From: a bacterium
Lineage (GTDB): Bacteria; UBP14; UBA6098
Direction: 5' to 3'
Assembly (NCBI GenBank): GCA_003645085.1
Contig: QNEE01000002.1
Coordinates: 1 to 46,522, forward strand
DNA length: 46,522 bases
Made by a program: the position numbers and the translations under genes. This document shows, piece by piece, positions 1-46,522 of the stretch; positions within the stretch are counted from its first letter, which is position 1, and each line of letters starts with the position of its first letter. Below the pieces are notes generated by a model. It was given only the letters and a program-made list of their open reading frames with translations. It was not told the origin of the DNA and did no database searches.

Positions 1-216
1 ATACAGGAGGCTTTTGTCGAAACGGGCGCCGTCCAGTGCGGTTTTTGCACTCCGGGGTTCGTGCTGGCGGCGTATTATCTTCTGAAACGCAACCCGAATC
101 CGACCGAGGAGGAGATAAAATCCGCGCTCGACGGCAACCTGTGCCGATGCACCGGCTATGTCAAGATAATCGAGGCTGTGAAACTCTCCGCGAAAAGGAT
201 GGCCGAAGATGCCTGA
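1..216 (+). CDS. (2Fe-2S)-binding small subunit of a xanthine dehydrogenase-family Mo-hydroxylase, 5'-truncated by the window edge
   Basis: Frame 1 translates [21 protein letters not shown]...[15 protein letters not shown]...*, with the QCGFCTPG and GNLCRCTGY motifs; the TGA at 214-216 overlaps the next ATG (209). Not in the ORF track because it has no start codon. Confidence 0.93.
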
Positions 217-2530
217 TTTCAAGAGTGTCGGCAAATCGGTCAATAAAATCGACTCGCTTTCTCTTGCGACCGGCGAGGAAAAATTTGCCGACGATTTTCG
301 TCTGGAAAGCCCGCTCTATCTCGCTTTGCTATATTCCCCACACGCACACGCGAAGATAAAAAACATCAACATCTCCAAAGCGGAAAAAACCGAAGGCGTC
401 GCCGGGGTTTATTATTTTGGGAATACACCGCAAGAATTGCATACGACAGCCGGTCAGGGTTTCCCGGAACCGTCCCCATACGACACGCGGATATTCGATA
501 AAAGGGTCCGATTCGTCGGGGACCGTGTCGCTATGGTCGCAGCAGATTCTATAGAAATCGCGAGGGAGGCACTGAAAAGAATCGAGGTCGAATACGAGAT
601 ACTCGAGCCGCTGTTCGACCCGGAACGCGCAATGGAAACCGAAGCTCCGAAACTTCATTCCGACGAAGCCTACGCGCCTATTCCCGTTACATACGACCCA
701 TCGAAAAACCTCGCGGCGGAGGTCGAGATGCAATTCGGCGACCTCGAAAAGGGGTTCGAAGAATCCGATTTCGTTATAGAACACACTTACAAAACGCAAT
801 ACGCCTCGCACTGCGCAATCGAGCCGCATACCGCGGTCGCCAGAATCGACGAGCGCGGGCGATTGATTATTATAACCGCGACACAGGTCCCGTTCCACGC
901 GAGACGCATCGTCAGCCGGACGCTCGGCATCCCGACCGGTAAAATCAGGGTAATCAAGCCGCGTATCGGCGGCGGTTTCGGCGGCAAGCAGGAGGTTTTT
1001 CTCGAGCAGCTCGTCGCGCTGGTAACGTGGGAAACGAAAAGGCCGTCGAAAATCGTCCTTTCGAGAAAAGAGGTCTTTGTCAACTCGCGGACTCGCCACC
1101 CGATGCGGGTCAGGCTCAAGACCGGCGTGAAAAACGACGGCACAATTACCGCGCTCGAACTCGACGCACTTATGAATACCGGCGCTTATGGCTCCCACGC
1201 CCTGACCGTTATGTCCAACGCCGGCGCTAAGGTTCTCCCGCTTTTTAACAAAATCCCGAATATGCGATTTATCGGAAGAACGGTATATACGAATTTCCCA
1301 GTCGGCGGCGCGTATCGCGGCTACGGCGCGACGCAGAGCTATTTCGGGTTCTGTCAGCAAATCGACATAATCGCACGAAAAACCGGCCGGGACGTCCTCG
1401 AATATTACAAAAAGTGGACTATTAAAGAGGGAGAAACCTCCGACGTTTTCCGAGCACTCGGCGAGGGCAAGGAGGGGGTCGCGCAGGTAATAAAATCCTG
1501 TAAGCTCGACGAGTGTATCGACCGCGGCGCAGAGGCTATCGGCTGGTATGAGAAACGCGGAAAGCGAATAAGAAACGGCGACAGGGTCAAGGGGATGGGC
1601 GTCGCTTGCTGCATGCAAGGCTCCGGCATCCCGAAAATCGATATGGGCGCGGCCTCGATGAAGATGAACGAGGACGGCTCGTTCAATCTCTATGTCGGCG
1701 CGACCGACCTCGGCACCGGCTCCGATACGATACTCGCACAAATCGCCGCCGAGGTCCTGAGCGTGCCGGTCGAGAAATTCATCGTCCTGTCCTCCGATAC
1801 CGACCTGACACCGTTCGACGTCGGGGCCTACGCATCCTCGACGACGTATATCTCCGGTCAGGCCGTGCGAAAATGCGCCGAGAAGATAAAAGCGCAGATA
1901 ACCGCGGTCGCAGCGGAGATGCTGGACGCCGACGAGGACGACCTCTACATCGAAAACGGCAACGTTATATGCGATAAAACCGGCGATAGCCTGTCGTTCG
2001 ACGATATCTGCTACCGCGCGCTCTACAGCGAAAATCAGTTCCAGATTCAGGCGGAAGCCTCGCATTTCGCGACGGAATCTCCTCCTCCGTTTATCGCACA
2101 GTTCGCCGAGGTCGAGGTCGACACGAAAACAGGCCGCGTCGAGGTTATCCAGTTCGTCTCCGCGGTCGATTGCGGCCAGGCGATTAATCCGAAACTCGCA
2201 GAGGGCCAGGTCGAGGGCGCAGTTGTCAACGGGATTAGCTATGCCCTGTGGGAAAAATATATTTTCAACGAAAAAGGGGAAATGACCAACCCAAATTTCG
2301 GGGATTATAAAATCTTTACGGCGGCGGATTTACCGAAGATGAAAACAATCATAGTCGGCTCTTTCGAGGAGAGCGGCCCGTTCGGCGCGAAATCGGTCGG
2401 CGAGATTGCGATAAACGGCCCGATGCCGGCGATTGCGAATGCGATTTATGACGCCGTAGGTGTGCGTATGTTCGAGGCTCCGTTCACCCCGGAAAGGGTT
2501 TTCGAGAGAATGAAAAAGGCTGACAGGTGA
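209..2530 (+). CDS. Xanthine dehydrogenase-family molybdopterin-binding large subunit (XdhD/YgfN-like)
   Basis: 773 aa; [36 protein letters not shown] and GAKSVGE (catalytic Glu) motifs. Confidence 0.93.
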
Positions 2531-2558
2531 ACGGGTAAATTGGTCGATAGGGATAGCT

Positions 2559-2665
2559 TAGTCCCGAACTTCAGCCCGGGGATTACGCATATCCAACCCC
2601 CAGCGAACCGCTTTAGCGGTTTTTACTGTAACGCCTTCAGGCGTTTATAGCCGGTTTTACTGGCT
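2559..2665. repeat. Cluster of four short GC-stem hairpins with TTYA-type loops (REP/BIME-like)
   Basis: cccgaac-ttca-gcccggg (imperfect), aaccgc-ttta-gcggtt (2606-2621), aacgcc-ttca-ggcgtt (2630-2645), agccgg-tttta-ctggct (2649-2665). Confidence 0.6.
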
Positions 2666-2695
2666 GCATCAAAGCAGCTAACACGAGGATTTGAC

Positions 2696-4039
2696 TTGAT
2701 AATAAAAAATGGACAGGTTGCTCTTCCCGGTCTCGCAAAACCGGAAATCAACGATATTAAGGTCGAGAACGGGAAAATCGCCGCGATTGCGCCGAATATC
2801 ATAAGTGAAGGCGACATCATCGACGCCGATGGCCTCCTCGTTCTCCCCGGCGGAATCGACCCACACGTCCATTTCAACGACCCCGGATACGTGCACCGTG
2901 AAGATTTCTACACCGGAACGGCATTCGCGGCGTCGGGAGGGATAACCACAGTTATCGATATGCCGTGCACATCTATACCTCCTGTAACTAATCGGGCGAA
3001 TTTCGACGTAAAATATCAGGCTATAAAGGATAAAGCGGTCATCGATTACTGCCTTTTCGGGGGCATCTCCGCACAGTCTTTCGAAAGCGGTTTTCCGGGG
3101 AATATGGAGGAACTCGCCGAATGCGTTGTCGGTTTTAAGACCTATTTCTTGTCGGGAATGGAGAGTTTCGGTAGCCTGAACAAGAGCCAGTTCGAGGATG
3201 TCCTCGAGGCCGCGAGGGTTTTGAAACGTCCGGTATTGCTGCACGCCGAGGATAAGGCTTTTGTGGAAGCCGCGACAATAGAGGCAAAAAAGTCCGGCAA
3301 CGAACCGAAGGATTTTTATAATTCCCGCCCAGAAAAAGCGGAAATCCTCGCCGTATCGAAAGCCGTTCGAATCGCCGAAAGGGTTGGAGCAGAACTACAT
3401 ATCGTTCATATCGGCACGGCGGATGCCGCCGAATTAGTTCCCGGCGGGAAAATAACCTGCGAAACCGCGCCACATTATCTCGAATTCGATACCGAAGATT
3501 TTACGCGTATAGGCTCGCCGCTAAAAGTTACTCCGCCGGTGAAATCGCCAGAGAACAAATCGAAGTTGTGGAAATTCCTTGCAAATGGGAAAATTAGTTT
3601 CGTGGCTTCGGACCACGCGCCCTGCACTAAAGAAGAGAAAAACACCGGCTCGATATGGACCGACTATTCCGGCATCCCCGGCACAGGGACCATTTTTCCC
3701 TATATACTATCGGAGGGCTACTTCAAAAAGCGGCTGTCGCTAAAAAAATTTATCGAGGTTACATCCTCGAATGCAGCGAGAAGATACGGCATTTTCGACC
3801 GTAAAGGTTCTATCGAGGTCGGCAAGGACGCCGATTTTGTCCTCATCGACCCGAATCGAAGCTGGGTTGTCGAGGGTGATAAATTCCTATCGAAGGGGAA
3901 AATTACGCCGTTCGAAAGGATGGAATTAAAAGGCAAAATAATAAAGACCATCCTGCGCGGGGAGATTATATACGATACGAAACGCGGTATAACTTTGAAA
4001 AATGGATTTGGAAAACTACTATTTTCAAAATACAATTGA
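2696..4039 (+). CDS. Cyclic amidohydrolase, allantoinase-like (allantoinase/dihydroorotase/hydantoinase family)
   Basis: PGGIDPHVHFNDPG (HxH), GGITTVIDMP, VVGFKTY, LHAED, ETAPHYL, ASDHAP motifs; TTG start. Confidence 0.85.
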   Translation: MIIKNGQVALPGLAKPEINDIKVENGKIAAIAPNIISEGDIIDADGLLVLPGGIDPHVHFNDPGYVHREDFYTGTAFAASGGITTVIDMPCTSIPPVTNRANFDVKYQAIKDKAVIDYCLFGGISAQSFESGFPGNMEELAECVVGFKTYFLSGMESFGSLNKSQFEDVLEAARVLKRPVLLHAEDKAFVEAATIEAKKSGNEPKDFYNSRPEKAEILAVSKAVRIAERVGAELHIVHIGTADAAELVPGGKITCETAPHYLEFDTEDFTRIGSPLKVTPPVKSPENKSKLWKFLANGKISFVASDHAPCTKEEKNTGSIWTDYSGIPGTGTIFPYILSEGYFKKRLSLKKFIEVTSSNAARRYGIFDRKGSIEVGKDADFVLIDPNRSWVVEGDKFLSKGKITPFERMELKGKIIKTILRGEIIYDTKRGITLKNGFGKLLFSKYN

Positions 4040-5340
4040 GAACGAATAATCCAGACAAATACATAATCGCCAACGGCATTATAACCGATGGCGCCGGGTA
4101 TTTTCTCGAGAACGGGGCTATCCTTATCGAAAACGACCGGATAACCGGAGTATTGAGAACCGAGGAGATAATCGAGGTTGGTGTTGATTACATCGATGTC
4201 GGTGGCAGGCTTATTATCCCCGGGCTTCTGAACGCACACCACCACCTTTATTCGACATTCGCCGCAGGCTTATCTCCTATCGGCGAAACGAACAGCTTCG
4301 CCGGAATCCTCGAGAACCTCTGGTGGCGCCTCGACAGGGCACTGGACGAAGAATCGGTATATTATTCGGCTTTGTTGGGGCTAATCGATTCTATCAAACA
4401 CGGGGTTACGACTATTTTCGACCATCACGCCTCGATGAATTTCGTCGGCGGAAGCCTCTCGGTTATCGAGGACGCTTTCAAATTGACCGGTATCAAGGGA
4501 TTATTGTGCTTTGAGACATCGGACAGGATGGGCGAAACCGACGCGGAAAGCCATATCGCGGAGAATATCGATTTCTACGAAAAACACCGCGATTCGGAGA
4601 CCCTGAAAGGCTCTTTCGGTTTGCACGCGAACCTGACATTGAGCGAAAAAACACTCGAAAAAATTCACGAAGCCAAACCGCCCGAAATGCCGATACACGT
4701 TCATTGCGGTGAGGACAGAGCCGACCTCGAATACTGCATAGAACGCGGTTACAAAGGCCCCATCGACCGATTGAATTCCTTTGGACTGGTTAGCGGAAAT
4801 TCTATTCTCGCACATTGCATACATCTCGGTAAAAAGGATTACGGTCTAATAGACGAAATATCCCCGATAATCGTTTCGAACTCAGAATCCAACGCGAACA
4901 ACCGTGTCGGAAAGATGGATAGAAGGAGAATCAAAGACTACATCCTCGGTTCCGACGGTATGACCGGCGATATAATCGGCACGCTCCGGTCGCACTACCT
5001 TCTTGGCGAAGGTTCCGCCGAGGATTTCGACGAGTTGCGCCACGCCTTTTTCGATTATCGATACGAAATCCAGCGGAGATTCTTCCCTGATACAGCTTCT
5101 TTTACCCACGGTTCCCGCGCAGATATCGCGGTCCTCGATTACATCCCTGTAACGCCGATAAACCCCGACAACCTGATGGGTCATCTGATTTTCGGCGCGA
5201 AATCGGGTAAGGTCTATATGACGATTTCTGACGGCAAAATCCTCTATCGCGACGGCAAAATAACTTTCATCGACGAAATGGAAATAACCGAAAAAGCACA
5301 CAAGGTTGCGTCGAAACTGCACCGGAGATATTATGGCTGA
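4036..5340 (+). CDS. ssnA: SsnA-like metal-dependent amidohydrolase
   Basis: PGLLNAHHHLYS, LENLWWRLDRALD, GVTTIFDHHAS, FGLHANLT, HVHCGED, ILAHCIH; located in an xdh/ygeY cluster. Confidence 0.8.
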   Translation: MRTNNPDKYIIANGIITDGAGYFLENGAILIENDRITGVLRTEEIIEVGVDYIDVGGRLIIPGLLNAHHHLYSTFAAGLSPIGETNSFAGILENLWWRLDRALDEESVYYSALLGLIDSIKHGVTTIFDHHASMNFVGGSLSVIEDAFKLTGIKGLLCFETSDRMGETDAESHIAENIDFYEKHRDSETLKGSFGLHANLTLSEKTLEKIHEAKPPEMPIHVHCGEDRADLEYCIERGYKGPIDRLNSFGLVSGNSILAHCIHLGKKDYGLIDEISPIIVSNSESNANNRVGKMDRRRIKDYILGSDGMTGDIIGTLRSHYLLGEGSAEDFDELRHAFFDYRYEIQRRFFPDTASFTHGSRADIAVLDYIPVTPINPDNLMGHLIFGAKSGKVYMTISDGKILYRDGKITFIDEMEITEKAHKVASKLHRRYYG

Positions 5341-6430
5341 TATTTCGGTCGAGATAAACAGAATAAAATTCAAGAACCCGGTGATGCCCGCGGCTGGACC
5401 GAACGTCCGCAACGCCCGGATGATGCTGGCCGCCATAGACGGCGGCGCCGGAGGGATAGTCTCCAAAACCGTTTCGATTAAACCCGCCGATGATAAAAGG
5501 CCGACAATCCGCAAAGCGATATGCAGGGGGCTTGTCAACTCGGAGACCTGGTCGGAATTGCCCATCGAAAAAATGCTGGTCGAGCTTGCCGAAGTTAAAA
5601 ATGCGGGCGTTCCGCTGATAGTTTCTATCGGCTACAAGCCGGGCGAGGTAGCGAAACTCGGCGAACTTATCGAAAACGAAATCGCGCCGGACGGCTTCGA
5701 ATTTTCGACGCATTATACAGGCAAATCTATCGAACCTCTCGTCGAGGTCGCCAGGTCGCTCCGGAGCGCAGTCGAAGCCCCAATCTGGATGAAAATCTCG
5801 CCGAACACGCCGGATATAGAGGCTCTCGCTATCGCGGTTTCAGAATATGTAGATGCATTCGTCGCGATAAACTCGTTCGGCCCGGTTCTCGATTTCGATA
5901 TCGAAAACCCCATTCCCGAATTAGGCTCCGACTATGGCCAGGGTTGGCTTTCCGGCCCGCCGATTCTGCCTATCGCGCTGCGAATCGTCTATCAAATCCT
6001 ATCGGTTCGGGACAAACCGGTTATCGGTGTCGGAGGCATCTCGAAAGGGGTCGATGCAATTAAATTCATAATGGCGGGCGCTTCTGCTGTGCAGGTCTGT
6101 TCGGCGGCGATAAGAAGCGGCCATTCGGTTTACGGTAAAATTGCAGCCGAAATCGGCGACTGGCTAGAAACGCACGGGTATTCATCAATCGAGAAAATCG
6201 GAGGTTTATATAAAAAGAGGCTCGGCGAACAGAGAACGTTCGATAGAATCCCGGTAATGTCAATCGACCCTGAAAAGTGTATCGGCTGTAAGGCGTGTAT
6301 CGAACGGGGCATCCAAGGGGCCATTTATATGAAAAACGAAACCGCCGCTGTTATTGCGGAAAACTGTATCGGCTGCGGGTTCTGTCAGGATTTTTGCCCA
6401 CAATCCGCAATGCAATTGATGGACAGGTAA
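5333..6430 (+). CDS. Dihydroorotate/dihydropyrimidine dehydrogenase-like FMN oxidoreductase with C-terminal 2x[4Fe-4S] ferredoxin domain
   Basis: NPVMPAAGP, KTV, WMKISP, AINS, GWLSG, IGVGGI, GASAVQVCSA; C-terminal CIGCKAC and CIGCGFCQDFCP. Start placed at ATG 5333 (MADISV) rather than 5306. Confidence 0.8.
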   Translation: MADISVEINRIKFKNPVMPAAGPNVRNARMMLAAIDGGAGGIVSKTVSIKPADDKRPTIRKAICRGLVNSETWSELPIEKMLVELAEVKNAGVPLIVSIGYKPGEVAKLGELIENEIAPDGFEFSTHYTGKSIEPLVEVARSLRSAVEAPIWMKISPNTPDIEALAIAVSEYVDAFVAINSFGPVLDFDIENPIPELGSDYGQGWLSGPPILPIALRIVYQILSVRDKPVIGVGGISKGVDAIKFIMAGASAVQVCSAAIRSGHSVYGKIAAEIGDWLETHGYSSIEKIGGLYKKRLGEQRTFDRIPVMSIDPEKCIGCKACIERGIQGAIYMKNETAAVIAENCIGCGFCQDFCPQSAMQLMDR

Positions 6431-7618
6431 ATGAACATAGCACAAAAAATCAGGGAAAAAACCGAGGGCTACAGCGATTACACCGCGCGTAACCTTTCGG
6501 AAATCGTGAAAATCCAGTCGCTGAGCGGCGAGGAGGCCGCGGTTATCGAGAAACTCGAAATTCTTCTCGGCGACGCCGGTTTCGACGAAGTTTTCACGGA
6601 TGGCCTCGGCAACCTCATCGGAAAAATCGGCGACGGCCCGAAAATTCTCGCTTTCGACGCCCATATCGACACGGTCGATACCGGCGATATATCGCAGTGG
6701 GATTTCGAGCCTTTCTGCGGAGAGATTCGCGACGGCAATGTTCCTGGAAGAGGCAGTGTCGACCAAAAAGGCGGCGCGGCGGCGATGATTACCGCAGGGC
6801 GGATACTCGCGGAACTCGGCTACGACGGCGAATTCACTATTTATTTTACTTTCACAGTTATGGAGGAAGACTGCGACGGTCTCTGCTGGAACTACATCAT
6901 CGAGAAGGAGCGGATAATCCCGGATTTCGCGGTCTTGACCGAGCCGACGAATATGAATATCTATCGCGGGCACCGGGGGCGGATGGAAATCGAGTGCTAT
7001 TTTAGCGGGGAGTCATCCCACGCCAGCGCGCCCGAACGCGGCGAGAACGCGATATATAACGCCTCGCATGCAGCAATACAAATCGAGAAACTGAACGGAA
7101 GATTAAAATCGGACGATTTCCTCGGCAAAGGCACAATCGCGGCGACGCTTATCGAATCGAAATCCCCGTCACTGTGCGCGGTGCCGGATAGATGTCGAAT
7201 CCATCTCGACAGGCGGCTGACACTCGGAGAGACAAAAGAAAGCGCAATCGCCGAGGTGCGCTCAGCTATCGGCGGCGACACCAAAATCGAAATCCCGATA
7301 TATAATAAACCGAGCTACAAAGGCACGAACTTCCAACGAGAGATGTTTTTCCCGACGTGGGCGATTCCAGAAGAGCACAATCTCGTAAAAGCCGGTGTCG
7401 AATCGTATAAAAGGCTTTTCGGTGAACGACCGCGAATAGGCAAATGGGCATTTTCGACCAACGGCGTCGCGATTTGCGGAACGCACGGGATACCGTGTAT
7501 CGGTTTCGGCCCGGGAGACGAGATATTCGCCCACGCGCCGAACGAGGCCGTGCCGATAGAACATCTCGCAAAAGCGGCGGCGTTCTACGCGATGATGCCG
7601 TATATTATCGAAGGATAA
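6431..7618 (+). CDS. ygeY: YgeY-family M20 metallohydrolase
   Basis: DGLGNLIG, FDAHIDTV, GRGSVDQKGG, VMEEDCDG, RGHRGRMEI, FSTNGV, GPGDE..AHAPNE. Confidence 0.87.
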   Translation: MNIAQKIREKTEGYSDYTARNLSEIVKIQSLSGEEAAVIEKLEILLGDAGFDEVFTDGLGNLIGKIGDGPKILAFDAHIDTVDTGDISQWDFEPFCGEIRDGNVPGRGSVDQKGGAAAMITAGRILAELGYDGEFTIYFTFTVMEEDCDGLCWNYIIEKERIIPDFAVLTEPTNMNIYRGHRGRMEIECYFSGESSHASAPERGENAIYNASHAAIQIEKLNGRLKSDDFLGKGTIAATLIESKSPSLCAVPDRCRIHLDRRLTLGETKESAIAEVRSAIGGDTKIEIPIYNKPSYKGTNFQREMFFPTWAIPEEHNLVKAGVESYKRLFGERPRIGKWAFSTNGVAICGTHGIPCIGFGPGDEIFAHAPNEAVPIEHLAKAAAFYAMMPYIIEG

Positions 7619-7649
7619 ACCGCGTGGTGTCGACCCGGTGGTGTCGCCC

Positions 7650-7676
7650 TGTCGTTCCCGCGTAAGCGCGAATCCA
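7650..7676. repeat. Partial GTCATTCCCGCG...GGAATCC-type palindromic repeat
   Basis: gtcgttcccgcg-taag-cgcgaatcca; flanked by three GTGGTGTYG copies (about 7624, 7638, 7677). Confidence 0.5.
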
Positions 7677-7694
7677 GTGGTGTTGTGGCGGGCG

Positions 7695-7730
7695 AACTCT
7701 CCAACTCCTTAACTCTTAAACTCTCCAACT
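7695..7730. repeat. Degenerate 8-bp tandem repeat (AACTCYYH)
   Basis: aactctcc aactcctt aactctta aactctcc aact. Confidence 0.7.
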
Positions 7731-7745
7731 TCTATAAAATTTCTC

Positions 7746-7826
7746 TTGCGTATTTGGGGAAAATGCTTATATTTAATAAAAACCTCCAACGGAAATATTA
7801 TGGCCAATATTGCCAAAAAACGCGGG
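7746..7826 (+). promoter_or_regulatory. Promoter/leader module copy 1 (TTGCGT-16-TATATT plus leader ORF MANIAKKRGI*, 7800-7832)
   Basis: About 60 bp with strong similarity to 8401-8463 (cttatatttaa...aaaacctcYaac...attatggccaatatYgccRaaaaa...ggg). Confidence 0.6.
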
Positions 7827-7833
7827 ATATAAA

Positions 7834-8112
7834 ATGCAATTATTTACCTGTCTCGTAAAAAAAGACGAAGACCAGTTTGCCTCTTTGTGTGTGGAATTGG
7901 ATGTGGCATCGTGCGGGCGCACAAAAGACGAGGCGCTGGAAGGGCTGAGAAACGCTATCGAAGCATACATACGATATATGATTGACGAAGGCAGGGAAAA
8001 GGATATATATCGACCTGTCCCGATGCAAGAGTTGAAAGATTTCCTCTTTCCCGAGGACGACAAACACGAGCAAACGCTGGATGCTATCCCGCTGGAATTC
8101 CAGTATGCTTAA
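7834..8112 (+). CDS. hicB: HicB-family antitoxin (short form, no obvious DNA-binding domain)
   Basis: MQLFTCLVKKDEDQFASLCVELDVASCGRTKDEALEGLRNAIEAYI matches the HicB N-terminal pattern; ATG at 7834 preferred over TTG at 7810. Confidence 0.78.
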   Translation: MQLFTCLVKKDEDQFASLCVELDVASCGRTKDEALEGLRNAIEAYIRYMIDEGREKDIYRPVPMQELKDFLFPEDDKHEQTLDAIPLEFQYA

Positions 8113-8338
8113 AAACATATCCAGCCGGGATGTCGCTTCGATATTGGCCGAGTTGGGGATTTCGCTAAAAAGACGCGGCAAAGAGGACATTTACGCGGGC
8201 GAATATGGTGGGGAATCTCGCGTTGTCGTTGTTCCGAGAAACAAAAAGAGCATACCGAAGGGGACGTTGAGTTCGATATGGCGGCAGGCGGGGATAAACG
8301 CGAAGATAGCCGACGAGATATGGCGAAGGATAAAATAA
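8105..8338 (+). CDS. hicA: HicA-like mRNA interferase toxin
   Basis: 77 aa: SSRDVASILAELGISLKRRGK...VVVVPRNKKSIPKGTLSSIWRQAGI; overlaps hicB by 8 nt. Confidence 0.72.
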   Translation: MLKNISSRDVASILAELGISLKRRGKEDIYAGEYGGESRVVVVPRNKKSIPKGTLSSIWRQAGINAKIADEIWRRIK

Positions 8339-8380
8339 TGACAACACGGCGCGCCGGCACGATATTATTACAAAAAACTA

Positions 8381-8516
8381 TTGCGCGATTGGAATAAAAC
8401 CTTATATTTAAAGCAAAACCTCTAACCAAAAAATTATGGCCAATATCGCCGAAAAATCGGGGGGAAGAACCCATTATAATATAATCACCTCTTCACGGGA
8501 GACCGACGGTGAATAG
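8381..8516 (+). promoter_or_regulatory. Promoter/leader module copy 2 (TTGCGC-16-TATATT plus leader ORF MANIAEKSGG...DGE*, 8436-8516)
   Basis: Duplicate of 7746-7826; the leader stop overlaps the antitoxin GTG start. Confidence 0.6.
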
Positions 8517-8706
8517 CGTAAAGCAAGAGTTGACAGGCGTTCTCGACGAATTATCGAACGAAAAACTAAAGATGTTGTGGTATTTCGCGCAATTCCTGAT
8601 GGAAACCGACGAACTCGGGGCCGAAGAAATAGCCGCGCTCAACAGGGGTATGGAACAATTCGAGAAGGGCGAATATGTCCGCTTCGACGAGATTCGACGT
8701 GGATAA
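8509..8706 (+). CDS. Putative antitoxin partner of RelE (65 aa, acidic)
   Basis: Small acidic ORF with C-terminal EIAALNRGMEQFEKGEYVRFDE; GGGAGA SD upstream; overlaps the relE start. Confidence 0.7.
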   Translation: MNSVKQELTGVLDELSNEKLKMLWYFAQFLMETDELGAEEIAALNRGMEQFEKGEYVRFDEIRRG

Positions 8707-8972
8707 ATACACGGTCGCCCTCTCGAAAGACGCCGCGAAGTATTACCGGAAGGTCGACGAGAAAACGGCCAAAAGGCTCAATAAAGCGTTAGATATAATC
8801 GCGAAAGACCCGTTCGGCGCGAAGGGTGTCAGACCGATAAAAAACTATGCCGGGGAAATACAAATACAGGGTTGGCGGATTGAGAATACTGTTCGGCATA
8901 GACCGGGGAAACAGCATCATCGAGATTTACGCGATAACCCCGCGCGGACAAGCATACAGGGGAAGACAATGA
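8699..8972 (+). pseudogene. relE: RelE/ParE-family toxin with a 1-nt frameshift in an A6 run (8839-8844)
   Basis: VDKYTVALSKDAAKYYRKVDEKTAKRLNKALDIIAKDPFGAKGVRPIK; removing one A continues as TMPGKYKYRVGGLRILFGIDRGNSIIEIYAITPRGQAYRGRQ* (about 90 aa, canonical YRxRVGxxRILF...I.PRG..Y). Confidence 0.85.
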
Positions 8973-9006
8973 CAACACAGCGTAGCGGCGCGGGCGCAAA
9001 AATCCC

Positions 9007-9035
9007 TTGACAGCGGCTGACTGGCCGCTTATATT
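9007..9035 (+). promoter_or_regulatory. Sigma70-type promoter TTGACA-17-TATATT (module copy 3)
   Basis: ttgaca gcggctgactggccgct tatatt. Confidence 0.7.
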
Positions 9036-9055
9036 ATTTTTTGAATCTAATCGAT

Positions 9056-9135
9056 GGAGGATTACGGGATGATTACGTCAGGCGCCGAAAAATACGGGGG
9101 GGGGTGTAACTCGTTGTAACGTAACGAGTTACACC
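9056..9135 (+). other. Leader ORF MITSGAEKYGGGCNSL* (9069-9119) with GGAGG SD, G9 tract (9096-9104) and 13-bp perfect hairpin (9103-9135)
   Basis: GGAGG at 9056-9060, ATG at 9069; stem ggtgtaactcgtt / aacgagttacacc with loop gtaacgt containing the TAA. Confidence 0.55.
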
Positions 9136-9202
9136 GATACCCATTCGGCGGTGAGGCGCGGGGGCACTCCGCTCCCTGCTCTCTGCACACAGCTAATTAT
9201 AT

Positions 9203-9245
9203 ACCGCTCTTGTTTGGCTAATTAACCAGCAAGGGCGGTTTTTTT
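9203..9245 (+). terminator. Intrinsic terminator upstream of the nuclease-like gene (attenuator position)
   Basis: accgctcttgtttgg-ctaattaa-ccagcaagggcggt followed by a T7 run. Confidence 0.72.
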
Positions 9246-9279
9246 ATACCCGAAAATTAAAACCTTATAAGGAGGAAAA

Positions 9280-9816
9280 ATGGGATTTGTACCAAGTAAA
9301 AGAAAAGGATTACTTTGGGAAGACGCTAAAAGACTAAACGAAACGATTTTGAAATGCCCTTTTAATACAACAGGTAAAGACGAGAAAGCTTTCGAAATGG
9401 GGTTTTCAACTACGCTAGTAAAAGATCAGGATTCGTTTAATAACGATATACGGGCTCAGATATTAAAATCGAGCAAAGTAGAAAGTATTTATTGTTTCGG
9501 GAAAAAACATAGACCTGACCTTGCAATAGATGAGGACGGTATCGCAATAGAAATCAAGTTAATCGATTACGAAGGTCTTAAACACGCAATAGGACAAGGA
9601 TTCGTATATCGATTGAAATACAAATTTGTCTTCCTAATTCTGATAATAGAAGAGAAAAAGAAAGATTTCTATGAAGACTTAGCGGGGGGAAAGGAAAAAG
9701 ACCTGGAAGACCTCCTCACCCATTTATCGGAGAAAATGAATATCTTTACATACATAGTCCCTAATTTCAACATTGTAAAACTAGGTATGAAAAAAAACGT
9801 TTCCTTTTTCAAATAG
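9280..9816 (+). CDS. Hypothetical PD-(D/E)xK nuclease-fold protein
   Basis: E (EKAFE)...RPDL...IEIK...AIGQGFVY (QxxxY); AAGGAGG SD; AT-rich. Confidence 0.55.
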   Translation: MGFVPSKRKGLLWEDAKRLNETILKCPFNTTGKDEKAFEMGFSTTLVKDQDSFNNDIRAQILKSSKVESIYCFGKKHRPDLAIDEDGIAIEIKLIDYEGLKHAIGQGFVYRLKYKFVFLILIIEEKKKDFYEDLAGGKEKDLEDLLTHLSEKMNIFTYIVPNFNIVKLGMKKNVSFFK

Positions 9817-9850
9817 AGCCGTGAATAGAAAGAAGGAGAACTTGATTAGA

Positions 9851-11248
9851 ATGAAAGTGAACATTGCTTTGCTTATGGTTGCACTCGTAGGCATTTGCTC
9901 CGCCGGATGGGAAAGGACATTAGGCGGAAGCGGTAATGACTATGGCGGGGCGGTCTTGAAAACTACCGATGGAGGATATGTTATTGGTGGGTCGAAAGAA
10001 ACATCGGCTTATTCAGGTATTTATGATGCGTATCTTATAAAAACAAATTCATCTGGTATTCCCGTCTGGTCTGGCACTTACGGAACAAGCGATTATGATT
10101 ATGGCTGTTCAATAGCTACGTCTCTAGATGGAGGGTATGTAATAGCGGGATATACGTGGGCATCAACAAGAGGATACGATTTCTATCTTGTCAAAACTAA
10201 TTCGTCGGGGAGTATGTTATGGTCCAGAACATATGGTAGTAGTAATCATGACTTTGCTAGGTCTATTGCACGCACGTCGGATGGAGGTTATATTATGGCC
10301 GGATATACATTTGAAACGGATCCATATTTAAATGATATTTATGTTGTCAAAACGAATTCTTCAGGGGATGAGATTTGGAACAAAACGTTTAGTGGAAGTT
10401 TTAATTATGTAGCTTTGTCAATAATTCAGACAACAGACGGGGGATATATAATCGCAGGATATACAGATTCGTTAGGCGCAGGAGAAGACGACGTTTACAT
10501 CATTAAGACCAACTCATCTGGGAATATTGCATGGACAAGAATAATTGACTTGGGATCAAGAGACGTCGCTTCTTCCATTTTACAAACAACAGCAGGCGAT
10601 TACTTAATAACTGGTTCTAGTGAATCAGTAGGATTAGGTGAATCCGATTTATTCATTTTAAAACTTAACTCTTCGGGTAGTACTCAATGGATTAAAACTT
10701 ACGGAGGCAGTGATGATGACAATGGGGCTTCTATATCCAGAACTTCCGACAACGGATTTATTATAGTAGGTTCAACACAATCCTACGGAGCCGGCGAATA
10801 TGATGTTTATCTCCTGAAAACTAATTCATCAGGCGACACTTTATGGACGCAAACTTACGGTAGAATAAGCAATGATTATGGTACATCAGTTTCACAGACA
10901 TCGGATGGAGGTTATATTATTGGAGGGACTACTGAATCTTTTGGTTCAGGCGGTTCGGATATTTATCTCATCAAGGTTGACGCCGTTGGGATAGTTGAAT
11001 GGGTAAACCAAAAACCACGTAACCTTTTCATTTCCGCCTATCCAAATCCCTTCAATTCCGCTTGCCGTATTTCTGCGCCGGAGAATGCCGTCGTAGAAAT
11101 ATTCGATATAAACGGCAGGAGTATTGCAGAGTTCGATGGCGGAGACCGGATATGGAAACCGGAGGCATCGGTTGGCGGCGGTGTATATCTGGTCAGGGCA
11201 AAAATCGGGGATAAGGATATTACGAAACGCGTCGTTTATTTGAAATGA
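9851..11248 (+). CDS. Secreted 7-repeat beta-propeller-like protein with T9SS/Por-type (FlgD-Ig-like) C-terminal sorting domain
   Basis: Signal peptide; 7 repeats of W..TYG...D...S...T.DGGY.I.G.T......D.Y..KTNSSG; CTD YPNPFNS...EIFDINGR...W...GVYLVRA...KRVVYLK. Start could be TTG 9842 or ATG 9851. Confidence 0.8.
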   Translation: MKVNIALLMVALVGICSAGWERTLGGSGNDYGGAVLKTTDGGYVIGGSKETSAYSGIYDAYLIKTNSSGIPVWSGTYGTSDYDYGCSIATSLDGGYVIAGYTWASTRGYDFYLVKTNSSGSMLWSRTYGSSNHDFARSIARTSDGGYIMAGYTFETDPYLNDIYVVKTNSSGDEIWNKTFSGSFNYVALSIIQTTDGGYIIAGYTDSLGAGEDDVYIIKTNSSGNIAWTRIIDLGSRDVASSILQTTAGDYLITGSSESVGLGESDLFILKLNSSGSTQWIKTYGGSDDDNGASISRTSDNGFIIVGSTQSYGAGEYDVYLLKTNSSGDTLWTQTYGRISNDYGTSVSQTSDGGYIIGGTTESFGSGGSDIYLIKVDAVGIVEWVNQKPRNLFISAYPNPFNSACRISAPENAVVEIFDINGRSIAEFDGGDRIWKPEASVGGGVYLVRAKIGDKDITKRVVYLK

Positions 11249-11422
11249 CGTAGGGGCACGGCGTTGACGTGCCCGCCGTAAAATCGGCGCAAATCTCAAA
11301 ACGGGTTTGCCACCGTCAAACCCCTACGGATTGAAAACGATAAATAATTGCGTAGGGGAGACCCTTGTGGTCTCCCGAAAAACGGGACGGCACAAGACCG
11401 TCCCCTACGGATTGAAAACGAT
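11249..11422. repeat. Two CGTAGGGG...CCCCTACG REP-doublet (REPIN/BIME-like) units
   Basis: Units at 11249-11328 and 11351-11409 with internal hairpins; each is followed by an identical 21-mer cccctacggattgaaaacgat (11321-11341, 11402-11422). Confidence 0.75.
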
Positions 11423-11426
11423 GATT

Positions 11427-11461
11427 GGAATACGGAATTCGGAATATTGAATGCGGAACGG
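11427..11461. repeat. Degenerate heptamer tandem repeat (GGAATNY)
   Basis: ggaatac ggaattc ggaatat tgaatgc ggaacgg. Confidence 0.65.
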
Positions 11462-11472
11462 GGAAATAGGCT

Positions 11473-11547
11473 GTCATTTCGTGGAGCGAAACGACGATAA
11501 ACCTTATCAATAAAAACAGAAAGATTTCTCCCTCTGGTCGAAATGAC
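11473..11547. repeat. GTCATTTCG...AGATTTCTC...CGAAATGAC palindromic dispersed repeat
   Basis: Inverted termini gtcatttcg / cgaaatgac; the right half is 25/27 identical to 20975-21001 and similar to 41361-41387. Confidence 0.75.
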
Positions 11548-11663
11548 GGGAGAAATTAGAGGGTGGCTAAAAGGTCACCTTTTTTATTCCCTCTCCCTCG
11601 GCCCCTCTCCCACTGAACGGTAGAGAAAAAAAGGGTGTTTTAATGGGATGATGTGGCCGGGAA

Positions 11664-11695
11664 CCCTATACCCTATACCCTATACCCTAGACCCT
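11664..11695. repeat. Heptamer tandem repeat (CCCTATA)3 CCCTAGA CCCT
   Basis: Read directly from the sequence. Confidence 0.85.
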
Positions 11696-11887
11696 TATTT
11701 CTGACGAGAGAAGGTTGTTCGAAGAGCCGGATTAGGGAACGAACTGCCGGTAGTTTAGCGAAGCCGAAACAACCATTTGAGATTTCTCCATCATTTCCGC
11801 TTGATTTCCTGGGATATGCTCGTATATTCCGCGTTGGGGAAAATATCGGCTGCTGTATATAACATATATGAAGAACGGGAAACTGCT

Positions 11888-13252
11888 ATGAAAAATAATT
11901 CCAAATCCGGGGCGCTTCTAACGCCGAAAGAGATAGTCGCCGAACTCGACCGGTATATCGTAGGGCAGGACGAGGCCAAGAAAAGCGTGGCAATCGCACT
12001 TCGCAACCGGTGGCGCAGGCAGATGGTCGAAGGCCCTATCAAGAACGAAATCCTGCCGGCTAATATTCTAATGATAGGCCCGACCGGTGTCGGCAAGACC
12101 GAAATCTCTCGGAGGCTTGCGGCGTTAGCGGGCGCACCGTTTGTCAAAGTCGAGGCCAGCAAGTTCACCGAGGTCGGCTATGTCGGCCGCGATGTCGAGT
12201 CGATGATTCGCGACCTGGTTGATATCGCGGTTGCGCAAGTCCGTGACGAGCATGAAAAAGAGGTCCGCGTTCAGGCTATGAAAAATGTCGAGGAGCGGTT
12301 GCTCGATTTACTCACTCCTAAACGACCCAAACGCAGGGAAACTGAACCCGAAAGGGATAAAGAACGCACCGACCGTATCCGAAAGAAAATCGAGAGCCAG
12401 CTCGACAGCGGTCTTCTCGACGACCGGAAAATAGAAATCGAGGTTCCCGAATCGATTATGCCGACGGTCGAGATTTTTTCGCCGATGGGTATGGAAGAAA
12501 TGGGACTCAATATCTCCGAGATGTTCGAGGGGATGATTCCGAAGCGCACGAAATCGCGCACGGTTACAGTCAGCGAGGCCCGCAAAATATTATTGCCGAT
12601 GGAAATCAACAACCTTATCGACCACGACAAGATAATCGATTCGGCGTTGGCGCGCGCACAGGAAACGGGAATTATATTTATCGACGAAATCGATAAGATT
12701 GTTGCCAGGGGCAGCGGCGGCGCCGGCCCGGATGTCTCTCGCGAGGGTGTTCAACGCGACCTTTTGCCGGTTATCGAGGGATGCAACGTCGCCACGAAAT
12801 ACGGGATGGTGCGCACCGACCATATATTGTTCATCGGCGCTGGAGCGTTTCACGGCACGAGCCCGAGCGACCTTATCCCTGAACTCCAGGGCAGATTACC
12901 GATACGCGTAGAACTAAATTCCCTGACCGCAAAGGATTTCATCCGCATTCTTGTCGAACCGGAAAACTCGCTGATAAAGCAATACGAGGCGTTAATGTCC
13001 GCCGAGGGCGTCAGGCTAAAATTCTCCGACGGTGCGATTAAGGAAATCGCCAATATCGCCGATAAAGTCAACGCATCCGCGGAAAACATCGGTGCGCGAC
13101 GCCTTCATACCGTTATGACCACACTCCTCGAAGACATTATGTTCGAAGCCCCGGAAAAAACAGGCAAAGAAATCAAACTCACACAAACCACCGTCCGCAC
13201 AAAACTCAAGGATATTGTCGCCGACGAGGATTTGACGAAGTATATATTATGA
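11888..13252 (+). CDS. hslU: ATP-dependent protease ATPase subunit HslU
   Basis: [77 protein letters not shown]; start at ATG 11888. Confidence 0.97.
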
Positions 13253-13300
13253 GGGTGCTATAGTGCTACGGTTTATCGACAAATGCGCTATTACCCTACA

Positions 13301-13377
13301 GGTCTTGGGATGAGGAGTTTTAGCGACGCAGCAATTCCCATAATACATCGAGATTGCTTCGTATCGCTCAGAATGAC
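13301..13377. repeat. GAGATTGCTTCG...AATGAC-type dispersed repeat (degenerate) between convergent genes
   Basis: gcagcaattccc...gagattgcttcgtatcgctcagaatgac, similar to 37151-37185. Confidence 0.6.
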
Positions 13378-13452
13378 ATAAACATCCTTTTTCGTTTGTA
13401 AAGAATATGGCCGTCTTTCAGTAATCTCTATTTGAAATTCGTATTTTAGGTT

Positions 13453-14154
13453 TTATCCCCTCACCTCATCTTTTATTATCTTCCCGTCTTTCAGCGTAAC
13501 CACTCGTCGTGCGCGGTCTATGACTATCTGGTCGTGTGTGGAAAACAAGAAGGTCATCCCGGTTTTTTTATTCAAATCGCGCATCAGGTCGAGAAGCCCG
13601 CCGCTGGTTTCCGAATCGAGGTTCGCCGTTGGTTCGTCGGCGAGTATTATCGCCGGACGGGAGACCATCGCTCGTGCGACCGCCACGCGTTGCTGCTGAC
13701 CGCCGGAGAGTTTAGGCGGGACGCGCTCTGCAAAGCCCTCGAGACCGACATCCGCGAGAATTTCGAGCACGCGTTTATGACGTTCCTCTTTCTCTATACC
13801 CTGAAGCAGCATTATGTATTCGATATTCTCCTCGACGGTGAGCACCGGTATTAAATTATATGCCTGAAAGATAAACCCGATATTGTCGCGGCGAAAATCG
13901 GACAACTCGCGCCCGCTCATCTCGGATAGCGGTTTGCCATTGAGCCAGACCTCGCCGTCGGTCGGTGTATCGAGGCCGGAGATTATGTTCAAGAACGTCG
14001 TTTTGCCAGAGCCGGACGGCCCGACAATCGAGGTAAATTCACCTTTCTCAATAATCAAATCGACGCCGCGAACGGCATAGACCGGAACACCGTCCTCATC
14101 GTAGGTTTTCTTGAGATTTTCGGTTACGATGATTTTATTTCCGTTATTATTCAT
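13453..14154 (-). CDS. ABC transporter ATP-binding protein, MacB/LolD family
   Basis: GPSGSGKT, IGFIFQAYNL, LSGGQQQRVA, ILADEPTANLD. Confidence 0.92.
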   Translation of the reverse strand: MNNNGNKIIVTENLKKTYDEDGVPVYAVRGVDLIIEKGEFTSIVGPSGSGKTTFLNIISGLDTPTDGEVWLNGKPLSEMSGRELSDFRRDNIGFIFQAYNLIPVLTVEENIEYIMLLQGIEKEERHKRVLEILADVGLEGFAERVPPKLSGGQQQRVAVARAMVSRPAIILADEPTANLDSETSGGLLDLMRDLNKKTGMTFLFSTHDQIVIDRARRVVTLKDGKIIKDEVRG

Positions 14155-14209
14155 AGCATTATCTCCTTTTAGGGATTTCGCTTATACTTTGCATGGAAGG
14201 TTATCTACG

Positions 14210-15433
14210 CTAGAAACTCCTCCGCATCGCCTTTGCCGGGGCTATCCGCGCCGCGTGGACAGCAGGATATATCCCCACTATTATCGTGAATATAAACACT
14301 GCAACAGGATAGATAATAAACTGCGATATAGTTAGCGTAGGATAGATTTTCTCGCGAAGGGCGATGCCCGCGAACTCGACACCGGTAAAATCAATTCCGA
14401 TTTGCGAGATAAGCCATGTAACAATAAATCCGATAATCGAGCCAATTACGATACTGACTAACGATAGCGCACCGGCCTCGAACAACAGAAGTTTTGCCAC
14501 AACGAACGGCCGTGTACCGACCGCGCGTAGGACCCCAAACTCGAACATCCGCTCGAAAAGCGACATAAACAGCGTGTTAAGGATAACGAAAACGACCACC
14601 CCCATCAAAATAAACGCGATAAACAGTTTGCCGATAATCATCAGCGCGTCTATCGAGGCGATAAGCGGAAAAATCTCTGTCCACGATACTGCCTCGTTTC
14701 CGTAGCGCGAGAATTTTTCCCAGAATGGAAGCGTTTTGTTCTCGCTCAACGACGGGTCGGTGAACGCGATTGCAATCGTGTGCGCTGTGTTGCCGATACC
14801 GAGCATCTCTCGCGCCTTGCCGATTCGGATAAACGCCACGCCACGGTTCATCGAACGGTCACCGAAATCGAAAATCCCCGAGACGCGGAAAAGCTCCTGC
14901 ACGATAACGCCGGTGCCGGCCTGCGAGACGGTGAGAACGGTCCTGTCGCCGATTTCGACATCGAGAATCTCAGCAAGTTTTTTGCCGATAAGTATATTCT
15001 GCGGATTATCGCCAGTGAAATACTCACCATCGACAATCGCCTCGTCGAGATAGGACATATCCCTCTCGGTCTCTGGAGCGATACCAAAAACATTGACCCC
15101 GGACATATTTGCCGGCGAGGTTATAGTCCCGAACGCGCTCGTCCGCGGCGTGAATTTTTCGACAATCGCCTCGGATTCGAGTTCGAACATCACCTCGTCG
15201 AAATTAGCGATTGTCAGTTCCGTTTCTTGGGTTTGGCGAAAATTCGCGCGGTTTATCTGGGCCTCGCCGACAAATGTCGAGGTCGCGATTTTAACCATAA
15301 CTATTTCCTCGCCGAAATAAATAGCGTCGACGAAAATCAGCGCGGCCAAACCGAGTCCGATTGCCAACCCGGCGATAATCGTCCGCCGCTTGTTGCGGAA
15401 AAGGTTCCGCCACGCGAGTTTGATAAATAGCAT
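14210..15433 (-). CDS. ABC transporter permease, FtsX/LolE/MacB family
   Basis: LAWRNLFRNKRRT, ERMFEFGVLRAVG, YPAVHAARI.P; 4-TM topology with a periplasmic domain. Confidence 0.9.
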   Translation of the reverse strand: MLFIKLAWRNLFRNKRRTIIAGLAIGLGLAALIFVDAIYFGEEIVMVKIATSTFVGEAQINRANFRQTQETELTIANFDEVMFELESEAIVEKFTPRTSAFGTITSPANMSGVNVFGIAPETERDMSYLDEAIVDGEYFTGDNPQNILIGKKLAEILDVEIGDRTVLTVSQAGTGVIVQELFRVSGIFDFGDRSMNRGVAFIRIGKAREMLGIGNTAHTIAIAFTDPSLSENKTLPFWEKFSRYGNEAVSWTEIFPLIASIDALMIIGKLFIAFILMGVVVFVILNTLFMSLFERMFEFGVLRAVGTRPFVVAKLLLFEAGALSLVSIVIGSIIGFIVTWLISQIGIDFTGVEFAGIALREKIYPTLTISQFIIYPVAVFIFTIIVGIYPAVHAARIAPAKAMRRSF

Positions 15434-15514
15434 ATCGTTTCCTTGCAGAATGATTTCCTCTAGTTCCGCCGCTCGAGTGGCATATTACAATTGGGTCGAA
15501 AGGTTAGTCCTCCC

Positions 15515-17680
15515 TCAAACTTCCTGCCCTTTATACTGTAGTTGATAAAGCTTATAGTATATCCCGCCTTTGGCGAGAAGCTCCTGGTGGTTGCCCTCCT
15601 CGACGATGCGGCCTTTGTGCATCACAAGAATGCGGTCGACGTGCTGAATTGTCGATAGCCTGTGGGCGATAACTATGCTCGTGCGGTCCTCCATCAGGCG
15701 CCAGAGAGCCTCCTGAATAAGCTGTTCTGTCTCGGTGTCGATATTCGCGGTGGCCTCGTCGAGAACGAGTATCGCCGGGTCGAACGCCAACGCCCGTGCG
15801 AACGCGAGAAGTTGCCTTTGGCCGGCGGATAATGTGCTTCCGCGCTCGGTAACCGGTTCGTCGAAGCCGTTGGGTAGTTTGCCGATGAACCGGTCGGCGT
15901 TCACCACGCGCGCTATCTCCTCGAGTTTCTCCTCCGAGATAGCTTCGTTGTTCAGGCGGATATTCGTTTTGATATCGCTGGCGAACAGGAAAACATCCTG
16001 TAGGACCACCCCGATATTCTTGCGCAGCTTGCCCTTATCCCAGTCGCGGACATCGACGCCATCGACACGGATTCTACCTTTCTGAACATCGTAAAATCGT
16101 GACAGCAGCGAGATAATAGTCGTTTTGCCCGCACCGGTCTCGCCTACGAACGCGACCGACTCTCCCGGCTCGACCGAGAAGCTGACATCGCGCAGGACCC
16201 ACTCCCATTCGACATCGTCGGGGAGCTTTTTGTAGGCGAACGAGACGTTCTCGAAATCGACCTTTCCCTTAACCGGTTCGATAGCGACAGGTTTTTCGGC
16301 CTCCGTGATATCCGGTTCCGTGTCCAGTATCTGGAAAATGCGCTCGGAGCTTGCCATCGCGGCTTGCATAATGTTGAATTTCTCGGCTATAGCGTTAATC
16401 GGCTGGAAAAACATCTCGACATAGGAAAGATACGCCACCAGCGCACCAAGCGGCAAAAGATTCTGCACTACCTGGCCACCACCGAACCAGATAATCAACC
16501 CGAGGCCGATATTCCTGAAAAGCACGATTACCGGCGAGAACAGCGCATGGACGACGAGCTGATACATATTCGCTTTGTAATAGTCGAGGTTGATTTCCCG
16601 GAACCGCGCGATATTCTCTTTCTCGCGCGAGAAAATCTTAATTACCCGTATCCCGCTGAAATGCTCGCTCAACGTGGCGTTGATGCGCGCGATTTTAACA
16701 CGGACTTTCCGGTAGGCGTCACGGAATTTGATTCGGAAAAGCAACGTTACAACCATAATAAACGGCGCGAGCGCCAACAGAATCAAGCCGAGCCGCCAGT
16801 TCATATACAAAAGCATCCCCGAGATACCGATAAGCATAAACAAATCGCTGAACAGGTTGATAACCACGCTGGTGAACATCTCGTTGAGGACGTTGACATC
16901 GTTGGTGCTGCGCGTAACCAGCCTACCGACCGGGTTCGAGTCGAAAAACTTGAGCGAAAGGCTCTGTAGATGCCGATAGACGTCGTTGCGAATATCGAAC
17001 AGGATATTCTGCCCAATCCACGCCATAAGATAAACCTGCGCGTATTGCGCGCCGAAAGTAACGATTAGCACCGCGAGATAAATCAGGCCGATATAGAGAA
17101 TTCCCAGCCGGTCGTTGACGCGCAGCCGGTCGAGGTCCTCCTTTGGAATCTCCTGAATATTGTTGTAGCTGACGATTACTGTCCCGGCGCGGGAGGTCGC
17201 CTCGAACTTGTCGCTATGCCTGGCGATAATCGCTTTTATAGTGTCGCGCTCGGCGCCCTCGGGATAGGATTCCTCGCGGACAACATAGAATTTTTCTTTG
17301 CCGAGAACGCCGAGTTTGTTGAGTTTTGCGGCGTCGCCGGGGTCGATATCGTTGTGGTCGAAAAGAAACCAACCGTCCTCGGCGAGCGGAAGAAGCCCAT
17401 CGGCATAACGCTCGCGCACCTCGCGGATAAAAGCATCGGTCGTGTCCGAAAGGTCGAGTTTCGCGTTGCTGAAAAGGACAAACCGGTCTATCCCTATCTT
17501 GGTCAGGTAAGGCTGGAGTATCTTCAATCCCGACATAATCAGCAGCACGAACACGGTTACAGCCATCAGCTTGTAATACGGCTTTGCATAACGCATAAGC
17601 CGCTTCATCAACCGGGAGTCGTAGACCTTGCCGAGCTTCTGTTCCTCGTGGAACTCGTCGTATGCCGAGCCTCGGGGCAT
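15515..17680 (-). CDS. Type IV-fold ABC exporter (fused TMD-NBD, MsbA/multidrug-like) with an insertion after TM1
   Basis: VGETGAGKTT, LSAGQRQLLAFARAL, ILVLDEATANID, IAHRLSTI. Confidence 0.92.
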   Translation of the reverse strand: MPRGSAYDEFHEEQKLGKVYDSRLMKRLMRYAKPYYKLMAVTVFVLLIMSGLKILQPYLTKIGIDRFVLFSNAKLDLSDTTDAFIREVRERYADGLLPLAEDGWFLFDHNDIDPGDAAKLNKLGVLGKEKFYVVREESYPEGAERDTIKAIIARHSDKFEATSRAGTVIVSYNNIQEIPKEDLDRLRVNDRLGILYIGLIYLAVLIVTFGAQYAQVYLMAWIGQNILFDIRNDVYRHLQSLSLKFFDSNPVGRLVTRSTNDVNVLNEMFTSVVINLFSDLFMLIGISGMLLYMNWRLGLILLALAPFIMVVTLLFRIKFRDAYRKVRVKIARINATLSEHFSGIRVIKIFSREKENIARFREINLDYYKANMYQLVVHALFSPVIVLFRNIGLGLIIWFGGGQVVQNLLPLGALVAYLSYVEMFFQPINAIAEKFNIMQAAMASSERIFQILDTEPDITEAEKPVAIEPVKGKVDFENVSFAYKKLPDDVEWEWVLRDVSFSVEPGESVAFVGETGAGKTTIISLLSRFYDVQKGRIRVDGVDVRDWDKGKLRKNIGVVLQDVFLFASDIKTNIRLNNEAISEEKLEEIARVVNADRFIGKLPNGFDEPVTERGSTLSAGQRQLLAFARALAFDPAILVLDEATANIDTETEQLIQEALWRLMEDRTSIVIAHRLSTIQHVDRILVMHKGRIVEEGNHQELLAKGGIYYKLYQLQYKGQEV

Positions 17681-17726
17681 AATTTAGGGTTTTACGGTTA
17701 TATGGTTTTATGGCGCTACGGATTCT

Positions 17727-17801
17727 GTCATTTCGAGCAAAGCAAGAGAGCTTTTCGTCCGTTTAATAAGACTTCTCGTCGCTATCACTACTCGAAATAA
17801 C
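17727..17801. repeat. Degenerate GTCATTTCGAG...CTCGAAATAAC dispersed repeat
   Basis: Inverted termini of the same family as 11473-11547. Confidence 0.55.
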
Positions 17802-18049
17802 AAAACAAAGACCAAACGAGCGAACGACCGCCACAAATAATAGATACGAAACGCAAAAAGTCAAATAAAAAGGTTTAATCGGGCGTTTGGGTTCACAGCG
17901 CAGTCGATTGTCTGACCGGCTTTTTGATTCGCAGTGGTCGAGGTCCATAATCGGCTGTATCTCGAACGGAAGGATATTATGTTTATTTACTCGATAACTC
18001 CTCCGTTATTATCGCTTGCAAACCGGCGAGAATATATTATTATTATGAG

Positions 18050-18841
18050 TTGAAAGAACCGGAGCGAACTTTGAATAGCCTTAAAAAATCCCTTATCGGC
18101 GTTAACGATTATTTCGCACTTATAGCGAGAGCTTTTGCGGGTATAGTCCGTCCGCCGTTTTATTTCTCGGAAGTGTTTCTTCAGATGGAGCATATCGGCG
18201 TGCAGTCGCTGCCGATTGTGCTTCTTACAAGCACATTTGTCGGGATGATACTGGCATATCAGTCTGGCTATGCTATGGCGGTTTTCGGTGCGAAAATATA
18301 CATAGGAACACTCGTAAGCCTTTCGCTTGTCAGGGAGCTAGGCCCCGTATTGGCCGCAGTCGTTGTTACCGGACGGATAGGAGCGGGAACCGCCGCAGAA
18401 CTCGGCAGTATGGTCGTTACCGAGCAGATAGACGCTATGCGGGCGATGGCAACCGACCCGATTAAAAAACTCGTATCGACGCGGCTTCTCGCGGGGCTAA
18501 TAATGATACCGCTTCTTGTTATTGTAGCCGATTTGATGGGTATTCTCGGCGGTGGGTTTATCGCCTCCAGCACGTTCGGAATTTCGCCGGTATTCTATAA
18601 GAAGACCATAATCGAAGCACTCTGTGTGGAGGATATAGTAATGTCGATGGCAAAGGCCGTATTTTTCTCTGTTCTGATTATGACTATCGGCTGTTATTCG
18701 GGACTTTATGTCGAGGGTGGAACGACCGGAGTGGGTCGTGCCACGACGAAAGCGGTCGTTTTGACTATCGTCCTTATATTAGTTAGCGATTATTTCCTGA
18801 CCGTTATTTTACTTAAGATGTTACCCGGATTGGCATTCTGA
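18050..18841 (+). CDS. mlaE: MlaE-family ABC permease
   Basis: IGVQSLPIV, RELGPVLAAVVVTGRIGAG.AAELGSM.VTEQIDA, GGTTGVGRATT; start codon uncertain. Confidence 0.93.
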   Translation: MKEPERTLNSLKKSLIGVNDYFALIARAFAGIVRPPFYFSEVFLQMEHIGVQSLPIVLLTSTFVGMILAYQSGYAMAVFGAKIYIGTLVSLSLVRELGPVLAAVVVTGRIGAGTAAELGSMVVTEQIDAMRAMATDPIKKLVSTRLLAGLIMIPLLVIVADLMGILGGGFIASSTFGISPVFYKKTIIEALCVEDIVMSMAKAVFFSVLIMTIGCYSGLYVEGGTTGVGRATTKAVVLTIVLILVSDYFLTVILLKMLPGLAF

Positions 18842-18859
18842 TTCGAGGCCTATATTAAA

Positions 18860-19600
18860 ATGATAGAGCTTAAGGATATATACAAGAGCTTCGACGACCT
18901 CGAGGTGCTGAAGGGACTCGACCTCGAAATCAAAGACGGCGAAACGCTTCTCGTTATGGGTAAATCGGGATGCGGCAAATCGGTTATGCTCAAAATTATC
19001 TTGCGGCTTTTATCCCCCGATTCGGGTAAAATAATTATCGATGGCGTGGACACGACCTTTTTCTCGGAGTTTCAGATGGTCTCCGTCAGGAAAAATTTTG
19101 GGATGCTCTTCCAGGCCGGCGCGCTTTTCGACTCGATGACGGTGTGGCAAAATATCGCTTATCCACTTCTGGAACATACCGATACCCCTGTGTCCGAGAT
19201 AGACGAGAGAATATACGAACTGCTGACTTTCGTCGGTATGGAGGGCAATCAAACAAAATACCCGAACGAGCTTTCGGGCGGAATGCAGAAGCGTGTGGCG
19301 CTCGCACGGGCACTCATAATGATGCCGAATTACGTTTTGTTCGACGAGCCGACGACCGGACTGGACCCCGTAACGGCCGGCCTAATCAATGAGCTTATTA
19401 TTAGAACCCGAGAGCGATACGGTGTAACTTCGATAGTCGTAACGCACGATTTGGCAAGCGCGATGCGTGTGGGAACGCAATACGCATTTATGAGCGAAGG
19501 CAAGATAACGTTCACTGGAAGTCGCGCGCAAATATTCGAATCCGATAACCCCGCGTTGCGGGAATTTCTCAAGGATGCATCATGGCAAGACCGGTATTAA
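18860..19600 (+). CDS. mlaF: MlaF-family ABC ATPase
   Basis: GKSGCGKS, FGMLFQAGALFDSMTV, LSGGMQKRVALARA, DEPTTGLDP, VTHD. Confidence 0.93.
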   Translation: MIELKDIYKSFDDLEVLKGLDLEIKDGETLLVMGKSGCGKSVMLKIILRLLSPDSGKIIIDGVDTTFFSEFQMVSVRKNFGMLFQAGALFDSMTVWQNIAYPLLEHTDTPVSEIDERIYELLTFVGMEGNQTKYPNELSGGMQKRVALARALIMMPNYVLFDEPTTGLDPVTAGLINELIIRTRERYGVTSIVVTHDLASAMRVGTQYAFMSEGKITFTGSRAQIFESDNPALREFLKDASWQDRY

Positions 19601-20562
19601 GAACGACCCCTGCACAAAAGGCCTCTGTCGGGGGACTTATTGTGGTCGCTTTGCTTATTCTGGCCGTAGCGATAATTATCCTCGGCGGCGAGCAGGGATT
19701 TTTAAAAAGAAAATACGAAATCAAAGCGCGGTTCAAGCGCATAAGCGGACTCCAAGCGGGCTCACCCGTCTGGCTTTCGGGCAAAAAGGTCGGTTCTGTT
19801 TCCAAGATAACCTTTGTCCGCGACGCAGGGGATACCGTTTTTATCGATGTCAGTATGATGATTAACGGCGGTGTCCGCGACCTTATCCGGAGCGACTCCG
19901 AAGCGCGGATAGCTACGCTGGGCCTTCTCGGCGACAAGTATGTCGGGATAACCCTCGGGCATCCCGATTCCGCAGAAATCAAACCCGGCGAGTATGTAAA
20001 AACGAACAACCCTATCGATTTCGAGGAGCTAATCGGCAAAGGGGTCGAGACGTTCGAAGACCTTTCGATAGGCGGAAAACACCTCGTTTCTATCGCGGCC
20101 AAACTGGACTCCGGTCAGGGCACGCTAGGGAAATTAATCAATGACCCGGATATTTATTTCGACATTGCCCGGCTGGCCGACTACAGCGAGAAAATAGCCG
20201 GGCGCATCGAGAGAAACGAAGGCACAATCGGAAGGCTTTTCAACGACCCAAAGCTTTACGATAATATCGTTGGTGTTGTCGAGAGAACTAGCAGTTTCCT
20301 CGATACGCTCAAGGCCGGCAACGGGACCATCGGCAGGCTTGTCAAAGACCCGGGATTATACGACCATCTGACAGCCTCTCTCGGACGGATAGACACGCTG
20401 GTGGCGCGTGTCGAACGCGGCGAGGGCACAACAGGCAAACTTATCTCCGACGACGAGTTGTATAATCATATTTATAATTCCGTAACCACGCTCGATTCGC
20501 TTCTGCTCGATATTAAAAATAACCCCGAAGGATATTTCAAGGTTAAGGTAACGCTTTTTTAG
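19582..20562 (+). CDS. mlaD: MlaD/MCE-family protein with a repeat-containing helical C-terminus
   Basis: N-terminal TM, GL..GSPVWLSG.KVGSV, TLGLLGDKYV.I..G; four GTxGxLxxDxxxY repeats. Confidence 0.88.
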   Translation: MARPVLRTTPAQKASVGGLIVVALLILAVAIIILGGEQGFLKRKYEIKARFKRISGLQAGSPVWLSGKKVGSVSKITFVRDAGDTVFIDVSMMINGGVRDLIRSDSEARIATLGLLGDKYVGITLGHPDSAEIKPGEYVKTNNPIDFEELIGKGVETFEDLSIGGKHLVSIAAKLDSGQGTLGKLINDPDIYFDIARLADYSEKIAGRIERNEGTIGRLFNDPKLYDNIVGVVERTSSFLDTLKAGNGTIGRLVKDPGLYDHLTASLGRIDTLVARVERGEGTTGKLISDDELYNHIYNSVTTLDSLLLDIKNNPEGYFKVKVTLF

Positions 20563-20601
20563 GAATGGATATTTGTTACGGCACAAACGACCTGTGTAAA
20601 A

Positions 20602-20975
20602 TTGCATTTGTTGTGGATTTTAATGATAACCCTGATTTCCGTTCCACTATATGCTGGATTAATATTAATACGTAGCAGAATAATCGACAGCTCGTCGGGG
20701 GAACCGCTGACCAACGTGAACATCGAGGTTTCCGGGACCCCTGTCGACGCTATTACCAACTCTGATAAGGTTTTTCTATCGAGAACCTCGACCCCGGGCG
20801 ATACGATATTTTGTTTTCGTTCGTCGGATTAAACGTCGTAAACGGCAGGTAAATACGGCACCGGTCGAGTGGTCCCGAGGAACAAGAACCCGACGATTAT
20901 CAAGAACTCGACACCGGGCTTAATCTAACATTCGGCGGGCGTTACGAGATATTCGGGCTGTTATTCGCCGGGTAA
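20602..20975 (+). pseudogene. Collapsed remnant of a TonB-dependent receptor (N-terminal carboxypeptidase-regulatory-like domain, frameshifted, most of gene deleted)
   Basis: IIDSSSGEPLTNVNIEVSGT, then in another frame GFSIENLDPGRYDILFSFVG, then QELDTGLNLTFGGRYE; parallels the intact receptor at 37391-39625. Confidence 0.6.
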
Positions 20976-21001
20976 AGATTTCTCCCTCCAGTCGAAATGA
21001 C
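20975..21001. repeat. Right half of the GTCATTTCG...CGAAATGAC repeat
   Basis: aagatttctccctccagtcgaaatgac. Confidence 0.7.
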
Positions 21002-21134
21002 AAAAAAGTCTAAATTACTGAGAATAGGGGCTGAAAAAATATAGGGAAATGCCGGAACTATACGGGAATGGGATAATACTACGGACTGAACTCGTTATGA
21101 CTTGGCAAGTTGCACTGTCCTTTTAATTTATTAC

Positions 21135-21163
21135 TTGACATAACAGAAAATATTCCCTAATAT
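21135..21163 (+). promoter_or_regulatory. Sigma70-type promoter TTGACA-17-TAATAT
   Basis: ttgaca taacagaaaatattccc taatat; AAGGAGG SD before ATG 21201. Confidence 0.7.
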
Positions 21164-21200
21164 TTAATAAGATTGAGCGAATTACTATTAAGGAGGGGTT

Positions 21201-21941
21201 ATGAAAAACGCCCTGATAATATTTGCCGTTTTATTAGTTCCCGCTCTGACATTCGCTGTGCCGGACGACCCCGGTTTCGGCGTCTATATCGCTCCGATGA
21301 TTGCATCGGGGCATTTCGGGATTAAGGCCTATAATCTCCCGATAGCGAGCACTATCTCTGGCAGCACAAGTGTATCACCTTCGCCGTTCCCGCAGGAAGC
21401 CGACAGGCGACTCTCGGTCGGAGCCAAACTCGGGTTGTTCTACCGCCCTGACAACTACGAACGGCGGCATAGGTTCGACCTCGAAATCCAGGGGGACTAT
21501 TTCACAGGAGAATTCGGCTACCAGCAATATACTGCCGACACAACCGCGACCGGGAGTTACTCGACTGGCACACTGAAACTGACCGGGATAGGCGCAGTGG
21601 TTAGAATCCGCTGGTCGGGCGAGATACAGGAACGCTGGCAACCCTATGTTCATTTCGGCTACGCGGTAAATATGCTCACTTTCGGCAGCGCGAACGGATT
21701 GAGCCATGGCACCAATGTCGGCGCGGGTATGCGGGTTCGCCTCTGCAATAAGTATGCGTTTTATTTCGAATACGAAACAAGCCCAATGGGCCGGGTGGAA
21801 CTTCCTTTGAACGAGATAGACGCCACCCTCGGCGCAAATACCAACACCGATGTCGCTCTCGAACCCGGATACAGTCAGGTTACAGCGGCTTTCGAATTCC
21901 CCATATCTTTCTGCATAAGTTGCGACAATAGAAGACGCTAA
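21201..21941 (+). CDS. Exported hypothetical protein, probable outer-membrane beta-barrel
   Basis: Signal peptide; alternating beta-strand patterns (WQPYVHFGY, NVGAGMRVRL, YAFYFEY). Confidence 0.55.
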   Translation: MKNALIIFAVLLVPALTFAVPDDPGFGVYIAPMIASGHFGIKAYNLPIASTISGSTSVSPSPFPQEADRRLSVGAKLGLFYRPDNYERRHRFDLEIQGDYFTGEFGYQQYTADTTATGSYSTGTLKLTGIGAVVRIRWSGEIQERWQPYVHFGYAVNMLTFGSANGLSHGTNVGAGMRVRLCNKYAFYFEYETSPMGRVELPLNEIDATLGANTNTDVALEPGYSQVTAAFEFPISFCISCDNRRR

Positions 21942-21944
21942 CTT

Positions 21945-22808
21945 ATGGCTAAATATTATACAATTTTCTTATTACTCATCGCGGTCTGCCTCGGACGGGA
22001 ACCGTATTCGCGCGGCTCGGGTTATTCCGTAAGGGCAGACCTACCCGCCTATTCGGCGGATAGGTCGTTTCATCTGGGCCTATCTGTTTCCAGCCTCGTG
22101 GGAACGGGACCGCTCGGGCCCGACGTTACTGGCAGTGTCATCGAGGAGGCCGACCTCGGTGTATATACGATAAAAAATTTCCGCGAGGACTGGGGCTACC
22201 TGTGGGGCTTAGAGGTCGGCGGTTTTTTGCGCCTGCCGGACGGCGAACGGATAGAATTGCTCGTGGCTTTCGCGAAAACGAGCACGAGCCTCACCGCCAA
22301 CTACGATTTAAGGCAGGAAAGCGACTCCGTTATGACATACCGTCGCGACAGTCTGGCTATGGATATTATCGAGGTTACTCCAAGACTCCGTCTTTCGGCC
22401 GCGTTGCCATATGGTCTGGAGCCGTATATAGGACTGGGTCTGGCGTGCGACTTTTTCACAATCGAAGAGTTATACGAGGTTGACGGCATATTCGAGGACT
22501 CGCTGGGCGGCGAATTTACAGCGGATTTCACGAAAACCACCGACCTATACGCGACCGGCCTCGACCTGCTTCTCGGTATGAAGGTCCGGATTACGGATAA
22601 TGTCGCCTGTCATCTCGAAGCCGACGGCGTTTTTATGCCTAATAAGGATATCGAACTCGATGATATCGATAACACCGCCTATCCCGTGGACTCCGACGGT
22701 AACCCTCGCAAACCACTGGAAATAGACCTATTCCCGCGCGAGCACCGTGTAAGACTTCTTCACGTTACTGCACGGTTCGGTATCGAGGTTTCTTTCGACG
22801 TGAATTGA
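21945..22808 (+). CDS. Exported hypothetical protein, probable outer-membrane beta-barrel
   Basis: Signal peptide; LEPYIGLGL, GLDLLLGMKVRI, TARFGIEVSF. Confidence 0.55.
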   Translation: MAKYYTIFLLLIAVCLGREPYSRGSGYSVRADLPAYSADRSFHLGLSVSSLVGTGPLGPDVTGSVIEEADLGVYTIKNFREDWGYLWGLEVGGFLRLPDGERIELLVAFAKTSTSLTANYDLRQESDSVMTYRRDSLAMDIIEVTPRLRLSAALPYGLEPYIGLGLACDFFTIEELYEVDGIFEDSLGGEFTADFTKTTDLYATGLDLLLGMKVRITDNVACHLEADGVFMPNKDIELDDIDNTAYPVDSDGNPRKPLEIDLFPREHRVRLLHVTARFGIEVSFDVN

Positions 22809-22904
22809 TTACGACTTCCTACCGGTTTCCTCTAAGAACGCTGCATAGAGACGAATGTTTTATCGATTTCCCCTTAAGACGCCTGGCCTATTCAATATCG
22901 CGCT

Positions 22905-23612
22905 CTATCGGTCCTCCGGCGGGACGGTCATTCTCATAATATTATTGAGCGCGGGAGTCTCGAAATCACGAATCTCGCCGGTTATTTCGGTTTTGGCGCC
23001 TTCGCTGCCGTATCCAATCAGTTCCACGCCACCTTTTTCGGCCTGTTCGGCTTTGACTAAACCTATAATCGGCACATCGGAGGAGACCCACGCCGTAGTC
23101 AGTTCCTCGTCTTTAACGATAGTAACTTTATCCGTTTCGAACTTACCGGCGGGGACACTGACCTGAACCCCTTTCTCGACCGAATATTTCGCCGCTGTTT
23201 CATCCTTTTTTGCGCGTGTCGGTTTCGCCGCGACCTCTTTCGTCTCCAGCATAGAGTCCATTCTCAAAGCCTCCTCGCCCTTGCGCTGAACAACGAGCGA
23301 AACGTAGGTTCCCTTGTCGTCCGGGTCGGTCGCGGAGAAATTCGTTATAGTCCAGTTGCCCTCCTTGTCGGTCATCTTATACTCGAAAGAGAAATATTCT
23401 TTACCGTCGCGCTGTTCTTTCGAGATGATTGAGAACTTGACCGAACCGGCCTCTTTGCCTTCTTCTGTTATCCGATATTCGACCCACGCTCCCGGCTCGA
23501 ATTTCGGCGCGTATTCGAGGTTTTCCGGTAGATAGCCGAAGAAATCCAGCTGACCGAAAAGGGTTCCACAGAGCGCGATAACAAACAACGTCGCTACAAA
23601 TTTCCTTTCCAT
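22905..23612 (-). CDS. Exported hypothetical protein
   Basis: 235 aa with signal peptide, GAWVEY and VSVPAGKFET motifs; AAGGA SD. Confidence 0.6.
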   Translation of the reverse strand: MERKFVATLFVIALCGTLFGQLDFFGYLPENLEYAPKFEPGAWVEYRITEEGKEAGSVKFSIISKEQRDGKEYFSFEYKMTDKEGNWTITNFSATDPDDKGTYVSLVVQRKGEEALRMDSMLETKEVAAKPTRAKKDETAAKYSVEKGVQVSVPAGKFETDKVTIVKDEELTTAWVSSDVPIIGLVKAEQAEKGGVELIGYGSEGAKTEITGEIRDFETPALNNIMRMTVPPEDR

Positions 23613-23628
23613 CGTTTTTCCTTCCTTT

Positions 23629-24945
23629 CTATTTTGGTATTGGTCTGAGTTCTATAACGTTTTTATCGAACCACGTTGTTATCAACCAATCCTGAAAAAA
23701 GTTATATCCTATTATTCCATCGACTTTTGTGGGGAGACCCTCAATATCGAGGTGTGATAGGTCGCTTATCGCAATAATATAATCGCTCCGCGATACCGGC
23801 CCGATTCTCAGTTCTTTTGGGGTTATACTTTTGACGACCCTCTTCTCTTTGTCGGCTCCCATAAGTGTATCGGATTCGCCCGGTTCGTATGATTTTTCGG
23901 GCAGTTTTTCGAAAATCTCGGGCGTGATTACCCCACCTCCGGCTCCGCTGTCTAAAATTACGTTCGCGACTACACCCGGCGCGAATTCCGCGGCGACATA
24001 AAGCAGGTGCATCGTCCGCTCGAATCCTATCGTATGCGAAGGATTCGTCGATATTAGAGGGTCGGTTTCGTCCAGCGGTCTTCCGTTATCGTCGAGGCGG
24101 CTTAAGATAATTTTTCTCCCCGAATAATCCAGAGTCCACGCGAACCGCCCGAGGAAATCGGTGCCGAGAAGTCCGATTATCTCTGTATCGAGTGCGTCCG
24201 ACAGGTGCGAGATGTCCATAGTGATTGCCATTAAATTCTCTATCTCGATGTCTTCTATCTTGAGCAAATCCACGGTTACCGCGCCGGTGTTGCCGATTTC
24301 TCCGCTCACTCCCATCGCCTGGAGCGCTGCGAGGTCGCCCAGTGGCTCGAATCTGTCGGCGTAACGGGCATCGATAATCGAGATAGGCGTCCCGTTATCG
24401 ACTACGAAATTGACTGTAGAACCGTCCGAAAGCCCGGCTTCTATAACGATATGGTCTAACTCTGGCGCGAATTTTACCACCGTTCTCGCTGGCCCCGAAA
24501 CTGAAAAAACAAGGTCCTTGGTCGGGTCCTGGATAATCATAGGTTGAGCTACTCCCTGACCCAATTTAAGGATTTTCCATATACCATCTTCGGTTATAGC
24601 ATCGAACATATCGACACTTTCCTGTTGTATCCCGGATGACGAAACCAACGCCGATATAGTAATATGCGCGGTATCTCCCGAATATTCAACCTCGATTTCG
24701 TATATCTCCTCCAAATTGTAGACACCCGTAGATACGATTTGCTCCAGAACCAGAGTCGAAAGTTCCTGACCCGCTCCTGCGAAATCGAAATCTTTTGCGA
24801 GTTTGCCATCGAGAAATTCTACACTGCGTTCGTCCAGAGCCTGTTTATAAGCTGTAACCAGGTCCAGAATGCCTTCCGGAATATCTTCCGCAAAAGCGGC
24901 GGAAATGACAAGTAATAAAAATATAGCGACGAGACATTTTCTCAT
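23629..24945 (-). CDS. Secreted two-domain retropepsin-like aspartyl protease with an N-terminal extra domain
   Basis: FVVDNGTP...IIGLLGTDFL and VILDSGAG...DGIIGYNFF. Confidence 0.75.
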   Translation of the reverse strand: MRKCLVAIFLLLVISAAFAEDIPEGILDLVTAYKQALDERSVEFLDGKLAKDFDFAGAGQELSTLVLEQIVSTGVYNLEEIYEIEVEYSGDTAHITISALVSSSGIQQESVDMFDAITEDGIWKILKLGQGVAQPMIIQDPTKDLVFSVSGPARTVVKFAPELDHIVIEAGLSDGSTVNFVVDNGTPISIIDARYADRFEPLGDLAALQAMGVSGEIGNTGAVTVDLLKIEDIEIENLMAITMDISHLSDALDTEIIGLLGTDFLGRFAWTLDYSGRKIILSRLDDNGRPLDETDPLISTNPSHTIGFERTMHLLYVAAEFAPGVVANVILDSGAGGGVITPEIFEKLPEKSYEPGESDTLMGADKEKRVVKSITPKELRIGPVSRSDYIIAISDLSHLDIEGLPTKVDGIIGYNFFQDWLITTWFDKNVIELRPIPK

Positions 24946-24966
24946 ATTTCGACTCCGTTTTTTGTT

Positions 24967-25608
24967 TTACTCGGCGGTTCCGGCGGGCATTTCGTAATGC
25001 GCTCCGAAACGCCCCTCCCGAACCTCCATTCTCATCCAGTGGTCGCCGACCTGGTCGACGTAAACTCCGTTAAATACACCGTTGACCCATTTTTTCTCTG
25101 TGTTCACATTTGTTATAGTAATAAAGATATAACATGTTTCCCCGTTTAATGTTGCGACATAGTGCGTCGAGGCGGCTACGCCGGCGTATTTTTCGTTTTT
25201 TGGGTATGTTTTTATCGAATATGCTTTAAAATTCAGTCCCGCCGTTTCGGGTGGTTCTTTTGCTTCAGCAAGCCATTTCATCGCGAATGTCGGCTCGCGG
25301 CCCTTCTCGCCGGCAACAAGCGTGAAAAGCAGATGAGTGTAGTCGGCGCTCGCCGCGTCCCGTAATTCATAGCCGGTTTTGCCATCCTCCCGTTCGAATG
25401 TAATAGCTTTTTCGACATATATTCTCGCCTGACCAAACTCTACTAATTCCCCGTTAAGATACACACTTATCTCGAACCCTCCCACAGGTCCTTTTCCGCA
25501 CGAAACGAGTAGCAAAAAACCCGCCAATACGACCACATAACAACCCGTTCCGAACAGGTTTATTAGCGGAAAAAGCGACCGATTATATTCCTTGTATTCC
25601 CTCGACAT
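24967..25608 (-). CDS. Hypothetical lipoprotein
   Basis: Lipobox-like LLLVSC; start uncertain (overlaps ktrA by 26 nt). Confidence 0.5.
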   Translation of the reverse strand: MSREYKEYNRSLFPLINLFGTGCYVVVLAGFLLLVSCGKGPVGGFEISVYLNGELVEFGQARIYVEKAITFEREDGKTGYELRDAASADYTHLLFTLVAGEKGREPTFAMKWLAEAKEPPETAGLNFKAYSIKTYPKNEKYAGVAASTHYVATLNGETCYIFITITNVNTEKKWVNGVFNGVYVDQVGDHWMRMEVREGRFGAHYEMPAGTAE

Positions 25609-26245
25609 CCTTTTCGGTTCCCAGAATTACTAATTTATCTCCGGGATGTATAATTTCTCCTGCACCGGGAACCACTACAACTTTCGGCCCGGCTTCAGCC
25701 CCGGCGCGCTTTATAGCCAGCAACTCGACACCGTATTCACGCCTAAGGTTCAAATCGGCGAGGCTCTTATTTTCGAAAAGTTCGGGGGCGATAAGCTCGA
25801 CTATACTGTAACCCTCGGTCAGCGGAATATGGTCGATTATATTGGGTGCAGCGAGCGCCATAGCGATTCGTTCCGCCATTTCTCTCTCCGGGAATATAAC
25901 CCGGTGGGCGCCGACCACGGTAAGTATTCTTTTATGTTCTTCCGAAACACCCTTAACTACAATCTCTTCGACTCCGCATTCGGCCAGATTAAGCGTAACG
26001 AGAACGCTTGCCTCGATATCGTCGCCGAGAGCTATCAGCGCGACGTCCACATCGGCTATACCGCTGCTGACGATAAAAGAAGAATCGGTAACGTCCCCTA
26101 CAATGGCGTGAGTTACCTCGTCTCTTAAATCGTCGACCCTCGCAGGGTTTCTATCTACCGCTATTACTGGCACTCCCTTCGAACCTAGCGTTCGGGCTAC
26201 GGTCGAACCGAAATTGCCCAGTCCGATTATAGCGAACTGGCGCAT
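25583..26245 (-). CDS. ktrA: TrkA/KtrA-family K+ uptake RCK regulatory subunit
   Basis: IIGLGNFG, HAIVGDVTD, VGAHRVIFPEREMAERIA, C-terminal RCK_C. Confidence 0.9.
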   Translation of the reverse strand: MRQFAIIGLGNFGSTVARTLGSKGVPVIAVDRNPARVDDLRDEVTHAIVGDVTDSSFIVSSGIADVDVALIALGDDIEASVLVTLNLAECGVEEIVVKGVSEEHKRILTVVGAHRVIFPEREMAERIAMALAAPNIIDHIPLTEGYSIVELIAPELFENKSLADLNLRREYGVELLAIKRAGAEAGPKVVVVPGAGEIIHPGDKLVILGTEKDVEGIQGI

Positions 26246-26246
26246 A

Positions 26247-26864
26247 TTACCCTCCTTGTTTCTTTTGCGAAAGCAAATCTTTATACCGTTGATAGTATAA
26301 AATTCCTGAAATAATCGTCAAAATAATCGCTATCGGCAGCAGTATCCATTTGAGTAATTCGATATCCATTATTGCTGCAATAAAAACTATCCCCCAGGTA
26401 AGGGGGGTAATCCGCCCGATTATTATCGGTGTAACGAGTGTTCCGTAGTTTAGAAAAATTCTCAATCCAAAAACGAGAATCGCCAGGTCTCTTAACACTA
26501 TAACGACTATCGCCCAGACTGGCAACCATCCGCGGAAAACAAGATAGACTGCCAGAGAGTTTATAATCAGTTTATCTACTACCGGGTCCATTATCGCGCC
26601 AACCAGAGAAATCTGGCGAAGCGCTCGTGCGAGAATACCGTCGAGAATATCCGACAGAAGCATACAGGAACCCAGTATCAATGCCGGAACCGGACCGAAC
26701 CTATCTATTCTGTTAATAAACCAGATAAGAAAAGGCAATCCGATAAGTCTCGATAAAGTTAGGATATTCGGGACTGTCAGAATACGGTCGCTGTAGACTA
26801 CGCTGTCGTTTCGGCGATGGTAGTCTTTTGCGAAATAGTCTATACCGTTTTCGTTCGGTGTCAT
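26247..26864 (-). CDS. CDP-alcohol phosphatidyltransferase (PgsA/cardiolipin synthase-like)
   Basis: TVPNILTLSRL, SDILDGILARAL...GAIMDPVVDK (DGxxAR..G..xDP..D motif). Confidence 0.9.
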   Translation of the reverse strand: MTPNENGIDYFAKDYHRRNDSVVYSDRILTVPNILTLSRLIGLPFLIWFINRIDRFGPVPALILGSCMLLSDILDGILARALRQISLVGAIMDPVVDKLIINSLAVYLVFRGWLPVWAIVVIVLRDLAILVFGLRIFLNYGTLVTPIIIGRITPLTWGIVFIAAIMDIELLKWILLPIAIILTIISGILYYQRYKDLLSQKKQGG

Positions 26865-28480
26865 TTTTTCGATACGACCTCGACCTCCTCGCCGTGCATT
26901 CTAGCAAGCTCCGCTTTCTGTTCGACATCTTTCACTTTTCTAAGATTAACCTTGGTGCGTCCTTTCTCCTCGAGCTTTTCGATAACAAAATGGCTATCCG
27001 CCCTGCGAGCTATCTGTGGCAGGTGCGTTATAACCAATAGTTGCCGACGTTTGGCTAGTTCCGCTAACGCTTCCCCGACCGCATGGCCGACATCGCCGCC
27101 GATACCGGTGTCAACCTCGTCGAAAACCATAATAGCCGGTGAATCGTCGTCGATTATAAGTGTTTTAAGTGCGAGCATAATGCGCGAAAGCTCCCCACCG
27201 CTGACTATAGACGCCAGCGGGCGAAGTTCCTCACCGGGGTTGGGCGAAATAAGGAATTCTACGCTTTCCGCTCCAGTCGGAAGAAGGGCATAATGGTCGC
27301 CCCCTATCTCGACCGGGCCTTTTGGGTCCGGTTCCATCTTGAAATCGACCCGGAACCTGACATTGTCCATCCCGAGCGGAACGAGAGCTTTAGAAATATC
27401 GGAAGCCAGAACCGGCGCGGCTTTACGGCGGAGTTGCGAAAGGCGCTTCGCGCGCTCGGTCAGGTCCCGAAGCAACGAATCCACCGTGTTCTGTAATTTT
27501 TCCCGTTCGGTTTTCAATTCCTCGATATTCTCCGCTCCTTTTTCCAATTCGTCCCGGTATATTATTAAACTCCGAACGTCCCGGTTGTATTTGCGGCAAA
27601 GCCGCTGGATTAAAGCCTGGCGTCCGCGAAACTGCTCGGCCTCCTCCGGGTCGACATCGACCGATTGGGCCACCTCGTCGGCGGTTCGGCTTGCCTCCGA
27701 CACCGCGACCTGAGCGGTTTCAATCAACTCGATAATGTGCGCGGACTCTTCGACAACGTCGTGAATCCCCCGAATAGCCTTCTCGGCGACGGTTAGGAGG
27801 GATAAAGCGTTCGTATTACTTTCGGTCAGTGCGTCCCGTGCCGCACCTGCGCTAGCGAGTATTCGTTCGGAGGCCTCTATACGCCGCAGTCTTTCGTCGA
27901 TGCTCTCCAATTCGTCGATATCGAGTCCCGCCTCGGTCAATTCGCGTAACTCGAACTCTCTGAGGCGCGCGTTCTCGACGGCTTGTTCTATTTTCCTGTC
28001 GAGTCTTTTTAATTGGGAAACAGCTTCCGTAAAAAGCTCATAGTCCTCTCGATAGGAATCTGCAAGCTCTTTATTGCCGGCGTAAGAATCCAGGAAACCT
28101 ATATGCGAATCCGGGTCGAGAAGTTCCTGGTGCTCATGCTGACCCAGAAGGTCGGCGAACGCGGCGGTTCTCGACTCCAATTCGGATATATTGACCGGTG
28201 AATCGTTTATCCATGCGTAGCTTCTGCCCGACGCTGTGATTTTCCTCCGAATCTCGATTTTCTTCCCGTTTATATCGAACTTCCCCTCAATATTTGTTTC
28301 CGACGTTCCGGTTCGGACTTTTTTCGAATCCGCGCGACCGCCGAGCAGCAGTTCTATCGCTCCGACAACCAGCGTTTTTCCGGCACCCGTTTCTCCGGTA
28401 AGGACCGAAAATCCACCGTCGAGTTCGAGTTCGGCATGCTCGATAATCGCGAGATTATCTATCTTCAATAGCCTTAACAT
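26861..28480 (-). CDS. recN: DNA repair protein RecN
   Basis: LTGETGAGKT, GQHEHQEL, SGGELSRIMLALK, FDEVDTGIGG, ITHLPQIA. Confidence 0.96.
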   Translation of the reverse strand: MLRLLKIDNLAIIEHAELELDGGFSVLTGETGAGKTLVVGAIELLLGGRADSKKVRTGTSETNIEGKFDINGKKIEIRRKITASGRSYAWINDSPVNISELESRTAAFADLLGQHEHQELLDPDSHIGFLDSYAGNKELADSYREDYELFTEAVSQLKRLDRKIEQAVENARLREFELRELTEAGLDIDELESIDERLRRIEASERILASAGAARDALTESNTNALSLLTVAEKAIRGIHDVVEESAHIIELIETAQVAVSEASRTADEVAQSVDVDPEEAEQFRGRQALIQRLCRKYNRDVRSLIIYRDELEKGAENIEELKTEREKLQNTVDSLLRDLTERAKRLSQLRRKAAPVLASDISKALVPLGMDNVRFRVDFKMEPDPKGPVEIGGDHYALLPTGAESVEFLISPNPGEELRPLASIVSGGELSRIMLALKTLIIDDDSPAIMVFDEVDTGIGGDVGHAVGEALAELAKRRQLLVITHLPQIARRADSHFVIEKLEEKGRTKVNLRKVKDVEQKAELARMHGEEVEVVSKK

Positions 28481-28498
28481 AATTTCCCCAAACTAATC

Positions 28499-28527
28499 AT
28501 ATTAAACTTTTATTACATTTATGTCAA
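28499..28527 (-). promoter_or_regulatory. Sigma70-type promoter for recN, TTGACA-17-TAATAT
   Basis: Reverse complement of atatta...tgtcaa with a 17-nt spacer. Confidence 0.65.
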
Positions 28528-28582
28528 GCTAATAAGCGCGAGTTTTATGTTGGTTGTTATCCCGAAAAAAACAAATTCCAAC

Positions 28583-28643
28583 GGGGACCGCCTTTCGATT
28601 TATTGTTACTGACATCAATAATCATCGAAATCGGCGGGTTCCC
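28583..28643. other. Long imperfect inverted repeat between the divergent recN and ktrB
   Basis: ggggaccgcc-tttcgat-ttattg...caataa-tc-atcgaaa-tc-ggcgggttccc. Confidence 0.5.
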
Positions 28644-28798
28644 GATATTTTTCCTGAAAATTAACTTAATTCATTGTATACTATCAGATTATCCTCGGTT
28701 TATGGAGATAGTAACAAAATACAAAATCCTCATAAACCTCTTGCCTAAACCCCGAAATCCACCTAAATTTAGGGAAATTAAACTTACCGGTAATTTCT

Positions 28799-30568
28799 AT
28801 GCGTCGGAAAAACCTCGAAAAGCGACTTAACCTGTTTATGATGCTCATCGCCGCTCTGGCCGTGATTTCGCTCATAGGCAAAAGCGGTTTCGGTTTTTCC
28901 GGCGGAACGGTTCGTGTTTTTTATTATATAGATACATTCATTATTGCGGCGTTTATCGCGAACGCGGTCGCACGGCTTTTTATTGCTCCGAACTGGTGGA
29001 GATATATCAAAAAGCACCCTCTTCAATATATCCTTATTCTGTTGTTTGTCTCCCAGCTTCTAATCGCACAGCTTATACTGACCGATGTTGGCTACAAATA
29101 CATTCTCAATCAGCTTTCGCTCGCCGGGATAACTAAAATATACATTGTCTTAATGCAACTCTACATTCTGGTCGAACTTCTCGCCGAGTTCGGCAGATTG
29201 AATACTCGTTTTGCGAATCTACCGTTGTCTCCCGCCGCGGTTTTCGTATCGAGTTTCCTGATTCTTATTACGGTTGGGACGTTTCTTCTGCTTTTGCCCG
29301 GCGCGACCGGCGATAAAGGGATAAAGTTCATCGACGCTTTATTCACTTCGACATCGGCGACCTGCGTTACCGGCCTTATCGTAGTCTCGACCGAGGACTG
29401 TTTCACGCGGTTCGGGCATATAGTTATATTGATACTAATCCAATTCGGCGGCCTCGGCCTTATGACCTTCGGAACCTTTTTCGCGCTGATTTTCCGAAGG
29501 GAATTCGGATTGAGAGAGAAAACCCTTCTCGGCGATGTTCTCAATGTGCAGGTTTTCGGCAAAATAAAGTCGCTGCTGGCGGCGATAATCGGAATAACTC
29601 TGGTAACCGAGGCTATAGGCGCGGTGCTTATGTATTTTTCCACGGGACCTTATGCCGATAGGATAAATTCGAGGGTTTTTTGGTCGATTTTTCATTCGAT
29701 AAGCGCTTTTTGCAACGCGGGTTTTTCGATATGGAGAGAGAATATCGGCCGGTTTACCGGCGATTGGAAAATGACCTTCATTTTCGCGGGGCTTATTATA
29801 CTCGGCGGACTCGGTTTCGTTGTGCTCGCCGATATCGGTCGATATATAATTAGCCCCTGGCGTTATAAAAGGCGTAAAATCCCGCATTTCAGCCTACAAA
29901 CGAGAGTCGTCGTTACGACTACCATGTTCCTGATTTTCGTCGGGATGTTTCTACTTATTGCGGGAGATACAAACAACCAGTTACGTCGCTTCGGTTGGCC
30001 GGTAACGCTCCTGACCGCATTTTTCCAATCGGTTACCGCGAGGACCGCCGGTTTCAATACAGTGAATATCGGTGCCCTTGCGGTCGGGCAGCTTCTCGTT
30101 TTGATAATTCTTATGTTTATCGGGGCGTCCCCCGGTTCGACCGGCGGCGGCATAAAAACGACTACTATCGCCTCCGTCCTGGGCTCTATACCGGACAAAC
30201 TCAGAGGGAGAAACCGGGTCAGTATGTTCGGGAGGACCTTGCCAGCAGGTATAGCCAGAGTCGCTGCGATGATAATTGTGCTTGCGCTCGGGATAATCTC
30301 GCTGGCTACATATTTACTTTGCACATTCGAGCTGGCGAAACACCCGGACTGGCGTTTTATCGATATTCTATTCGAGGTTACAAGCGCGTTCGGAACTGTA
30401 GGCCTTTCGACCGGGCACACATTCGACCTTTCGGCCGCAAGCAAACTCGTATTGATATTTACTATGTTTCTCGGGCGGGTCGGGCCGCTTACATTCCTGT
30501 TCGCAGTCTCGCGACACGTCAAACCGAAACGAATAGAGAACGTAGAAGAAAGCATTATGGTGGGGTAA
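28799..30568 (+). CDS. ktrB: TrkH/KtrB K+ uptake membrane subunit with an additional N-terminal membrane domain
   Basis: FTSTSATCVTGL, SAFCNAGFS, SVTARTAGFNT, IGASPGSTGGGIKTTT, SAFGTVGLSTG, GRVGPLT. Confidence 0.92.
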   Translation: MRRKNLEKRLNLFMMLIAALAVISLIGKSGFGFSGGTVRVFYYIDTFIIAAFIANAVARLFIAPNWWRYIKKHPLQYILILLFVSQLLIAQLILTDVGYKYILNQLSLAGITKIYIVLMQLYILVELLAEFGRLNTRFANLPLSPAAVFVSSFLILITVGTFLLLLPGATGDKGIKFIDALFTSTSATCVTGLIVVSTEDCFTRFGHIVILILIQFGGLGLMTFGTFFALIFRREFGLREKTLLGDVLNVQVFGKIKSLLAAIIGITLVTEAIGAVLMYFSTGPYADRINSRVFWSIFHSISAFCNAGFSIWRENIGRFTGDWKMTFIFAGLIILGGLGFVVLADIGRYIISPWRYKRRKIPHFSLQTRVVVTTTMFLIFVGMFLLIAGDTNNQLRRFGWPVTLLTAFFQSVTARTAGFNTVNIGALAVGQLLVLIILMFIGASPGSTGGGIKTTTIASVLGSIPDKLRGRNRVSMFGRTLPAGIARVAAMIIVLALGIISLATYLLCTFELAKHPDWRFIDILFEVTSAFGTVGLSTGHTFDLSAASKLVLIFTMFLGRVGPLTFLFAVSRHVKPKRIENVEESIMVG

Positions 30569-30583
30569 CCGAAATGTAATAAT

Positions 30584-30709
30584 ATGACATTAGTGCAATA
30601 TAAAAAGGCATTTAAGAAACTCAAGAAGAAAGGCCGGGTAGAAAGCCACAGGAAAGGGCCGACTGGCATAGGACACATGTTCGAATTACTCATTGGATTA
30701 AACGCATAA
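30584..30709 (+). pseudogene. N-terminal stub (41 aa) of an MvaI/BcnI-family restriction endonuclease
   Basis: MTLVQYKKAFKKLKKKGRVESHRKGPTGIGHMFELLIGLNA* resembles the MvaI/BcnI N-terminal R.G.TG.G.T.E..LG pattern. Confidence 0.62.
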
Positions 30710-30711
30710 TT

Positions 30712-30912
30712 ATAGAGATTTGCAACGAGTGTGGTCAAAGCGTAGAATGGGGTTCCGGGCTTTTTGTTAATGGGGTAGCGGATTTCAACGACGACGAAAT
30801 AAGGAAAGAGATGAGGAAGCCTTTCCCAGAGGGAGATTTTATTTGTCCTGAATGTGAAGAGGTAATAAGAGAAAACTTCAAACCGGAGCAGAATAAGAGA
30901 TGCTGGAAATAA
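30712..30912 (+). pseudogene. Small zinc-ribbon-like ORF lacking a canonical start
   Basis: IEICNECGQSVEWGSGLFVNGVADFNDDEIRKEMRKPFPEGDFICPECEEVIRE...* (CxxC...CxxC); overlaps the next start. Confidence 0.5.
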
Positions 30913-31919
30913 GAGAATCACAGATTGAAGACATTTTTGCTACCCAATTAGACGAAGTTAAGGGGCTTCTCTCTTTAAAAGATAACGTTTCCCTGATTGA
31001 AAGGCAAAAGATATTACCTTCTGGCAACAGATTAGATTTGCTTTTCCTTTCGGCTTCTAATCTAATATTAGTCGAATTAAAAGCGGTAAAAAGCGAGATT
31101 AAATTCTGTGAGCAGATAATCGGATATAGGGATGAATTGGTCGAGTTACAAGAAAAGGGAAAGCTACCACGTTTACCGTTAATATCATATTTAGCTTGTC
31201 CGATTATTTTAGGCCCCCACAAGGATTTTTGCGTTAAAAACGATATAATCCCCATTCAGTATTCCCCATACGAATTATTGAAAAATTATTACTTCAAAGT
31301 TAAAGCAATATCCAAGTTAATAACGTTAAAACCTTCTAACCACGGGCTGTGGGATCTCCATTTATTGAACCGAATCTTATATTCTATCGGAAGTGGAACG
31401 ACTATCGAGAAATTAACGAAACCAACTGAGTTATCAAGAAGCACTGTCAGGAGCTATCTCAGGTTATCAAGTGAATTAGGTCTTACGAAAACTAGACCGA
31501 AAGTTACTCTAACAGAATTGGGAAAGGAATACGTAGATAATATAGAACGGGACAAGCCGATAAATTATATAAGCGATATCCAAACGGATATAATAAAGGA
31601 ATATATTACAACTAATCCATTCGGTAGCCCTGCGATATTCGGGATATATTCTGCAGTCGAGACGGTTTTCGCGTTATCAAAAAATTTCTACCCAGTGCCT
31701 CTTAAAGAAGCTATTATTTGCTTCAGGTATTTAACGGGGAAACAGAGCGAGTGGTCAGGAAAGGCCGCAAAGGACGCTTTTATTATGTATTCTAACTATT
31801 GTATCGACTTAGGTCTTTTAGCGAAAATCGACAGGGATTATTATATAACGCCAAGCGGAATTAGGTTTATCCTATTACTCGAACTAAACAAATCAATTCT
31901 ATTCGTCAATTCACTATGA
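30900..31919 (+). CDS. NucS/PD-(D/E)xK-like nuclease domain fused to tandem winged-helix-like domains
   Basis: ESQIED...ERQ...RLDLLF...LVELK; C-terminal STVRSYLRLSSELGL...LTELG and YSNYCIDLGLL...YITPSG. Confidence 0.6.
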   Translation: MLEIRESQIEDIFATQLDEVKGLLSLKDNVSLIERQKILPSGNRLDLLFLSASNLILVELKAVKSEIKFCEQIIGYRDELVELQEKGKLPRLPLISYLACPIILGPHKDFCVKNDIIPIQYSPYELLKNYYFKVKAISKLITLKPSNHGLWDLHLLNRILYSIGSGTTIEKLTKPTELSRSTVRSYLRLSSELGLTKTRPKVTLTELGKEYVDNIERDKPINYISDIQTDIIKEYITTNPFGSPAIFGIYSAVETVFALSKNFYPVPLKEAIICFRYLTGKQSEWSGKAAKDAFIMYSNYCIDLGLLAKIDRDYYITPSGIRFILLLELNKSILFVNSL

Positions 31920-32491
31920 ACCGTTCTATCGGTATCCCGCCAGAAGAATGCGTCGAACCTTCAAGCGTCGATATCGTTATTACATCCCCGCTTTACGGCG
32001 ATTCGCGCACGACGGTCGCCTACGGCCAATATTCGAGATTATCAGCCGCTTGGCTCGGCCTCGGAGAACCGGCCAAGGTCGATAATAGGCTAATGGGCGG
32101 TCGCAAACAAAAATCGATTCCCAAGTATCCTTGCGAGGCTCTAAACACCGCGATTGCCAAAATTGCGGCGAAAGATGAAAAACGTTCTTATGATGTCGTC
32201 GCTTTCTACTCGGATTATCTCTCATCGATAAGAAATGTGGCCGAGACTGTAAAGCGTGGCGGCTATGCCTGCTATGTCGTTGCCAATCGGCGGGTGAAAG
32301 GCGTCACGCTACCGACAGACAAGGCTACAGAGACATTTTTCGCCGAACAAGGCTTCGACCATATCGATACATATCGGCGTGAAATCCCAAATAAAAGGAT
32401 GCCCCTGCGGAACAGCCCCACGAACGAGCCGGGGAAAGTTGATAAAACGATGCGCAATGAGTTTATCGTGGTAATGAGGAAGGAATTCTAA
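31916..32491 (+). pseudogene. C-terminal remnant of an N4-cytosine DNA methyltransferase (M.MvaI-like), catalytic SPPY read as SPLY
   Basis: DIVITSPLYGDSRTTVAYGQYSRLS, YVVANRRVKG, REIPNKRMP..NSPTN..G....TM..EFIVV; no SAM-binding FxGxG motif in the 191 aa. Confidence 0.72.
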
Positions 32492-32549
32492 TGTTATCTT
32501 TTATTATCATAATCAATATTGAACCTGTAACCTATTTTATGCGGTAATC

Positions 32550-33218
32550 ATGAAAAAAACACTAATAGTCGGAGCGGGTAGATTCGGATATACCACCGCC
32601 AACCGACTTTCCGAACTTGGCGCCGAAGTGGTCGTTATCGACAAGAACGAAAAACGCTTATCGGCTTTAAAAAGTCTTGTCTCTAATACGCTTATTCTCG
32701 ATGCTATCGACCGCGACGCGTTCGCTTCCGAGATAGAAACTGGAAACTTCGATGCCGGCGTGGTGGCTATCGGCGACGATTTCTCCACCGCGTTGCTTGC
32801 AGCCCTATATATGAAACAGGGCGGTATTCCCTATATCGTCGCGCGGGCGTCCAATCCGAAACAGGCCAAAATATTTCGCAAAATTGGAGTGGAACTCGTA
32901 GTTATGCCCGAGGACGATATGGGCCACAGGCTGGCGGAAAAACTTATATTAAAAGAATCCGAACAAATCGACCTTTCGCCCGACACTTCCATTGTTCGAG
33001 TGGTCGCCCCGCCGGGATTTATCGGGAAAAAACTGGGTGAAATTAATTTCGCCGAGAAGGGTTTCAATTTCCTTTTTGTGGCGCGAAAATATACCGACCA
33101 GGGGTTTGTGAAGATGGCCTTTCCAGACGAGACAGATTTCGAGGTCGCGGAGAACGATTACCTCCTTTTTAGCGGAGATACGCGCAGGATAGCCGCTTTT
33201 TTGGAGTCTGCCAGTTGA
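32550..33218 (+). CDS. ktrA: TrkA/KtrA-family K+ uptake RCK subunit (second copy)
   Basis: IVGAGRFG, FDAGVVAIGDDF, IVARA, IGVELVVMPEDDMGHRLA. Confidence 0.88.
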   Translation: MKKTLIVGAGRFGYTTANRLSELGAEVVVIDKNEKRLSALKSLVSNTLILDAIDRDAFASEIETGNFDAGVVAIGDDFSTALLAALYMKQGGIPYIVARASNPKQAKIFRKIGVELVVMPEDDMGHRLAEKLILKESEQIDLSPDTSIVRVVAPPGFIGKKLGEINFAEKGFNFLFVARKYTDQGFVKMAFPDETDFEVAENDYLLFSGDTRRIAAFLESAS

Positions 33219-34633
33219 TACGATTCCTGGCCGAAAGATGCAATCTCTGCGGTGGGTGTATTCCGATTTGCCCCGTCGACGCTATTTCTCTCCGAAATGG
33301 CCGACTCGATTTTTCCGAAAACTGCACAGATTGCGGGCTTTGTGTGCCGATTTGTCCCCACGGCGCATTGCTCGATGAAAACGAAACTTCACGGGAATGG
33401 CCTGAAATCCGGCCGTTGCACGATTTCTACGATATCGTCGTCATAGGCGGAGGTCCGGCCGGCTCGACCGCGGCGAGAAAGGCCTCGGAAACCGGAGCGA
33501 GCGTCCTGCTTATCGAAAAAAAGCGTGTCGTCGGTATTCCTCAGTTATGTGGCGAAGGTATTAGCCGCTCCGGTCTTACTCGGGTCCTACCCGATATCCG
33601 CGAAAACTGGGTCGCGGCACCTATCGAGGGCGCCATTCTCGTCTCGCCGCGCGGCAATCGAACGACTGTCAAACACCCGAACGCCGGGTATGTCCTCGAA
33701 CGACGAGTATTCGACCGCGACCTGTTCGGGATGGCCGCCGATTCCGGCGCACGGACTCTGATAAATGCGGAGACCACTGGACTTATCTGGGAGGACGACC
33801 ACATCGTCGGAGTCGAATTCGATTACAGAGCGAGGAGACGGCAGGTTTTCGGCAGGATACTAATCGCCGCCGACGGCATAGAATCCGCGGTTGCAAGATG
33901 GCTTTTCCATGATAATCGCCTGACCGAAAGCGACATTCATACCGCTGCACAGGTCGTTATGTCTGGCGTCGAGGTCGAGGTAGGTTTCCCGGAGTTTCAT
34001 ATTGGAAGAAAAATAGCGCCGGGCGGATATGCATGGATTTTCCCTAAAGGAACCCGGCGAGCCAATGTCGGTCTCGGTATCAATCCGTCTTTACCCGAGG
34101 CTAGAAAAGCGACCGCCTGGCAAATGCTGTCGAATTTCATAGAAAAAAGGTTCGGTGGCGAGGGCGAGATAATCGAGATTGCCGGCGGTAACGTCCCGAC
34201 TGCACGGCGGTTGCCGCGTATCGCCTACCGGAATATTATGTTCGTTGGAGACGCCGGACGGTTAACCGACCCCGTTTCTGGCGGTGGAATCGCGACGGCT
34301 TTGCTTTCCGGGGCGATAGCAGGTAGTCTTGCTGCGGAATCCCTTAAATGGAAAACCCCGGAGCAACTCGAAAGCGCACTCGGGGCCTATTCGAATATCT
34401 GGGATAAGGCTAGAGGAAAACAGCTTGCCTTTTATTCGAGAGCCAAAGAGGTCTATTCGCGTCTGCCCGACCCCGAATTAGAAAGCATCTGCCGGTTTAT
34501 AGATGAGCGCTTCGGGCACGGTAGCTACGATGGTATCGATATTCCGGGAACGCTTAAAGCTATCCTTCGCCGCAGAGGCCTTCTCTGGCAACTATTCAAA
34601 GCCCTTTTTCCGGGAACCGGCAGGTCTATTTAG
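33215..34633 (+). CDS. Geranylgeranyl reductase-family flavoprotein with N-terminal 2x[4Fe-4S] ferredoxin fusion
   Basis: CNLCGGCIPICP, CTDCGLCVPICP; VIGGGPAGS, CGEGIS, APGGYAWIFPKG, ANVGLG, VGDAG..DP.SGGGI. Confidence 0.85.
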   Translation: MIRFLAERCNLCGGCIPICPVDAISLRNGRLDFSENCTDCGLCVPICPHGALLDENETSREWPEIRPLHDFYDIVVIGGGPAGSTAARKASETGASVLLIEKKRVVGIPQLCGEGISRSGLTRVLPDIRENWVAAPIEGAILVSPRGNRTTVKHPNAGYVLERRVFDRDLFGMAADSGARTLINAETTGLIWEDDHIVGVEFDYRARRRQVFGRILIAADGIESAVARWLFHDNRLTESDIHTAAQVVMSGVEVEVGFPEFHIGRKIAPGGYAWIFPKGTRRANVGLGINPSLPEARKATAWQMLSNFIEKRFGGEGEIIEIAGGNVPTARRLPRIAYRNIMFVGDAGRLTDPVSGGGIATALLSGAIAGSLAAESLKWKTPEQLESALGAYSNIWDKARGKQLAFYSRAKEVYSRLPDPELESICRFIDERFGHGSYDGIDIPGTLKAILRRRGLLWQLFKALFPGTGRSI

Positions 34634-34898
34634 CTTCTTTTTGTTTTTTTATATGCGCAGCAATACGGGACTTATACCGCGCCGCAGTTCGCTTATGAAT
34701 AACCCGCTTCTTGGCTGCTTTATCGACAACACTATAAAAGTGAGACAAAGTTCCGTCGGTTGCTTCCGGGGTCTTTTCCGCACGGATAGAGCGCATTACA
34801 TCACGCAAATACCCCTTAACAATGCGGTTCTTTTCCCGCTTGCGCTTGTCTTGCCTCGCCCTCTTTTCTGCAGATTTGTTTATCTGTGTATTCGGCAC
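34626..34898 (-). CDS. rpsT: 30S ribosomal protein S20
   Basis: PNTQINKSAEKRARQ...NR..K...VDKAAKKRVIHKRTAARYKSRI; GTG start with AAGGAG SD. Confidence 0.95.
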   Translation of the reverse strand: MPNTQINKSAEKRARQDKRKREKNRIVKGYLRDVMRSIRAEKTPEATDGTLSHFYSVVDKAAKKRVIHKRTAARYKSRIAAHIKKQKEAK

Positions 34899-34989
34899 AA
34901 ATTACTCCTTCCAAACCTTCCGGGTCTATTATTCTATTCTATGATTTACAGTGGATTATTTTTTCAATGTTTCGCAATCTAAACCCGAA

Positions 34990-35370
34990 TCAGTCTTCTT
35001 CCTCTTTTTTGCTCTTTTTCGCGCTTATCGCGCGTTCGGCCATCTCGGTAATCTTCTCGACCGTCATAGGTATCGCTTTAGCGAAACTACCGACTCTGTC
35101 TGGTTTGATGGGTAGCAGATTGACTTCCTCTCCGTGAACGACCAGAAAAGCGATTGGCTCGACAGAGAATCCGCCGCCGCCACCACCGCCTTTATCGGCG
35201 CGTTTTTCTCCGGAACCCTCGTTGCCGCCGGCGCCGAAACCGACACCGATTTTGCACACTGGGACTATCGTATTGCCCCCGAATTCTATCGGGTCGCCGA
35301 TAATCGTTTTTGCTTTGGCTACAACCTCGACCTTGTCGAGAATAACCTTCAAAATGTCTTCCGCGAACAT
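34990..35370 (-). CDS. ytfJ: GerW/YtfJ-family protein
   Basis: KTIIGDPIE...TIVPVCKIGVGFGAGG...GGGGGG.SVEPIAFLVV; start moved to ATG 35370 (AGGAGA SD). Confidence 0.85.
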   Translation of the reverse strand: MFAEDILKVILDKVEVVAKAKTIIGDPIEFGGNTIVPVCKIGVGFGAGGNEGSGEKRADKGGGGGGGFSVEPIAFLVVHGEEVNLLPIKPDRVGSFAKAIPMTVEKITEMAERAISAKKSKKEEED

Positions 35371-35397
35371 ATTATCTCCTTTCTCGATAATCACTGG

Positions 35398-36135
35398 TTA
35401 CGTTTCTACACCTACAGGTCTGGTTTCTAACGCCGGCACGACACCCGCTTTCTTTTCGGTTTTCGTTATAGCTTTATAGTTTCTATAAAATCTGTAAAGG
35501 TCGCGTTTCGGAAGCCGGCATAACGCTCTGACAACAGGAAGTAAGACCGCGCGAAATATATTATCCGCAAAGCTAATCTCCGCAGAATAACGCCATTCCG
35601 CGTTTGGATTAAAATCGTAACCGACAGACCAACCGAACGACTCCGGCAACCAGCTTTCCAGCGCGCACAACCAGCCATAAAGTGTGCCGGCTCGCGCTGG
35701 TTGGCCGTTTCCGATAGTCAAATACAGAGATATCTTCGTAATTTTAACGCTGGCAAAAGCCTCGACCAGCATTCTCAAAACGATAATAGCCGATTTCAAT
35801 AAAACCAACCGACGCTCGAACCAGAAAAATGCCGTGGGAGCTGTTTTCGTCGCTTTTTTCTTTTTCCGTTTCTTTTCAGCTTTTTCAGCCCTACGCGCCT
35901 TAAGCTGCGCTTTCTTTTCTTTTTTAGGTTCTTTGTGTTTGAATTTCCACCATAGAAAACCGGAGTGTTTTCCCTCCGGTGTTTTTTCCGCCCAATAACC
36001 TAGATAGTTAAACCTTAAAAACCATGCAGAATCGTCTAAGCTAACCGTAAATCGCGCCGGCGCAAGAAACACTGTAAGCAAAACCGCAAAGAACAAAACC
36101 GGAACGGTAATTAATATGTATATTATAGCGGACAT
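35398..36135 (-). CDS. DUF2953-domain protein (usual ytfJ neighbour)
   Basis: N-terminal TM, Lys-rich linker, GNGQPARAGTLYGWL motif. Confidence 0.6.
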   Translation of the reverse strand: MSAIIYILITVPVLFFAVLLTVFLAPARFTVSLDDSAWFLRFNYLGYWAEKTPEGKHSGFLWWKFKHKEPKKEKKAQLKARRAEKAEKKRKKKKATKTAPTAFFWFERRLVLLKSAIIVLRMLVEAFASVKITKISLYLTIGNGQPARAGTLYGWLCALESWLPESFGWSVGYDFNPNAEWRYSAEISFADNIFRAVLLPVVRALCRLPKRDLYRFYRNYKAITKTEKKAGVVPALETRPVGVET

Positions 36136-36161
36136 TAACCCCTATTTCCAATCACCCGCTA

Positions 36162-36190
36162 AAAGTATATATCAAAATAGCTTCTGTCAA
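36162..36190 (-). promoter_or_regulatory. Sigma70-type promoter TTGACA-17-TACTTT
   Basis: Reverse complement of aaagta...tgtcaa upstream of the DUF2953 gene. Confidence 0.55.
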
Positions 36191-36387
36191 GCTTTAATTG
36201 ATAAAGATAGGCTATCCGCAAAAATCGGGCTGTCAAGAACATTTCGGCGGATAACCGTTTGCCCGAGAAGATTTAGCCAACCTCGGCACACCGTTTGTAG
36301 ATTTATAAGTCGGAAATCGCGAAAAGTTAGTAATGAAAATGAATGGTAAATTAACAAAGGAATAGGCCTGGAATTAGAGTTCCGTCC

Positions 36388-36906
36388 TTAATCCCTTGCG
36401 GTAGAGATAATCACATATATATCGTCGTCGTCGTAAATGTTCCGGCCGACTCCGTTTGGTCCGAAAGACCCCACAACGGCGTATGTCTTACCGTCGATTT
36501 GGTAATCGGCATCGAAAAAGTAATCGTTACCCCAGGGGTCTTTAATGAATTCGTTGTAATAAGGACCGTTCCAATTGGGGTAAGGGCAGCGAGGGTCGTT
36601 TGTAAGTAGGCCGCTGCGCGGGAATTCGAGCACCCAGACCTCGTTGGCTTCTCCGTCGAGAGTCTCCCCGTCGTAACACGACCTACCGGCGGGGCAATGC
36701 CCCGGCCACTGGCCGGTATCGGCACCGAGCGCCTCGATACATTTGGCGATGGCATTACATTGAAGGCGCGCTTCCGCGCCCAAAGCCCTATCGCGAACGC
36801 CACTGTAAGAACCTATAGCAAGAGCAGTGAGAACCCCGATAATAACAACGACTATCATCAGCTCGATAAGCGTAAAACCCCTATTATGATTGCTATGCAA
36901 TATCAT
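36388..36906 (-). CDS. GspG-like major pseudopilin / prepilin-type N-methylation protein
   Basis: RGFTLIELMIVVVIIGVL, WNGPY...KDPWGNDY, SFGPNG....DDDDI. Confidence 0.82.
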   Translation of the reverse strand: MILHSNHNRGFTLIELMIVVVIIGVLTALAIGSYSGVRDRALGAEARLQCNAIAKCIEALGADTGQWPGHCPAGRSCYDGETLDGEANEVWVLEFPRSGLLTNDPRCPYPNWNGPYYNEFIKDPWGNDYFFDADYQIDGKTYAVVGSFGPNGVGRNIYDDDDIYVIISTARD

Positions 36907-36957
36907 AACACACCTCTACTTTCCAACTCCTTATAGCTGGACTAGCCGCTTACTAGT

Positions 36958-36986
36958 ATAATACTTATTTACTAATCTTTTGTCAA
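36958..36986 (-). promoter_or_regulatory. Sigma70-type promoter TTGACA-17-TATTAT for the pilin gene
   Basis: Reverse complement of ataata...tgtcaa. Confidence 0.65.
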
Positions 36987-37069
36987 GTCCGATGGTAAAA
37001 AAGTGTCGGCTACAAGGAACATAGAACTTACCTTGTTTTAGAATGATTCCTGCAAAATAGGATAATCCC

Positions 37070-37185
37070 GTCATTGTCCAACGGCCTCGGGAAAAGCCCC
37101 GATTTAATTAGGACATGGCAATCTCATCTTATTGTATAGTAATCACTTATCGAGATTGCTTCGTCGCTTCGCTTCTCGCAATGAC
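37070..37185. repeat. GTCATTG...GGCAATCTC...GAGATTGCTTCGTCG...CTCGCAATGAC palindromic dispersed repeat
   Basis: Inverted termini gtcattg / caatgac and an internal gcaatctc / gagattgc pair. Confidence 0.72.
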
Positions 37186-37390
37186 GTATTATTCTTTTAT
37201 TTTGCAGAAAACATTGAATATTGCAGAATGGAGGGTTCTGTCTTTTCGGGCAAAAGCGAGAAATCTTATTCGTTGTTATCTAAAAAGGTTTTTATCGTTA
37301 GTGGTCCCACAATCGGATGCAAGCACTCGAAATAAAATAAAAAAAGGACGGACTCAATGCCCGCCCCAAAAACGGATTTACCTATTTTGG

Positions 37391-39625
37391 TTAAAAATCG
37401 AGCGTTAACGAGGCGGAATAACTGCGAATTGGGGCGAGGTTGCGTTCGATTTCGGTGTAGTTCCAATTCAGTAAATTGGAAACCTTAAACTGCAGCGTAG
37501 CAAATCTGTAAGTGAACTTGTTCGCGACGTCGATAACGCGCTGGTCCGAGACCTCGTCGTCGAGGTATAGCCCCGGTTCGAATTCGCTTTTGTAGCGGGC
37601 ATCGACAATCAAAGCGCCGTGCTTCCAATAATCGACCTTCGCGGCGATTACGAAATTGTGTTTCGGTCTATACGGCAGGTGAACGGTTTCACCGGTTGAA
37701 TCGGATTCGGTAACATTAATCGCTTCCGTGAACAAGTAGCTGGCATTAAAGTCGGCGTTTGAGAGAATATCGACTATTTTTTTGGCAAGGAGCCAGCGGA
37801 TGGCATCTCCCATATTCCATTTAAAAGAGGCCTCGACGCCGAATATGTTCGCATCCTGAATATTCCGGAATTGAACCTGATTGCCGACACCTGTGGGAAC
37901 CGGCTCTATCATATCGGAATACCAGTTGTTGAAAACGGCGACATCGAGCATCTGCCTTCCGAAAATCCAGTTCACGCCGCCTTCGGCACTGAACGCTTGT
38001 TCGGCCTTGAGATACGGATTCGGCTGGACGTTTATAATACCCGCGGCTCTTATCTCGCTGAAAAGCTCGGCCATAGTTGGCATTCTGAAACCCGTTCCGA
38101 AATTACCACGCGCAGCGATGTTGTCGGCGATATGATACACAATCCCGATTTTCGGATTAAGCTGACCGTATGTTTCCCCTTCGTATGTATCGACGGAGTT
38201 TACATGGAATATATCCCCTCTAACTCCAATTGTCGCGACAATCGGGTCGAAAGTGCTAATCTCGTCCTGGGCGTAGACAGCGGCGCCAAAACCTGTTCTT
38301 TTACCGAATATATTAGCATCGATAATCGCCATCGAGAGGTCGGTTCCTGATGTAAAACGGTGGTTTTCGAACGGAATCAGTGTGTATTGGGCATCCACGC
38401 CTGCCCTCGTCGATTTGCTATAGTGATTATCGTAACCGTCGGCGCCGTCAGAAAGAGCGTCATACCAGCAATTGTAATTGATATGCCCTTTCACGCTCCA
38501 GTGTTTTTTACCACCATCGGAACTACCGTCATAAACGGTATTAAGCTGGAATTTGCTCGACCATACCCTGTCACTAAGTTTGGTCGAATCGACCTCGAGC
38601 GCGGCTGATTGGCCTTTCCAGGCAAGACCGCTTCCGCGGTCCTCATAAGCGATATTGGTGAGGATACTTAGTTTGTTCGCGCCGTTCAGGTTACAGGTCG
38701 CTTTCCCGAAGAACTGTCCACGGTAATAATCGTCGGCCTGACGATAGCTATCGTTACGTTTCTCTTCGAGATTAAAAAGCAACCCCCAATTGCCGAGTTT
38801 GCGGGCGTGTTCGAGAGACAACCGATGGTAATGACGTATATCGTCGCCCCACCATCGCCAGGCGTCGTAAGCGGGTTTGTCCCAATAACCAATCTCGGTT
38901 ATTACCCTGTAGCTTTCTTTCTTTTCAGGTCTGCGGGTTATAAAGTTGATTACACCGCCCATCGCGTTTGAGCCGTAAAGCGCGCTACCGGCCGATTTTA
39001 CAACCTCCATCTGCTGCACCTGACCGATTGGTAACGCGTCCCATTTTATCTCGCCTGTATCGCCTGCGAGTATGGGAACACCGTCGATCATAACAAGCAC
39101 CCGGCTGCCGACGCCTTTTGCGAACCCGGTGGAATTGCGTATCGACACCTGGTCGTCACTCATCGAAACACCGGGAACGAAACGCATAGCCTCGTCAGCA
39201 GAGAGAAAATTACGCTCGGCGATTTGCTCGGCCTCGACAACGCTCGTGGTCATAGGGCTATCCTGCAGCTTCTGGCGGGTGCGGCTCGCGGTAACAATCA
39301 CCGGCTGGGAAATATAAGCCACAGGTAGAAGCTTGAAACTTATTTTCTGGTCGGCGACGATGGTAACGTCCTGACTCGTGGTTTCATAGCCCATCATAGA
39401 CACCCGGAATTCGTATGTTCCACTAGCGAGACCGTCTATTATATACTCCCCGGATAGGTTCGTCGAAGCGCCTTTATTCGTCCCGACTACGAATACATTA
39501 GCGCCGGGCAACGGGTCGTTGTTTTCGTCCGTTATCACGCCGGTTACCATGTGGGATTCCTCCGCGGATATGCATGGCGCGATTCCAATTAATATAAGTG
39601 CAATTATGAAATATATGTTTTTCAT
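37391..39625 (-). CDS. TonB-dependent receptor with N-terminal carboxypeptidase-regulatory-like domain
   Basis: PLPGANV, VIVTASR, EVVKSAGSALYGSNAMGGVINFIT plug motif, NLLN...Y, C-terminal ...SLTLDF. Confidence 0.92.
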   Translation of the reverse strand: MKNIYFIIALILIGIAPCISAEESHMVTGVITDENNDPLPGANVFVVGTNKGASTNLSGEYIIDGLASGTYEFRVSMMGYETTSQDVTIVADQKISFKLLPVAYISQPVIVTASRTRQKLQDSPMTTSVVEAEQIAERNFLSADEAMRFVPGVSMSDDQVSIRNSTGFAKGVGSRVLVMIDGVPILAGDTGEIKWDALPIGQVQQMEVVKSAGSALYGSNAMGGVINFITRRPEKKESYRVITEIGYWDKPAYDAWRWWGDDIRHYHRLSLEHARKLGNWGLLFNLEEKRNDSYRQADDYYRGQFFGKATCNLNGANKLSILTNIAYEDRGSGLAWKGQSAALEVDSTKLSDRVWSSKFQLNTVYDGSSDGGKKHWSVKGHINYNCWYDALSDGADGYDNHYSKSTRAGVDAQYTLIPFENHRFTSGTDLSMAIIDANIFGKRTGFGAAVYAQDEISTFDPIVATIGVRGDIFHVNSVDTYEGETYGQLNPKIGIVYHIADNIAARGNFGTGFRMPTMAELFSEIRAAGIINVQPNPYLKAEQAFSAEGGVNWIFGRQMLDVAVFNNWYSDMIEPVPTGVGNQVQFRNIQDANIFGVEASFKWNMGDAIRWLLAKKIVDILSNADFNASYLFTEAINVTESDSTGETVHLPYRPKHNFVIAAKVDYWKHGALIVDARYKSEFEPGLYLDDEVSDQRVIDVANKFTYRFATLQFKVSNLLNWNYTEIERNLAPIRSYSASLTLDF

Positions 39626-39637
39626 ATTCGGTCCTTA

Positions 39638-40165
39638 TTATCCTATCAGATGGAATCTTTCATCGGGAGAGTTACCGACCCCCTGATACGGCACCGTGAA
39701 ATCTATTTCTATCTCTATAAACGGCAGCTCGTCTTCTCCGACGATTACTTTACCCAGCGTATCGGGGTCCAAAGGGTCTCTGTATTCCGCCGCGAGGTTC
39801 CTCCAACCGATATCGGGATTTTCGAGGTCCAAAGAGGCGCTGTCGAGAATCGCTACAAAAACCCATCCGTAGTTTCCCGCCGGAAGTTCGATATAAAAAT
39901 ACGCCGAGTCCCAACCCTCCGTAACCATCTTATTCGGGAACGGATAGTAACCCGACAAAAGTTGCATATCCAGAACGAGTTCTTCGGGTTTTTCCTCGAC
40001 TATACACAAGAAGCAATTAACAGCCTCTTCCGGCCAATCCCCTTTTACTATTACATTTCCCTCGACCGCGGTAAAACGTGGTTTAAGGCCGTGTTCACAA
40101 TTGCTTCCTAAAGAAAAAACCGCGATTGAAGCGATTATCAGACAAAAACAGGTCCGTTTCAGCAT
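39638..40165 (-). CDS. Hypothetical lipoprotein co-oriented upstream of the TonB-dependent receptor
   Basis: Signal with FSLGSNC lipobox-like motif. Confidence 0.55.
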   Translation of the reverse strand: MLKRTCFCLIIASIAVFSLGSNCEHGLKPRFTAVEGNVIVKGDWPEEAVNCFLCIVEEKPEELVLDMQLLSGYYPFPNKMVTEGWDSAYFYIELPAGNYGWVFVAILDSASLDLENPDIGWRNLAAEYRDPLDPDTLGKVIVGEDELPFIEIEIDFTVPYQGVGNSPDERFHLIG

Positions 40166-40201
40166 ATTCCCCCTGAAGCAATATATGGATTATCGATTAC
40201 A

Positions 40202-40230
40202 ATTATAGGAAATCTGATATGGAAAGTCAA
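40202..40230 (-). promoter_or_regulatory. Sigma70-type promoter TTGACT-17-TATAAT
   Basis: Reverse complement of attata...agtcaa. Confidence 0.72.
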
Positions 40231-40337
40231 GCGTATTTATTGTGCCAGCGGTTTTATTCTATAATAATCTAAAATAGAATAATACATTATAATATATACC
40301 CAAAGCCCGTTTTAGGTGAGGATAAAAAACCGCTATT

Positions 40338-41258
40338 TTATTCGGGGACGTCGGATTCGTCGACGAGAGAATACGAGACTTTTTGGTCCTGGAAATATGT
40401 AAAGACGTTTTCTTCCTGTGTTTCTTGTTCTACACTTGTAATCTTGAACTCTACAATCCAGTTAAACGTAGAATAAACCGGGTGGCCGGCCTCAAACGCG
40501 AAATACACGATACCATTACCCTCGCCCCTGCCTTCGTTATAATAATCATACATTTTACCTTCGGCCTCGAAAACACCTTCTCCGGTATTGTCGATAACGA
40601 TTTTAATTTTGCATTTGACGCACGGGTACCCGTCGCGCTCGACAAAATCCACTACTGTATAGGTTTTCGTGGTTTGCTGGTGCATATCGCCGTCTTTCGT
40701 CGAAACGTCCATAGAGTTCACCCGCTCCCAGACGGAGCCTACCTTAATAGGTTCGGTTGGAAAATGGTCGAAGAAAATCGAGGCGTAATTACTCGCCATC
40801 ATTTCCCCCCGGTCGATACCGGATTCGTCTGGTTCCAGGTCTTCGAGTCCGGACCAGTCCACAAGTTTGCCGTCGGGACCGACGACAATAGTAAGCGCCT
40901 GGCCGATAAGTTCGCTTTCTTCATCGACCAACTCGTAACCGCTGTCTTTGAATATACCTGTTTCGTCATAGAGAAAACGATAGGTTACGGAGGTCGTGTC
41001 GTTTGCTACGGAATTGACGGTAAACGCTTCGTATGCGGTCGATTTGGATAGGGTGCTTTCGTGGTAGCCGCTTTTTGTGAACTCGGTATGGTCGTCTGTG
41101 TCCGAGCGCAGGTAGATAGTTTTCCCGACGGCTGGCGCGTATGAAACCTCGACACCGTTCGTAATATAATCACCGACCAGTTTTTTATCGCCTCCGCAAC
41201 CGAAAAAGAGAATTGGGGCCAGCCAAGCTACGATGAATAGTCTAACCAAATTTTTCAT
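40338..41258 (-). CDS. Hypothetical lipoprotein
   Basis: Start at ATG 41258 (GGAGG SD), MKNLVRLFIVAWLAPILFFGC lipobox; the upstream ORF extension runs through a repeat. Confidence 0.62.
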   Translation of the reverse strand: MKNLVRLFIVAWLAPILFFGCGGDKKLVGDYITNGVEVSYAPAVGKTIYLRSDTDDHTEFTKSGYHESTLSKSTAYEAFTVNSVANDTTSVTYRFLYDETGIFKDSGYELVDEESELIGQALTIVVGPDGKLVDWSGLEDLEPDESGIDRGEMMASNYASIFFDHFPTEPIKVGSVWERVNSMDVSTKDGDMHQQTTKTYTVVDFVERDGYPCVKCKIKIVIDNTGEGVFEAEGKMYDYYNEGRGEGNGIVYFAFEAGHPVYSTFNWIVEFKITSVEQETQEENVFTYFQDQKVSYSLVDESDVPE

Positions 41259-41311
41259 AGTTCCTCCAGTGTCTGTTGAAATTATGCCTTCTACAGAATA
41301 GCCAGTAAATA

Positions 41312-41387
41312 TCATTTCGCGGAGCGGAGCAACGAAAAATCTTTTGAATGACAACAGCATAAGATTTCTCTTTTCGGTCGAAATGAC
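41312..41387. repeat. (G)TCATTTCG...AGATTTCTC...GTCGAAATGAC dispersed repeat
   Basis: Same family as 11473-11547. Confidence 0.72.
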
Positions 41388-41425
41388 AAAATTCTCTATT
41401 TTGCAAGATTCGCTGTTGAAATTAG

Positions 41426-42034
41426 TTAAAATGTAACGCCGATAAAAAGCGTATGTTCCAATGAATTCGCTATCGCATAGTATTCATAACCGAGATAGAA
41501 TTTATTTATCTGGATTTTTGCTCTGGGCTTGATATAGCCCTCGAATTCGGTTTCCGAGTAACTCGATTGGTCTGTCGCCGGTCCGGTAGTCGATTTTTTA
41601 ATATCGTCGTAACCGGATATATTAGCTACGAAACCTCCGCCAAGGGCGAGAGAAAAAACGAATTTGTCGATATTTAATAATCTATAACTTAAAATAGTCC
41701 CTGCCAGAAAGGATATATCGGTGCCTCTTTGAATCCAGACATCATATTTTGCGGTATCCGACGGTTCGGGGCTTGTCATAATATCCAGGCTGTCCTCCCA
41801 GCTCGATAACACGTCGATACCTACATCGAAACCCCAGCGCGCGTTTTCGCCGAACAGCTTAAAATCGATGTTTCCTCCGAAACCTATAGGCAAGGCGTTG
41901 TGCCCGGCCTTGCTTCCTATTTTGCCCTCGAACCCGATAATTACGAGGTTTTCCTGCCCCGTTTTCGCCGATATTGGAATAATGCCCGTGAGTAACACAA
42001 AAATAACAATAAGTGTTATCATATACCATTTCAT
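41426..42034 (-). CDS. Exported hypothetical protein, probable small outer-membrane beta-barrel
   Basis: Signal peptide, amphipathic strands, C-terminal ...TLFIGVTF. Confidence 0.55.
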   Translation of the reverse strand: MKWYMITLIVIFVLLTGIIPISAKTGQENLVIIGFEGKIGSKAGHNALPIGFGGNIDFKLFGENARWGFDVGIDVLSSWEDSLDIMTSPEPSDTAKYDVWIQRGTDISFLAGTILSYRLLNIDKFVFSLALGGGFVANISGYDDIKKSTTGPATDQSSYSETEFEGYIKPRAKIQINKFYLGYEYYAIANSLEHTLFIGVTF

Positions 42035-42945
42035 TTACCGCTCCCCATTTCTTTATTCACCTCGTCCGAATTCGAAATACCGCGCGTATCGGCGGTTATA
42101 ATTCGTTCGACCAAACCCTGTAACACCCTCCCGGGACCGATTTCGACGAAGGTATCGAAACCGTCCTCGCTCATCGCGCGTATTTGGTTAGTCCACAAAA
42201 CCGGTCTTGTTATTTGCTCTATGAGCAACTCGCGAATCTCATCGGGGTTTTCAGCGCGGGCGCCGCTCGCATTAGCATAAAACGGGACTTTCGGTTCTGA
42301 GAATTCTATTTTGCGAAGCCTTTTTGCCATCGCTTCTTTCGTTTCGCGCATAAGTGGAGAATGGAAAGCCGCGGAAACCGGCAATCTGATAACTTTACGG
42401 GCGTTCGCGCTCACTTTTAAAGCCTCGGAGGCTTCATCCAGTAAATCCTCATCGCCGGAAACGACCATCTGACCGGGCGCATTGCAATTCGCCACAACGA
42501 GGACCCCTTTATCTTTGAAAGATTCTACGACCTCGAAAACCTTACCGTCATCGGCACCGAGCGGCGCGAGCATACCCCCCGAACGTGCACGCGACATAAG
42601 TTTCCCGCGTTCGACAACGCAGGTCAAAGCTTCGTCGAAACCCAAAACTCCCGCAGCGTAAAGAGCGGTGTATTCGCCGAGAGAATGACCTGCGACGCCG
42701 TCGAATTGTGCGCTGTCGCCGAGAGAGTGCAGTATCGCCACGCTATTAATAAACAAACTCGGCTGTGTGATTTCTGTTTGCGTTAGGGTGTGCTTATCCC
42801 CCTCGAACGATATCTCCGCCCAATCGACACCGGTAATTTTCTTTGCCTTCTCGTATATATCGCGCGCTTCGCGAAACGCATCGTAAAGGTCTTTTCCCAT
42901 TCCGGGTTTCTGGCTACCCTGTCCGGGAAATATATATGCAATCAT
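42031..42945 (-). CDS. fabD: Malonyl-CoA-ACP transacylase
   Basis: FPGQGSQ, TQP, GHSLGEY, AFHS, FVEIGPG. Confidence 0.97.
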   Translation of the reverse strand: MIAYIFPGQGSQKPGMGKDLYDAFREARDIYEKAKKITGVDWAEISFEGDKHTLTQTEITQPSLFINSVAILHSLGDSAQFDGVAGHSLGEYTALYAAGVLGFDEALTCVVERGKLMSRARSGGMLAPLGADDGKVFEVVESFKDKGVLVVANCNAPGQMVVSGDEDLLDEASEALKVSANARKVIRLPVSAAFHSPLMRETKEAMAKRLRKIEFSEPKVPFYANASGARAENPDEIRELLIEQITRPVLWTNQIRAMSEDGFDTFVEIGPGRVLQGLVERIITADTRGISNSDEVNKEMGSGK

Positions 42946-42989
42946 AATAAGGTTATAAAAGGTTTGTCGAGTTATCTATATTCGTATAA

Positions 42990-43973
42990 TTAGAAACGAA
43001 TGACGTTGCTTCCCCATGTGAATCCTGCGCCGAAAGCGACGAGCAAGACATCGTCGCCGTGCTTGATTTTTCCAGATTTGAGCGCCTCGTCGAGCGCTAT
43101 TGGCACGCTGGACGCGCTGGTGTTACCGTATTTATCGATAGTAATAATTACTCTGTCCATCGGCATTTTCAGGCGTTTCGCTGTAAATTCGATAATCCGT
43201 ATATTTGCTTGGTGCGGTATCAGCCAGTCCAGGTCTTCGACATCGATATTCGCGTTCTTGAGGCCCTCGACGCTGGCCTCTTCCATCGCCCTGACGGCGG
43301 TCTTAAAAGTTTCGTTGCCCAGCATATGCAATGTGTGGAGTTTTTCATCGAGCGTTTTCTGGCTGGGCGGCATAAGGCTTCCACCTGCGGGTAATTTAAG
43401 GTAATCGGCGACACTGCCATCGCCGGACCAGTATTTACCGACAATGCCGACATCGTCGTTTTCCGACGGCCCTACGACCGCCGCACCGGCGCCGTCTCCG
43501 AAAAGCACGCAGGTGCTGCGGTCTTCCCAGTTGACAATTTTAGTAAGCTCTTCGACTGCAACAACCAGTATATGTTTTGCAGAACCCGTTTTTATCAGCG
43601 AATCCGCGAGTATCAGACCGTAGATAAAACCGGTGCACCCGGCGGAAAAATCGAAACCGGGAACCTGACGGCAGCCGAGTTTATTCTGCAACAAACAAGC
43701 GGTGCTGGGGAAAGCCATATCCGGTGTTACGGTGGCTACGAGGATAGCATCGATATCCTCGGGGGAAAGTCCGGCTCCGTCGATAGCCTGTCTGGCGGCC
43801 GGTAGAGCCAATTCGGATGAGGGTATATCCTCATCGACAACGCGGCGCTCCCGGATTCCCGAGCGACTAACTATCCACTCGTCCGACGTATCGACCATCT
43901 TTTCAAGGTCGGCGTTAGTCAGGATTTTCTCGGGGAGGTTCGACCCTGTCCCTAATATTCTCGTTCTCAACAT
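42990..43973 (-). CDS. fabH: 3-oxoacyl-ACP synthase III
   Basis: SDEWI..RSGI.ERR, AGCTGF, FGDGAGA, PHQAN.RI, GNTSASS, FGAGFTWG. Confidence 0.97.
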   Translation of the reverse strand: MLRTRILGTGSNLPEKILTNADLEKMVDTSDEWIVSRSGIRERRVVDEDIPSSELALPAARQAIDGAGLSPEDIDAILVATVTPDMAFPSTACLLQNKLGCRQVPGFDFSAGCTGFIYGLILADSLIKTGSAKHILVVAVEELTKIVNWEDRSTCVLFGDGAGAAVVGPSENDDVGIVGKYWSGDGSVADYLKLPAGGSLMPPSQKTLDEKLHTLHMLGNETFKTAVRAMEEASVEGLKNANIDVEDLDWLIPHQANIRIIEFTAKRLKMPMDRVIITIDKYGNTSASSVPIALDEALKSGKIKHGDDVLLVAFGAGFTWGSNVIRF

Positions 43974-45042
43974 TCTCCTTTTTAAGTCGCATATACGACG
44001 CGATTTTCTTATCGATTTGCGCGTTAACCATAACGTAAGAAAGGCTTATCGCGTTCGATATCGCCAGTGGCGTGGATTTGCCGTGACCTACAATAACGTT
44101 TCCTCGGACTCCAAGAAGCGGTGCACCACCGTATTCGGCGTAATCGAATTCGCGCATCAGTTTTTTAAATCCGCCACTCATAAGCACGCTTCCTGCCATC
44201 GAAAATAGGTTCTTCCTGCGTCCTTTTTTGGCGATTCTTTTGAAAAAACCGATACTGCCCTCCGCGAATTTCAGGATAGTGTTACCGACGAAGCCATCAG
44301 TAACAATGACATCCGCGGTGCCGTGGAGTATCTCGCCCCCCTCGATATTACCGACAAAATTCAACGTCGATTTCCGGAGTAGTTTATGCGCTTCTTTAAC
44401 TGTGGAATTCCCTTTAGTCGGTTCCGCTCCTATCGAAAGAAGCGCTACAGTCGGTCGTTTGCGTTCGAGAACTTCCTCGGCATAGAGACTTCCCATCTCG
44501 GCGAAAGACAATATATGTTCCGGTCGGGAATCGACGTTTGCACCGATATCGAGGACAATCGACGGTCTTTTTTCGAGAGTCGGAAAGAGGGTCATCAGCG
44601 CCGGTCGTTCGACACCGCCTATCTTGCCGAGCTTAACCAGCGACGATGCGACTACCGCGCCGGTATTGCCCATACTCACCAGGCCGTGCGCTTTACCGCT
44701 TACGAGTAACTCGACGGCTTTTATTATACTGCAATTAGGCCGTCGCAGGGCAAGAGTAGCCGGTTCGTTCATTCCTAGCGCATCCTCGGCGTGGATTATC
44801 TCTATTTCTTCCGGAAGGAACGATTTGCCGAGAGCTTCCTTAAGCTCGTCCTGACGACCGACCAGTTTAACGATAAGCCCCGGTTGTTCGGCGACCGCAA
44901 TAAGGGCACCTTCGAGGTTCGCGGTGGGGCCGCGGTCTCCGCCCATCGCATCGAGAGCGATAACGACCGGTTCGCCACGTGTTGTGGATTCCTTCTCCCA
45001 GCGCCGGGCAAGCCTTTTCGTATAATATATCCAGCGACCCAT
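43915..45042 (-). CDS. plsX: Phosphate acyltransferase PlsX
   Basis: IALDAMGGD, VSMGNTGA, RPAL, LDIGAN, NFVGNIEG, VTDGFVGN..LKF.EG, YGGAPLLG, GHGKS. Confidence 0.96.
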   Translation of the reverse strand: MGRWIYYTKRLARRWEKESTTRGEPVVIALDAMGGDRGPTANLEGALIAVAEQPGLIVKLVGRQDELKEALGKSFLPEEIEIIHAEDALGMNEPATLALRRPNCSIIKAVELLVSGKAHGLVSMGNTGAVVASSLVKLGKIGGVERPALMTLFPTLEKRPSIVLDIGANVDSRPEHILSFAEMGSLYAEEVLERKRPTVALLSIGAEPTKGNSTVKEAHKLLRKSTLNFVGNIEGGEILHGTADVIVTDGFVGNTILKFAEGSIGFFKRIAKKGRRKNLFSMAGSVLMSGGFKKLMREFDYAEYGGAPLLGVRGNVIVGHGKSTPLAISNAISLSYVMVNAQIDKKIASYMRLKKENVENENIRDRVEPPRENPD

Positions 45043-45059
45043 GTGCTAGACCTTAAAAG

Positions 45060-45245
45060 CTACTTACCGCCGGTAGTTATTATAGCCGCCCGACCTTTGT
45101 AAAATCCGCAATTGGGACAAACGCGGTGGGAGACCATAGGCGCTTTGCATTGCGGGCATTCCACTATATTCGGGGTTTTTGCCTTATAATGTGTGCGCCG
45201 TTTGGCTTTGCGCGTTTTGCTGGTTCTGTGCTTTGGTAGTGCCAT
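45060..45245 (-). CDS. rpmF: 50S ribosomal protein L32
   Basis: MALPKHRTSKTRKAKRR...CPQC....SHRVCPNCGFY. Confidence 0.96.
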   Translation of the reverse strand: MALPKHRTSKTRKAKRRTHYKAKTPNIVECPQCKAPMVSHRVCPNCGFYKGRAAIITTGGK

Positions 45246-45265
45246 TTTGCCTTTCGGTAATCTGT

Positions 45266-45769
45266 CTATTTTTTCGTCTTTTCAAGATGTATATTTTTCA
45301 GGCTTTCCCATCTTTCATCCACCTGTTTTTCGCCTTTCACTTTATAGGCTATCCCCGGGCAATCCTGACTGCAAAGCGGTATTCTCGGCAATCCGAGGAT
45401 TATTTCCTCGCGGATTCTCTCGGATATGTCGAGCAGTCCCGAACTCTGGTCCAGAAACGCGAAATCCTCGTCGATAAAATCGGCTATCTGCGACCCGCCG
45501 CGTTGCAGTTTTATAAACAATATTATCGTCGATTCGAAATCGTAATCGAACATCTTCAAACAACGAGAACATCTAAGGCGGATTATAGTCTCCACCCTCG
45601 CCTTGAGTGTCAGCTCGAGGCCGGAGTTTTGCGAGACTACCGATATACGGACAGGCGCGGGAAACTCACTCCCCGGATAGGATAGTCCGAGTTCCTCCGG
45701 CGAGACTGTAAGCACGAATTCGTCCCGCCCCTCTTTGATTTCAGATATTGGTAATCTTATGCCGAACAT
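45266..45769 (-). CDS. yceD: YceD/DUF177 family protein
   Basis: CSRCLK, LDISERIREEIILGLP..PLCSQDCPG, DERWESLK; located upstream of rpmF. Confidence 0.9.
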   Translation of the reverse strand: MFGIRLPISEIKEGRDEFVLTVSPEELGLSYPGSEFPAPVRISVVSQNSGLELTLKARVETIIRLRCSRCLKMFDYDFESTIILFIKLQRGGSQIADFIDEDFAFLDQSSGLLDISERIREEIILGLPRIPLCSQDCPGIAYKVKGEKQVDERWESLKNIHLEKTKK

Positions 45770-45777
45770 AGGAACGA

Positions 45778-45806
45778 ATTATATGAAAAGCCTTTCAATA
45801 AGTCAA
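45778..45806 (-). promoter_or_regulatory. Sigma70-type promoter TTGACT-17-TATAAT for yceD-rpmF-plsX-fabH-fabD
   Basis: Reverse complement of attata...agtcaa. Confidence 0.72.
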
Positions 45807-45868
45807 GGGAATTTTACTGGAGGGATATCGGAATTTAATTCGGAAAACTGCAGTAATCGTCGGTATTA

Positions 45869-46240
45869 TCAAAGCTTTAATCTGTGCTTGTTGGTTATGC
45901 TGCCGATAACGTATAGTAACACGGTTATAGCCGCGAGTGCTACGACAGGCCCGCCGAATCTCCAGAAACCCGCACCCGCCGACATATACAAATGCCCGAG
46001 TTCTCTCAATATTTGGATGAGGATAGAGGCGGTAGAACTAATTAGAAGGTATTTAAAAATTTGTCTGCCAACCGGCTGAAAAGCAAGCACCCCTGTAAGG
46101 ATTATTAGATTATCGACTATAAAAGCGCGAACTTTCGGGTGAACTTTGCCCGAAAGCGCGACTTCGATAACTCCGACCCATACAGCCGCAATTACGAATT
46201 GTAGCCAGTAAATATGGATTTTTCTTTTACGGTTGGACAT
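45869..46240 (-). CDS. Small hypothetical membrane protein (about 4 TM)
   Basis: 123 aa hydrophobic ORF downstream of dnaJ. Confidence 0.55.
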   Translation of the reverse strand: MSNRKRKIHIYWLQFVIAAVWVGVIEVALSGKVHPKVRAFIVDNLIILTGVLAFQPVGRQIFKYLLISSTASILIQILRELGHLYMSAGAGFWRFGGPVVALAAITVLLYVIGSITNKHRLKL

Positions 46241-46270
46241 TATAAATCGTTCTAATCATAATTCGAGCTA

Positions 46271-46522
46271 TTAATCGCCCTTTTCCGGTCCGTGAATTTC
46301 CTTTTTGTCTAATTCCCTCAGTTTCTCGAATAGTCTTTTCTCTTCCTTAGAAATGTGAGTCGGGGTTACGACCCGAACCGTAATAATAAATTCTCCTCTA
46401 CGGTTGCTATCGAGTTGGGGCATACCGAGTTTTTTAAGGTCGAATCGTGTGCCGGTTTGCGTCCCCGGCGGTATTTTAAGTTTTTCCGGTTCGCCGTCGA
46501 TAGTGGGGATTTTCACCGTATC
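46271..46522 (-). CDS. dnaJ: Chaperone DnaJ, C-terminal part (5'-truncated by the window edge)
   Basis: KIPTIDG...KIPPGTQTG...GMP...RG...V.VVTP..IS.EEK.LF. Confidence 0.88.
   Translation of the reverse strand, partial: DTVKIPTIDGEPEKLKIPPGTQTGTRFDLKKLGMPQLDSNRRGEFIITVRVVTPTHISKEEKRLFEKLRELDKKEIHGPEKGD

Follow-up and report, generated by a model that had tools for sequence, protein, structure and literature searches.

The gene located at positions 5333..6430 (+) of the window, i.e., the whole stretch of 46,522 nucleotides that was analysed, most probably encodes an enzyme of the type known as UacX or "dehydrogenase X1", which takes the place of YgfK and reduces 2,8-dioxopurine (isoxanthine) in the reductive uric-acid pathway. 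The fold, the active-site motifs, the synteny and the exclusion with YgfK are established in this analysis, and we infer the substrate, the electron donor and the roles of the loop His and Tyr. The UacX-type family has already been published, as X1 in 2013 and as UacX in 2025, and orthology to UacX is suggested here by a proxy locus, L144. What is new is modest and consists of an invariant motif devoid of Cys and of a specific kinship to the N-terminal domain of YgfK, by which this previously "unknown" domain is linked to the UacX-type family. It was only in 2025 that the anaerobic route of urate breakdown in gut and environmental bacteria was resolved, its ferredoxin-dependent reductase variant being without published activity or mechanism, and the window adds to the family a member from a WOR-3-like lineage.

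In the pathway published by two groups in 2025, an Xdh homologue reduces urate, yielding 2,8-dioxopurine, which YgfK reduces further before SsnA opens the ring, the YgfK reduction requiring coupling to SsnA (PMC12507026; 10.1101/2025.04.24.650524). The selectivity of YgfK for 2,8-dioxopurine has been demonstrated (10.1101/2025.04.24.650524). In C. difficile, the PF01180 protein UacX was described as a substitute for YgfK with ferredoxin as the proposed donor (Li et al., 2025; PMC12507026); CdUacX was purified and an assay was described, but neither the text nor the supplement contains an activity result (PMC12507026). Earlier, a "dehydrogenase X1" clade had been recognized within the DHODH/DPD superfamily, with hyuA, ygeW, ygeY, ssnA, xdhABC, a permease gene and yqeA as neighbours and with no member in E. 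coli (Barba et al., 2013; PMC4016543).

Translation of 5333-6430 (+) gave an open frame of 365 residues without internal stops, in which PVMPAAGP corresponds to residues 16-23 (5378..5401, +), KTV to residues 45-47 and DGFEFSTHYTG to residues 120-130. The ATG at 5333 is taken as the correct start because the homologues begin with MADLSV, a GGAG lies 6-10 nt 5' of this codon, and the ATG overlaps the stop of ssnA by 8 nt (ATGGCTGA). Two regions were recognized by Pfam, namely DHO_dh (PF01180, 97 bits) and a C-terminal dicluster ferredoxin domain (Fer4_21/Fer4_7, residues 310-361, 6260..6415, +), and no other domains were found; the product hence combines an FMN TIM barrel with 2x[4Fe-4S]. The AF2 model, built with 36 homologues as input, reached a pLDDT of 92.9, and its best Foldseek match was to pig DPD (TMq 0.83), over the FMN and C-terminal Fe-S portion of that enzyme, class 1A DHODH ranking next.

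In DHODH and DPD, the usual proton donor is a Cys carried by a long mobile loop. In the window protein, E-F-S-T-H-Y (residues 123-128, 5699..5716, +) replaces E-x-N-x-S-C-P, and the β4-α4 loop is about 9 residues shorter, as seen in an alignment of 64 relatives, in hhalign and in the AF2 model. In the latter, strand β4 (residues 121-124, GFEF) is followed by a 9-residue loop and a helix at residues 134-146. When the family was compared with a PyrD/PreA profile, S125 stood opposite the Asn and H127 opposite the Ser, the Cys and the 8 following residues being deleted. The pattern E-x-N-x-S-C-P-[NHQ] was present in each of the 32 PyrD/PreA controls, and E. coli PreA has ECNFSCPQ at the position aligned to DGFEFSTHYTG. 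The four residues of the E-x-S-x-H-Y motif (E123, S125, H127 and Y128) were invariant in 64/64 aligned relatives sharing 34-100% identity, which indicates that the missing Cys is a family trait and neither chance nor an accident of a single sequence. The FMN/substrate residues K45, N69, K154 and N180 and the SG and GG motifs were invariant as well. The sequence-only reading, which had placed DGFEFSTHYTG where NxSCP is expected, was thus correct on this point. As judged from the alignments, the canonical catalytic Cys is genuinely missing from the UacX-type family, and the presence of E-x-S-x-H-Y after strand 4, without NxSCP, is a simple annotation signature separating these reductases from PyrD and PreA. 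The missing Cys is mentioned neither by Barba et al. (2013; PMC4016543) nor by Li et al. (2025; PMC12507026).

The same reading had pointed to a likeness of PVMPAAGP...KTV to the N-terminal domain of YgfK. This was borne out by BLASTP, in which residues 16-49 aligned to YgfK 54-87 with 41% identity, and by hhalign, in which a profile of 16 YgfK N-domain sequences matched the UacX-type family with a probability of 96-97% (E 1.2e-11, 290 columns). With the single sequence, hhalign gave a weak match to E. coli YgfK, at a probability of 9%, significance being reached only with the 16-sequence profile. The YgfK profile matched a 32-sequence PyrD/PreA profile with an E value of only 0.007, whereas the UacX-type family matched the latter with 7e-55. 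The proposal of a stand-alone YgfK-type reductase stands in part: the protein replaces YgfK, but as a whole sequence it is PreA/PyrD-like and not YgfK-type (E 7e-55 vs 1e-11). The motifs PAAGP, NxEWS[TA]E, [LV]ST[LM]HG[CA], KxNPT and Y[ML]SG are invariant in YgfK, and their counterparts in the UacX-type family are P[AT]AGP, NxE[TL]WSE, ExSxHY, KxSP and WxSG. By these parallel motifs, the UacX-type family bridges the YgfK N-domain to the DHODH fold, the loop being short and of the form ST(x)H in both types of reductase. YgfK, the NAD(P)H:2,8-dioxopurine oxidoreductase DOPOR (E. coli b2878), occupies the same pathway position, has a short loop after β4 and shares PAAGP, NxEWSxE, ST(x)H, KxxP and (W/Y)xSG with the family. 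It differs in being ~1030 aa long, in the large insertions that its barrel contains, and in carrying Fe-S motifs of its own together with a GltD-like FAD/NAD(P)H module, and ST is mostly followed by HGC in YgfK vs HY in the UacX-type family. The stand-alone YgfK N-domain found in other organisms is a different protein from the UacX type. Common descent of the UacX-type barrel and the YgfK N-domain appears likely from these comparisons, convergence less so.

The genomic context is that of a urate cluster. According to Pfam, NCBIfam and tblastn, the gene belongs to a run on one strand of the window with the order XdhC'-Xdh(D-like)-cyclic amidohydrolase-SsnA-X-YgeY. This run starts with an XdhC-type Fe-S small subunit, of which the contig end has left only the C-terminal part (1..180, +; 50% identity to E. 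coli XdhC by tblastn), and a large subunit of a Mo-hydroxylase that resembles XdhD of E. coli more than XdhA (209..2530, +; 38% vs 33% identity). It continues with an allantoinase-like cyclic amidohydrolase at the HyuA position (2696..4039, +; TIGR03178, 370.7 bits for a cut-off of 357.85; 29% identity to E. coli HyuA) and the SsnA-like amidohydrolase (4036..5340, +; NF005540, 406.9 bits), the stop of which lies inside the start of the UacX-type gene (8 nt). A YgeY-family M20 hydrolase (6431..7618, +; NF009555, 491.5 bits for a cut-off of 321) begins at the base directly after the stop of the UacX-type gene (TAAATG). Hence, the Xdh(D-like), cyclic amidohydrolase, SsnA and YgeY steps of the published pathway are present in the operon, and only YgfK is missing. 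No YgfK above the TIGR03315 cut-off was found in the corresponding MAG, which is 90% complete, and the UacX-type gene itself was not reported by the whole-genome scan with this model (E <= 0.001; family cut-off 835 bits). YgeX was not found in this 90%-complete MAG either. Neither a PreT-like gene nor an Rnf or ferredoxin source was found in the window, the remainder of which consists of housekeeping genes. GltD-like genes of the genome are limited to an NfnAB-like pair on contig C163 and a single gene on contig C56. The only close one, on C163 and thus on another contig, was rejected as a PreT-like partner, as it is paired with a PyrK-like gene in NfnAB fashion. With only DHO_dh and Fer4 domains in the protein and no such partner in the window, the lack of the GltD-like module fused in YgfK, as claimed from the sequence alone, was confirmed.

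The distribution of the family was then considered. Homologues were found at 77 loci in a scan of species-representative genomes, the rows L019, L084, L086 and L159 being excluded as incomplete sequences, and a quick IQ-TREE phylogeny grouped the UacX-type family in one clade apart from PreA/PyrD. The family also has forms of ~300 aa that lack the ferredoxin domain and lie beside a second Xdh trio. Synteny was counted on the 59 loci with at least 49% identity, 50 of which had enough upstream DNA; SsnA was directly upstream in 46 of these 50, across six phyla. The order XdhC-Xdh-amidohydrolase-SsnA-X-YgeY-YgeW-like recurred in WOR-3, Chloroflexota, Spirochaetota, Synergistota, Desulfuromonadaceae and Acidobacteriota. 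Full YgfK at the TIGR03315 cut-off was absent from all 69 genomes carrying a UacX-type gene, own genome included, some of these being incomplete MAGs (69 = 1+3+48+17, where 48 stands for 47 plus G001, not counted as an SsnA-adjacent carrier). The expectation that STHY homologues would lie beside ssnA/ygeY where ygfK is absent thus held in these genomes. Leaving the Clostridia sample aside, full YgfK was found in 0/51 carrier genomes tested.

In the evenly drawn Clostridia sample (399 genomes), SsnA was present in 34. Full-length YgfK was encoded at 12 of these SsnA loci, a stand-alone YgfK N-domain of ~565 aa at 4 and a homologue of the UacX-type protein at 17; one locus, cut by the contig end, had neither, and none of the 34 had both YgfK and a UacX-type protein. 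The 17 genomes with an SsnA-linked homologue were also devoid of YgfK elsewhere, and each of their 17 homologues had two Fer4 motifs in addition to E[LVI]STHY. The Clostridia members sampled shared 34-41% identity with the window protein. The L144 cluster, composed of Xdh, HyuA, X, a permease, SsnA, a UacY-like Amidohydro_3 protein, M20 and YgeX, has the composition given for C. difficile by Li et al. (PMC12507026). Its X protein, 41% identical to the window protein and sharing the motif, served as a proxy for C. difficile UacX Q181U4. The window protein and the published UacX/X1 have in common a PF01180 FMN barrel without FAD/NAD(P)H module, an Fe-S domain and ferredoxin as the proposed donor, and are encoded with ssnA, hyuA, ygeY and xdh in the place of ygfK. 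They differ in host, the window deriving from a WOR-3/Caldifarciminota-like MAG (closest relatives WOR-3/Hydrothermota) of a phylum not listed in the network of PMC12507026, and in gene order, SsnA preceding X with the 8-nt overlap in the window.

Because paralogues with the same motif occur outside purine clusters, the motif alone does not fix the substrate. This is illustrated by a Clostridium paralogue clade (L071-L080, EISTHYME.D), whose genes are not near purine genes but adjoin a GAPDH-like gene, and which in C. carboxidivorans occurs together with YgfK-SsnA. Such paralogues in other contexts, together with the allantoinase-like enzyme at the HyuA position, the missing YgeX and the lack of a reported activity for the family in the literature on UacX, would fit a pathway variant of this multi-phylum cluster in which another N-heterocycle (xanthine, 6,8-dioxopurine or urate) is reduced. 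This is nevertheless improbable, since the Mo subunit is XdhD-like, SsnA, YgeY and the YgeW-like gene are conserved, and the active-site motifs are common to YgfK, which is selective for 2,8-dioxopurine (10.1101/2025.04.24.650524).

The protein could also be a ferredoxin-dependent dihydropyrimidine dehydrogenase (PreA/PydAc-like) of a Pyd-type cluster reducing uracil or thymine, with the cyclic amidohydrolase as dihydropyrimidinase and the M20 hydrolase as ureidopropionase. Indeed, PreA (NF006183) was the best NCBIfam model, pig DPD was the best fold match, both hydrolases are neighbours, and a ferredoxin-dependent DPD has a precedent in PydAc of Clostridium chromiireducens (PMC7332683). However, the PreA score was 166.8 bits for a cut-off of 335, i.e., about half of it, none of the 64 aligned relatives has the Cys loop or the Asn of NxSCP, the neighbours are SsnA, a YgeY equivalog and an XdhD-like Mo enzyme, and the distribution is complementary to that of YgfK. 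The window protein also lacks the N-terminal ferredoxin domain of PydAc: the latter, likewise without NAD(P)H/FAD domains and receiving electrons from ferredoxin or methyl viologen via Fe-S clusters, reduces uracil and has two ferredoxin domains (four clusters) (PMC7332683), while the window protein has the C-terminal one only. A pyrimidine-reducing function is therefore very unlikely. The fold, the FMN-binding residues and, with PreA/DPD, the C-terminal dicluster domain are shared with PreA, pig DPD and class 1 DHODH, but the window protein has neither the NxSCP loop nor a PreT/PyrK partner, and its scores with the PreA and PyrD equivalog models are about half the cut-offs.

For the reduction of 2,8-dioxopurine by the UacX-type protein, a mechanism can be proposed in which electrons from a low-potential donor, probably ferredoxin, would pass through the C-terminal [4Fe-4S] clusters to FMN. 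With this ferredoxin-type domain in the protein and no PreT or PyrK partner nearby, entry of electrons from ferredoxin via the C-terminal clusters is most likely, and the ferredoxin-type input put forward earlier is probable. From established chemistry, C6-H, C5 and C4 of 2,8-dioxopurine would be the equivalents of uracil C6, C5 and C4, the imidazolone being fused at C4-C5. FMNH2 would then deliver a hydride to C6 and a proton would be added to C5, as in the reduction of uracil by DPD, and ureidomethyl-hydantoin (UMH) and 5-ureido-dihydrouracil (5UDU) as products point to these same positions. The fused ring would occupy the space of the Asn and of the Cys loop of NxSCP in DPD, which makes the shorter Ser/His/Tyr loop a plausible adaptation. 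The shortened loop, with Ser125, His127 and Tyr128, would probably accommodate the fused imidazolone ring and provide the proton. The acid would likely be His127 or Tyr128. The co-translated SsnA would open the ring and thereby pull the unfavourable reduction forward.

It had instead been proposed from the sequence alone that the enzyme acts after SsnA, on a ring-opened purine intermediate, and the position of the gene downstream of ssnA, with translational coupling, would agree with this order. In the reconstituted pathway, however, the sole reduction after the Xdh step precedes SsnA (PMC12507026), YgfK acting on intact 2,8-dioxopurine (PMC12507026; 10.1101/2025.04.24.650524). UMH and 5UDU, the products of SsnA, carry a saturated C5-C6 bond already, and only hydrolases and a transferase act on them later (PMC12507026). 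Besides, gene order varies, ygfK preceding ssnA in E. coli and Clostridia. This part of the proposal was consequently abandoned, a reduction of the SsnA product having very little probability. As to a dihydroorotate dehydrogenase of class 1B (PyrD) fused to an Fe-S domain, suggested by the Pfam DHO_dh match and by 165.1 bits with NF005574, it is scarcely credible, since this score is under the cut-off of 269, the catalytic Cys is missing, no PyrK is found among the neighbours and a canonical PyrD is encoded separately on contig C215 of the same genome.

A broader scenario may tentatively be considered, to which we give somewhat less than even credence. The UacX-type family and the YgfK N-domain would belong to a single lineage of 2,8-dioxopurine reductases with the DHODH fold, in which the Cys loop was swapped for a short S-T-(x)-H and the His (plus Tyr in UacX) serves as proton donor. 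Instead of being recruited independently, YgfK would in that case have arisen from a UacX-like barrel that acquired insertions and was fused to an NAD(P)H module, and the same chassis would have been reused for other substrates in the paralogues outside purine clusters.

A last difference from the published UacX/X1 concerns a cluster ligand. Residue 326 of the window protein, where the first CxxCxxCxxxC motif should have its fourth Cys, is a Gly (codon GGC, 6308..6310, +), while a Cys is found at this position in 59/60 relatives. This Gly may be an assembly error or a genuine variant; P0002, a 99%-identical protein from another assembly, has Cys at this position.

In the 365-aa UacX-type protein of the window (5333-6430, forward strand), the site of the fourth cysteine of the first CxxCxxCxxxC motif is occupied by a glycine, Gly326, encoded by the codon GGC at 6308-6310. 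Cysteine at this position is retained by 59 of 60 relatives, as well as by P0002, a 99%-identical protein from another assembly. Either Gly326 is a consensus error of the metagenome-assembled genome, or the protein has lost a [4Fe-4S] ligand.

Forms of ~300 aa that lack the ferredoxin domain account for about 25 of the 77 relatives (L040-L065, e.g., L040:10001-10924), and belong to Synergistota and to many of the Spirochaetia. Directly 3' of many of them, mainly those of Synergistota, lies a second Xdh trio, composed of a large subunit (~28% identical), an Fe-S subunit and an FAD subunit, which may serve as their electron partner. In several Spirochaetia, YgeY intervenes and the trio is found farther downstream. 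Besides, contig C163 of the window's own genome carries an NfnAB-like pair (L001:641-2901), in which a GltD-like protein of 465 aa (TIGR01316, above cut-off) adjoins a PyrK-like FAD/NAD protein of 279 aa; this pair could possibly connect the NAD(P)H and ferredoxin pools.

At four Clostridia SsnA loci (L149, 7105-8499; L150; L151; L153), YgfK (DOPOR), which is ~1005 aa long, is replaced by a stand-alone YgfK N-domain protein of ~565 aa. This protein is a split or truncated DOPOR from which the GltD-like module is absent. In a Spirochaetota genome (L099; G051:C48:120371-121582), a 795-aa ORF matched the YgfK N-domain only (530 bits, model positions 3-398), and the same genome encodes a distant STHY protein adjoining ygeY (L085).

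Outside purine clusters, a paralogue clade bearing the EISTHYME.D motif was found in Clostridium (L071-L080, including L074:9983-11083). Its members adjoin a GAPDH-like gene, and purine genes are absent from the vicinity of these loci. C. carboxidivorans has both such a paralogue and a YgfK-SsnA cluster (L168).

The HyuA position of the window is occupied by an allantoinase-like amidohydrolase (2696-4039; TIGR03178, 370.7 bits for a cut-off of 357.85) sharing 29% identity with E. coli HyuA, and such an enzyme at this position is a conserved feature of the multi-phylum cluster. The YgeW-like gene is located 3' of ygeY in relatives but not in the window's own genome, where the YgeW-like carbamoyltransferase (C17:17441-18406), a carbamate kinase (contig C58) and a second Xdh trio (contig C8) lie on other contigs. 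A homologue of YgeX (diaminopropionate ammonia-lyase) was sought in this genome and not found. Finally, the window encodes a beta-propeller protein with a C-terminal T9SS sorting domain (9821-11248), which fits a WOR-3-like host of the FCB group.

Follow-up and report, generated by a model that had tools for sequence, protein, structure and literature searches.

The interval between a ygeY-like M20 peptidase gene and hslU in the 2.67-Mb MAG of an uncultured, Hydrothermota/WOR-3-like bacterium contains three successive gene units, each of which begins with a promoter and ends at the hexamer AATGAC. A preliminary description read the units as a gene-capture array, analogous to integron cassettes but built on a different repeat. 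What do the units share, and do their ends mark the sites at which genes come and go? The window is the whole 46,522-nt stretch of contig C2 that was analyzed. Features given below lie on the + strand, except for one spacer to which no strand was assigned.

Three units between ygeY and hslU

The left conserved flank is the ygeY-like gene (6431–7618; Pfam Peptidase_M20, E = 2.9e-26, plus M20_dimer), an identical copy of which is present in independent assemblies; the right conserved flank is hslU (11888–13252; Pfam AAA_2, 2.9e-31). hslU adjoins hslV in six of six genomes of the same family and the two are split in the source genome, where a leader remnant sits 3' of hslV. A REP-rich spacer without strand (11249–11887) precedes hslU; two of its segments, 11403–11467 and 11628–11688, recur downstream of hslV on C17, and one assembly has a break within it. 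Independent assemblies from several samples contain the array in identical form, which rules out an assembly artifact.

Unit 1 would be a hicBA operon. It is preceded by a REP-like palindrome, GTCGTTCCCGCGTAAGCGCGAATCC, and five 8-nt repeats, AACTCYNN, which form the upstream part of a type-A module (7650–7733). The palindrome and a neighboring GTGTTGT had been noted as a left edge. The palindrome lies in a block that also precedes modules on C24 and C267, but GTGTTGT reads GTGTGGT in both of those copies. The module copy itself, U1 (type A, 7735–7828; nhmmer E = 7e-15, model R2 E = 1.1e-15), contains an A-run, the promoter TTGCGT-16-TATATT (7746–7774), GCC-AAAAAA-CGC-GGG, and a mini-ORF (MANIAKKRGI) running from an ATG at 7800 to a TAA at 7832, 1 nt before the hicB ATG. 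The hicB-like antitoxin gene (7834–8112; Pfam HicB_lk_antitox, 0.0059, below cut-off) overlaps by 8 nt the hicA toxin gene (8105–8338; Pfam HicA_toxin, 3.5e-10, 40.3 bits against a cut-off of 27), and a profile search of the genome's contigs places the hicA match at C2:8123–8296.

Unit 2 appears to be a relBE/parDE-like pair with an already frameshifted toxin. Its module copy, U2 (8371–8467; nhmmer E = 2.3e-14, plus alignment), is a hybrid, with a type C-like -35 and spacer and a type A-like downstream part; it carries the promoter TTGCGC-16-TATATT (8381–8408) and GCC-GAAAAA-TCG-GGGGGG. The mini-ORF, from an ATG at 8436 to a TAG at 8516, overlaps the GTG start at 8509 of a 65-aa antitoxin candidate (8509–8706), so called because of where it lies and because it overlaps the toxin start at GTGGATAA; this candidate has no family match in Pfam, NCBIfam or PADLOC. 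The relE/parE-type toxin gene (8699–8972) is a pseudogene in two ORF pieces, frameshifted near 8850, whose read-through product matches ParE_toxin (2.2e-6, 28.6 bits; cut-off 23). A further 1-nt deletion, at 8931, is found in this gene in the strain contig L131. In both units the module would act as the promoter and coupled upstream ORF of a type II toxin-antitoxin (TA) operon.

Unit 3 opens with module copy U3 (type B, 8996–9104; nhmmer E = 4.8e-24), comprising the promoter TTGACA-17-TATATT (9007–9035), an SD of GGAGG, an ATG at 9069, GCC-GAAAAA-TAC and a run of nine Gs (9096–9104). On C235 the same promoter, SD and ATG-ATT are the true start of a hicB gene. The cargo consists of a 178-aa PD-(D/E)xK-like ORF (9280–9816) and a 465-aa beta-propeller with a T9SS type A tail (9851–11248; TIGR04183, 37.2 bits, cut-off 23), a nuclease-like ORF and a surface protein that would have been acquired horizontally. 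All three units thus start with TTG, 16 or 17 nt and TATATT, as first described; a scan for the promoter consensus lists only the unit 3 promoter, at 11 of 12 matches.

A family of promoter and leader modules

Each module spans roughly 100 nt, with an A-run, a -35/-10 promoter, a mini-ORF ending in GCC, a second A-run and a G-run. As we propose it, the A-rich upstream run would serve a sigma-70-type promoter, the mini-ORF would be translated, and each unit would be driven by its own copy of this one paralogous module. Units 1 and 2 share 79 nt at 77% identity (86% over a 42-nt core), and GCC(G/A)AAAAA-NNN-GGG(G) is present in units 1, 2 and 3, so the similar block and common motif reported earlier both hold. 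Unit 1 is 90% identical to a copy on C24 (88 nt, E = 1.7e-23), and unit 3 is 96% identical to one on C235 (96 nt, E = 9.5e-40). The three units are real and homologous to one another, and, judging by these alignments, their similarity to the copies on other contigs is homology and not chance.

Searching the genome with nhmmer and R2 yielded nine full and two partial copies. As the preliminary description had anticipated, the module recurs on other contigs (C24, C17, C46, C194, C267 and, three times, C235) and in relatives, at G003:C309 and, with the full leader, at G009:C51 and G023:C126. It is followed by a type II TA pair in U1, U2, C235a, C235b, C194 and G003:C309, and by a hairpin, a terminator and a secreted-protein gene in U3, C24, C235c, C67 and G023. 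TA pairs accumulate beside such leaders at three loci (the window, C235 and G009), and four of the eight HicA genes have a module no more than 1.5 kb away, although such neighborhoods account for about 1% of the assembly. leuD and leuB, neighbors in two of three relatives, are separated in the source genome by an array of TA genes plus leader, an arrangement also seen in another family. We conclude that the ygeY–hslU interval is probably a lineage-specific, strain-variable island of three separate transcription units that use one paralogous promoter/leader family.

The module and its upstream palindrome might instead be a small non-autonomous mobile element, a MITE or REP-type "portable promoter", with the array formed by three independent insertions. 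The type-A copies U1, C24 and C267 are indeed about 90% identical across palindrome, 8-nt repeats and promoter, and the sequence downstream of hslV has a strain variant whose divergence begins precisely at GTCATTC. As in REP/RAYT systems, palindromes of the form GTCATT...AATGAC are scattered and abundant, a Y1 (RAYT-like) transposase is encoded on C94, and both the island and the type-A modules are bordered by REP-like palindromes. However, the modules, whose edges vary between copies, showed neither terminal inverted repeats nor target-site duplications around them, and there are only about 11 copies, mosaics of types A, B and C plus hybrids. Moreover, the promoter, SD and ATG of C235a are a native hicB start. 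We regard insertion of such an element as unlikely.

It is also improbable that no special system exists and that the shared blocks merely reflect promoter and SD conventions plus local tandem duplication among TA loci clustered in a genomic island. Such clustering is common, TA pairs elsewhere in this genome (C194, C18) cluster with other repeated promoters, and the weak R2 matches in most relatives span only the promoter part. Nevertheless, identities of 90–96% over 88–96 nt across contigs far exceed shared hexamers, the same architecture recurs in G009 and G003, and the hairpin and terminator are kept across families with covariation.

The leader of unit 3

The module of unit 3 extends into a conserved hairpin and a strong intrinsic terminator ahead of the acquired cargo. 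The complete leader (9047–9256; CM R1, 161.9 bits; fold z = -4.4) runs from the mini-ORF and G-tract through a hairpin (9106–9132), a variable GC-rich insert and the intrinsic terminator (stem 9204–9238, T-run 9239–9246) to a conserved tail ending in CCCGAAAA. Across its alignment 92.6% of pair cells are paired and 11 pairs have changed on both sides, a level that none of 500 shuffles matches. No Rfam family matches the leader, whose structure is also present in two further families of the phylum.

The strains differ by a 1-nt indel at 9105 that alters the leader frame. With the G9-T-G of the window strain, the leader ORF would stop in the hairpin loop and the terminator could form. With the G10 of L131, the ORF continues to a TAA within the terminator loop, and a ribosome translating it would be expected to open the 5' arm and permit read-through. 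The same frame is likewise uninterrupted as far as that loop in C24, C235c, C46 and C67. Cargo expression probably depends on the reading frame across the G-tract, which would make unit 3 a possible leader-ORF attenuator controlled by the G-tract. In the leader, no alternative pairing that could act as an antiterminator is predicted. C24 and C46 have broken G-tracts, which are in the "off" frame in every strain seen, so that only some copies, at best, can be phase-variable. The leader lies upstream of just a few of the roughly 90 genes with T9SS tails.

Two known systems have related parts. In pyrBI of E. coli, a leader ORF crosses an intrinsic terminator and a closely following ribosome blocks formation of the hairpin, the signal being UTP-dependent polymerase pausing. 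Here, too, a leader ORF runs through the terminator, but its frame would be set by a DNA indel in the G-run or possibly by slippage. In the Mycoplasma vlp and vsa systems, a conserved promoter and 5' region with a homopolymer tract precedes diverse surface-protein genes. The island resembles these in its conserved 5' region, its homopolymer tract and the exchange of alleles between strains, and differs in having no invertible elements or silent cassettes and in its cargo, T9SS substrates and lipoproteins of unrelated families. The pil1 pilus operon of Streptococcus gallolyticus has a phase-variable leader-peptide attenuator (Danne et al. 2014, PMC3894217), in which a promoter, a short leader ORF with a slippery repeat and a premature stem-loop terminator precede surface-protein genes, and longer leader peptides let the ribosome destabilize the terminator (PMC3894217). 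In unit 3, similarly, it depends on a 1-nt indel at the G-tract whether the leader ORF ends early or extends as far as the terminator loop. Unlike pil1, whose repeat consists of GCAGA units, this element has a homopolymeric G-run, sometimes interrupted, comes from a different phylum and belongs to a multi-copy family that would also drive TA operons.

Alternatively, the unit 3 leader and its homologs could be a non-regulatory gene for a 32–56-aa small protein (..GGVT.CN...Y.D...RSC.G*) whose 3' part runs into its own terminator. In C24, C235c, C46, C67, L131 and G023, one frame stays open between the G-tract and the terminator loop, the inserts of U3 and C67 preserve that frame, and Cys, Asn and Tyr positions recur. 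The ATG, however, is out of frame in four of nine copies, substitutions change second codon positions (one site varies among R, H, L and P), with compensation in the hairpin, and no protein family was found for the candidate. We therefore doubt this explanation strongly. In the putative leader ORF, variation as read from the sequences is not concentrated at third codon positions, and the peptide sequence itself is probably not under selection.

Unit ends and exchange of cargo

AATGAC overlaps the stops at all three unit ends (8337, 8968 and 11243), as reported, but these sites are not termini of REP palindromes. Such palindromes do exist: 38 AATGAC sites, counting both strands, have GTCATT within 45 nt upstream. 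The first two unit-end sites lie within one homologous block, ATGACAACAC(G/A)GCG. Behind hicA, GGATAAAATA-ATG(8338)-ACAACACGGCGCGCC (8324–8355) forms a TAATG overlap with the toxin stop, and behind relE, CA-ATG(8969)-ACAACACAGCG..GGCGCGGGCG (8957–8998) forms an ATGA overlap; the latter segment is also found 3' of hicA on C235 (96 nt, 96%). We read the ATGACAACAC remnants as type-C leader starts because an intact type-C homolog at C235:1330 shows them, continuing through an A-run, G-run, hairpin and terminator. By this comparison, AATGACAACACGGCGCGCC 3' of hicA and relE represents the SD and ATG that belong to another leader mini-ORF, which overlaps the toxin stop; AATGACAACAC after each toxin would be the start of a further leader copy, translationally coupled to that stop, the rest of which would have been lost. 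The third site is the AAA-TGA-C that closes the T9SS tail (..VVYLK*), and AAATAA (C24) or AAATGAT (C267) closes other tail genes that follow leaders of this family. Genome-wide, AATGAC lies on the stop of 16 of 1876 ORFs of at least 120 aa, with 13 observed at TGA stops against 10.4 expected, and ATGA and TAATG overlaps are its usual source there. We thus rejected AATGAC(AACAC) as a recombination site or REP terminus.

In L131, which is 98.6% identical, the 1962-bp unit 3 cargo (9257–11218; 34–44% GC against 50–55% in the flanks) is replaced by 744 bp encoding a 161-aa lipoprotein. The comparison of strains proposed earlier does reveal replacement within the interval, but its breakpoints miss AATGAC. 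The left edge falls at 9244–9256, inside the terminator T-run, and the right edge at 11219, 27 nt before the stop, leaving as a fossil the last nine codons of the T9SS tail (ITKRVVYLK*, 11219–11248, including AAATGAC). The incoming DNA has its own post-terminator tail, similar to those of G009 and G023. This is the one cargo variant among the strains found, none of which gains or loses a TA unit. With breakpoints off AATGAC and no enrichment of AATGAC at stops, two of the three observations that the preliminary description had named as counting against it were made. Since the AATGAC ends are ordinary stop/start overlaps, the array is not an integron-like capture machine on present evidence: the modular units and their homologous promoter/leaders stand, and integron-like recombination sites do not.

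Site-specific capture could still exploit a different sequence, with crossover at a GGCGC(GC)C plus A-run core, which all unit junctions and all leaders contain, and a recombinase acting in trans. In its favor, GGCGCGCC or a near copy lies beside an A-run at U1|U2, U2|U3, C235a|b and G003:C309, with a similar site and A-run at the left edge of the C235 island; the arrays sit inside conserved gene pairs; other parts of the genome encode six full-length tyrosine recombinases; and the TA pairs recall TA cassettes of chromosomal integrons (PMC13108822). We consider it very unlikely, given that homology of mini-ORF ends accounts for the junctions, the sequence right of GGCGCGCC differs at each, the exact 16-mer GACAACACGGCGCGCC occurs only four times in 26 genomes (C2:8340, C235:1313–1328, C235:2332–2347 and G003:C309) with near matches at control level, and the sole observed swap has its edges elsewhere. 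Chromosomal integron TA cassettes and CALINs also consist of tandem short units of strain-variable content, include TA pairs with their own promoters and, in CALINs, have no integrase nearby (PMC4889954, PMC13108822). Here, by contrast, no attC-like fold was found at unit ends, every unit has its own promoter, which undercuts the cassette analogy, the repeat stands at the 5' end as promoter and leader, and the swap has homology-type edges. Nor did the linked recombinase sought earlier appear: no tyrosine recombinase or Y1 transposase matches on the window contig or other module-bearing contigs.

The handful of junctions instead suggests that the island was assembled, and its cargo exchanged, by homologous or microhomology recombination, for which dispersed leader copies would be the 5' substrates and conserved T9SS-tail ends or REP-type repeats the 3' substrates; a dedicated site-specific recombinase would not be needed. 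Orphan T9SS-tail fossils similar to that of L131 lie at G003:C309 and C5:25400. C24 and strain L176 have the same leader and do not differ in the first ~200 nt of the gene, but the remaining cargo is 15–28% divergent.

Paralogous leaders between ygeY and hslU

The source MAG (2.67 Mb in 268 contigs, 50% GC) belongs to a GTDB phylum of only 26 species genomes, and the YgeY of the window is closest to that of a 'Candidatus Hydrothermota' MAG (73% amino acid identity), with WOR-3 MAGs more distant. Downstream of the gene for this ygeY-like M20 peptidase (6431-7618), unit 1 carries a hicB-like antitoxin gene (7834-8112) that overlaps hicA (8105-8338; Pfam HicA, 3.5e-10) by 8 nt. The toxin scores 40.3 bits as HicA_toxin (cut-off 27), the HicB-like partner only 17.2 bits (cut-off 27). 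With a HicA domain and an adjoining, overlapping antitoxin gene of HicB type, unit 1 is predicted to be a type II toxin-antitoxin (TA) system of the HicAB kind. Unit 2 pairs a 65-aa antitoxin candidate (8509-8706), for which no family was found in Pfam, PADLOC or NCBIfam, with a frameshifted relE/parE toxin gene (8699-8972) whose read-through product matches ParE_toxin (28.6 bits, cut-off 23) and which is broken both in the window and in the strain contig L131. Toxins are decayed in other arrays too, with an in-frame stop in a hicA and a truncated relE on contig C235. Unit 3 holds a 178-aa ORF (9280-9816) and a 465-aa beta-propeller protein with a T9SS type A sorting tail (9851-11248; TIGR04183, 37.2 bits, cut-off 23), and a REP-rich spacer separates the propeller gene from hslU (11888-13252). 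For the 178-aa ORF, Pfam, NCBIfam and PADLOC gave no match, and the MAG has no paralogue of it; it is AT-rich and bears a PD..(D/E)xK-like string, HRPDLAI..IEIK. Because the array was found in independent assemblies of several samples, an assembly artefact is ruled out.

We conclude that the interval is probably an island that varies between strains and is built on a family of paralogous promoter/leader modules, the best-supported reading of the data. Two copies of the module would drive TA operons, one complete leader copy would gate horizontally acquired cargo, and remnants of further leader copies would lie behind each toxin. Arrays would grow, and cargo be exchanged, by recombination at dispersed leader copies and at conserved tail or REP sequences.

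Each of the three units starts with its own conserved -35/-10 pair, as the preliminary description had noted, and the block common to units 1 and 2 and the motif GCC(G/A)AAAAA-NNN-GGG(G) that it saw in all three units are present and reflect homology. Unit 1 is 90% identical to a sequence on contig C24 over 88 nt (E 1.7e-23), and unit 3 is 96% identical to one on C235 over 96 nt (E 9.5e-40). The profile search suggested there, built from the 5' parts of the units, returned nine full and two partial copies in the MAG: three in the window, three on C235 (one partial), and one each on C24, C17, C46, C194 and C267 (the last partial). All share the order A-rich run, -35, -10, ATG-led mini-ORF ending in ..GCC, second A-run and G-run, and they fall into three sequence types (A, B and C) plus hybrids such as unit 2, whose -35 and spacer are type-C-like and whose downstream half is type-A-like. 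The -35 of type-A promoters is directly preceded by five head-to-tail 8-nt units, AACTCYNN (window 7694-7733; likewise C24 and C267), which may be an UP-like element or a regulator-binding array. That the family is a mobile promoter-bearing repeat seems improbable to us. Neither a tyrosine recombinase nor a Y1 transposase is found on any module-bearing contig.

A type II TA pair follows the module in units 1 and 2, at two of the C235 copies (C235a and C235b) and on C194. The same order, module then TA pair, occurs on contig C309 of G003, a genome from another genus of the same family, where relB/relE is the intact counterpart of the decayed C235 pair. Of the eight HicA genes, four have a module within 1.5 kb, although only about 1% of the assembly is this close to one. 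Plain TA clustering we hold to be an unlikely explanation. In the remaining copies the module is followed by a conserved hairpin, GTAACTCNTT-loop-AANGAGTTAC, a strong intrinsic terminator, a conserved tail ..GCNCGAAAA, a Shine-Dalgarno sequence (SD) and a secreted-protein gene. The cargo behind full leaders comprises that of unit 3, a T9SS hydrolase-like protein on C24 (TIGR04183, 35.2 bits, cut-off 23), a Big_7 lipoprotein on C235 and a PEGA lipoprotein on C67; the C267 cargo scores 25.1 bits as Por_Secre_tail, under the cut-off of 27, and on C17 only a truncated remnant is left. The C46 leader (14740-14810) is complete, terminator included, and has no ORF after it; it is thus an orphan leader, which fits either loss of cargo or a stand-alone small RNA. 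Another TA array lies at C194:1240-3400. There the leader 5' module is used for relB/relE, and a different repeated promoter, TTGC..GATAACAAAGATGGTGTATATTGAGGGCGACGGAGA, serves a hicA fragment plus hicB and a membrane protein gene; a promoter of this second type also precedes a TA pair on C18 (5100-5400).

The leader RNA and the unit 3 tract

A covariance model of the full leader (R1) found seven copies in the MAG and, elsewhere in the phylum, only two, in the genomes G009 and G023; it was run at class and then at phylum level, but both comprise the same 26 genomes and the second search gained nothing. The G009 leader lies directly behind a hicAB pair and a phd/relE pair, and the G023 leader stands before a T9SS protein gene. 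Across ten aligned leaders, in an alignment fitted to the model, the share of pair cells that are paired is 92.6%, and both sides have changed in 11 of 25 pairs; none of 500 shuffles equalled this pairing, and slid registers dropped to 32-53% paired. Scanned against Rfam with E up to 5, the interval 7400-11900 gave two chance-level matches (E >3), neither of them on the leader. Terminator pattern scans of further genome contigs returned nearly all unrelated terminators, among which R1 confirmed just the two known homologues, and a metagenome scan with the hairpin returned the MAG's own contigs and two chance matches in a Firmicute accB gene. If the reading as an island on paralogous leaders is true, this is an uncatalogued family of structured leaders, absent from Rfam, from a candidate phylum that has hardly been studied. 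The leaders of unit 3 (window 9140-9195) and C67 contain an inserted GC-rich repeat (..GCGGAGAGCGGAGCGCCCTCTGCTC..CTGCGC), which also flanks TA pairs at C46:10000-11200 and C121:7000-7100.

The unit 3 leader combines a mini-ORF starting at ATG 9069, a run of nine G residues (9096-9104) and a terminator (9204-9246). Having crossed G9-T-G, the mini-ORF of the window ends in the hairpin loop (stop at 9117-9119). T9105 is missing from L131, which so has ten G residues; there the ORF spans 56 aa, or 51 aa counted from ATG 9069, and reaches a TAA in the terminator loop. The long frame is open to the terminator loop also on C24, C46 and C67 and in the third C235 copy (C235c), and the extra inserts in the unit 3 and C67 leaders leave it open. 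The polymorphism of the tract amounts to one 1-nt indel between two strain lineages, and the C24 and C46 tracts are interrupted and in the short frame, which weakens the reading as a switch. That the leader is instead a small-protein gene we regard as unlikely.

In the pil1 leader of S. gallolyticus, the length of the leader peptide is set by a repeat tract in its gene and in turn governs read-through of the terminator (PMC3894217). Unit 3 has this layout, a leader ORF with a repeat tract and an intrinsic terminator that is reached only in some frames. The principle proposed for unit 3, from leader length to terminator read-through, is the same as for pil1. A classical 1:2 / 2:3 / 3:4 antiterminator was rejected, as the terminator was still the minimum-energy fold in all six leaders when region 1 was masked. 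No alternative antiterminator helix was predicted, and direct melting by the ribosome is therefore the likely switch: a ribosome translating the long frame would melt the 5' arm of the terminator. If the island reading is true, this would be a second, independent case of a slippery leader-ORF tract coupled to termination and switching surface proteins.

AATGAC and the proposed integron-type capture

The preliminary description proposed an integron-like capture array with units ending at AATGAC. The architecture it described is real and non-random; the role it gave to AATGAC was wrong. The hexamer lies on the stop in 16 of 1876 ORFs of at least 120 aa genome-wide and is not enriched, with 13 TGA stops in AATGAC observed against 10.4 expected from flanking-base usage. 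Dropping the overlap filter gave 21 AATGAC stops, many of them ATGA overlaps with a next ORF starting Met-Thr. After hicA the sequence reads ATA-ATG-ACAACACGGCGCGCC and after relE CA-ATG-ACAACACAGCG.., and C235 has the same block as GGAGATAAGATA-ATG-ACA-ACA-CGG-CGC-GCC-AAAAAA-CGT-GGGGG, followed by hairpin, terminator and lipoprotein gene. The block behind each toxin is thus the beginning of a type-C leader mini-ORF (MTTRRA..) together with its SD, and that start overlaps the toxin stop as TAATG or ATGA, two classic coupling arrangements. An exact 16-mer, GACAACACGGCGCGCC, occurs only after hicA in the window, on C235 and behind relE in G003:C309, with near matches elsewhere at control level only. 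The AAATGAC of the propeller gene is the end of the T9SS tail, ..VVYLK-TGA plus C; other tail genes behind modules have AAATAA (C24) or AAATGAT (C267) in this place, and ..YLK* closes about 20 tail genes. Palindromes of the form GTCATT..N33..AATGAC do exist, as claimed, and the unit ends are not their termini: AATGAC lies inside the leader start block at 8337 and 8968 and inside ..YLK* at 11243. At the left edge, GTGTTGT had been taken as the complement of ACAACAC; paralogous blocks read GTGTGGT instead. The recurrence of AATGAC at gene ends thus comes down to ATGA/TAATG overlaps and the ..YLK-stop string, a false lead now corrected, with no recombination site.

The absence of an integrase at the array was borne out, PF00589 matches being absent from the window; of the 12 in the genome, none lies on C24, C17, C46, C67, C194, C235 or C267 either. 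An IntI-type recombinase stands beside integron arrays, but not beside CALIN arrays or this one. Integron and CALIN cassettes are mostly promoterless and read from one Pc, whereas every unit here has its own promoter. Each integron cassette ends in attC, an imperfect palindrome of 50-140 nt that folds single-stranded, but no such fold is found at the unit ends here: on both strands of 8300-8400 and 8935-9035, an attC-like fold was no better than shuffles (z +1.0 to -0.65). Gain or loss of units had been expected to be precise at AATGAC, but the sole variant found, in L131, has edges at 9244-9256 and 11219, which coincide neither with AATGAC nor with GGCGCGCC. Exact-protein look-ups (the 454-aa form of hslU, C235 hicA2, the C24 cargo and the C235 antitoxins) gave no variant in TA-unit number. 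A trans-acting site-specific capture system, with its crossover site at the GGCGC(GC)C-plus-A-run core present in every leader and unit junction, would string TA pairs and promoter-bearing cargo into arrays and plant them in conserved operons (hslV/hslU, leuD/leuB); we think this very unlikely, and if true it would be a promoter-carrying counterpart of integron cassettes, undescribed so far, in a candidate phylum.

Conserved neighbourhoods and strain turnover of cargo

By their sequence context, the arrays of the paralogous-leader island type are insertions into conserved neighbourhoods (hslV/hslU and leuD/leuB). All six same-family genomes compared have hslV next to hslU, but here the two genes are on different contigs; in the relatives' regions downstream of ygeY, hslU is not beside it. 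Behind hslV (C17:16156-17460) come in turn a type-A module whose hairpin is degenerate, two segments that match segments upstream of hslU (window 11403-11688) at 95% and 93% identity, and argF. The low-coverage strain contig L182 (1192-1361) departs from C17 at 16765, downstream of hslV; the point of departure lies right after TTTGTCATTC, where a REP-like palindrome has its left end. The C235 array lies between leuD and leuB (L235:534-3905), which are adjacent in two of three relatives, and runs through three TA units (hicB plus hicA with an in-frame TAA, a relB-like gene plus truncated relE, and hicB/hicA) to a complete type-C leader and the Big_7 lipoprotein gene.

L131 (JGI 3300033149) shares 98.6% identity with window 6001-9256 and 98.2% with 11219-11711; between these, 744 bp with a 161-aa lipoprotein gene replace 9257-11218 (1962 bp, with the 178-aa ORF and the propeller gene). 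The left edge lies in the terminator T-run, from which L131 continues with a post-terminator tail of G009/G023 type, and the incoming DNA therefore brought its own leader end. At the right edge, what is left of the tail is a fossil of its last nine or ten codons (ATTACAAAACGTGTCGTTTATTTGAAATGAC), which adjoins a dispersed repeat. The L131 lipoprotein received no name from PADLOC or NCBIfam, neither cargo has a paralogue in the MAG, and the window cargo is AT-rich (34-44% GC against 50-55% in the flanks). If the island reading is true, swaps of surface and defence-like cargo between strains use dispersed regulatory repeats and conserved secretion-tail ends as their homology arms, and TA pairs accrete beside such arms.

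The dispersed repeat, about 29 nt long, reads CATTTC(C/G)CCGTAA(G/C)TCTTTGAAAA(T/A)CAAT and occurs at L131:7868-7896, C18:3102, C81:183, C191:3504 and C194:2714; the right junction of the L131 replacement is one of these copies. Orphan fossils of the last 9-23 T9SS-tail codons (..ITKRVVYLK*) are intergenic at L131:7895-7925, at about 2425-2465 of G003:C309, there directly behind the ACAACACGGCGCGCC block, and at C5:25370-25433. They suggest repeated deletion or replacement of tail-bearing cargo genes with the 3' end spared.

Between C24 and the strain contig L176, near-identity extends across the leader and ~200 nt into the cargo gene, beyond which the divergence is 15-28%. Greater conservation of the C24 leader than of its flanks was rejected, as upstream genes are equally identical and divergence is confined to the body of the cargo gene. 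The T9SS cargo at C24:4042-5313 is a hypervariable allele in the L176 comparison, with 15-28 mismatches per 100 nt after the first ~200 nt.
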